32,000 bases of DNA, from NCBI GenBank assembly GCA_030614005.1, contig JAUWKS010000020.1, positions 1-32,000 of the forward strand, given 5' to 3'. The notes beneath the pieces are model-generated. The model was given only the letters and a program-made list of their open reading frames with translations. It ran no database searches and was not told the origin of the DNA. Origin of the DNA: Candidatus Heimdallarchaeota archaeon (GTDB lineage Archaea > Asgardarchaeota > Heimdallarchaeia > JABLTI01). The translations under genes were made by a program, and so were the position numbers. Shown here piece after piece: positions 1-32,000 of this stretch. Positions within the stretch are counted from its first letter, which is position 1, and the number at the start of each line of letters is the position of its first letter.

Positions 1-203
1 GCGAATGATGAAAAACTCATTGTTAAACCACTAAGCACTTCTTTTAAGGTCCAATCCATTCCTGCAGTTCCATTAGGGATTAAATTAATACTCAGATCTT
101 CTTTAGGAAGAGTATTGTTTGCTGCTCTGACATTAACAGCTACTGTAACTATGAACGAAAGTAATATTGCGATAGCTATAAATTGAATGCTCTTTTTCAT
201 CAT
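1..203 (-). CDS. Secreted/surface protein, N-terminal part only (runs off the window edge)
   Basis: Hand translation from ATG at 203: MMKKSIQFIAIAILLSFIVTVAVNVRAANNTLPKEDLSINLIPNG..., open to base 1. It has a basic N-region, a hydrophobic core and a VRA/A signal-peptidase-like site, with an AGGT RBS-like sequence upstream. Confidence 0.7.
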   Translation of the reverse strand, partial: MMKKSIQFIAIAILLSFIVTVAVNVRAANNTLPKEDLSINLIPNGTAGMDWTLKEVLSGLTMSFSSF

Positions 204-435
204 TTTTCTACCTACTTGATTCATACCAATTTCTTTTTTTAAAATCTATCCTTTAGAATTTATTATTTGCCTTTAAATAGCTCTTATTTAATTATGTGTA
301 AATAAATAAGGTTTATAAAGATTCAAGTTAGTTTTAATTCGAGAAGATATTTCTCAATATATGCTCATTCCCACCTATTACATAATATTTCTGCTGATGG
401 TTTATTCAGAGAATAAGCCCGATTAACAAATTAGA

Positions 436-1374
436 GTGAGCAATTTGAAAAAGATTAAGATTATTACTGATAGTAGTTGCGATTTGACTATTGATGAATT
501 GAATGAATTAGATGTTGACTTTGTTCCTGCCTATGTAATCATTGACGGCAAAAAGTACAAACAGCATGTGAATATTACCACTGATGAAATGTATCATCAG
601 CTAATTGTTGAGAAGAAAACTATTACTTCTGCAGCATCGTCTCCGGGAGAATTTCATAAGGTTTATGAAAGAGCTTTCAAAGAAGCTGAATCTATTATTA
701 TCATAACTATTCACGGCAAGCTTTCAGCAATGTATAGTACTGCTAAGATGGTTGCAGATAAATTCTTTCCAAAAAGAGATATTACTGTTGTTGATTCAAA
801 AACTGCTTCTTTTGCGCATGCAATCCTTGTTCAAGAAGCAGCGCAATTAGTAAAACTTGGCAAATCAAAAGATGAAATAGTTGCTAGGTTAAGATTTCTG
901 GCTGAAAATACTAAAGCATTACCTCTTTTAGACACTCTTGAATATCTTTATCGTGGAGGAAGAATCAAACTCTATCAAAGATTATTGGGAAGTCTCGTTG
1001 GAATTAAAGCATTGGTTCTGATTGATAAAAAAGGTTCGAATATGGATGCAAAAGTAAAAGGTAGAAAGAATGCATTAATTCAAATGAAAATGTGTGGTTT
1101 GCAAATCTTAGATCGCTTGATCATCAAACGTTTATATGTTGCTTATTCAAACAACAAAGATCTTGCAATTGAAGTTGCGGACTTTTTACTCGAAAACAGC
1201 CCAGGCGATATTGAAATTTCTATAGGACAACTTGGTGCGGTTGTCGGTGTTCATGGGGGTAACGATGTCGTTGGTTTTGGATTTGTCGGAGAGTACAACG
1301 TCAAAATGTTCTCCAGTGTGGGAGAAACAACTAAAGATTTTATCAAAGAAAAATTACAAATTGTCAAGGGATGA
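436..1374 (+). CDS. DegV family (FakB-like) fatty-acid-binding protein
   Basis: Motifs KIITDSSCDL, TSAASSPGEF, ISGKLS-like IHGKLSAMY, VVDSK, LDTLEYLYRGGRI and GAVVGVHGG are typical of DegV. GTG start. Confidence 0.92.
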   Translation: MSNLKKIKIITDSSCDLTIDELNELDVDFVPAYVIIDGKKYKQHVNITTDEMYHQLIVEKKTITSAASSPGEFHKVYERAFKEAESIIIITIHGKLSAMYSTAKMVADKFFPKRDITVVDSKTASFAHAILVQEAAQLVKLGKSKDEIVARLRFLAENTKALPLLDTLEYLYRGGRIKLYQRLLGSLVGIKALVLIDKKGSNMDAKVKGRKNALIQMKMCGLQILDRLIIKRLYVAYSNNKDLAIEVADFLLENSPGDIEISIGQLGAVVGVHGGNDVVGFGFVGEYNVKMFSSVGETTKDFIKEKLQIVKG

Positions 1375-2931
1375 GTCACTAGATTCATCCCTCTCAGCCA
1401 TTTTTTCTGTATATTGAGCTATGGTTATATTCTTAACTTGTTCTGGGTTTTCCGTTAAATTAGTAATGAGAGACAAGTATCCTGTTAGTACTTTTTCAGG
1501 AGGTATTGTTTTGAAATTTCTTATCACTTGTGCTTCTTTTACTCCTATGCAACGTAGTTTAAGTTCTTGATCAGATATTTTTTCGAATAACAAGCTAAGT
1601 TGGTATTTCTTTTTTATAGTAGGATGAAGTAATTTGAAGGATAGATAAACAACATTTCGTGTTAAATCTTGTTGTGAATTTTCCGTTTCTAATAATTCTT
1701 GATATTTTTTTGGGAGAATCAATTTTTCAATATTGACTGTATTCACCTTTTCATAAGCTTCTTGTTGTATATTAGATTCTATTTTAGTCAATAATTTAGA
1801 GTTAATAATAATGTTACTAAATTTACTTGTAACATAAGATAATGAGTATAACTCATTGTAATCAGGTGATTTTTCATTCTCACTTGCTGTTACACATTGC
1901 CAGTAAGATGCTTCTCTTGAGATTCTTACTCTCTTTTGAGATTTAATTGGATCATAATCTTGGAATTCTTTTGTAACCAAAAGGTCATCACTTTTATGTG
2001 ATTGTTCTTTGATATCAATGAGTTCCTTGTATTTTTTCTTCAAGGTGTTTCTAGCCATTCGATTCCACAAATCACCCCAATCAATAAAGAGGAAAAGAGC
2101 TATTATTCCAATGCTTGCTATCCAAACAATAGCTGATAACCAAATTGGAGGTGCTTCTCCGGCTGTTCCGTCAGATTGCAAACCAAATGCCCAGAAAATA
2201 ATTCCACCAACACTGGTACCTGCGAGATATTTTGCTACAAGCCCAGTTCCAGTTGTAAGGACAATTTTTCCAAAAAAGCACCAAATAACCGTTTTCCAAA
2301 GAGCATAGCCTAACAATCCAATGAAAATCAGTATCGCATCATCAGGTAACGGAGTCGCTGCAAAGAGAAAAATAATCAAAGGTGCAAGACCTCTATCGAT
2401 CCATTTTTGTGCTCTAGCAACTTGTTTTTCCATACTACCTTCTATTACGTTTTTACTTGCTCTGCCAATTAACCATGCGGAAGTTTCACCAATCGCTGCA
2501 CCAGCACCTGCTGCTACTCCCATTAGTACAATAAGTGGTGCTGTTATTGATGGCCTTGTTGCAACTGCTACCAAAGCGATTGTGTATGGTACAGGAAAAA
2601 TAACCGTAAAATTACCAAAAATAGATATAACAAATATTCCGAGAAAGATACCAAATAAGCCAACTTTTTTTTCAAACCAATCTACAATATTGGTCATAAT
2701 TTCTCCCATGTTTATATTCAAGGCTGCTAAAACGATTATTACCACAACAAACAAGGAAAGAAAAATGATTGATGCCAATCGTTCTTTATCTTTTGTAAAC
2801 CAATCCCATATCCGTCTGAAAGAATTTTCACGCTCTTCAAATTCATATTCGTTTCTTTGAACAGAATCATTATTCGGCTCTCTATGCTCAAAATTCTGTT
2901 CCAATTTACCATTCTTCTCAGACATGATCAT
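1354..2931 (-). CDS. DedA/VTT-superfamily membrane protein with a ~235-aa C-terminal soluble extension
   Basis: Several hydrophobic segments plus FPVPY, GAAIGETSAWLIGR and FLFAATPLPDD...G motifs of archaeal DedA/VTT proteins. Hydrophilic tail after about residue 290. Confidence 0.8.
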   Translation of the reverse strand: MIMSEKNGKLEQNFEHREPNNDSVQRNEYEFEERENSFRRIWDWFTKDKERLASIIFLSLFVVVIIVLAALNINMGEIMTNIVDWFEKKVGLFGIFLGIFVISIFGNFTVIFPVPYTIALVAVATRPSITAPLIVLMGVAAGAGAAIGETSAWLIGRASKNVIEGSMEKQVARAQKWIDRGLAPLIIFLFAATPLPDDAILIFIGLLGYALWKTVIWCFFGKIVLTTGTGLVAKYLAGTSVGGIIFWAFGLQSDGTAGEAPPIWLSAIVWIASIGIIALFLFIDWGDLWNRMARNTLKKKYKELIDIKEQSHKSDDLLVTKEFQDYDPIKSQKRVRISREASYWQCVTASENEKSPDYNELYSLSYVTSKFSNIIINSKLLTKIESNIQQEAYEKVNTVNIEKLILPKKYQELLETENSQQDLTRNVVYLSFKLLHPTIKKKYQLSLLFEKISDQELKLRCIGVKEAQVIRNFKTIPPEKVLTGYLSLITNLTENPEQVKNITIAQYTEKMAERDESSDSSLDNL

Positions 2932-3181
2932 CTACCTGTTTCAATTTTATAAGTTATACAATTGGGAGAGTAAAGTTAGTTTTTATATTTACTGTAATAA
3001 CTAAAATAATAAATATTTGCAAATCTAATCAATTATCGATTTCAATAGTTATCGACAATAAAAAAAAGAGCGCAATGGTTCGATAGTACAGTTTTTAACT
3101 GATGAAGAATAACTAGTACTATCAAATTAGAAATTAGTCAAACCTCCATTAAATTAGGAGGGAATTGGAGACATAAACAGA

Positions 3182-4828
3182 ATGGCTTTTCAAAAAGAAA
3201 ACCAAATGGGAATCCCCCTAGGGGATAATTTTGTAGACTTCACGACAAGAGTTGATAAGATTTCTCTAGAGACAATAGTAGAGGTTTCTGCTAAGTATAA
3301 TTGCAAGCAAGAATTTGCTGGTGTTATTCATTTAATATCCACTGACTTAAACGTCGACTCTGAATTAATTTTAAGTGATCTCCAAAGCGAATTGAAACGA
3401 CTTGAAAAAATAGGTGAAGAACCCCCAGAAATAGAAACATATTTGCACAGGTTTGCAATTTCAGAAGGGAAATGGATTGCTTTTCTTAGAGAATCATTTC
3501 CAAACAATCTGATAAAAGAAGGGAAAAAAATCCAAGAACAATTTGCAAAAATAGGTAAATTGAAAGGTAGCGATTTAATAACTTTGGCAACGCAAATAAT
3601 GATGGAAAGGCAATTTATCGCTGCAAATACAATTCTACCAGTAATAGATAAGTGGGTTGAGGAACATAAAGGATCCACAGATTACGAGGCAGCTCTCCAC
3701 ATACTCAGAGGATATATGAAGAAACGAGATTTTGTTGATATTATAAAACAAATGGAAGAAGCCAAAGAACATCTTGTAAAGCAAATACAAATTTTAGGTG
3801 ATATTTTAGCAAATGCGGAAAGCACAAATTGGATTTTTCGCTCATTAATTGAAGTTGAACTATTATTCGAGGATTTGAGTCAAAGTTTAGCAGACTTAAC
3901 AAATAAAGGTGCAGCAGATATTGTTTTGTGGCTCGTGTCAAAAAGCTATGAAAAGGCTACCGGAGACTTTACTTCTCAAGAAGATATGTCAAAATTGATT
4001 ATGCGATTCCAATTAGAATCTGCTTTAGGTATCGCTTCTGCATCTCCCTTGGCAACTTTGGAATATGAACTTTTGTCTTTAAATTACAAAGACAATTTAG
4101 CGAAATCAAAATTAGTTGATGAAATGATACTAAAAGCTTGGAAAGAAGCACGAATTGGGAACACCCCACTAGACATCGGAAGGGAAATTCTCTCACTATT
4201 GATGGATTATAGTAATACCTCACCATTATTTTTATCAAAATTACCAAGACATTTTGCGTATGTTACGGAATTTTTTGAAAGTGATAAACTAAGACTAGCT
4301 CGTGCACTTGAAAAAGCTAAAATAAAAGGGAAGGAACCAACTGCTAAAGAAATGCAGAATGCTGTTATTCTTGATTATTTAATCATTTTTGCTCGAAATT
4401 TTGTAGCTGGTAATATGAAAGCAGATGATAAAGACCTTAATGTTCCAGATGAACCTAAGAGATTGGATCTAACACCTGCAGAAAAAGATATTATTGACAT
4501 GATCGATGCTGCAGTTCAAAGAGGTATTCGTTCCCAAAACAGAACACAAGCAATGAAAGTTCTTGCAGCACAAATAAATTCCATGTATCAAAGATGTCTC
4601 AATCAAGTTAAAAACGAAGTTTCTGTTGGTGAATGCATGCTCTACGGCATCTATAATTTAAATGGCATTGAAATATCTAGAGAAAAAGCAAGAAATTTGA
4701 TTCTCGATCATTTCACTCGAATGAAAGTTTCAGCTGCTACTTCTGGAAAGAAAAGGATTGACTCGGTAGTTCAAAAAGCAATTGCTATTGAAATTGAAGA
4801 AAAAATATTCAAAAGGGATATCAAATAA
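3182..4828 (+). CDS. Hypothetical, predicted all-alpha-helical 548-aa protein
   Basis: Long ORF with protein-like composition and AGGAGG upstream. No recognisable motif. Confidence 0.85.
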   Translation: MAFQKENQMGIPLGDNFVDFTTRVDKISLETIVEVSAKYNCKQEFAGVIHLISTDLNVDSELILSDLQSELKRLEKIGEEPPEIETYLHRFAISEGKWIAFLRESFPNNLIKEGKKIQEQFAKIGKLKGSDLITLATQIMMERQFIAANTILPVIDKWVEEHKGSTDYEAALHILRGYMKKRDFVDIIKQMEEAKEHLVKQIQILGDILANAESTNWIFRSLIEVELLFEDLSQSLADLTNKGAADIVLWLVSKSYEKATGDFTSQEDMSKLIMRFQLESALGIASASPLATLEYELLSLNYKDNLAKSKLVDEMILKAWKEARIGNTPLDIGREILSLLMDYSNTSPLFLSKLPRHFAYVTEFFESDKLRLARALEKAKIKGKEPTAKEMQNAVILDYLIIFARNFVAGNMKADDKDLNVPDEPKRLDLTPAEKDIIDMIDAAVQRGIRSQNRTQAMKVLAAQINSMYQRCLNQVKNEVSVGECMLYGIYNLNGIEISREKARNLILDHFTRMKVSAATSGKKRIDSVVQKAIAIEIEEKIFKRDIK

Positions 4829-4865
4829 TTACTTTATCCCTTTTTCAAACTATTTTTATTAATTA

Positions 4866-6047
4866 TTATTGAAGTGTTGCTAGAATATCATTAGTTCTTT
4901 TAATGCCCTCAAGGATATCTACTAATCCACTTGCAAGTGAAATTCTAAGGTAATTTTCTTCGTTTCCAAAAACGGAACCCGCAGTTAAAGCAACTCCTTT
5001 CTCTTCTAGAATCTTTACCGCAAGCTTATTCGAAGGTATGGAACCCTCATATTTCATAAAAAGATAAAAAGCGCCTTCAGGTTTTCTGCAAGAAAGATAA
5101 TCACATTGTTCGATTAATTCAAGACTCTTATCACGACGAATTTTATATTCAGCAACCATTTTCATCGTTGGTTCTTCTAATTCAAGAGCTTTTATTGCAG
5201 CCCATTGTGTCGGTGTATTTACACACGTGCTAATATTCTGTTGCACTTTATTCATAGAATCAACAAGCTCTTTGTTACCAATTGCGTATCCAAATCTCCA
5301 TCCAGTCATAGCATGAGATTTGCTTAATCCATCAATAACTAAGGTTCGATCCAATGATTGAGAGACCGATAGATATTGGTGGTATTTTCCCTCAAAAATA
5401 ATTTTCTTGTATATTTCATCAGTGATTATCATTAAATCATTATCGTTAGATAAATCGTTGATGAATTTCAATGTATCCAAATCGTAAATTGTCCCTGTAG
5501 GGTTACTTGGTGAGTTGATTAGAAGTGCTTTAGTGTTTTTATCTATTGCATCTTTGATGGATTCTTCTGGAAAACTAAAATCTTCGGTAACAGCTTGAAC
5601 GACTCTTGTTTCTGCACCAATAAATTGAATTATTCCCGAGTAACTAGGCCAAAAGGGAGAAATAACTGCGATGTTGTCTCCAGGGTCAACTAATGAAACT
5701 AATGCATTAAACAATGATGCCTTAGCTCCAGGAGTAGTTATCACATTTCTTTTGGGATCAATTTCAACACCAGTATCTTTTGAATGAACTGAAGCGATTT
5801 TTTCTAGCAAGGGTCGTACTCCCTTTGAAGAAGTGTATCCTGTTTTGCCTTCTTTCATAGCATTATAGGCAGCCTCAATAATCTCAGTTGGAGTATTAAA
5901 ATTCGGTTGACCAATTTCAAGATGGATAATTTCCTTTCCTTTAGCTTCTAATTCTGTTGACAGTATTTTCATTTTCAAGGTTCCACTAGCAGGAACACGA
6001 AGAGCACATTTTGATAGTTTGTTATTTTTAGATGTCATATGAAACAC
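4866..6047 (-). CDS. PLP-dependent class I/II aminotransferase (aspartate aminotransferase-like)
   Basis: LEIGQPNF, GYTSSKG, INSPSNPTG, DEIY and the PLP-lysine motif GLSKSHAMTGWRFG; EGAFY; LRIS. Confidence 0.95.
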   Translation of the reverse strand: MFHMTSKNNKLSKCALRVPASGTLKMKILSTELEAKGKEIIHLEIGQPNFNTPTEIIEAAYNAMKEGKTGYTSSKGVRPLLEKIASVHSKDTGVEIDPKRNVITTPGAKASLFNALVSLVDPGDNIAVISPFWPSYSGIIQFIGAETRVVQAVTEDFSFPEESIKDAIDKNTKALLINSPSNPTGTIYDLDTLKFINDLSNDNDLMIITDEIYKKIIFEGKYHQYLSVSQSLDRTLVIDGLSKSHAMTGWRFGYAIGNKELVDSMNKVQQNISTCVNTPTQWAAIKALELEEPTMKMVAEYKIRRDKSLELIEQCDYLSCRKPEGAFYLFMKYEGSIPSNKLAVKILEEKGVALTAGSVFGNEENYLRISLASGLVDILEGIKRTNDILATLQ

Positions 6048-6237
6048 CCTTGCTTAATATAATTCATTTCCGACTTTCTGGTTCGTTATTAACGGAATCC
6101 CATTATTAACAATCTAATGCAGAGGTACATTCTTATTTTTATTCGTTGCTATCTCTCAGCATTTATTCAATGAAAAATATGACACAAAGAAGCAAATCTT
6201 TGTAAAGGTCGAAAAATAAATAAAAATAATAGAATTT

Positions 6238-6263
6238 GCCAACACTCTTTTCAGAGCATTGAC
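6238..6263 (-). other. 11-bp RNA hairpin with GAAA tetraloop downstream of the P1 gene
   Basis: Minus strand GTCAATGCTCT-GAAA-AGAGTGTTGGC. The stem is complete only on the minus strand because it needs three G-U pairs. Confidence 0.55.
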
Positions 6264-6302
6264 GGAAATTTTTTCTCTGTGAAAAAGTAATCAGATTATT
6301 GC

Positions 6303-6629
6303 TCAACCAAAGAGTGAGCTTAATCCAGACTCTTCTTCCTCTTCTTCTTCTTCTTCTGGTTCTGGGGCAGCTGCGGGAGCAGCGGCTTTTGCAGCGGCTT
6401 TTGCAGCAGCTTTTGCAGCAGCTGGAGCGGCGGCGGGAGCGGCGGCTGGCATAACAGCAGCAGATTTGATGGCATCTTTGATGTTAACTTCACCGAGAGC
6501 AGCGACTAAACCTTTGATCCTGTTCTTGTCTGGAGTTAATCCAGCAGCGGTCAATATATCACCAATAGCTTTTTCGGTGACCTTTTTACCAGATGAATGT
6601 AGTATTAATGAAGCATGAAGGTATTCCAT
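6303..6629 (-). CDS. rpl12: Archaeal ribosomal stalk protein P1 (L12p)
   Basis: MEY.HASLILH..GK.VTE...L.AAG...D..R...LVAAL.. N-domain, Ala/Pro hinge, acidic stretch, and C-terminal GLSSLFG. Confidence 0.97.
   Translation of the reverse strand: MEYLHASLILHSSGKKVTEKAIGDILTAAGLTPDKNRIKGLVAALGEVNIKDAIKSAAVMPAAAPAAAPAAAKAAAKAAAKAAAPAAAPEPEEEEEEEEESGLSSLFG
6379..6423. repeat. 12-bp tandem repeat (about 3.75 copies) encoding the AAKA hinge of P1
   Basis: gcagcggctttt gcagcggctttt gcagcagctttt gcagcagct. Confidence 0.9.
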
Positions 6630-6878
6630 TTTTGTTTTTCTCCAATTTTTCTTACTATTTTTTTAGTTTTAGTTTGGTTTACAAGTACAAGATACTTGCA
6701 ACTATCTTGAGAAGGTTTTTGTTTCTTTTAAAAATCTTCTGTTGACAAACAAAAATACTGACTGAGGCAATATCATTTAAGTCACGTATAATAATTATTG
6801 CTAAAGAAATAATTAAATCCATAAATGTTAAAAACATAAATAAAAGGTAATTTTATAATATAGCGAGGGAAATAAACA

Positions 6879-7715
6879 ATGGTTCCACAGAAAAAAAATC
6901 CGGAAAAAAAGAAGAAATCCATCCCAAAAGATAAGATTATCAAAATGGTGAAAGATCAAGAATATGTTGATTTAGGAGAACCTTTTGGTGAGAGTGCAAG
7001 AAGATATCTTGCTTTTCAATTAACAAAATTAATCGATAAAAGGGAAATAACTGGGACGGTAATCACTCCAGAAGGAGTTTTCATTTCTCTAACAAGTTCC
7101 GAAGTGAAGGATATTGTTCGCTTGATTAAAGCGAAGGGTTTTTGCAACCTTGAAGAGCTTGCTGTCGAGAACAAGTGGAATCCTAAAGTAGTAACATTGG
7201 TTGCAAAGTCACGAATTAACCTTATACAAAGAAAGGATGATAAAATAATCACCAGGGATTCTGCAAAAGATATTCTCTATCAAAATGTTGTTCAAGGTGT
7301 CGATGTTGATATCTATGAACTTGCAGAAGAATTACAACTTAAGAAATCTATTACTAGAGAATTACTACAATCGTTAATTGAAGATGGTAAGATTGAAGGT
7401 GTTTATGTAAAATCGTCCCATAAATTTCTACCAATGGAGCAGCTTGAAGAATCTATTAGAGAACTAATTGAGGATTTGGAAAATCAAAAAGTATCACAAG
7501 TATCGTTTGGAGCAATAGCAGAGGATTACAGTATTTCAGATGATCAGGTATACAATATTTTGTTGAAACTTCATAATGTCGGAGATATTGACGTTCAACT
7601 AAATTTGGGCTTGAAAATTTGTTTAATCAAAGAAAATATTGAATTGGAGAAAATTATTGAGAGAATACCTGAAGAAGAGAGAAAATTGGATGTCGAAGAT
7701 TTAACTCAGAAATAG
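6879..7715 (+). CDS. Winged-helix repeat protein with an N-terminal DDRGK1/UFBP1-like domain followed by UFL1/PCI-like winged helices
   Basis: Residues 48-95 LTKLIDKREITGTVITPEGVFISLTSSEVKDIVRLIKAKGFCNLEELA line up with human DDRGK1 [47 protein letters not shown] (recalled, not searched). Further WH-type repeats: DIYELAEELQL...LQSLIEDGKIEG and VSFGAIAEDYSIS. Confidence 0.7.
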   Translation: MVPQKKNPEKKKKSIPKDKIIKMVKDQEYVDLGEPFGESARRYLAFQLTKLIDKREITGTVITPEGVFISLTSSEVKDIVRLIKAKGFCNLEELAVENKWNPKVVTLVAKSRINLIQRKDDKIITRDSAKDILYQNVVQGVDVDIYELAEELQLKKSITRELLQSLIEDGKIEGVYVKSSHKFLPMEQLEESIRELIEDLENQKVSQVSFGAIAEDYSISDDQVYNILLKLHNVGDIDVQLNLGLKICLIKENIELEKIIERIPEEERKLDVEDLTQK

Positions 7716-7836
7716 AAAACCTAATAAAAAGCGCAATATGTGGTTAAAAGAAAGTTTTTATTTAGAAGTAAATAAAGTCAACTAAGATTAATGAACAAAG
7801 AATAGAATGCAGGTAAGAATAAATGGAGAAAAAAAA

Positions 7837-8613
7837 ATGAGTGCTAAACCACCTAAAAAACCTAGAAAAATTCCAGATGAATATGAAGTATTGACAATTA
7901 AATTAACTATGGAACTCAAAAAAGAAGTGGGAAAAGAAATCGCTGCTTTACTTCTTGTTGGAAGCGTTGCTAATAACAATTACATGAAAGGTGACTCTGA
8001 TTGTGATTTCTATCTAGTAATTAAGAAAGACAGAGATAAACAAGTAGAAATTCTCCAGAAGATTGGTGTAATAAAAGCAAAATTTGAAAATGATCCTCAA
8101 TATTCCTCTCTATTAGATTTAATGGTTTTCTTTGAAGAAGATCTTAATGAAGAAAATATTAATGCTTCAAGTATTGTTAATTGGGTTCACATTTGGACAG
8201 GACAAAATGGAATCCTGAAAATTGGCGAAGAAAATCCATTCTCAAAGGTTAAAATAACTCCTGGTAAGCTCAAAAAAGGAGCTACTCAAATGTGTTTAGA
8301 TAATGTATTTGTTATGCGTGATAGTTTTATAAACACTCCAGCAGGCAAAGATGGAGAACTAACCTTTTATGCGAGTGATGCAGTAATTGGGTGTGCTCAA
8401 GCATATTTAGTTCATTTAGGCGAAAAGAAATTTAACAGATATAACATACCTGAACTTTTCGCAGAGAAAAGCACTGTTAAAGTAGATTCAAAAATAATCA
8501 AAGACGCGAGAGATTACCGATTAGGAGTAAAAATCGATGACGTTCATGATTTTCTAGAAAAATGCTACGATTTTGGTTGGACGTTATTAGAGGTTATGCT
8601 TAAAGGTAAATAA
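7837..8613 (+). CDS. Pol-beta-fold nucleotidyltransferase with a C-terminal helical (HEPN/KNTase-like) domain
   Basis: LLVGSVA....GDSDCDFYLVI (GS plus DxD), with a third Asp in LDL. The start is placed at 7837 rather than 7807 because GGAG lies just upstream. Confidence 0.8.
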   Translation: MSAKPPKKPRKIPDEYEVLTIKLTMELKKEVGKEIAALLLVGSVANNNYMKGDSDCDFYLVIKKDRDKQVEILQKIGVIKAKFENDPQYSSLLDLMVFFEEDLNEENINASSIVNWVHIWTGQNGILKIGEENPFSKVKITPGKLKKGATQMCLDNVFVMRDSFINTPAGKDGELTFYASDAVIGCAQAYLVHLGEKKFNRYNIPELFAEKSTVKVDSKIIKDARDYRLGVKIDDVHDFLEKCYDFGWTLLEVMLKGK

Positions 8614-8637
8614 AAATTTCAATGAAGGGAATAAGAT

Positions 8638-15979: not shown

Positions 15980-17323
15980 TTGACAATCGATCTCAATATT
16001 GTTAATGGAAATCTCTTCCTTGGTTCTGAATTTAGACAAGGAGGAATTTCCATTGAAGGTGAACGTATAATTAAGATTGGGAAAGAACCTTCTCTACCCA
16101 AAGCGTCTCATAAAATTGATGCTAAAGGAGCAATCGTTATTCCAGGGATTATAGATATCCATGTCCATTTTCGTGATTTACAGCAAAAATACAAAGAAAC
16201 CTTAGTATCAGGATCGATATCAGCTCTCGCAGGTGGAATAACAACAGTTCTGGACATGCCAAATAACAAGCCCCCAACAGATTCTATTAGTAGAATTCAA
16301 GAAAAAGAAGCTCTCATCCAAAATAAAGCAGCAGTAAATATTGGTTTTTACAGTTTGTTCCCAAAAGACAATTCAGAGATAGCAAAATTAGCAAACGAAG
16401 GAGTATTTGGTTTTAAAATATACCCAGCAGATAACTACTATCCACCAAAAGATAATGATTCCTTAAATAGAGCAATGAAGGAAATTGCTAGAACAAAGCT
16501 CCCTGTTATCATTCATCCGGACAATGGATTTGCTGGTGAAACTGAAAAACAATTGTTTGCTACAGATTTACCACCAATTGATGCTTTTATTAAAGCTCAT
16601 AATCAATTGGAAGAAGCAAAAGCACTTGAGACTTTTATTGATTTATCAAACAAAGTAGATGGGAAATTACATTGCGCTCATGTTACAGCCAAAGAGACTG
16701 TTGAGATAATTACTAAAAATAAGGACCTTCAAATGCTCTCGAGTGAAGTATGTCCACATCATCTCAGTCTAGGCGTTAAAGAACTACATAAATTTAAATC
16801 CCAGGCAAAATGCTTACCACCTCTAAGAACAAAACAAGATCAAGATGCTCTTTGGCAAGCTTTGAATGATGATGTAATAAATATTATATCAACAGATCAT
16901 GCTCCGCACTCATATGAAGAAAAACATTGTGAATTTGAGGTTGCTGCTTCGGGTATCCACGGTCTCGAGACACTGGTACCAATTATGTTCACTCATGCAT
17001 TAAGAGGGATGATTTCTTTTGAGAAATTGATACCAAAAATGACAACTAATCCTGCTAAATTAATGGGAATTGAACATAGAGGTGAATTGTTGGAAGGAAA
17101 CTTTGCTGATATTGTTATCCTCAAAAAGAAGAAATACCAAATTGTTTCAGCGCAATTTGAATCAAAAGCTAAATGGTCTCCCTTTGATGGGTATGCAATC
17201 AATTTTCTTCCAGACTATGTATTAGTTAATGGGTATTTAGCAAAAGAAGAAGAATACATCAGTTCTAAAGCTACTTCTGGAAAAGCAATCAAAAATTCAA
17301 ACGAAAAATTAAATATTGAATAG
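15980..17323 (+). CDS. pyrC: Dihydroorotase (amidohydrolase family)
   Basis: PGIIDIHVHFRD, GGITTVLDMPN, HCAHVT, EVCPHHL, PPLRT, TDHAPH, G.LLEG..ADIV. TTG start. Confidence 0.85.
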   Translation: MTIDLNIVNGNLFLGSEFRQGGISIEGERIIKIGKEPSLPKASHKIDAKGAIVIPGIIDIHVHFRDLQQKYKETLVSGSISALAGGITTVLDMPNNKPPTDSISRIQEKEALIQNKAAVNIGFYSLFPKDNSEIAKLANEGVFGFKIYPADNYYPPKDNDSLNRAMKEIARTKLPVIIHPDNGFAGETEKQLFATDLPPIDAFIKAHNQLEEAKALETFIDLSNKVDGKLHCAHVTAKETVEIITKNKDLQMLSSEVCPHHLSLGVKELHKFKSQAKCLPPLRTKQDQDALWQALNDDVINIISTDHAPHSYEEKHCEFEVAASGIHGLETLVPIMFTHALRGMISFEKLIPKMTTNPAKLMGIEHRGELLEGNFADIVILKKKKYQIVSAQFESKAKWSPFDGYAINFLPDYVLVNGYLAKEEEYISSKATSGKAIKNSNEKLNIE

Positions 17324-17344
17324 TCAATCGAAAATGGATTTAAT

Positions 17345-17866
17345 TTGAAGGTGAAAAACATTAGTAACGAAAGTCTTAGAAACCAGAAATTCATTGTTGA
17401 TAAAATGTATCGTAAATTATCGAGATGGTTACGAATTTTAGGGTATGATACCATTTTTGATCCACTTCTTAATGATTCGGATATTCTAGCTTTAGCAAGT
17501 TCTGAAGAAAGGTTTCTACTTACTAGAGATGAAGATTTAGAACAAAAAGCAAGAAAGTTGAAGGTTAAAACAATAAATGCTGATGGAAAAACAATAGAAG
17601 AAAGATTGGTTAAATTGCAAAAGCAAACTGGAATAGAGCTAACTCTGCCAAGTGAAATACTCTCTCGTTGTTCAATCTGTAATAGTAAAATTGTATCTAT
17701 TAGTAAAGAAGAAATTCTTGAACGAATTTTGGATGGAACAGAAAAACAATTTGATGCTTTCTGGATATGTACAAATGATAATTGTAAACAGATTTTTTGG
17801 AAAGGACATCATTGGGAAGAAATCGCTAATTCTCTCAAAATTTGCCAAGAATTGATAGATTCATAA
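17345..17866 (+). CDS. Mut7-C RNase domain protein (DUF82 type)
   Basis: FIVDKM..KLSRWLRILGYDT, LLTRDE.L, SRCSICN...WIC..C.QIFWKGHHW. Confidence 0.9.
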   Translation: MKVKNISNESLRNQKFIVDKMYRKLSRWLRILGYDTIFDPLLNDSDILALASSEERFLLTRDEDLEQKARKLKVKTINADGKTIEERLVKLQKQTGIELTLPSEILSRCSICNSKIVSISKEEILERILDGTEKQFDAFWICTNDNCKQIFWKGHHWEEIANSLKICQELIDS

Positions 17867-17916
17867 AAATTGCTTGCTGGAAAGATTAAATAAAATTGAA
17901 AAGTATGTAATTAATA

Positions 17917-18576
17917 TTGAATAATCCGTTTGTGAGTAAAATGGCTAAAGAAAACACTAATCAAGAATACACTTTGAAGGATGGTCAATTTCTTGTTAAA
18001 TTAGCCCGAAATTCAATAATCCATTATTTGACATTTGGTGAGCTAATAGAACAACCAATAGAAACTCCAGATAAGTTCTTACAAGATTCAGGTGTTTTCG
18101 TTACGTTAAATAAATTAGATCAGAATAAGACTAGAAGCTTGAGGGGATGTATTGGATTTCCGTTACCTGTTTATCCTTTAGTTATTGCTATAATTCAAGC
18201 AGCAAAAAGTGCTGCTGTTGGTGATCCAAGATTTCCCATTGTTACTATTCCGGAAATGAAGAATATCGTTGTTGAAATTACCATTTTAACACAACCTCAA
18301 GAATTGGAGGGAAAGGATTTCAAGGAATACCTTCAAAAAATTAAGATTGGTCGAGATGGTCTTATCATTAGAAAAGGCGTAATGAGCGGTCTGCTTTTAC
18401 CCCAAGTACCTATTGATTGGGGTTGGGATGTAAAAGAATTTTTAGAACATACTTGTAATAAAGCTGGCCTGCCAAAAGATTGCTGGAAAGACCCTAAAAC
18501 AACTATTGAATCTTTCAGTGGGATTATTTTTCAAGAAGAAGAACCAAATGGCAAAGTTGTTCAAGAAGAAATATGA
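17917..18576 (+). CDS. AMMECR1-family protein
   Basis: GVFVTL, LRGCIG, AAVGDPRFP, IGRDGLII, GLLLPQV, FL..TC.KAG. Confidence 0.95.
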   Translation: MNNPFVSKMAKENTNQEYTLKDGQFLVKLARNSIIHYLTFGELIEQPIETPDKFLQDSGVFVTLNKLDQNKTRSLRGCIGFPLPVYPLVIAIIQAAKSAAVGDPRFPIVTIPEMKNIVVEITILTQPQELEGKDFKEYLQKIKIGRDGLIIRKGVMSGLLLPQVPIDWGWDVKEFLEHTCNKAGLPKDCWKDPKTTIESFSGIIFQEEEPNGKVVQEEI

Positions 18577-18614
18577 GCTCGATTATTTTTGACTTAACGA
18601 ATGGTGGAAAAATT

Positions 18615-19595
18615 ATGGAATATCTAAAATTAGGGAATACAGGCTTAAAGATTTCAAAAATGGTTTTAGGAACAATGCAAATGGGATGGAGAATAGATGA
18701 AAAAACTTCATTTCAAATAATGGATAGAGCAATAGAACTCGGTATTAATACGTTCGATTCTGCAGACATCTATAGCAAATGGTCAGAAGAAAGTTATCCC
18801 GGAAAAACAGAGGAAATAATAGGCAAATGGATAAAAGACAGAGGGACTCGAGACGATTTAGTATTAGCTACAAAATTGTACGGTGAAATGGGTGAGGATG
18901 TAAATAATCGTGGATTATCTAGAAGGCATATCCATCAAGCAGTTATTGCTAGTCTCAAGAGATTACAAACGGATTGGATAGATATCTATTTCACACATAC
19001 TTTTGATGAAGACACACCTGCAGAGGAAACATTGCGAACATTTACTTCATTAATTGAAAAGGGAAAAATAAACTATATTGGAGCCTCGAATCATCCTGCT
19101 TGGAGAATTATGCAATCATTATGGATAAGTGACAAATATAGTCTAGCACGGTACGAACTATTACAACCAGTATACAATATTGCTAGAAGAAAGACATTCG
19201 AACAAGAAATTGAACCAATCGTTCAAGAATACAATCTTGGAGTAACATCGTATAGCCCATTAGGCGGGGGATTTCTGACAGGAAAATATTCACCAACGAA
19301 AAAAGTGGACACACCAAGATACGATAATGTCAAGAAAAGATACTTCAAAGATAAGAATTTTGAGCTTCTTAAAACGATAAAGAAAATGGCTGCTGAAAAG
19401 GATGTTTCAATGGCCCAAATTGCTTTACTCTGGGTTCTCCATAAAGAGAATATTACTGCGCCAATTATTGGTGCAAACTCTATAGAACAGTTAGAAGAAA
19501 ATATTGGTGCTTTGGATATAAAACTCTCGAAAGACAATATGATAGAATTAGAAGAAGCTTCAGAATGGGTAACCTTAGATCAATTAACAAGGTAA
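18615..19595 (+). CDS. Aldo/keto reductase
   Basis: LGNTGLKIS..LGTM, GINTFDSADIY, LATK, SLKRLQTDWID, IGASN, YSPLGGGFLTGKY, PIIGA. Start placed at MEYLKLG (18615), behind GGTGG. Confidence 0.94.
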   Translation: MEYLKLGNTGLKISKMVLGTMQMGWRIDEKTSFQIMDRAIELGINTFDSADIYSKWSEESYPGKTEEIIGKWIKDRGTRDDLVLATKLYGEMGEDVNNRGLSRRHIHQAVIASLKRLQTDWIDIYFTHTFDEDTPAEETLRTFTSLIEKGKINYIGASNHPAWRIMQSLWISDKYSLARYELLQPVYNIARRKTFEQEIEPIVQEYNLGVTSYSPLGGGFLTGKYSPTKKVDTPRYDNVKKRYFKDKNFELLKTIKKMAAEKDVSMAQIALLWVLHKENITAPIIGANSIEQLEENIGALDIKLSKDNMIELEEASEWVTLDQLTR

Positions 19596-19699
19596 TGTTG
19601 TAAAGATGAAAATTAAAGTTTAGAATTTATGACTAGAAACAACCCATACCTTTGTTTCTAAACTGTTAATTTAATATAACATTATGTCCGTATAATATC

Positions 19700-19735
19700 T
19701 TGGAGAGTAAAACTACATTTTTATTTACTCTCCGA
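19700..19735. other. Intergenic inverted repeat
   Basis: GGAGAGTAAA (19702-19711) / TTTACTCTCC (19724-19733), a perfect 10-bp stem. Confidence 0.6.
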
Positions 19736-19779
19736 ATCCCATAAACCTCTCTCCCCAATAAATAACTCCCTTTTCCTGT

Positions 19780-19802
19780 GACGGGGGATTTAATCCCTCG
19801 TC
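19780..19802. other. GC-rich intergenic hairpin
   Basis: GACGGGGGAT-TTA-ATCCCTCGTC, a 10-bp stem with one G-U pair. Confidence 0.6.
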
Positions 19803-19906
19803 CTTAAATTGACTTCAAATGATTTTGAATTTTAAGAAGAATGAGAATTATCCAACAGTTCATGCCATTTTAAATACTCTAATAAATAGGGGGAAAATCA
19901 TAACAT

Positions 19907-20638
19907 ATGAGTTCCCTTCACATTATAGTTCCTCACATTAAAACAATTCTTAATCGGTTTTCTCTTAACATGCTTTATGGTTTATTTGTGAAGGAATTTA
20001 TCTACCAATCTAAATTTAAAAAATTACTAATACAAAAGAATTGGAATGATATAAAAATAAAACCACGAGGTTATGCTGCTAATTGTTCACTTTTATATTT
20101 TCTAGTTAAATTGCTTGTTGAAAAAAGACCGAACAAAATTCTCGAGCTTGGTTCTGGAGAAACAACCAAATTATTGTTTAGATATGTTAAAGAAAATAGC
20201 AGTAGTGACGTTCTCGTATTAGAAGACAATATTGGATGGTATAATAATATCAAGCAAAATTTCATTGCTGAAAGATTTAGCTATATTTGTAAACCTTTGG
20301 CAGAGCTCGAAGTAGATGATAGACTATGTAATTGGTATTCATATGATTTCTTGGAATTAAATCAGCAAGAGAAAAAATTCAATTTAATTCTAATAGATGG
20401 TCCAAAAGGAGTAAGACGATTTTCTAGGTTTGGGATAGTCAAGTATTTCTTTGATATTATCGACAAGGATAATTTCTTAATAATATTTGATGATTCATCC
20501 CGAAAAGGAGAGGAAGATACGATCAATTATTTACTTCAGCTTTTTGATGAGAAGAAGGTAGACTATACCAAGTTTGATCTATATGGTTCTAAGAAACAAA
20601 CATGTATTGCTTCCGAAAATTTTGTTTTAGATATATAA
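19907..20638 (+). CDS. Class I SAM-dependent methyltransferase-like protein
   Basis: ILELGSGETT (motif I), VLVLED, LILIDGP, IIFDD. Confidence 0.8.
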   Translation: MSSLHIIVPHIKTILNRFSLNMLYGLFVKEFIYQSKFKKLLIQKNWNDIKIKPRGYAANCSLLYFLVKLLVEKRPNKILELGSGETTKLLFRYVKENSSSDVLVLEDNIGWYNNIKQNFIAERFSYICKPLAELEVDDRLCNWYSYDFLELNQQEKKFNLILIDGPKGVRRFSRFGIVKYFFDIIDKDNFLIIFDDSSRKGEEDTINYLLQLFDEKKVDYTKFDLYGSKKQTCIASENFVLDI

Positions 20639-20661
20639 GCAATCGAAGAAATTAGAGAGAT

Positions 20662-20706
20662 GAACGATGGCATTAGTCGTTTTTCTCATTTGAAGGCAGT
20701 AGAATC
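20662..20706. repeat. 45-bp dispersed direct repeat, copy A
   Basis: gaacgatggcattagtcgtttttctcatttgaaggcagtagaatc; 42/45 identical to 22751-22795. Confidence 0.9.
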
Positions 20707-20767
20707 CCTCTAACTTTATAGTCTCCAAGGAGCAATTAACACCAGTAAAAATTCATTGGGGGATTAA

Positions 20768-22729
20768 ATGCTCAAAAAAAGAACCTTCGTAAAAATTTTT
20801 GTTTTAATTATTACACTATCAATAATCGTACCACAATTTAGTGAGTATGTTGTTAGTAAAGTTGAAATAAAGAAAGCCATCGAGCCAGAAGCTGTAAAAG
20901 AATGGACTTTCATGTTATATCTCGCCGCTGACACTAGGGATCATCTTGTTACTTCAAGTTTAAATAATACCTATAACTCCATTGGTGAAGCAATTGAAAT
21001 GTGTTTTTATCAAGTTTCAAATTATGATGTAGATGTTGGATTTGAAACAAATCTGAATATAATTGCTCTTGTGGATCATCCATATGATGCAACCCATCAC
21101 TATGGATATGCAGAAATAATTCAAGTAAAGGTTGGTTGGGAAGCTAATATTATTCTGGACGATTTAGGTGCTACAAATATGGGTTCTAGATATACATTGA
21201 GTGATTTTATTGATTATTGTAAAACTAACTTTCCAGCAAATAACTATGCTCTAATGCTCTCGGATCACGGAAGGGGTTATGCAGGTTTAATTTATGATTA
21301 TCATGCTTCTCATCCATCTTATGAGTATGCACTAGGTGATTGTCTAACTCTAATCGAATTAAAAGATGCATTATCTGATAACCAAGGAGGAATAGATGTT
21401 CTATTTTTGAATACTTGCCTTGGTGGTTCTTTTGAACTTATGTGGCAGTTATATGGTTATGCAAATTATATTGTCGCTGGAGAAACAATTCAAGTGGGTA
21501 CCGTCCTTTTCCACCCAAGAGATATTCTTTATGCTCTATCTCGAGATCCTTTTATGACCCCACTCGAGCTGGCTCAATTGGCATTTGATGCTGGTCAAGA
21601 TCCTCAATTATGTCCTAGTTATCCATACAATGATGAACGTTGGCAATGTATCGGCCTTTATGATTTATCAAAATTACCTGGTGTGTTTGGTACACCAGTA
21701 TATAATCTGGCTGAAGTTTTTGAAGATTTTACAGGTTTGTTACTAAATGAATTCACTTTTAATGAAACTGAAGCCCAACTAATGTTCCGAACCATCAGAG
21801 TTGAAATGGATTATCATACTACATTATTTTCATCTAATTCAATGATGGTTGACTTGATGCATTTCGCAGAGAAGGTTATAGAGCACATAAGTGAATTTCA
21901 AGGGAACCAAGTTATGATTGCTAGTTATACCAATACTTTGATTGATTTAATCACACCCACTCCAGGTCAATTCTTGGTAGATCATTGGACTAGAGGAGCA
22001 ACTATTCATGAAAACATCAATGGATTCAGTATCTGTTTCCCAAATACTCGAGATAAATATGACCAATATCTCTACAAAAATTTCTATGAAGATTTAGATA
22101 TTTCTATTGACTCAGATTGGGAAGAATTTATTTTTGCCACCTATCCTGATCCTCTTGAACCTTTTTGGGACATCCATATTCCTGAATTTTGGGAAATAAA
22201 TCTATTACCAATTGATCCAACAGTTGATTTACATATATTCTTTGGTACGGACCCATACGAAGAACCATTACATGTTGGCCCTACCGGTTTAATTAACGAT
22301 TATAGTATGGATGTAGACTTAGGAATAGAAGGTGCTGAATATATTGATGATTTTCTCACTGGAGCAAAAACAATTATTATTCCAGCAACAAGCATAATGC
22401 AAACGAATCGAGATATTACACCAGTAAATTTCCAAGTTGTTGTTAATGCTACTTCTGCTGCTAGTGCTTCAATGGATGTTAATCTAAACGTTCGACATGT
22501 AAAAGATAATGAAATTTTATGGGAAGATACTCAAGAAAGCTCTATTGAAGTAGGCCAAGACCTTACTTGCGATATTTCAACAGATGATGAATGGACTGAT
22601 TTAGAAGATGTTCCCAAACCAAATGGATTTATAGGTCCAGAGAAAAATTTCTTAGAACCAGCAATAGTTTTTTCATTTTCAATAATTATTCTAGTAATTT
22701 TCTCCAGGAAATCCAAAAGGCAAAAATAG
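20768..22729 (+). CDS. Clostripain-family (C11) cysteine peptidase, secreted and membrane-anchored
   Basis: N-terminal signal/TM, EWTFMLYLAAD, NYALMLSDHG (catalytic His-Gly), LFLNTCLGG (catalytic Cys), C-terminal TM followed by a basic tail. Confidence 0.85.
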   Translation: MLKKRTFVKIFVLIITLSIIVPQFSEYVVSKVEIKKAIEPEAVKEWTFMLYLAADTRDHLVTSSLNNTYNSIGEAIEMCFYQVSNYDVDVGFETNLNIIALVDHPYDATHHYGYAEIIQVKVGWEANIILDDLGATNMGSRYTLSDFIDYCKTNFPANNYALMLSDHGRGYAGLIYDYHASHPSYEYALGDCLTLIELKDALSDNQGGIDVLFLNTCLGGSFELMWQLYGYANYIVAGETIQVGTVLFHPRDILYALSRDPFMTPLELAQLAFDAGQDPQLCPSYPYNDERWQCIGLYDLSKLPGVFGTPVYNLAEVFEDFTGLLLNEFTFNETEAQLMFRTIRVEMDYHTTLFSSNSMMVDLMHFAEKVIEHISEFQGNQVMIASYTNTLIDLITPTPGQFLVDHWTRGATIHENINGFSICFPNTRDKYDQYLYKNFYEDLDISIDSDWEEFIFATYPDPLEPFWDIHIPEFWEINLLPIDPTVDLHIFFGTDPYEEPLHVGPTGLINDYSMDVDLGIEGAEYIDDFLTGAKTIIIPATSIMQTNRDITPVNFQVVVNATSAASASMDVNLNVRHVKDNEILWEDTQESSIEVGQDLTCDISTDDEWTDLEDVPKPNGFIGPEKNFLEPAIVFSFSIIILVIFSRKSKRQK

Positions 22730-22750
22730 TGCTTCAAAATTAGAAGAGAA

Positions 22751-22795
22751 GAACGATGGTATTAGTCGTTCTCCTCATTTGAAGGCAGTAGAATC
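22751..22795. repeat. 45-bp dispersed direct repeat, copy B
   Basis: gaacgatggtattagtcgttctcctcatttgaaggcagtagaatc. Confidence 0.9.
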
Positions 22796-22896
22796 TATCC
22801 CCCGAAAAAAATTTCGGCTTTTAGAATCAGCGTATATTAATTGATGTTGATACAAGTGCCTCACTTGATCTTTCTGTTTCCTGATGAAATATATTA

Positions 22897-22998
22897 TTAG
22901 CGAAATATGATGATTGATTCAGTTGTTTTCTTTCTAAACTCATTAACATCGATTACTTCTCGCCTTCTGAATTGCTTTTTATTTTTTTGACCTTTCAT
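22897..22998 (-). CDS. Possible 33-aa basic small protein
   Basis: MKGQKNKKQFRRREVIDVNEFRKKTTESIIIFR, with GAGGT just upstream of the ATG and a double TAA stop. Confidence 0.3.
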   Translation of the reverse strand: MKGQKNKKQFRRREVIDVNEFRKKTTESIIIFR

Positions 22999-23159
22999 TG
23001 TTTATACCTCGTTTTTGTTCTAGGTATATCTATAACTGGTCACTCTATTTAACAAAAGTGAGTATATGTGACCATACTATATCTATTAAAAACTAGGGTA
23101 AAAAGAAAAAATGGTGTTCTCATATTTTAACAAAACAAATATGAGGGTAATAGTAAAAA

Positions 23160-24014
23160 TTAGTCTGTTTTTTCAGTTGCTAATTTTTTTTCTAATACTT
23201 CGACTAACAACCTAATATCATTAATGCATTCTCTTTCATGCTCGATAAATCTACGAATGATTTTCTTTATCGTCCATTTCTCTTTTGGGTACTCTGGAAG
23301 GTTTTCAGAAGTAAATATTTCATCTGCATGATTTGCATAATTGGAACGTATTAATGCAATTGCTCCTAGTTGCACTTTGAAAATTCGTTCATATAGTGAC
23401 AATGATTCAAGTTCATCCGTTGTTAAGTTTATTACTCCTAAGAATTTTTCTTCTATCTCTGTTCCAAAACGAGATATATAGGCAAATTCTGTTTTGTAGA
23501 TCTTCGTTAGCGCTTCATTTAGTGTTGGTTCCCCTTCTAACACTTCTAGTTTTCTTTGCTCATTCGAGAATTGAAAGACTATTCTCATTAGTGCTTCTGG
23601 AAGAGACTTTATTACTTCTAAATAAAATTCAAAATCTTCTTTGCTTATTTCTTCGTGATCCGACTTGAATAATGCCGATTTGTGAGTTGATACACTTTGC
23701 TGTGCTACATTAGTGATTTCTTCGATTATTTGCATTTCGTTGATTCCTGCAAGAAAATCTTTTGATTTTACCATGTACTCGTTTTTTGCAAAATCCTTTG
23801 ATAGTAGCCATTCACTGTATTTCTTTACGTCTTTGAGTAGCGCATCAATTGCAGCTTCTTTTGTTGGTGCTCTTGCACAGCATCCAAGAAATTCTGCCGC
23901 ATGGGCATAGAAAAGCTCTTTCCCTTCTTCTAGATTAATTTTTAGTTCTGCCAAATCCTTTAACGACCATTTGAATATTTTAGTTTTTTTCTTTTTTCTC
24001 TCTAAAATTTTCAT
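23160..24014 (-). CDS. HicB-like N-terminal domain plus DinB-like helical domain protein
   Basis: YAHAAEFLGCCARAPTKEAAIDAL...Y.EWL resembles the HicB N-domain. C-terminal WTIKKIIRRFIEHE resembles DinB-family ends. Confidence 0.6.
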   Translation of the reverse strand: MKILERKKKKTKIFKWSLKDLAELKINLEEGKELFYAHAAEFLGCCARAPTKEAAIDALLKDVKKYSEWLLSKDFAKNEYMVKSKDFLAGINEMQIIEEITNVAQQSVSTHKSALFKSDHEEISKEDFEFYLEVIKSLPEALMRIVFQFSNEQRKLEVLEGEPTLNEALTKIYKTEFAYISRFGTEIEEKFLGVINLTTDELESLSLYERIFKVQLGAIALIRSNYANHADEIFTSENLPEYPKEKWTIKKIIRRFIEHERECINDIRLLVEVLEKKLATEKTD

Positions 24015-24105
24015 TAAAAGTTCGTTTCTATAGACTAGTTTCTACTTTTTTAGTATTTTAACATTTGTTATTGTGGTTAAAATGACAATTTTGGGTTTTT
24101 AGAGC

Positions 24106-25974
24106 TTATTCGTCGTCTCTTTCTACCCATGAGAACTTATTTTGTAATGTTTTCGAGTAATAGTTTCTCCAATCATAGTCTACTTCTTTTCCCCAAGCAT
24201 GATATATTCTTGGATCAATATACGACTTCAAGCTCGTTCCTAAATTCCACACTTTAGTTTTCTTAGAAATTCGTTCTTGTGTTTCGATTTTCTTATATGC
24301 TTCTTTTGCTTTGTAGACACGTTCCTTAGCTGTGCCTAAGCTATTTTTTCCTCTAGCGATTTGACTTTGAGCAATTTCTATGCGCTTTTTCGCAGTGCCA
24401 ACTCGTTTCCTCTGAGTTTGTACTTTCTTCTTTTGTTTCGCACAAGCTTTAGTGAGTTTCACTTTTTCTTTTGAATCTTGTTCGTTGTTAGAAAGATCTT
24501 CTAGCTCAAGAAAATCACCTTTTGTTTGTTCGAGAATTTTTTGCTGCGCTTTTTCTTGTTTTCGTCTTTCCTTTAGATTCTTCTTAAGTTCTTCAAGACG
24601 TTCTTCTCTACCACTTTGGTTTAGTTTTGCTTTTTCAATGCGCTCACTTGATTTAATCTTTCGTTCTCTAAATCGTTGAATCCTATTTTCCCAATTCTTA
24701 GGTGCTTGTTTCATATGAGTACACACAACTGCTGCCTCGCGATTAGCCATCGTAGCAGCTTCTTTCTTCTTGTACTCTGGGTCATCTGCTGAAGTGTCAG
24801 ATTCTTCTAAATGAGCTGAGACGATATTTGTTGCATGAAACGTTCTAAATACTTTTGCCGTAAGATCAGGCACAATATTACTGAAGAAATCATTAACCTG
24901 AGTACTACCAATTTTCGAGAAAATCTGAGGTTTATCCTTTCCACTCTTTTCTGCTTCATCTATTAAAAATTGCAATTCTTTTATAATATATAATGGGAAA
25001 GTAGTATCTTTATTCCATTCCACAGAATCTTTTCCAAGAAAATTGAAATTTACCTCCTCACCATCAATTGTAACATGTTCAGGTCTTAAAGTGGTAGCAC
25101 CTACGGTATCTGCTTCATCTTCATCCTTTTCGTCACCAACTCTCAGAATTAGTTGATCAATGATGTAACAGGCAAGAGCAATTTTTCTTGTCCGAGGATT
25201 ATCACTTTTAATACCTTTATCAATTTCTAAACGAATTTTCTCTAATTGTCCCGCAACTTTCCTAGCCTTGTTGAATTTTTCGATTTCTCTATCTTGTTTT
25301 ATGGGTGTATTATCTGATAGCCAGACGTATTTTGTTTTTTTGGAAAGTTTATCTTCCCATTTCGCAACCCAAAGACATTCTGGTTCCCAAACGATTTCTT
25401 TCCATTTCTCTTTCCAATTCTCTTTCTTCTGTTCTTCAGATAACTCACTTATATTGAGAACAATATCTTTTGAAGTAGGACCTTCTTTCCATTTACCTCG
25501 CATTGGATGTTCTCCTCGACCCATAAATATACTACTAGGTTCAGCAGTCCAAGCTCCAATTTCCACTTTCATTTCGTCTAACAAGGTTGTGCCATAATAT
25601 TCTTTTAGCTCTTCTCGAACAACCTTTCGGTCTTCTCTTGCTTGCTTTTTTTGTTCTTTAGTCAAACTTTCTTTCTCAGCTCTTACTGATTCAATGTGTT
25701 CAATTACCTCTGAAAAATCAATGTCATCATCTGTGAGATTGTCATATCCTAGTTTTCTACTGAAATCGGCAAAGAAATTTTTACAAAAAATAGTATCATC
25801 TACATAGACTGTAGAAAGTTTTCTAACCCAAGCAATAGCCATTTGTTCTTGCATTGGATCGAGTTCTATCCTAGTATCTTTTACTCCAATTGTTAATCCA
25901 AGATACTTAATTTCTGAAATCATAATTCCATTGTGAGTTAGTTTTTTCATTTCTACCAAGGCACTGAACCTCAT
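24106..25974 (-). CDS. top1: DNA topoisomerase IB (eukaryote-type)
   Basis: EP.SIFMGRGEHP.RGKWK, LRVGDEKD, ADTVGATTLR.EH, FLGKDS, TAKVFRTF, ANR..A..C.H and LGTSLKSY (catalytic Tyr) followed by IDPRI. The true start may be MKKLTHNG at 25950. Confidence 0.96.
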   Translation of the reverse strand: MRFSALVEMKKLTHNGIMISEIKYLGLTIGVKDTRIELDPMQEQMAIAWVRKLSTVYVDDTIFCKNFFADFSRKLGYDNLTDDDIDFSEVIEHIESVRAEKESLTKEQKKQAREDRKVVREELKEYYGTTLLDEMKVEIGAWTAEPSSIFMGRGEHPMRGKWKEGPTSKDIVLNISELSEEQKKENWKEKWKEIVWEPECLWVAKWEDKLSKKTKYVWLSDNTPIKQDREIEKFNKARKVAGQLEKIRLEIDKGIKSDNPRTRKIALACYIIDQLILRVGDEKDEDEADTVGATTLRPEHVTIDGEEVNFNFLGKDSVEWNKDTTFPLYIIKELQFLIDEAEKSGKDKPQIFSKIGSTQVNDFFSNIVPDLTAKVFRTFHATNIVSAHLEESDTSADDPEYKKKEAATMANREAAVVCTHMKQAPKNWENRIQRFRERKIKSSERIEKAKLNQSGREERLEELKKNLKERRKQEKAQQKILEQTKGDFLELEDLSNNEQDSKEKVKLTKACAKQKKKVQTQRKRVGTAKKRIEIAQSQIARGKNSLGTAKERVYKAKEAYKKIETQERISKKTKVWNLGTSLKSYIDPRIYHAWGKEVDYDWRNYYSKTLQNKFSWVERDDE

Positions 25975-26055
25975 ATTTCTTCATTCGAGACCATTTTTAA
26001 AAGCTATCAATAGTTCACTTTAGATAAAAAAAGAATGATTAGATAAAAGTTGGTA

Positions 26056-26760
26056 TTATCTTACTTCACAAACTTCAAAATTTGCTTTAATTTTTTCACA
26101 AGCATCTTCAAGAATACCTAAGCGAAATGGTTGAAGCTTTTCAAATTCCTTATCTAAACACTTCAAGGGTCTGAATTGTTGAATATACAATCGCTTTGCT
26201 CCTTTGATCATTTCCGCAATAATTGGAATATCATGTTCAGGATCGATTATTGTAGGAACAACTGTTGTTCTAAATTCATAATCAATATCAGAATCAATTA
26301 TGATTTTAATTGATTTCAGAATATTTTTGATGTTCACTTTCTTGCCAGCAGCGAGGTGATATTTCTCTGGAATTGCTTTAACATCCATAGCAATATAATC
26401 AAGCAATTTGTCATCAATAAGTTTCTGAATTACATCAGGATGATTACCATTGGTGTCAATTTTTGTTTTTAACCCCATTCCTTTGATAATTTTCAGAAAA
26501 TCAGGCAATCGCTTACTGAGAGAAGGTTCTCCTCCAGTAATTGACACTCCATCCAGCCATTTGCTCTTTGATCTCTTTTCAATTTCTGCAAGAATTTCAT
26601 TCGTATCAAAACTTTTTACAGCATCTAAAGGAATTAAATCCGGATTGTGACAGAATGGACATCGAAAATCACATCCTGCAAGAAAGATACTATCTACAAT
26701 TAGACCTGACCACTCAATAATTGAACCCTGTTTATACCCCTTAATTTCAAGTCCTACCAA
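26056..26760 (-). CDS. nrdG: Anaerobic ribonucleotide reductase activating enzyme (radical SAM)
   Basis: FLAGCDFRCPFCHNP (CxxxCxxC), GVSITGGEP, KIDTNG, MDVKA, YEFRTT, QQFRP; operon context. Confidence 0.93.
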   Translation of the reverse strand: MVGLEIKGYKQGSIIEWSGLIVDSIFLAGCDFRCPFCHNPDLIPLDAVKSFDTNEILAEIEKRSKSKWLDGVSITGGEPSLSKRLPDFLKIIKGMGLKTKIDTNGNHPDVIQKLIDDKLLDYIAMDVKAIPEKYHLAAGKKVNIKNILKSIKIIIDSDIDYEFRTTVVPTIIDPEHDIPIIAEMIKGAKRLYIQQFRPLKCLDKEFEKLQPFRLGILEDACEKIKANFEVCEVR

Positions 26761-26779
26761 TTATGTATTCAACTCGATT

Positions 26780-27040
26780 TTATTTTGCTTGAAGTTCTTT
26801 TTGAACTTGCTCTATTGGAGGTACTTCTCCTCTCCAAGCTTTAACTTCACTATCGGATTCATCGACAATAATCAAAGAAGGTGTTGAAAGAACATCAAAA
26901 TAAACTGATTCTGATAAACCTTCTTCATCATCTAAATTGAACCACTCAACAACAGTACCTTTTTCTTCAAGTTTTTTTGCCATAGCTTTTGCTGGAGGGC
27001 AATTTGGACAATCTGCTTTTGTAAATACTTTTAATTTCAT
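26780..27040 (-). CDS. Glutaredoxin/NrdH-like thioredoxin-fold protein
   Basis: KLKVFTKADCPNCPPAK (CxxC), V.STPSLII with the cis-Pro motif. Confidence 0.9.
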   Translation of the reverse strand: MKLKVFTKADCPNCPPAKAMAKKLEEKGTVVEWFNLDDEEGLSESVYFDVLSTPSLIIVDESDSEVKAWRGEVPPIEQVQKELQAK

Positions 27041-27152
27041 TATCTATCTATCCTCAAATTTTTTTCTGTCTGTTTTACTATTAATCTAAAAAATAAATAT
27101 AAAAAGATAAAGGAAGAGAAGAGGCGAACGAGGTTCGACCTGATCATGCACC

Positions 27153-27386
27153 CTACACGTCATCAGACCAATAATTGCCTTTTTGTCTTCTCTTTAACTC
27201 TGATTTCTTAGAGTTGTTCCAGTTATCAATTATACTAAAGTATCCTACTACCCTGCTAATACCGTAAACATTGTCGCTGTTACAGTATGGGCAATTAGGA
27301 GTAGAACACGTTTCACCTGCATGTTCTATATTTTGTTCTGTTGTTACTTCGGTTATTTTTGTTATAGTTGTTTTTGCCTGTTCCAT
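27153..27386 (-). CDS. Stand-alone glycyl-radical domain of class III RNR (NrdD C-terminal part)
   Basis: CPYCNSDNVYGISRVVGYFS..NWN.SKKSELK.R matches the NrdD CPxC...RVxGY C-terminus. It has its own GAGG RBS. Confidence 0.9.
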   Translation of the reverse strand: MEQAKTTITKITEVTTEQNIEHAGETCSTPNCPYCNSDNVYGISRVVGYFSIIDNWNNSKKSELKRRQKGNYWSDDV

Positions 27387-27454
27387 ACAATTTTTCCTCG
27401 ATAGTTTATTTTTCTTTTTACGCCATTTTTCGATTTGTTTTCTTTTTCAGCCCA

Positions 27455-29875
27455 CTATTGACCTTGTACAGAAGAACTTGTTGATCTGCCAAAGCCCCTA
27501 CTAACTTGTCCACAATCTCTACAGACTGTAAACTCTGGTGAAAACACTATCTGTGCGCTCTGGGTATTGTCCCATGTTTTCTTAACCAGATTCATTATTG
27601 ATTCCGCCGAGGGTTTTTGCTCGCCGACGAATATGTGTGTGATAGAACCGCTTTCAATGAGGGTATTGAATTTCCCTTGTTTTGAAATTCTATCAATAAT
27701 ATCAATAGGTGCATCAGCTGCGAAGTGTGCACTATTGGTATAGTAAATTGATCCTTCGTCAATATCACCCTTGACATAATGAATACTGTCAGGATATTCC
27801 TTAAGATCAGTTCTCGCGAATTTAAAAGGAGCACTTTCTCCTGGAGTTTCTTCAAGAGTAACAGTTAGACCATGTAGTTTTTGGAGAGCTTTTGCTTTTA
27901 GGTTCATTCCAGCAATAATCTTTAGGCCTAGTTTGTAGGCTTTTTCGCTGTCATGTTGTTCTTCATCAATAAGATATTGAACACATTCATTTAATCCTAT
28001 AACGCCTATAATGTAAGTTGCTTTTTCCAAATCAACATAAGGTCTACCATCTTCAGCAATCATACCAATTTGCCAAAGGGTGCCATTTTCTTGAGTCATG
28101 AGTTGAGTAATGAATTCCTTCTTCTCAAGATGAGCTTCCATTGCTAAATCCATTGCTCGTCTAATTTCTTCAATTGTTTTCTTTACGTTACCTTTTCCGG
28201 CTCGATACGCTGCTTGTGGTAAATTAATGCTCACATTTTGGAACCCACAATAACGCATGCTTTCAGGATGTTCAATCATATACATGTCAGTGATTGTTGT
28301 TTTTAATCGACAGCACATTGAAAGATTGATTTCATCGCGATCAAATATGAAATAAGTTGAACCATTTTCAGAGGATATTTTACATGCCAGTTCCAACAAT
28401 TTATACTGTTCAGGATCATCAAAGGAACTTTGATCAATATGTAAATCAAATTTTGGAAATGGGAAGACTTTCGATTCAGAATCTCCTTCTAACCAAACTT
28501 CCATTAATGCTTTAGCAAATAATTGTGTTTCTTTTTCATACTCGCCATAATTTTTTCCAGTATATTTACCACCAGGGCCAATTGCGGGTATGTTTTTGAG
28601 ATATCTTGGAATGCCTAAATGAATATTAAAATCTACAAAAAGGGTTTGTCCCCCTCTTGAGAACGCATTTTGACTGCAAGAATAAATCAATCGCTGTGCT
28701 TCTTGTTTTATTTGTTTATATGGGACACCAACAAAATAAGGGGCATAAAAGATATTCAGATAAGCTAATCCTAAAGCACCGGCATAATATGCTTGCATTG
28801 AAGCTAAGAAGGTATTAAGATGTCCAGTAAGAGTATCTGCATGATTTGCTGGGTTTGAAACGGTTGAGAGATTTAACAAGTTCAATCCATATTTTTTGAT
28901 ATATTCTAAGCTATGAGCAGAGCAATACACCCTGACTGGGAAACCCAAATCATGCAGGTAAATCATTCCTTTTCTGTGTGCATTTGCTACTTCCTTGGAG
29001 AAGAGCTCTTGAAGAGCAAATTTTTTCAATATTGCTTCTGCAATAGCTAAGTTCACCGCCTCTGGATTATTGGCGACTACGTTACTATTTTCTTTGCTTT
29101 TTGAAAGTATAAGTTGTTTAAGATCGAATGTGGGTATACCAATAGTTTTCTGTTGAACCAATTTAGTATTATACCCTCGAGTAAATAATTCATTATCAAC
29201 CAAACTTCTGATAAAATCAACTGATATTACACCTATGCCAGATGCAAATATCTTTCTTTCAACTTCTATGGAAACAGAATCAGCATCTGCACGATTTAAT
29301 CCTGCTTCTTTAACCAAAGCGGCAGTAATTTTTGTTCGGTCCCAACCAGAAATTTCCTCTCGAGTATCAGCTGATACCATTAACAGAAGTTCAGTAGAAT
29401 CACGACTTTTCACATCTACTTCCTTTACTACTTTTAATTTCTCCAACTCACGTTCAAATGAAGCGATATCTGTGAATCGTCTATAAACTGAAGCATAACG
29501 AATATAAGCAACTTCATCGAGTCCTCGGAGTTTTTCCATAACTAATTCTCCTACGACACTAGCTTCAATTTCCAATTCTTCATTTTTTCTTAATTCACTT
29601 TCAATTTCATCTATAACGTCTTCAATTTCCTCAGAAGAAATAGGTCTTTTTTCGCAGGCTTTTACGATACCTTTTTTGACTTTCTCACGATCAAATGGTT
29701 CCCTACGTTTATCCTTCTTTACAATAGTAAGCTTCACTTGTTCTATTCGTTCATAAGTTGAAAATCGCTTTTTACATTGAAGACATTCTCTTCTTCGTCT
29801 ATTTGCTTTCATGTCTTCTGACGCTCGTTTATCAACGACTCGAGTATTTGGCGATTGACAGTAAGGGCATTTCAT
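27455..29875 (-). CDS. nrdD: NrdR-NrdD fusion: NrdR repressor (aa 1-147), second ATP cone, class III RNR barrel; lacks the glycyl-radical domain
   Basis: MKCPYC...RRRRECLQCKKRFSTYE...VAYIRYASVY (NrdR); LHDL...YC, SRGGQTLF, FPFP, SMCCRL, IGVIGLNE, ETPGES, YYTNS, ESGSITH (NrdD). Ends after CRDCG with no RxxGY. Confidence 0.95.
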   Translation of the reverse strand: MKCPYCQSPNTRVVDKRASEDMKANRRRRECLQCKKRFSTYERIEQVKLTIVKKDKRREPFDREKVKKGIVKACEKRPISSEEIEDVIDEIESELRKNEELEIEASVVGELVMEKLRGLDEVAYIRYASVYRRFTDIASFERELEKLKVVKEVDVKSRDSTELLLMVSADTREEISGWDRTKITAALVKEAGLNRADADSVSIEVERKIFASGIGVISVDFIRSLVDNELFTRGYNTKLVQQKTIGIPTFDLKQLILSKSKENSNVVANNPEAVNLAIAEAILKKFALQELFSKEVANAHRKGMIYLHDLGFPVRVYCSAHSLEYIKKYGLNLLNLSTVSNPANHADTLTGHLNTFLASMQAYYAGALGLAYLNIFYAPYFVGVPYKQIKQEAQRLIYSCSQNAFSRGGQTLFVDFNIHLGIPRYLKNIPAIGPGGKYTGKNYGEYEKETQLFAKALMEVWLEGDSESKVFPFPKFDLHIDQSSFDDPEQYKLLELACKISSENGSTYFIFDRDEINLSMCCRLKTTITDMYMIEHPESMRYCGFQNVSINLPQAAYRAGKGNVKKTIEEIRRAMDLAMEAHLEKKEFITQLMTQENGTLWQIGMIAEDGRPYVDLEKATYIIGVIGLNECVQYLIDEEQHDSEKAYKLGLKIIAGMNLKAKALQKLHGLTVTLEETPGESAPFKFARTDLKEYPDSIHYVKGDIDEGSIYYTNSAHFAADAPIDIIDRISKQGKFNTLIESGSITHIFVGEQKPSAESIMNLVKKTWDNTQSAQIVFSPEFTVCRDCGQVSRGFGRSTSSSVQGQ

Positions 29876-30004
29876 TATTCTAGTTCACTCGTTTTTTCTT
29901 AGGCACTATTTTCCTGCGCCGATTTTTATTTTGGCGTTTTATGTCGGTTCTAGGAGACGGTCTCACCTCTAAGCGAGTTTGTTTCCTTTACAGCCCACCC
30001 TATA

Positions 30005-30020
30005 CCACCACATCTGGTGG
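30005..30020. promoter_or_regulatory. NrdR box (gene-proximal)
   Basis: CCACCACATCTGGTGG fits the 16-bp palindromic consensus acaCwAtATaTwGtgt at the key C4, A6, A8, T9, T11 and G13 positions. Confidence 0.8.
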
Positions 30021-30035
30021 TTTGTGGTCCCTCAA

Positions 30036-30051
30036 ACACAACATATTGTAT
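30036..30051. promoter_or_regulatory. NrdR box (promoter-proximal)
   Basis: ACACAACATATTGTAT, 14/16 match to the consensus and exactly 31 bp from the other box. Confidence 0.85.
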
Positions 30052-30076
30052 ATGTTATTTGTTTCTGAACGCTTTG

Positions 30077-30084
30077 TATTTAAA
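30077..30084 (-). promoter_or_regulatory. Candidate archaeal TATA box of the nrd operon
   Basis: TTTAAATA on the minus strand, about 25 bp upstream of the first NrdR box. The AT-rich context makes the call weak. Confidence 0.35.
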
Positions 30085-30215
30085 TGTTATGTGAATGAGA
30101 ATTTTTATAAGAATAAATAATCATCTATAAAAATCAAAAAATAGTTCACCAAATTTTTTTTCACTCGGATAACTTGTAAAACAAAAAAAGAGAAAATGTC
30201 CTATAAATATTTCAT

Positions 30216-31982
30216 CTACAGAACAGTTACGGATTTGGCCAAGTTTCTAGGAAAATCAGGATCATTTCCGCGAAGTATAGAAAGATGATAAGCAATTAAC
30301 TGCAGAATAGGAATTATAACAATTGGTTCAAGAGCAACTTTTGCTAGAGGGATATAATGATCAAAGATGTCTAGCTTTTCAGAGGAAATGCCGATTATAA
30401 TTCCACCACGAGCTTTGATCTGCATAATGTTATTGATCATATCATCTTTAGTTTCATCATTTGGAACGAGTGCAATGCATGATACACCAGGTTCAATAAG
30501 TGCAAGAGTATGATGTTTTAATTCACCACCTGCCAGAGCATCAGCGTGAATATAGGCAATTTCCTTAATTTTAAGTTCGCCTTCCATTGCAACTGGAAAA
30601 GCAACTCCACGTCCAATTAGAAATAAATTTTGTTTATTCAGAACCTCTTTAGATAACTCCTTGATAAAATCAGATTGTTTCATTATAATCTCAAATTGAA
30701 AAATTACTTCATTGAGGTGTTCTTTACCTTCTGCAAGTTGATTGTTTAAAGCATATGCTAACATCACCAAAATAAGTACTTGAGAGGTGAAAGCTTTCGT
30801 TGAAGCAACAGCAATTTCAGGGCCAGCGTTTAAAGTAAGAAATTGTTCGGACTCACGCATAATAGTACTACCCATAACATTTACTAAAGAAACAACTTTT
30901 GCACCTTTGCTTTTGGCAATTTTAATTCCTTCCAAAACATCTGCAGTTTCACCAGATTGACTAATGGCGAAAAGAACTGTTTCGTTATCAAACAAATTCT
31001 GATAGGTTTTAAATTCAGACCCTAAAATAGGCATGAAGTTTCGATGGCAAAGTTTAGCAAAATAAATCGATGCTATGAGACAAGCACGATAAGAAGTTCC
31101 AGAACCGAGAAAATAGACATTTTTTGCTTGGGTCAACAAGGTAACAAGTTCAGCTAATTTTGCTGGATCTTGATCCAATGCTTGCTTTGAAACCTCAGCT
31201 TCTTCAAATATTTCCTTTAGCATGAAATGTGGATAACCATCTTTTGTGGCTTGCTCTGCAGTCCAGTCGATTGTAGATATTTCCTTCTTAATTTCTTTAC
31301 CTGCTGCTAAATCATAAATTGTGCATTCATCATTTAGGATTGCTAATTCATAGTTCTCTAAAATAATTGCTTTATTTGTATATTCTAAGAAGGAAGTCAT
31401 ATCAGATGAAGCGAAGAATTCATTTTCACCAACGCCAATAATTAGTGGAGAATCCTTTCTAAAACAATAAATATCACCTGATTTTTTACTTAACAATAAG
31501 AAAGTGAAAGCTCCTTTTGCTTGTTCAGAAGTTTCCTTTATTGCTTTGATTATATCTTTGGCTTGTTTCATATTTTCTTCTATTAAATGAACTAAGACTT
31601 CAGTATCTGTTGTTGATGTAAAATGGTGTCCTTTTTCTACTAATTGTCTTTTCAATTCAACATAATTTTCTAAAATGCCATTGTGTACAAGAGCATATTC
31701 ACCATCACAAGATGTAAAAGGATGGGCATTTTCCATCGTTACATTGCCATGAGTTGCCCAACGAGTATGAGCAATGCCTACTTTTCCTGTTAAAGATAAG
31801 AAATCAACTTTAGCATTTACTCGCTCAATTCGTCCTGTTCCTTTTCTAACAACTATAATATTATTTCCATTTAAAGAGGCCATACCACAGGAGTCATAAC
31901 CACGATATTCTAATCGTTTCAATGAAGCCAGTAATATTGGTGAGGCCTTTTGCTTTCCTGTATAACCGATTATTCCGCACAT
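30216..31982 (-). CDS. glmS: Glutamine-fructose-6-phosphate transaminase (isomerizing)
   Basis: MCGIIG, LEYRGYDSCG, HTRWATHG, VHNGI, SQSGETAD, VASTKAFTSQ, ELKH, PRNLAKSVTV. Confidence 0.98.
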   Translation of the reverse strand: MCGIIGYTGKQKASPILLASLKRLEYRGYDSCGMASLNGNNIIVVRKGTGRIERVNAKVDFLSLTGKVGIAHTRWATHGNVTMENAHPFTSCDGEYALVHNGILENYVELKRQLVEKGHHFTSTTDTEVLVHLIEENMKQAKDIIKAIKETSEQAKGAFTFLLLSKKSGDIYCFRKDSPLIIGVGENEFFASSDMTSFLEYTNKAIILENYELAILNDECTIYDLAAGKEIKKEISTIDWTAEQATKDGYPHFMLKEIFEEAEVSKQALDQDPAKLAELVTLLTQAKNVYFLGSGTSYRACLIASIYFAKLCHRNFMPILGSEFKTYQNLFDNETVLFAISQSGETADVLEGIKIAKSKGAKVVSLVNVMGSTIMRESEQFLTLNAGPEIAVASTKAFTSQVLILVMLAYALNNQLAEGKEHLNEVIFQFEIIMKQSDFIKELSKEVLNKQNLFLIGRGVAFPVAMEGELKIKEIAYIHADALAGGELKHHTLALIEPGVSCIALVPNDETKDDMINNIMQIKARGGIIIGISSEKLDIFDHYIPLAKVALEPIVIIPILQLIAYHLSILRGNDPDFPRNLAKSVTVL

Positions 31983-32000
31983 AGTGTTTCCTCTTAAATA

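What the first reader, a model, noticed from the sequence alone, without database searches (positions are those of the whole stretch)
24106..30084. Self-regulating modular class III RNR system
Taken together: operator pair, NrdR-ATPcone-NrdD fusion, separate radical-carrier protein, redoxin, activase, then TopIB. The model (inference) is an enzyme that senses dNTP/ATP, represses its own operon by binding DNA directly, and receives its radical from an exchangeable small subunit. I know of no description of this combination, but could not search for one.
Basis: partly seen in the sequence, partly recalled or inferred. Interest (0 to 1): 0.9.

Follow-up and report, generated by a model that had tools for sequence, protein, structure and literature searches.

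The report
Self-repressing, two-piece anaerobic ribonucleotide reductase
This Heimdall-type archaeon makes its only DNA-precursor enzyme as a large protein fused to the repressor NrdR, with NrdR's docking sites on its own promoter. The radical-bearing tip is a separate 77-residue protein that has two spare copies elsewhere in the genome, a design I found in no paper.

Summary
On the minus strand lie a TATA-like box, two NrdR boxes 31 bp apart, and an 806-aa protein. That protein is a complete NrdR (Zn ribbon plus ATP-cone) followed by a degenerate cone and the NrdD core. After it come a 77-aa glycyl-radical protein carrying the second half of the Zn site, a redoxin and the activase NrdG.

Neither the fusion nor the split is an assembly artefact. 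Independent contigs from three studies bridge both junctions. Both features recur in Heimdall and DPANN archaea, and box pairs with 31-33 bp offset recur with them. Bacterial relatives have a separate nrdR and an unsplit NrdD.

New points:
- NrdR takes the place of NrdD's canonical first ATP-cone.
- Fusion and split also occur independently of each other.
- This genome has no free NrdR and no other RNR.
- It has three radical mini-protein genes, as does its family.

TopIB is only a conserved neighbour.

Self-repression and subunit exchange are well-supported inferences, not shown. No paper I searched describes either feature. A 2026 review says spare parts are known only for pyruvate formate-lyase. 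This scan has noted the fusion and the split before on other DNA.

The parts
30076..30083 (-). TATA-like box (TTTAAATA) of the nrd promoter
   Evidence: The element aligns with a conserved TTTATATA in four related Heimdall loci, about 25 nt upstream of box 1. Its promoter role is inferred.
30036..30051 (.). NrdR box 1 (16-bp palindrome, 14 of 16 matches to the consensus)
   Evidence: It is conserved in alignment A2. Its position about 25 nt after the TATA box puts it over the expected transcription start.
30005..30020 (.). NrdR box 2 (CCACCA-GATG-TGGTGG, 10 of 16 matches), offset 31 bp from box 1
   Evidence: The core positions C4, A6, A8, T9, T11 and G13 are kept. The pair is the top-scoring one genome-wide.
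27455..29875 (-). Large subunit, 806 aa. Layout: NrdR Zn ribbon (aa 1-42), NrdR-type ATP-cone (aa 50-147), low-confidence linker (148-177), degenerate cone (about 177-235), NrdD core (260-792) with MCCR finger loop (520-523). It ends after the first Zn pair, C785/C788.
27153..27386 (-). Small subunit, 77 aa. It has a variable hydrophilic N-terminal tail, the second Zn pair C32/C35, and the radical glycine G48 (codon 27245-27243).
26780..27040 (-). 86-aa thioredoxin-fold redoxin (CPNC), the candidate reductant
   Evidence: The order NrdD, radical domain, redoxin, NrdG is conserved in archaeal and many bacterial relatives.
26056..26760 (-). NrdG, the radical-SAM activase (TIGR02495 above cut-off)
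24106..25974 (-). TopIB gene. It lies inside the finding's range but is probably a separate transcription unit and only a conserved neighbour.

Best explanation
This is an autoregulated, two-subunit class III ribonucleotide reductase, and the only RNR found in this genome.

1. Shown by sequence: the large subunit is a full NrdR joined by a roughly 30-residue, low-confidence linker to a degenerate cone and the NrdD barrel. NrdR occupies the place where bacterial relatives carry the canonical activity-site ATP-cone.
2. Inferred: when dATP rises relative to ATP, the NrdR modules of two enzyme dimers assemble as free NrdR tetramers do. Their Zn ribbons bind the two boxes that lie over the transcription start just downstream of the TATA box. 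This blocks transcription of nrdD, the radical-subunit gene, the redoxin gene and nrdG. The same cone may also switch the enzyme off.
3. Shown by sequence, with model support: the 77-aa protein supplies the second Cys pair of the Zn site and the glycine loop that inserts next to the MCCR finger loop. NrdG would install the radical on this small chain.
4. Inferred: oxygen cleaves glycyl-radical chains at the glycine, so here only the small chain would be lost, and it could be replaced. The two further conserved paralogues, which have no NrdR boxes, would act as a constitutive or differently regulated reserve. They would be a spare-part system for an RNR.
5. Inferred: the operon redoxin re-reduces the active site. 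The MCCR motif is also compatible with formate as reductant.
For: The NrdR module is complete.
- Residues 1-147 align end to end with solved NrdR chains (E 1e-39) and with TIGR00244.
- The DNA-contact and specificity residues named for S. coelicolor NrdR (R12, D15, R17, R26-29, R37; PMC9110341) stand at the same numbers here.
- These residues are invariant or nearly so across 18 diverse fusions. So are the cone residues K53, F61 and K65.

The operators are real.
- The box pair is the best in the 3.62 Mb genome.
- 19 of 22 archaeal fusion loci have a pair at 31-33 bp offset, with p <= 0.04 against shuffles.
- A scan over spacings peaks at 31-33 bp.
- The TATA box, box 1 and box 2 are the conserved blocks in five Heimdall promoters, while the rest of the leader varies.
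- Bacterial nrdR-nrdD relatives act as a positive control.

No other binder is available.
- The fused copy is the only NrdR Zn ribbon in this genome.
- The same holds in five DPANN genomes.

The split is genuine.
- It is conserved in most archaeal homologues.
- The complex model scored ipSAE 0.90 in all three runs, against a best control of 0.18.
- In the tool's calibration that mark was reached by 51 of 78 solved complexes and 2 of 108 mismatched pairs.
- The runs agree in at least 77% of their contacts, and the partner's pLDDT is at least 65.
- In the model, C785/C788 lie next to C32/C35 of the small chain, and residues 522-523 touch it.
- This pass may reflect likeness to solved single-chain NrdD structures.

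Paralogues support a reserve role.
- There are three mini-protein genes here and two to three in all 11 genomes of the family.
- At least one of the two extra copies sits in conserved synteny in four other genomes of the family.
- The C-terminal 45 residues are almost invariant.

The enzyme is essential: no class I or II RNR was found.

A 2026 review (PMC13450708) states that spare parts are known only for formate lyases.
Against: - There is no experimental or expression evidence.
- Box 2 matches only 10 of 16 consensus positions, and single boxes of the quality of box 1 occur 7 times in the genome.
- The consensus I scanned with came from memory. It was validated only by bacterial positive controls in the same data set.
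- The shuffles were mononucleotide shuffles.
- It is unknown whether a bulky NrdD dimer lets NrdR modules form the DNA-binding tetramer. The full-length model is poor (mean pLDDT 62).
- DPANN genomes with the same split have a single mini-protein gene, so the split alone does not imply spare parts.
- The extra paralogues carry no NrdR boxes, so they are not co-regulated with the enzyme.
Confidence: 0.6

Rival explanations
1. The fused NrdR module is only an allosteric and oligomerisation domain of the enzyme, a replacement for the lost first ATP-cone. It no longer binds DNA. The palindromes are relics or serve another factor.
For: NrdR sits exactly where bacterial relatives carry the activity-site cone. 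In class III RNRs the cone controls activity (PMC11226230; PMC12662201).
Against: - All DNA-contact and specificity residues of the Zn ribbon are conserved across distant fusions.
- Box pairs with the canonical spacing are kept at the promoters of these genes.
- The genomes checked hold no other NrdR.
Confidence: 0.12
2. The fusion is a way to co-express two proteins. NrdR is released by proteolysis in the disordered linker, or NrdD is also made from an internal start, and a free NrdR acts as in bacteria.
For: The linker 147-177 is predicted with very low confidence (pLDDT about 26). Close relatives with a separate nrdR gene exist within the same clade (L027, L030, L036, L044, L050).
Against: There is no conserved internal Met near the junction (consensus). 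The reading frame is kept open in more than 100 sequences. Nothing points to a processing site.
Confidence: 0.12
3. The split is a neutral gene fission. The small chain stays bound through the shared Zn site for the life of the enzyme. The extra paralogues are condition-specific isoforms, not repair parts.
For: DPANN genomes with the same split carry only one mini-protein gene. Unsplit members nest within the split clade (L018, L028). The split class II enzyme NrdJa/NrdJb is a precedent for a fission with no repair role.
Against: - Three paralogues are kept under strong purifying selection across a whole family, and at least one of the two extra copies lies in a conserved chromosomal context.
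- They are NrdD-type with the half Zn site. They are not PFL-type, although the genome has two full-length PFL-like enzymes.
Confidence: 0.3
4. The fusion or the split is an assembly artefact, or the gene is a pseudogene.
For: The genome is a 126-contig metagenome-assembled genome.
Against: Independent contigs from three studies bridge both junctions without indels. The same architecture occurs in many other assemblies.
Confidence: 0.02

Closest known systems
Stand-alone repressor NrdR (S. coelicolor PDB 7P37/7P3F; other solved NrdR entries 9FVR, 9FXK, 9FZF; TIGR00244)
   Same: - Full-length collinear match over residues 1-147.
- The same Zn ribbon, RRRR motif, D15/R17 and cone residues.
- Paired 16-bp palindromic boxes about 31 bp apart over the promoter.
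- Autoregulated operons are common for NrdR.
   Different: - Here it is not a free protein of about 150 aa but the N-terminus of the enzyme it would regulate.
- The promoter is archaeal (TATA box), not sigma-70.
- The papers I read call NrdR rare or absent in archaea.
Single-chain class III RNR NrdD with NrdG (phage T4 1H78, T. maritima 4COI/4U3E, P. copri 8P23); nearest sequence relatives are the nrdR-nrdD operons of Planctomycetota and Omnitrophota
   Same: - The same barrel, a double-Cys MCCR finger loop, a Zn site and an RVVGY radical loop.
- An adjacent NrdG.
- Relatives also carry a redoxin gene between nrdD and nrdG.
   Different: - The radical domain and half of the Zn site are on a second polypeptide.
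- The canonical first ATP-cone is replaced by NrdR.
GrcA/YfiD, the autonomous glycyl-radical 'spare part' of pyruvate formate-lyase
   Same: - A small protein with an unstructured N-terminal tail plus a glycyl-radical loop.
- Extra gene copies lie away from the enzyme's operon.
- The rationale is the same: oxygen cleaves the radical-bearing chain.
   Different: - It is NrdD-type, not PFL-type.
- The host enzyme has no radical domain of its own, so one copy is an obligatory subunit rather than only a repair part.
- The rescue function is untested.
Split class II RNR NrdJa/NrdJb (P. aeruginosa)
   Same: An RNR catalytic chain is divided near its C-terminus into two genes, and the small piece carries a Zn-finger module.
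   Different: It belongs to a different class. The split-off piece delivers reducing equivalents, not the radical, and the Zn site is not shared between chains.

Membership tests
NrdR (TIGR00244) | N-terminal Zn ribbon with two CxxC motifs, followed by an ATP-cone, scoring above the family cut-off over its full length | tested here: met
   PF22811 scores 63 bits against a 27-bit cut-off. TIGR00244 scores 196 against 125 bits over positions 1-147 of 147. Solved NrdR chains match at E 1e-39.
NrdR (TIGR00244) | DNA-contact and specificity residues (R12, D15, R17, R26-29, R37) and nucleotide-binding cone residues | tested here: met
   The residue list from PMC9110341 was compared with the translation. 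The residues are invariant or nearly so in alignment A1.
NrdR (TIGR00244) | Pairs of 16-bp palindromic boxes about three helical turns apart at RNR promoters | tested here: met
   The offset here is 31 bp. The pair is the best in the genome. 19 of 22 archaeal fusion loci are significant, and the spacing scan peaks at 31-33 bp.
NrdR (TIGR00244) | Free-standing protein of about 140-220 residues | tested here: not met
   It is fused in frame to NrdD, giving an 806-aa ORF.
NrdR (TIGR00244) | ATP/dATP-dependent oligomerisation and DNA binding | not testable with these tools
   This needs purified protein.
Class III RNR NrdD (TIGR02487 / PF13597) | Catalytic barrel with a finger-loop cysteine, scoring above the family cut-off | tested here: met
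   TIGR02487 scores 347 against 326 bits. PF13597 scores 380 bits. The MCCR motif lies at residues 520-523.
Class III RNR NrdD (TIGR02487 / PF13597) | C-terminal glycyl-radical domain with a four-Cys Zn site in the same chain | tested here: not met
   The large chain covers only model positions 1-517 of 562 and ends after the first CxxC. The remainder is on the 77-aa protein.
Class III RNR NrdD (TIGR02487 / PF13597) | Dedicated radical-SAM activase NrdG | tested here: met
   TIGR02495 scores 193 against 131 bits. The gene lies in the cluster. It is the only copy above the cut-off in the genome.
GrcA/YfiD-type spare part | Small autonomous protein consisting of a glycyl-radical loop, encoded apart from the enzyme | tested here: met
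   Two extra genes lie on contigs C103 and C110, conserved in the family.
GrcA/YfiD-type spare part | Homology to the PFL radical domain, and a host enzyme that has its own radical domain | tested here: not met
   The mini-proteins match the NRDD model (positions 508-561), and the large subunit lacks any radical domain.
GrcA/YfiD-type spare part | Restores activity to the oxygen-damaged enzyme | not testable with these tools
   This needs anaerobic biochemistry.

The most novel reading that the evidence does not exclude
One NrdR-type ATP-cone, sitting where the enzyme's activity-site cone used to be, has two outputs. It switches catalysis off, and it turns the enzyme into the repressor of its own operon, so the DNA-bound species is the dATP-inhibited enzyme. 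The detachable 77-aa radical subunit, with its two unlinked paralogues, would be the first spare-part system for a glycyl-radical enzyme other than pyruvate formate-lyase.
Probability: 0.3. Interest if true: 0.85.

Novelty: new variant of a known kind. Interest (0 to 1): 0.72.

Why it matters
RNR control is a textbook case of layered regulation: allosteric control through the ATP-cone and transcriptional control through NrdR. Here both layers appear to be merged into one polypeptide that uses one sensor domain. That gives a natural system for asking how an ATP-cone couples nucleotide binding to two different outputs.

The split radical subunit and its conserved paralogues bear on a question that a 2026 review of glycyl-radical enzymes leaves open: do spare-part proteins exist outside pyruvate formate-lyase? 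An answer would help explain how strict anaerobes in marine sediment keep their only dNTP source working through oxygen exposure.

The finding also shows that NrdR-type regulation is widespread in DPANN archaea and present in one Asgard family, whereas recent papers call NrdR rare or absent in archaea.

Tried and rejected
- **Riboswitch or structured leader.** The GC-richer stretch between the boxes and the ATG folds only modestly better than shuffles (z -2.5) and has no Rfam match. It is variable in length and sequence among five Heimdall loci. Its strongest hairpin is simply box 2. Rejected.
- **TopIB as part of the system.** See the first-reader verdict. Rejected as unsupported.
- **Simple frameshift or read-through joining the two NrdD pieces.** The two ORFs are in different frames and 68 nt apart. 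About 45 extra residues lie between the Cys pairs, and independent contigs agree with this. Rejected.
- **Split intein.** The large chain ends 18 residues after the first CxxC, which is too short for an N-intein. Some relatives do carry true inteins elsewhere in the protein. Rejected.
- **Extra mini-proteins serving the two PFL-like enzymes.** Those enzymes have full-length ORFs, and the mini-proteins are NrdD-type. Considered unlikely.
- **Expression evidence.** No RNA holder was listed for this stretch, so nothing can be said about transcripts or operon structure.
- **Full-length AlphaFold2 model.** It was made from an 18-sequence alignment and gave mean pLDDT 62 and pTM 0.44. That is too poor to place the NrdR module relative to the barrel, and I ran no fold search on it.
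- **Literature.** Six full-text searches and thirteen papers read gave no description of an NrdR-NrdD fusion or of a split NrdD. Subscription-only papers were not searchable.
Full report
**What is there**

The region is a run of genes on the minus strand.

- The first ORF (29875-27455, 806 aa) has three Pfam matches: Zn_ribbon_NrdR at residues 1-42, an ATP-cone at 50-136, and NRDD at 262-791. The NRDD match reaches only model position 517 of 562.
- The same protein passes the NCBIfam equivalog cut-offs for both NrdR (positions 1-147 of 147) and NrdD. Its first 147 residues align end to end with solved NrdR chains at E 1e-39.
- The next ORF lies 68 nt downstream in another frame. It is 77 aa long and matches the last 53 positions of the NRDD model.
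- The large chain ends 18 residues after the first Cys pair of the NrdD zinc site (CRDC). The small chain carries the second pair (CPYC) and the radical loop SRVVGYF, with Gly48 as the radical residue.
- Then follow an 86-aa thioredoxin-fold protein with CPNC, NrdG (TIGR02495 above cut-off), and a eukaryote-type topoisomerase IB.

The closest named records are Candidatus Heimdallarchaeota metagenome-assembled genomes at 82-85% identity. The stretch is held by marine-sediment and cold-seep metagenomes.

**Is it real?**

- Contigs from independent runs of three studies bridge the split junction (27386-27455) and the NrdR-NrdD junction (near 29435). They show no insertions or deletions.
- Of 120 listed homologues, most carry the same three Pfam domains. 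Most of those end just after the first CxxC with no glycyl motif. About 30 longer ones (870-903 aa) continue through a variable linker into the second CxxC and the radical loop.

**The operators**

- Upstream lie a TATA-like box (30083-30076) and two 16-bp palindromes, at 30051-30036 and 30020-30005, offset by 31 bp.
- I scored windows against the NrdR consensus ACACWATATATWGTGT, which I recalled from memory. Bacterial nrdR-nrdD loci in my own data set served as positive controls, with several 15-16 of 16 matches in pairs about 31 bp apart.
- This pair is the best of only eight pairs in the 3.62 Mb genome that pass the thresholds.
- In 22 archaeal loci with the fusion, 19 have a pair at 31-33 bp offset that beats at least 96% of mononucleotide shuffles. 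The mean best-pair score is 23.4 at 31-33 bp, against 20.1-21.6 at other spacings.
- In five Heimdall promoters the conserved blocks are the TATA box, box 1 and box 2. The rest of the leader differs in length and sequence, which rules out a conserved riboswitch.
- Box 1 begins about 25 nt after the TATA box, where an archaeal transcription start is expected (inference).

**Can the fused NrdR still bind DNA?**

- The cryo-EM study of S. coelicolor NrdR names R12, R26-29 and R37 as phosphate contacts, and D15 and R17 as specificity residues (PMC9110341). All stand at the same numbers in this protein.
- Across 18 fusions of 57-84% identity, R17, R27-29 and R37 are invariant and D15 is nearly so. 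The four cysteines and the cone residues K53 and K65 are also invariant.
- The genome has no other NrdR zinc ribbon, and neither do five DPANN genomes that carry the fusion.
- The genome has no class I or II RNR at 90% estimated completeness, so this operon is its only source of dNTPs.

**How the fusion is built**

- The nearest bacterial relatives (Planctomycetota including Brocadia, Omnitrophota, Clostridia and others) have a separate 150-aa nrdR immediately upstream of an unsplit nrdD.
- Their NrdD starts with a canonical ATP-cone (over 100 bits), followed by a second, degenerate cone and the core.
- The archaeal protein is collinear with them from residue 51 onward.
- So the NrdR cone takes the place of the canonical cone.
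- Inference: one working sensor serves both the zinc ribbon and the enzyme.

**Distribution**

- On a quick tree of the core, all archaeal forms make one well-supported clade (SH-aLRT 99). The clade also holds one CPR sequence and one unclassified 'bacterium' sequence.
- The Heimdall group nests among DPANN sequences.
- Within that clade, 16 loci are fused and split, 2 are fused and unsplit, and 5 have a separate nrdR with a split enzyme.
- Fusion and split are therefore separable events.
- Among 300 Asgard genomes sampled, the fusion was found only in this family (8 of 10 genomes). Other Asgard genomes have ordinary NrdD ORFs of about 715 aa. This suggests lateral acquisition.

**The small subunit**

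- A model of the core (residues 240-806), Zn and the 77-aa protein scored ipSAE 0.90 in all three runs, against a best control of 0.18. In the tool's calibration that mark was reached by 51 of 78 solved complexes and 2 of 108 mismatched pairs.
- The runs share at least 77% of their contacts, and the partner's pLDDT is at least 65.
- C785/C788 lie against C32/C35 of the small chain, and finger-loop residues 522-523 touch the partner. Residues 1-28 of the small chain are outside the interface.
- Because single-chain NrdD structures are solved, this pass shows likeness to them, not binding.
- The genome holds two more such genes, on contigs C103 and C110. Two to three copies are present in all 11 genomes of the family.
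- The C110 copy sits in the same neighbourhood in four other genomes. The C103 neighbourhood was matched in only one.
- The last 45 residues are almost identical among paralogues, while the N-terminal tails differ.
- The extra copies have no NrdR boxes.
- DPANN genomes checked have a single copy.

**Reductant**

The MCCR finger loop belongs to the double-cysteine lineage, which is judged compatible with either thioredoxin or formate. A redoxin gene between the radical-domain gene and nrdG is conserved in archaeal relatives and many bacterial ones.

**TopIB**

- TopIB follows nrdG in the four related Heimdall loci, but GlmS on the other side is conserved there too. DPANN loci lack both.
- A run of seven T and a TTTTAAAAA element lie between nrdG and TopIB.
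- No NrdR box precedes TopIB.
- I treat it as a neighbour.

**Literature and earlier notes**

- Papers up to 2025 call NrdR rare or absent in archaea and do not mention a fusion.
- Two surveys of RNR insertions and extensions mention neither the fusion nor a split NrdD.
- A 2026 review says spare parts are known only for formate lyases and asks whether others exist.
- This scan has already reported the fusion in DPANN genomes and one Asgard-type genome, and the split plus stand-alone radical mini-proteins in several bacteria. Those are unchecked AI notes that agree with what I tested here.

**Verdict**

The architecture is real, conserved and apparently undescribed in print. Self-repression is the best reading, at about 0.7. 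A functional two-chain enzyme is very likely. A repair role for the paralogues is plausible, at about 0.45. None of these functions is shown.

Noticed in passing
L022:4558-4560 (uncultured archaeon LFW-252_1, contig CABMEV010000003.1): In this relative's fused NrdD an in-frame TGA stands exactly at the first cysteine of the double-Cys finger loop (A-TGA-C-R instead of M-C-C-R), and the frame continues intact afterwards. This looks like a selenocysteine position. However, no tRNA-Sec above the Rfam threshold was found in that 1.2 Mb genome (best 35.7 against 47 bits).
   Followed up: partly
G000 contigs C103:22543-22719 (-) and C110:63714-63914 (+); loci L003, L004: These are two further stand-alone NrdD-type glycyl-radical mini-protein genes. 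One lies beside an HD-domain gene. The other lies between a Lys-rich 253-aa gene and two Roadblock/LC7 genes. The C110 context is conserved in four other genomes of the family.
   Followed up: yes
L053, L056, L061, L072, L086 (Planctomycetota loci next to nrdR): These NrdD-like genes beside nrdR have no recognisable CxxC...RVVGY radical motif in the locus, or only a weak match to it. An earlier scan note (e1-3370718) describes a 'radical-dead' NrdD in a planctomycete.
   Followed up: no
P0102, P0113, P0115 (homologues of 1323-1383 aa): Some fused NrdR-NrdD proteins carry intein and LAGLIDADG domains (PF14528, PF14890) inserted in the core.
   Followed up: no
window 30144-30220 (-): A weak C/D-box snoRNA-like Rfam match (20 bits, E about 1) lies in the glmS-nrdD intergenic region upstream of the nrd promoter. 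It is probably chance.
   Followed up: no
window 27041-27152 (-): The 112-nt gap between the radical-subunit gene and the redoxin gene holds T-runs and a TATA-like TTTTATAT. The redoxin and nrdG genes may therefore have a promoter of their own.
   Followed up: no
G000 contigs C75:13381-16109 and C1:18056-20837: There are two full-length PFL-like glycyl-radical enzymes (ORFs of 792 and 842 aa), each with an adjacent activase-like radical-SAM gene. Their substrates are unknown.
   Followed up: no
window 30006 and 30025: One metagenome run (X5) shows single-base variants inside and just beside NrdR box 2, at low contig depth.
   Followed up: no

What the first reader, a model, noticed from the sequence alone, without database searches (positions are those of the whole stretch)
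27153..27500. Split NrdD: glycyl-radical domain and half the Zn site on a separate small protein
The large ORF stops (TAG, 27455-27457) just after the first Zn pair CRDC. The second pair CPYC and the radical loop RVVGY (Gly codon 27243-27245) are on a 77-aa ORF 68 bp downstream with its own RBS. A single frameshift cannot join them, because the small ORF's frame has TGA at 27447-27449, and both halves have novel terminal tails. The radical would then be carried in trans, like the autonomous glycyl-radical cofactor GrcA/YfiD of pyruvate formate-lyase, with an inter-subunit Zn site. That would make the oxygen-cleavable part cheaply replaceable. I cannot say whether this split is already catalogued.
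Basis: partly seen in the sequence, partly recalled or inferred. Interest (0 to 1): 0.85.

Follow-up and report, generated by a model that had tools for sequence, protein, structure and literature searches.

The report
Split NrdD with three radical subunits
This Asgard archaeon encodes the only ribonucleotide reductase found in its genome, the oxygen-sensitive class III enzyme, as a large catalytic body plus a separate 77-residue protein carrying the radical glycine and half of a zinc site, and it keeps two further unlinked copies of that small protein; the split is real, conserved and widespread, yet I found no paper describing it.

Summary
The 806-aa ORF (27455-29875, minus strand) is a complete NrdR fused to an ATP cone and an NrdD barrel. 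It ends 18 residues after the first Cys pair. The 77-aa ORF (27153-27386) supplies the second Cys pair and the RVVGY radical loop.

It is not an assembly error, pseudogene, frameshift or read-through site:
- Nine relatives from two genera keep the split, but with different stop codons, frame offsets and spacers, each with its own Shine-Dalgarno and ATG.
- Both parts are under purifying selection.
- No class I or II RNR was found in the genome.

The same operon (body, small subunit, thioredoxin-like gene, NrdG) occurs in MAGs labelled DPANN archaea and Saccharibacteria or Berkelbacteria. At least 88 of the 120 closest body clusters are truncated in the same way. A complex model with controls places the two Cys pairs together and Gly48 next to the CC finger loop.

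New here: every genome of this Asgard family carries two or three small-subunit genes but, in the one genome checked, a single body. The unlinked copies are conserved in synteny and sequence.

The operon copy is an obligate subunit, not a spare. A spare-part role for the extra copies is only inference. This scan has met split NrdD before in other genomes. I found no paper describing it.

The parts
27455..29875 (-). Large subunit, 806 aa: NrdR module (aa 1-147), second ATP cone, NrdD alpha/beta barrel with the MCCR finger-loop motif (C521/C522, codons 28315-28310) and the first Zn Cys pair C785/C788 (codons 27523-27512). It has no glycyl-radical loop and ends in the conserved tail G.VSRG[FY]GR plus a variable stretch.
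   Evidence: Pfam NRDD 1-517/562 (E 2.6e-113), TIGR00244 NrdR 1-147/147 at 196 bits against a cut-off of 125, PDB NrdR chains E 1e-39. Alignment A1 of 10 bodies. dN/dS 0.054 for the body and 0.12 for the first 9 tail residues.
27387..27454 (-). 68-nt intergenic spacer with Shine-Dalgarno GAGGA (27399-27395) 8 nt before the ATG of the small gene. It holds a TGA (27449-27447) in the small gene's frame.
   Evidence: In relatives the spacer is 46-80 nt with the GAGG motif kept, while length, stop codon and frame vary. No stable RNA structure: z = -0.65.
27153..27386 (-). Small radical subunit, 77 aa: a variable, probably disordered N-tail (aa 1-30), the second Zn Cys pair C32/C35 (codons 27293-27282), the radical loop SRVVGY with Gly48 (27245-27243), and the NWNxSKxxE...RQxGxY tail.
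   Evidence: NRDD 509-561/562; TIGR02487 537-580/581. Sixteen invariant columns in alignment A2 of 24 small proteins. dN/dS 0.075 for the core and 0.43 for the N-tail. Complex model.
26780..27040 (-). Thioredoxin-like protein, 86 aa, CPNC motif: candidate reductant of the enzyme.
   Evidence: Pfam Thioredoxin_3 (E 2.8e-6). The same position is kept in all split operons examined. It is fused to the C-terminus of one-piece NrdD in other Asgard families.
26056..26760 (-). NrdG activase (radical SAM), 234 aa.
   Evidence: TIGR02495 NrdG2 at 192.9 bits against a cut-off of 131. It is the only hit above the cut-off in the genome.

Best explanation
This is a naturally two-subunit class III ribonucleotide reductase.

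The 806-aa protein provides the allosteric cones, the barrel, the Cys finger loop and two of the four zinc ligands. The 77-aa protein provides the other two zinc ligands and the glycine that NrdG converts to the radical. The small protein docks where the C-terminal glycyl-radical domain sits in one-piece NrdD. It completes the zinc ribbon across the subunit interface and puts Gly48 next to Cys521/522. The adjacent thioredoxin-like protein probably delivers electrons.

Shown: the gene structure, its conservation and selection, the operon, its distribution, and that no other RNR was found in the genome. Inferred: assembly, the shared zinc site, activation by NrdG and catalysis.

The split arose within one NrdD lineage (the SCCR/NrdDh-like type). 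It is now found in one Asgard family and in MAGs labelled DPANN, Saccharibacteria, Berkelbacteria and other bacteria. The Asgard family most likely acquired it by transfer.

The two unlinked paralogues in this genome (G000:C103 and G000:C110) keep every conserved residue, so they most likely dock on the same body as alternative radical subunits.
For: (1) The Pfam and TIGRFAM matches of the two ORFs are complementary.

(2) Nine relatives in two genera keep the split. Stop codons are TAG, TAA or TGA, frame offsets are 0, 1 or 2, spacers are 46-80 nt, and a GAGG plus ATG is always present.

(3) Median dN/dS is 0.054 for the body, 0.075 for the small core and 0.12 for the body's conserved tail. 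dS is near saturation, so these values are rough.

(4) In the own genome (90% complete) PF02867 (class I/II) finds nothing, there is one NrdD body, and one NrdG hit lies above the cut-off.

(5) The same operon, with the same break point (...C.DC..VS.GY.R stop), occurs in Aenigmarchaeota-labelled and bacterial contigs. At least 88 of the 120 closest body clusters are truncated. On a body tree the one-piece forms make one clade and the split forms make up the rest.

(6) A one-piece relative, P0319, joins both parts through a roughly 22-aa linker at 60% identity. This shows the two parts belong to one enzyme.

(7) Complex model: ipSAE 0.89 against a best control of 0.00. That mark was reached by 58 of 80 solved complexes and 2 of 110 mismatched pairs. 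The runs agree in at least 66% of contacts, and the partner's pLDDT is at least 65. C785/C788 touch C32/C35, and residues 45-50 touch 470-473 and 522-523. Halves of a split gene can pass this test from likeness to solved one-piece NrdD structures.

(8) Contigs from two studies bridge the junction without indels.
Against: There is no biochemical or transcript evidence. Assembly, zinc binding and radical formation are not measured. The complex model may reproduce solved one-piece NrdD structures from memory. The genome is 90% complete, so a second RNR cannot be strictly excluded. The direction and number of transfers are unresolved, because the deep nodes of the tree are open.
Confidence: 0.88

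Rival explanations
1. Spare-part reading. The small proteins, above all the two unlinked paralogues, are GrcA-like replacements. After oxygen cleaves the chain at the radical glycine, the damaged 8-kDa subunit leaves and a fresh one docks, possibly already activated by NrdG. This spares resynthesis of the 93-kDa body.
For: Each genome of the family has 2-3 small genes, and the own genome has one body. Paralogue group B is syntenic in 12 genomes of two genera. Group C2 is syntenic in 7 genomes, and C1 in this genome and its nearest relative. Core dN/dS is 0.11 for B and 0.07 for C2. All 16 invariant residues are kept. The genome's two PFL-like enzymes have their own radical domains, so they do not need these proteins. 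Extra unlinked copies also occur in several non-Asgard genomes that have the split operon. The 2026 review states that whether spare parts exist beyond PFL is undetermined.
Against: The operon copy cannot be a spare, because the body has no radical domain of its own. Nothing here shows exchange, oxygen induction or separate regulation. The paralogues could be condition-specific isoforms instead. A later check of the same claim on another genome of this scan rated it low.
Confidence: 0.3
2. One polypeptide is restored by recoding: frameshifting, stop read-through, RNA splicing (such as an archaeal bulge-helix-bulge intron) or protein trans-splicing by a split intein.
For: The two ORFs are adjacent and on the same strand. 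In this window the small protein has Asn-Cys just before the second Cys pair, which resembles the end of a C-intein.
Against: The frame offset, the stop codon and the spacer length all vary among relatives. The TGA blocks the small frame. The junction has no RNA structure, z = -0.65. The Asn is not conserved; relatives have F, T or R at that position. The tails are far too short for intein halves: some relatives have 2-5 residues before the Cys pair. A Shine-Dalgarno and an ATG are conserved.
Confidence: 0.02
3. A decaying gene or an assembly artefact: nrdD was broken by a mutation or a misassembly and is not functional.
For: Metagenome-assembled genomes do contain such breaks. One relative (G172, L052) has an nrdD that looks frameshifted.
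Against: The split is conserved in all 11 family genomes searched and in many other lineages. Both parts are under purifying selection. Logan contigs from two studies, one of which may be the window's own source sample, agree at the junction. No other RNR was found in the genome.
Confidence: 0.02
4. The unlinked paralogues have a different job, for example as decoys or regulators of NrdG or of the body, or they are remnants of viral genes.
For: Stand-alone small NrdD-type genes lie on viral contigs with no body within 3 kb in 20 of 21 loci. The N-tails of the paralogues differ and evolve fast, with dN/dS 0.4-0.6.
Against: The radical Gly, the Cys pair and every residue that is invariant across the family are kept. 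The loci are syntenic chromosomal sites among ordinary host genes such as roadblock/LC7 and an HD-domain gene.
Confidence: 0.12

Closest known systems
One-piece class III ribonucleotide reductase NrdD with activase NrdG (Thermotoga maritima 4COI/4U3E, phage T4 1H78, Prevotella copri 8P23)
   Same: It shares the NRDD barrel, the SCCR-type finger-loop motif (here MCCR), the Cys4 zinc ribbon, the RVxGY radical loop, the neighbouring NrdG and the ATP cone.
   Different: The chain is cut between the two Cys pairs of the zinc ribbon, so the radical glycine and two zinc ligands are on a second protein. One-piece relatives have about 10 residues between the Cys pairs; here there are new tails instead. 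A complete NrdR is fused to the N-terminus.
GrcA/YfiD of E. coli (and Y06I of phage T4), the autonomous glycyl-radical cofactor of pyruvate formate-lyase
   Same: Both are small free-standing proteins made of little more than a glycyl-radical loop with a variable N-terminal tail, presumably activated by the parent enzyme's activase. This genome has extra unlinked copies.
   Different: It belongs to a different family: it matches Pfam NRDD and not PF01228. It carries half a zinc site. GrcA rescues a full-length enzyme that has its own radical domain, whereas here the body has none, so at least one copy is an obligatory subunit. The 2026 review says spare parts are known only for formate lyases.
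Split RNRs of other classes: the split class II NrdJa/NrdJb of Pseudomonas aeruginosa (PMC4520616) and, from my own knowledge, the class Ia NrdA of Aeromonas phage Aeh1 split by a homing endonuclease
   Same: In each case a ribonucleotide reductase catalytic chain is encoded as two genes that must assemble.
   Different: Those splits are in a different class and at a different position. They do not separate the radical-bearing element from the barrel. I did not read those papers here beyond the title and abstract listing.
Split NrdD loci reported earlier by this scan in a spirochaete, in proteobacteria, in other bacteria and in phages
   Same: The same two-piece design, with a small glycyl-radical protein. 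Those reports also found none described in the searchable literature.
   Different: Here the host is an Asgard archaeon, the break lies inside the zinc ribbon, the body carries NrdR, and there are three paralogous small subunits per genome. I did not compare the sequences of those other loci with this one.

Membership tests
Class III RNR (NrdD/NrdG) | NRDD alpha/beta-barrel catalytic domain | tested here: met
   Pfam PF13597 E 2.6e-113. TIGR02487 at 346.9 bits against a cut-off of 326.
Class III RNR (NrdD/NrdG) | Finger-loop cysteine motif (SCCR in T. maritima NrdD) | tested here: met
   SMCCRL at 519-524. C521, C522 and R523 are invariant in alignment A1. The motif is as described in PMC4493059.
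Class III RNR (NrdD/NrdG) | C-terminal glycyl-radical loop RVxGY on the same polypeptide | tested here: not met
   The loop is absent from the 806-aa ORF and present on the separate 77-aa ORF. All parts of the enzyme are present, but on two chains.
Class III RNR (NrdD/NrdG) | Cys4 zinc site next to the radical loop | tested here: inconclusive
   Two Cys lie on each chain, all conserved. The complex model brings C785/C788 to C32/C35. Metal binding has not been measured.
Class III RNR (NrdD/NrdG) | Dedicated radical-SAM activase NrdG nearby | tested here: met
   TIGR02495 at 192.9 bits against a cut-off of 131, two genes downstream.
Class III RNR (NrdD/NrdG) | Glycyl radical formed and NTPs reduced | not testable with these tools
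   This needs anaerobic reconstitution, EPR and an activity assay.
GrcA/YfiD autonomous glycyl-radical cofactor | Membership of Pfam Gly_radical (PF01228), i.e. homology to the PFL C-terminus | tested here: not met
   The small proteins hit only NRDD. In this genome PF01228 matches only the two PFL-like enzymes.
GrcA/YfiD autonomous glycyl-radical cofactor | Rescues a full-length parent enzyme that has its own radical domain | tested here: not met
   The only NrdD body in the genome lacks the radical domain.
NrdR transcriptional repressor (N-terminal module of the large ORF) | Zn ribbon plus ATP cone matching the NrdR equivalog model | tested here: met
   TIGR00244 positions 1-147/147 at 196.2 bits against a cut-off of 124.65. 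PDB NrdR chains E 1e-39. DNA binding was not tested.
Split intein | An N-intein on the upstream protein, and a C-intein ending in Asn before a nucleophile on the downstream protein | tested here: not met
   The tails are too short and the Asn is not conserved. Pfam finds no intein domain.

The most novel reading that the evidence does not exclude
The three small proteins form a pool of exchangeable radical cartridges for one reductase body. NrdG can charge them free in solution. An oxygen-cleaved cartridge is swapped for a fresh one. The unlinked paralogues are made under different conditions, for example on oxygen exposure. That would be the first spare-part system for a glycyl-radical enzyme outside pyruvate formate-lyase. 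It would sit in an Asgard lineage that is thought to meet oxygen, and stand-alone copies on viral contigs hint that viruses may supply cartridges too.
Probability: 0.25. Interest if true: 0.85.

Novelty: new variant of a known kind. Interest (0 to 1): 0.7.

Why it matters
Glycyl-radical enzymes must swing their radical loop out of the barrel for the activase to reach it, and they are destroyed when oxygen cuts the chain at the radical. A natural enzyme whose radical loop is a separate 8-kDa protein makes both problems directly testable: does NrdG activate the free peptide, and does a damaged peptide exchange for a new one?

A June 2026 review of the field says spare-part proteins are known only for formate lyases, and that it is undetermined whether they exist for other glycyl-radical enzymes. 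This family, with one body and three radical subunits, is a concrete candidate.

The split also matters for annotation. The truncated bodies and the small ORFs are filed as 'anaerobic ribonucleoside-triphosphate reductase' or 'hypothetical protein'. Length filters in RNR phylogenies, such as the 400-1100 residue filter in PMC9531940, remove the small subunits.

The enzyme is the only RNR found in this genome and occurs in many DPANN- and CPR-labelled MAGs, so it is likely essential for them.

Tried and rejected
- RNA-level joining: folding the junction (27280-27530) gave z = -0.65 and no bulge-helix-bulge-like structure. Rejected.
- Split intein: rejected on tail lengths and the non-conserved Asn.
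- TAG read as an amino acid: by reading the frame, translation past the TAG runs in a different frame from the small ORF and reaches a TAA. Relatives use TAA or TGA at this stop. Rejected.
- Expression: no RNA holder is listed among public runs for this stretch, so expression could not be examined.
- Searching the whole genome behind the Aenigmarchaeota-labelled locus for extra copies failed, because that genome is not held.
- Literature: seven full-text searches and look-ups in six papers found no description of a split NrdD, of an NrdR-NrdD fusion, or of a non-PFL spare part. Subscription journals are not covered, so absence is not proven. RNRdb could not be consulted.
- dN/dS values rest on saturated dS of about 1-2 and on short alignments. 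I use them only as a sign of constraint.
- The body tree is a FastTree with open deep nodes. I did not run an AU test of a single origin, and I draw no donor or direction of transfer from it.
Full report
**Observation**

On the minus strand, an 806-aa ORF (27455-29875) ends ...FSPEFTVCRDCGQVSRGFGRSTSSSVQGQ-TAG. After a 68-nt spacer with GAGGA 8 nt before the ATG, a 77-aa ORF (27153-27386) reads MEQAK...CPYCNSDNVYGISRVVGYFS...NWNNSKKSELKRRQKGNYW....

- Pfam NRDD covers profile positions 1-517 of 562 in the large ORF and 509-561 in the small one.
- TIGR02487 covers 1-537 and 537-580 of 581.

The two ORFs are therefore complementary pieces of one domain, cut between the two Cys pairs of the zinc ribbon. 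Downstream follow a thioredoxin-like gene (26780-27040), NrdG (26056-26760; TIGR02495 at 193 bits) and a eukaryote-type topoisomerase IB. The first 147 residues of the large ORF are a complete NrdR (TIGR00244 at 196 bits; PDB NrdR chains at E 1e-39).

**Is it real?**

- Logan contigs of runs from two different studies bridge the junction with no insertion or deletion. One of them may be the sample the window was assembled from.
- All ten other genomes of the same genus and one genome of a sister genus hold small stand-alone matches of 74-104 codons.
- In nine of these loci the junction is laid out the same way. The stop codon is TAG, TAA or TGA, the small gene's frame relative to the large one is 0, +1 or +2, and the spacer is 46-80 nt. 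A GAGG motif and an ATG are always present. This pattern is not compatible with an assembly error, a recent pseudogene, programmed frameshifting or stop read-through.
- The junction RNA has no unusual structure (z = -0.65).
- A split intein is excluded by tail lengths and by the non-conserved Asn before the second Cys pair.
- Median pairwise dN/dS is 0.054 for the body, 0.12 for the conserved first nine residues of its new tail (G.VSRG[FY]GR), 0.075 for the small core and 0.43 for its N-tail. dS is near saturation, so these are rough.
- The genome (90% complete) has a single NrdD body and no PF02867 match, so no class I or II RNR was found. Only one NrdG-type hit lies above the cut-off.

The split enzyme is thus the only RNR found there and should be functional.

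**How wide is it?**

The record titles of the relatives name Candidatus Heimdallarchaeota, Asgard-group or Promethearchaeati MAGs.

- *Within the phylum.* In a sample of 300 genomes, only this family shows the small strong matches, with one to three per genome (all but one, 64% complete, have two or three). The other families match inside frames of about 700-790 codons, that is, one-piece NrdD.
- *Distance to other Asgard enzymes.* The one-piece Asgard enzymes are distant (28% identity to the body). They have about 10 residues between the Cys pairs and carry a fused C-terminal thioredoxin-like domain.
- *Closest bodies.* The closest bodies, at 60-70% identity, come from MAGs labelled DPANN (Aenigmarchaeota, Woesearchaeota, Micrarchaeota) and from MAGs labelled simply 'bacterium' or 'archaeon'.
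- *How many are truncated.* Of the 120 closest 90%-identity clusters, 72 stop just after the first Cys pair with the same S.G[YF].R ending. Another 16 have a longer tail; the one I looked up (P0305) is followed by a 70-aa NRDD gene, a thioredoxin gene and nrdG. The remaining 32 are one-piece.
- *Operon structure elsewhere.* The operon [NrdR-]body / small / Thioredoxin_3 / NrdG is the same in an Aenigmarchaeota-labelled MAG and in bacterial contigs next to ftsA-ftsZ.
- *Body tree.* On a FastTree of the bodies, with the zinc and radical part left out, the one-piece forms make one clade (support 99) and the split forms fill the rest. Two one-piece sequences are nested among the split forms. In P0319 the two halves are joined through a linker of about 22 residues, at 60% identity to this enzyme. 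The label needs 3 changes, and none of 500 shuffles did as well. Deep nodes are open, so I infer a single origin with spread by transfer only tentatively.
- *Species-representative genomes.* The best 80 loci comprise about 41 linked split pairs, 16 unlinked small genes and 20 one-piece genes. The one-piece genes are from anammox planctomycetes, Omnitrophota and Clostridia.

**Does the small protein fit the body?**

A complex prediction used the body (residues 250-806, alignment A1), the small protein (alignment A2) and zinc.

- The score was 0.89, 0.90 and 0.89 in three runs, against 0.00 for the best of three controls.
- That mark was reached by 58 of 80 solved complexes and 2 of 110 mismatched pairs in the tool's calibration.
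- The runs agree in at least 66% of contacts, and the partner's pLDDT is at least 65.
- C785 and C788 touch C32 and C35. Residues 45-50 (RVVGYF) touch 470-473 and the CC finger loop at 522-523. The conserved new tail of the body (790-795) is also in the interface.

This is a split gene whose one-piece relatives have solved structures, so the pass may reflect that likeness. It shows that the pieces fit as in NrdD, not that they bind.

**The extra copies**

The own genome has two more small genes. One is an 80-aa ORF on contig C103, next to an HD-domain gene. The other is a roughly 74-aa ORF on C110, next to two roadblock/LC7 genes.

Grouping by synteny gives these orthologous groups in the family:

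| Group | Location | Genomes |
|---|---|---|
| A | in the operon | 10 |
| B | roadblock locus | 12 (both genera) |
| C1 | C103-type locus | this genome and its nearest relative |
| C2 | separate locus | 7 others |

- Core dN/dS is 0.11 for B and 0.07 for C2. The N-tails evolve much faster, at 0.4-0.6.
- All copies keep the 16 residues that are invariant across 24 small proteins: C32, C35, S37, S44, R45, V47, G48, S51, I53, W56, N57, K60, E63, R67, G70 and Y72.
- The genome's two PFL-like enzymes carry their own PF01228 radical domains, so they do not need these proteins.
- Unlinked extra copies also occur in three or four non-Asgard genomes that have the split operon.
- In viral contigs the small gene stands alone, with no body within 3 kb, in 20 of 21 loci.

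**Interpretation**

The best-supported reading is a two-subunit class III RNR whose zinc ribbon is completed across the interface and whose radical glycine is delivered in trans.

The body has the MCCR form of the SCCR motif described for T. maritima NrdD (subclass NrdDh), and the operon encodes a thioredoxin-like protein. This suggests a protein reductant rather than formate. That is an inference.

GrcA replaces the damaged radical domain of a full-length enzyme. Here the body has no such domain, so the operon copy is the regular subunit. The analogy fits the two unlinked paralogues better, but nothing here shows exchange, oxygen induction or separate regulation. I give that reading about 25-30%.

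An earlier follow-up of this scan on another genome reached the same caution.

**Novelty**

[quoted passage not shown] My searches found no paper on a split NrdD or on an NrdR-NrdD fusion. Subscription journals and RNRdb were out of reach.

Split class II RNR is known (PMC4520616). This scan has already reported split NrdD in a spirochaete, in proteobacteria, in other bacteria and in phages, so the general design is not new to the scan. New here are the Asgard host, the break inside the zinc ribbon, the fused NrdR and the three conserved paralogous radical subunits for one body.

I class it as a new variant of a known kind.

Noticed in passing
window 29435-29875 (-) and upstream 30005-30051: A complete NrdR (Zn ribbon plus ATP cone) is fused in frame to the reductase. 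The fusion is kept in all family genomes and in many DPANN-labelled relatives, while some bacterial relatives have a separate nrdR just upstream. The leader holds two palindromes (AACATATACAATATGTT and ACCACCAGATGTGGTGGT) that other notes of this scan read as NrdR boxes.
   Followed up: partly
window 24106-25974 (-): A eukaryote-type DNA topoisomerase IB (Pfam Topoisom_I_N, Topoisom_I, Topo_C_assoc) lies directly downstream of nrdG. This position is syntenic in the relatives.
   Followed up: no
L017-L020 (other Asgard families, G032, G035, G023, G021): The one-piece NrdD of other families in the same class carries a fused C-terminal thioredoxin-like domain (SCPNC/SCPKC). Two of these sit in very long open frames (up to 2466 codons) with LAGLIDADG-like sequence, probably inteins. 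In three of them the first Cys pair reads C..H.
   Followed up: partly
L050 1718-1918 and 5550-5990; L051 2296-2559 (G227, G188): Other Asgard genomes with a full-length NrdD also hold extra C-terminal NrdD fragments of 67-147 codons. These carry both Cys pairs and the radical loop but have no ATG. They may be remnants of duplication or gene conversion, or possibly expressed pieces.
   Followed up: no
P0319 and P0314 (metagenome proteins): One-piece enzymes are nested inside the split clade. In P0319 the two halves are joined by a linker of about 22 residues, which suggests either re-fusion or an intermediate stage before fission. P0314's junction was not examined.
   Followed up: partly
L067-L070, L074 (paralogue group C2): This group of small-subunit paralogues has no ATG, GTG or TTG before the Cys pair, apart from one GTG (Val) four or five codons upstream of it. 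A conserved TTTATATAG box and a GAGGG motif precede an ATA codon, so a non-canonical start is possible.
   Followed up: no
P0122 (189 aa, metagenome): A small glycyl-radical module is fused to a C-terminal thioredoxin-like domain (GCSMCG). This is a third way of dividing up the same parts.
   Followed up: no
L145-L165 (viral contigs): Stand-alone NrdD-type glycyl-radical ORFs of 51-151 codons (open frames) lie on viral contigs with no NrdD body within 3 kb, in 20 of 21 loci. Several lack the Cys pair.
   Followed up: partly
G000:C75:14169-16466 and G000:C1:18924-20837: The genome also encodes two PFL-like glycyl-radical enzymes (792 and 842 codons), each next to a radical-SAM activase-like gene. 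Their substrates are unknown.
   Followed up: no

What the first reader, a model, noticed from the sequence alone, without database searches (positions are those of the whole stretch)
29435..29875. Complete NrdR transcription repressor fused to the reductase it controls
The first 147 aa are a full NrdR (CxxC...RRRR.CxxC Zn ribbon, ATP cone, AYIRYASVY), joined in frame to a second ATP cone and NrdD. NrdR is normally a stand-alone bacterial repressor. The fusion gives one polypeptide two nucleotide sensors, one possibly for DNA binding and one for enzyme activity. It raises the question of how NrdR oligomerisation (dATP/ATP-loaded tetramers on DNA) fits with NrdD dimers.
Basis: partly seen in the sequence, partly recalled or inferred. 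Interest (0 to 1): 0.85.

Follow-up and report, generated by a model that had tools for sequence, protein, structure and literature searches.

The report
Ribonucleotide reductase fused to its repressor
An Asgard archaeon's only ribonucleotide reductase carries a complete NrdR repressor at its front end and has NrdR operator boxes in its own promoter, so the enzyme that makes DNA building blocks probably shuts off its own gene.

Summary
ORF 27455..29875(-), 806 aa, starts with a full NrdR. It matches TIGR00244 over 1-147/147 at 196 bits (cut-off 125) and aligns without gaps to E. coli NrdR. It continues in frame into class III reductase NrdD.

The fusion is not an artefact:
- Ten species of this Heimdallarchaeota family carry it.
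- About 100 or more protein clusters carry it, mostly DPANN archaea.
- Contigs from three studies cross the junction without indels.

All DNA-contact, zinc, dimer and nucleotide-binding residues of NrdR are kept across 89 fused proteins. Two 16-bp NrdR boxes with a 15-bp linker lie just after a TATA box. They are conserved in all ten relatives, and they form the only such pair in the 3.6-Mb genome. This genome has no other NrdR and no other RNR.

Best reading: a self-repressing reductase that senses dATP/ATP.

- The "second ATP cone" is a degenerate remnant with no K-R motif, so this protein probably has one nucleotide sensor, not two.
- The NrdR module sits where relatives carry the regulatory ATP-cone.
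- Stand-alone NrdR is common in one DPANN phylum.

I found no paper describing the fusion. This scan reported the same fusion earlier on other genomes.

The parts
30077..30084 (-). TATA-box-like element (TTTAAATA) of the nrd promoter
   Evidence: Conserved as TTTAAAT/TTTATAT at a fixed distance upstream of box 1 in all 10 family members. Its role as an archaeal TATA box is inferred, not mapped.
30036..30051 (-). NrdR box 1 (ATACAATATGTTGTGT)
   Evidence: 15/16 to the generic NrdR-box consensus ACACWANATNTWGTGT. 18.8 bits with a PWM trained on other species only. Conserved in 10/10 relatives. It starts 25 nt after the TATA element, so it would cover the transcription start (inference).
30005..30020 (-). 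NrdR box 2 (CCACCAGATGTGGTGG)
   Evidence: Offset 31 bp from box 1 (15-bp linker), the canonical NrdR operator geometry (abstract of PMC13584703). 19.2 bits. This is the only pair at offset 31-32 in the whole 3.6-Mb genome.
29741..29875 (-). NrdR Zn-ribbon domain (aa 1-45)
   Evidence: PF22811 1-42/42, E 2e-17. C3, C6, C31, C34, the DNA-contact residues D15, R17, R26, R28, R37 and the dimer residues R27, R29, E42 are all present (residue roles from PMC12176259).
29435..29740 (-). NrdR-type ATP-cone (aa 46-147), canonical
   Evidence: PF03477 80.4 bits, profile 2-87/88. K53, E59, K65, K76, Y131 are kept; position 127 is Y instead of F.
29357..29434 (-). Linker (aa 148-173), predicted disordered
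   Evidence: AlphaFold2 pLDDT <50 for residues 148-173; pTM 0.36, so no confident packing between modules. The KVVKE motif at its start is also found in unfused type-A NrdDs.
29171..29356 (-). Degenerate ATP-cone remnant (aa ~174-235), a three-helix core without the K-R motif
   Evidence: Pfam ATP-cone 23.2 bits, profile 12-72 only. The K-R-D-G columns read D-T-R-E here and D/P-T-x-G/E in 52 type-A proteins. The best Foldseek PDB matches of the model are ATP-cones (5olk, 9fxk, 9d3x; rmsd 1.5-2 A over 58-67 columns, but E 0.2-1).
27458..29095 (-). NrdD catalytic core (aa 261-806), ending after the first CxxC of the C-terminal Zn site; stop TAG at 27455-27457
   Evidence: TIGR02487 1-537/581, 346.9 bits. 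The MCCR loop motif is present.
27153..27386 (-). Separate 77-aa protein carrying the second CxxC and the glycyl-radical loop (RVVGY)
   Evidence: TIGR02487 positions 537-580, E 9e-11. It is in a different frame, 68 nt after the stop. The same split occurs in all family members (806-808 aa proteins) and in DPANN loci L037 and L038. Contigs cross it with no indels.
26780..27040 (-). Thioredoxin/NrdH-like redoxin (86 aa)
   Evidence: PF13192 Thioredoxin_3, E 3e-6. The same gene order occurs in the Aenigmatarchaeota and Micrarchaeota loci.
26056..26760 (-). Radical-SAM activase (NrdG-type, 234 aa)
   Evidence: PF04055 E 1e-21 and PF13353 E 8e-11. It lies downstream of nrdD in the related loci.

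Best explanation
The gene encodes a 'trigger enzyme': an anaerobic (class III) ribonucleotide reductase whose N-terminus is a fully intact NrdR repressor module.

Proposed mechanism:
- When the NrdR-type ATP-cone is loaded with dATP plus ATP, the Zn-ribbons of several subunits bind the two NrdR boxes. Most simply this would be two NrdD dimers forming a tetramer.
- The boxes lie just downstream of the TATA box of the enzyme's own operon, so binding blocks archaeal RNA polymerase recruitment.
- With ATP alone the module would adopt a form that cannot bind DNA, and the operon is transcribed.
- Repressor and enzyme are one chain, so repression scales directly with enzyme abundance and with the dATP/ATP ratio.
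- The NrdR cone sits in the slot where unfused relatives carry the activity-regulating ATP-cone, and the inner cone is degenerate. The same cone may therefore also gate catalysis.

Shown here: the architecture, residue conservation, operator presence, conservation and uniqueness, and the absence of any other NrdR.

Inferred: DNA binding, nucleotide dependence, tetramer geometry, the transcription start, and the dual role of the cone.
For: 1. The module is a full NrdR, not a look-alike. TIGR00244 matches 1-147/147 at 196 bits. It aligns without gaps to E. coli NrdR. It is 50-61% identical to bacterial and archaeal stand-alone NrdRs. The AF2 model matches NrdR structures at E 1e-16.

2. Residues that PMC12176259 names for DNA recognition (D15, R17, R26, R28, R37), Zn-ribbon dimerisation (R27, R29, E42) and nucleotide binding (K53, E59, K65, K76, Y131) are kept in this protein. 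They are nearly invariant in 89 fused proteins that are only 45-60% identical overall.

3. Two 16-bp boxes with a 15-bp linker lie 25 nt after a TATA-like element. The TATA element, box 1 and box 2 are conserved islands in otherwise diverged upstream regions of 10 species. They are fixed relative to TATA while the distance to the ATG varies from -98 to -183.

4. A PWM trained only on other species finds exactly one pair at offset 31-32 in the 3.6-Mb genome, and it is this one (19.2 and 18.8 bits). With the generic consensus, such pairs occur about 0.001 times per 300 nt.

5. The genome (90% complete) has one NrdR hit, which is the fused one. It has no class I/II RNR and one NrdD core.

6. Box pairs also follow the TATA box of fused genes in 7 of 8 sampled genomes of a DPANN phylum, and in L037 and L038. 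Each of the eight sampled genomes and the genome of L037 has only the fused NrdR; that of L038 was not searched.

7. Unfused type-A NrdDs carry a canonical ATP-cone (anammox bacteria) or a short helix in the slot where the NrdR module sits.

8. P. copri NrdD forms dATP-induced tetramers via ATP-cone pairs (PMC11226230). DNA-bound NrdR is a tetramer with cone pairs and Zn-ribbon pairs (PMC9110341). A dimer of NrdD dimers is therefore geometrically plausible (inference).
Against: - There is no experimental or expression evidence. DNA binding, nucleotide response and transcription start are all inferred.
- Two fused loci showed no box pair (L035 Aenigmatarchaeota, L158), and L036 has one clear box only. 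Operator control is therefore not universal among fusions.
- A roughly 90-kDa enzyme on each Zn-ribbon could hinder the intertwined NrdR tetramer sterically. The model gives no confident inter-domain geometry (pTM 0.36).
- The linker is predicted disordered, so cleavage that releases free NrdR cannot be excluded.
- The genome is 90% complete, so a second NrdR on missing DNA is unlikely but not impossible.
Confidence: 0.6

Rival explanations
1. The polypeptide is cleaved in the disordered linker, or a separate N-terminal product is made. Repression is then done by an ordinary free NrdR, and the fusion is only a way to co-express repressor and enzyme 1:1.
For: Residues 148-173 are predicted disordered (pLDDT <50). 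In many archaea nrdR and nrdD are separate neighbours with gaps of 3-40 nt, so the fused and unfused states are close in evolution.
Against: No cleavage motif is known. No internal start is conserved: Met166 is Leu in P0013. The in-frame junction has been kept across about 100 or more clusters in two NrdD backbones, which suggests that the covalent link itself is tolerated or selected.
Confidence: 0.15
2. The NrdR module no longer binds DNA. It serves only as the enzyme's allosteric ATP-cone, with the Zn-ribbon as an oligomerisation or structural element. It replaces the canonical cone seen in anammox relatives.
For: It occupies the slot of the regulatory ATP-cone in unfused type-A NrdDs. The inner cone is degenerate. 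Two fused loci have no detectable boxes.
Against: The five DNA-contact residues are conserved in 82-89 of 89 fused modules. Paired boxes with canonical spacing are conserved in 10/10 family members and in most DPANN fusions sampled. In the genomes searched the fused NrdR is the only NrdR that could read them.
Confidence: 0.1
3. Artefact: a sequencing or assembly error removed the stop codon between adjacent nrdR and nrdD genes.
For: Adjacent same-strand nrdR-nrdD pairs with tiny gaps exist in related archaea.
Against: The same continuous frame occurs in 10 species of the family and in about 100 or more 90%-identity clusters from NCBI, JGI, ENA and Logan. Contigs from three independent studies cross the junction with no indel.
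Confidence: 0.01

Closest known systems
Stand-alone NrdR (TIGR00244; E. coli 9FVR/9FXK, S. coelicolor 7P37/7P3F)
   Same: It has the same Zn-ribbon plus ATP-cone and aligns without gaps over 147 residues (46% identity to E. coli). All DNA-contact, dimer and nucleotide-binding residues are kept. Two 16-bp boxes with a 15-bp linker lie in an RNR promoter.
   Different: It is not a free ~150-aa protein. It is covalently joined to the enzyme it should regulate. It acts, if at all, on an archaeal TATA/TBP promoter rather than on -35/-10 elements. The regulon appears to be a single operon.
ATP-cone-bearing class III RNR (P. copri NrdD 8P23/8P28; anammox NrdDs of the same subfamily, P0171/P0179)
   Same: An N-terminal ATP-cone is followed by the NrdD barrel. 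The anammox relatives share the KR-less inner domain and are 63-65% identical in residues 160-420.
   Different: Here the outer cone is of NrdR type and is preceded by a DNA-binding Zn-ribbon. The glycyl-radical domain is on a separate 77-aa protein.
Trigger enzymes that repress their own operon (PutA, BirA, NadR) - from general knowledge, not tested here
   Same: One polypeptide combines catalysis with sequence-specific DNA binding, and a metabolite of its own pathway controls the switch.
   Different: The folds and pathways are unrelated. None is a ribonucleotide reductase. Here the DNA-binding part is a complete, otherwise free-living repressor family.

Membership tests
NrdR (TIGR00244) | Full-length match to the equivalog model above its trusted cut-off | tested here: met
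   196.2 bits against a cut-off of 124.65, positions 1-147/147. 200.4 bits in the genome search.
NrdR (TIGR00244) | N-terminal four-Cys Zn-ribbon with the DNA-contact residues (E. coli D15, R17, R26, R28, R37) | tested here: met
   Gapless alignment to 9fvr. Residue roles come from PMC12176259. They are conserved in 82-89 of 89 fused homologues.
NrdR (TIGR00244) | Canonical ATP-cone with the residues that bind ATP and dATP (K53, E59, K65, K76, Y131) | tested here: met
   PF03477 80.4 bits, profile 2-87. All five residues are present.
NrdR (TIGR00244) | Paired 16-bp NrdR boxes, 15-16 bp apart, in RNR promoters | tested here: met
   30036..30051 and 30005..30020. Conserved in 10 species. Unique in the genome.
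NrdR (TIGR00244) | Free-standing protein of about 150-200 aa | tested here: not met
   It is the N-terminus of an 806-aa chain. No stand-alone copy exists in the genome.
NrdR (TIGR00244) | dATP/ATP-dependent binding to the boxes and repression | not testable with these tools
   Needs EMSA or a reporter assay.
NrdD, class III RNR (TIGR02487) | Match to the equivalog model above its cut-off | tested here: met
   346.9 bits against 326.35, positions 1-537/581.
NrdD, class III RNR (TIGR02487) | C-terminal glycyl-radical loop (RVxGY) and four-Cys Zn site in the same chain | tested here: not met
   The chain stops after the first CxxC. The second CxxC and RVVGY lie on the separate ORF 27153..27386. 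The split is conserved in relatives.
NrdD, class III RNR (TIGR02487) | Radical-SAM activase (NrdG) in the operon | tested here: met
   26056..26760, PF04055 and PF13353.
NrdD, class III RNR (TIGR02487) | Individual catalytic residues (thiyl Cys loop and others) | tested here: inconclusive
   The MCCR loop motif is present, but residues were not mapped one by one onto a solved NrdD.
ATP-cone (PF03477), second copy at aa ~174-235 | Full-length domain with the N-terminal K-R nucleotide-binding motif | tested here: not met
   23.2 bits alone (cut-off 25.8), profile 12-72 only. The K-R-D-G columns read D-T-R-E. The hairpin region is disordered in the model. The helical core still resembles ATP-cones.

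The most novel reading that the evidence does not exclude
A single ATP-cone in a single polypeptide does both known jobs of this domain. It switches the Zn-ribbon on and off the enzyme's own operator, and it allosterically gates the reductase. The only RNR of this archaeon would then be its own dATP-sensing repressor on an archaeal promoter. A further, less likely corollary is that free NrdR arose by fission from such a fused RNR N-terminus. In the quick tree most fused modules fall outside the well-supported clade of stand-alone NrdRs, but the root is unknown.
Probability: 0.3. Interest if true: 0.8.

Novelty: new variant of a known kind. Interest (0 to 1): 0.66.

Why it matters
NrdR is treated in the literature as a bacterial master regulator that is rare or absent in archaea (PMC9110341, PMC12176259, bioRxiv 2025.03.28.645925). 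Here it appears in three new settings:

- Stand-alone NrdR is common in a DPANN phylum.
- In an Asgard family and many DPANN lineages it is fused to its target enzyme, with conserved operators.
- It is placed on a TATA/TBP-type promoter.

If the fusion binds DNA, it would be the first RNR known to repress its own gene. It would also be a natural test of how NrdR tetramers combine with RNR dimers, and of whether one ATP-cone can serve both transcriptional and allosteric control. Rozman Grinberg et al. 2022 singled out that dual role of the domain as unique even when it is spread over two proteins.

In practice, databases name these proteins either only as reductase or only as 'transcriptional regulator NrdR'. 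Both names are incomplete.

Tried and rejected
- Rfam scan of the whole window: no family at gathering score, so no known riboswitch or leader RNA was found.
- The look-up of sequencing runs: no RNA holder listed, so nothing can be said about expression, transcription start or processing.
- AlphaFold2 of the inner cone alone gave a mediocre model (pLDDT 65). Its Foldseek matches are ATP-cones, but only at E 0.2-1. I use this as weak support only.
- The careful maximum-likelihood tree did not finish in 300 s. Only the quick tree (SH-aLRT support, midpoint root) was used, and no direction of evolution is claimed from it. One row (L076) was mislabelled 'bact' in that run; it is a truncated Heimdall fusion.
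- No box pair was found upstream of the fused genes in L035 and L158, and only one clear box in L036.
- A (13,13) consensus pair at C103:12828 scored under 6 bits with the family PWM and was dismissed as chance.
- Internal-start hypothesis for a separate NrdD: Met166 is not conserved.
One regular-expression script returned nothing and was rewritten.
Full report
**What is there.** The minus-strand ORF 27455..29875 encodes 806 residues.
- Residues 1-147 (29435..29875, exactly the finding's coordinates) match the NCBIfam NrdR equivalog model end to end (196 bits, cut-off 125). They also match Pfam's NrdR Zn-ribbon and ATP-cone.
- Residues 261-792 match NrdD (TIGR02487, 347 bits, cut-off 326).
- Residues 1-147 align without gaps to E. 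coli NrdR structures (E 1e-40), so E. coli numbering applies directly.
- An AlphaFold2 model of residues 1-262 matches NrdR structures at E 1e-16.

**It is not an artefact.**
- The window lies in a 3.6-Mb, 90%-complete Asgard genome. Its closest public relatives are labelled Candidatus Heimdallarchaeota or Promethearchaeati.
- Among 399 species genomes of the phylum, the full NrdR match occurs in 9 of the 11 other genomes of the same family, always inside a long open frame of 804-850 aa (one is cut by a contig end). Otherwise it occurs only as two short stand-alone copies elsewhere.
- A protein search limited to long proteins found about 95 clusters with the architecture Zn_ribbon_NrdR + ATP-cone + NRDD. 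Where named, they are Heimdall/Asgard, Aenigmat-, Woese- and Micrarchaeota, Nanobdellota and one Bathyarchaeia. No bacterial names appeared.
- Logan contigs of metagenome runs from three studies (cold seep and marine sediment) cross the junction at 29435 without any insertion or deletion. One of these runs may be the sample the window was assembled from.

**Does the module still look like a DNA-binding sensor?**
- PMC12176259 names D15, R17, R26, R28 and R37 as the DNA-recognition residues, R27/R29/E42 as the Zn-ribbon dimer interface, and K53, E59, K65, K76 and Y131 as nucleotide contacts. All are present here.
- In 89 fused proteins that are only 45-60% identical to this one, the counts are: D15 82 D and 6 E; R17 88; R26 87 R and 2 K; R28 89; R37 89; R27/R29/E42 89 each; K53 87; E59 80 E and 7 Q; K65 86; K76 87; Y131 78 Y and 6 F.
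- That is the pattern expected under continued selection for DNA binding and nucleotide sensing.

**Operators.**
- Upstream of the gene, read on the coding strand, a TATA-like TTTAAATA (30084..30077) is followed after 25 nt by ATACAATATGTTGTGT (30051..30036). A 15-nt linker and then CCACCAGATGTGGTGG (30020..30005) follow.
- This is the canonical NrdR operator: two partly palindromic 16-bp boxes separated by 15-16 bp (abstract of PMC13584703).
- In an alignment of the upstream regions of ten family members, TATA, box 1 and box 2 stand out as conserved islands. They are fixed relative to each other while the distance to the ATG ranges from -98 to -183.
- A position weight matrix built only from the other species' boxes finds exactly one pair at offset 31-32 in the whole genome. 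It is this one, at 19.2 and 18.8 bits.
- With the generic bacterial consensus, pairs of this quality occur about 0.001 times per 300 nt in this genome.
- The genome has a single NrdR hit (the fused one), no class I/II reductase and one NrdD core. The only protein that could read these boxes is therefore the reductase itself, which also appears to be the organism's only RNR.
- Boxes placed just downstream of a TATA box would cover the transcription start, the usual position of archaeal repressors. The start itself is inferred, not mapped.

**Beyond this family.**
- In a DPANN phylum reached through the Woesearchaeota locus (TBP-positive, hence archaeal), NrdR occurs in 318 of 401 sampled species. 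Most copies are free proteins of 148-200 aa, and at least nine are fusions.
- Seven of eight fused genes sampled there carry a box pair after a TATA box, as do L037 and L038. L036 has one clear box, and L035 and L158 have none.
- Each of these genomes that was searched has only the fused NrdR; the genome of L038 was not searched.
- In genomes with free NrdR, nrdR often sits directly upstream of nrdD on the same strand with gaps of 3-40 nt. The fusion is most simply the loss of a stop codon between neighbours.
- The statements in recent NrdR papers that the protein is rare or absent in archaea no longer fit these data.
- Four full-text searches found no description of an NrdR-NrdD fusion. Subscription-only papers were not searchable.

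**The 'second ATP cone'.** Fused proteins fall on two NrdD backbones.
- Type B (for example Woesearchaeota P0043) has a canonical inner cone. The motif is K-R-D-G, with K in 30 and R in 36 of 36 sequences, and it scores 89 bits.
- Type A, to which this protein belongs, has D/P-T-x-G/E at those columns (D-T-R-E here). It scores 23-32 bits over profile positions ~8-75 only.
- The AlphaFold model shows residues 148-173, where the hairpin would be, as disordered, followed by a confident three-helix core. The best PDB matches of that core are ATP-cones, though only at weak E-values.
- The same KR-less domain is present in unfused type-A NrdDs. There it is preceded either by a canonical RNR ATP-cone (anammox Jettenia/Brocadiaceae, ~813 aa) or by a short helical extension (Woesearchaeota, ~720 aa).
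- The degeneration therefore predates the fusion, and this protein probably has one working nucleotide sensor.
- That sensor, the NrdR cone, sits in the slot of the enzyme's regulatory cone. This is why I consider a dual role (operator switch and activity switch) possible. It is inference.

**Oligomer question.** DNA-bound NrdR is a tetramer in which ATP-cones pair A-B and C-D while Zn-ribbons pair A-D and B-C (PMC9110341). P. copri NrdD shifts to tetramers (two dimers) with dATP through paired ATP-cones (PMC11226230). A dimer of NrdR-NrdD dimers could therefore supply the four modules needed for two boxes. The ~26-residue low-confidence linker would give the needed freedom. Nothing here tests this.

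**Phylogeny.** In a quick tree of 180 NrdR modules, the Heimdall fusions form one clade (support 100). Stand-alone bacterial and archaeal NrdRs, together with one type-B fused clade, lie on one side of a branch with 96% support. The other fusions lie outside it. The tree is unrooted in effect, and I draw no direction from it. Within Asgard the fusion is confined to a single family, and the NrdD part is 63-68% identical to DPANN and other sequences. This suggests acquisition by transfer (inference).

**Verdict.** The best-supported explanation is a self-repressing, dATP/ATP-sensing reductase (confidence about 0.6). The rivals are cleavage to a free NrdR (0.15), an allosteric-only module (0.1) and an artefact (0.01). 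This scan had already reported the same fusion on other genomes with the same reading. I reached it here from independent tests on this window.

Noticed in passing
window 27153..27457 (-); G000 C103:22528..22770 (-); G000 C110:63693..63917 (+): NrdD is split inside its C-terminal Zn site. The main chain ends after CRDC. A 77-aa ORF in another frame carries CPYC and the glycyl-radical loop RVVGY. The genome holds two further unlinked paralogues (80 and 74 aa) with nearly the same C-terminal 45 residues, reminiscent of spare-part radical proteins such as GrcA. The split is frequent in this NrdD subfamily whether or not NrdR is fused: 49 of 66 fused and 50 of 75 unfused type-A proteins lack the loop in the same chain, though some may be truncated.
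   Followed up: partly
loci L042-L071, L080-L084, L099, L106-L107: Stand-alone NrdR is present in 318 of 401 sampled species of one DPANN archaeal phylum, and also in Thermoplasmatales and Micrarchaeota records. It is often directly upstream of nrdD. This is at odds with published statements that NrdR is rare or absent in archaea.
   Followed up: partly
L155-L157: Three related DPANN fused genes have two separate box pairs upstream. One pair has 41-bp spacing after the proximal TATA box, and the other has 32-bp spacing about 150 nt further upstream. The second pair may serve a divergent gene or a second promoter.
   Followed up: no
window 29876..30004 (-): The leader between box 2 and the ATG is about 130 nt long. 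Its length varies among relatives (total box 1 to ATG distance 98-183 nt), it shares some conserved stretches with close relatives, and it has no Rfam match.
   Followed up: no
L035 6673..8472 (Aenigmatarchaeota): This locus has a second, cone-less NrdD (599 aa) directly after nrdG in the same operon as the NrdR-NrdD fusion. No NrdR boxes were detected upstream of that operon.
   Followed up: no
window 30006 and 30025: A marine-sediment population (run X4) differs at box 2 position 15 (coding-strand G to A, towards the family consensus GGTAT) and at one linker base. Operator sequence therefore varies between strains while the spacing is kept.
   Followed up: no
P0070, P0075, P0055, P0063: Some fused proteins are 1125-1323 aa long and carry intein or homing-endonuclease Pfam domains (PF14528, PF14890, PF05204) inside the NrdD part.
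   Followed up: no
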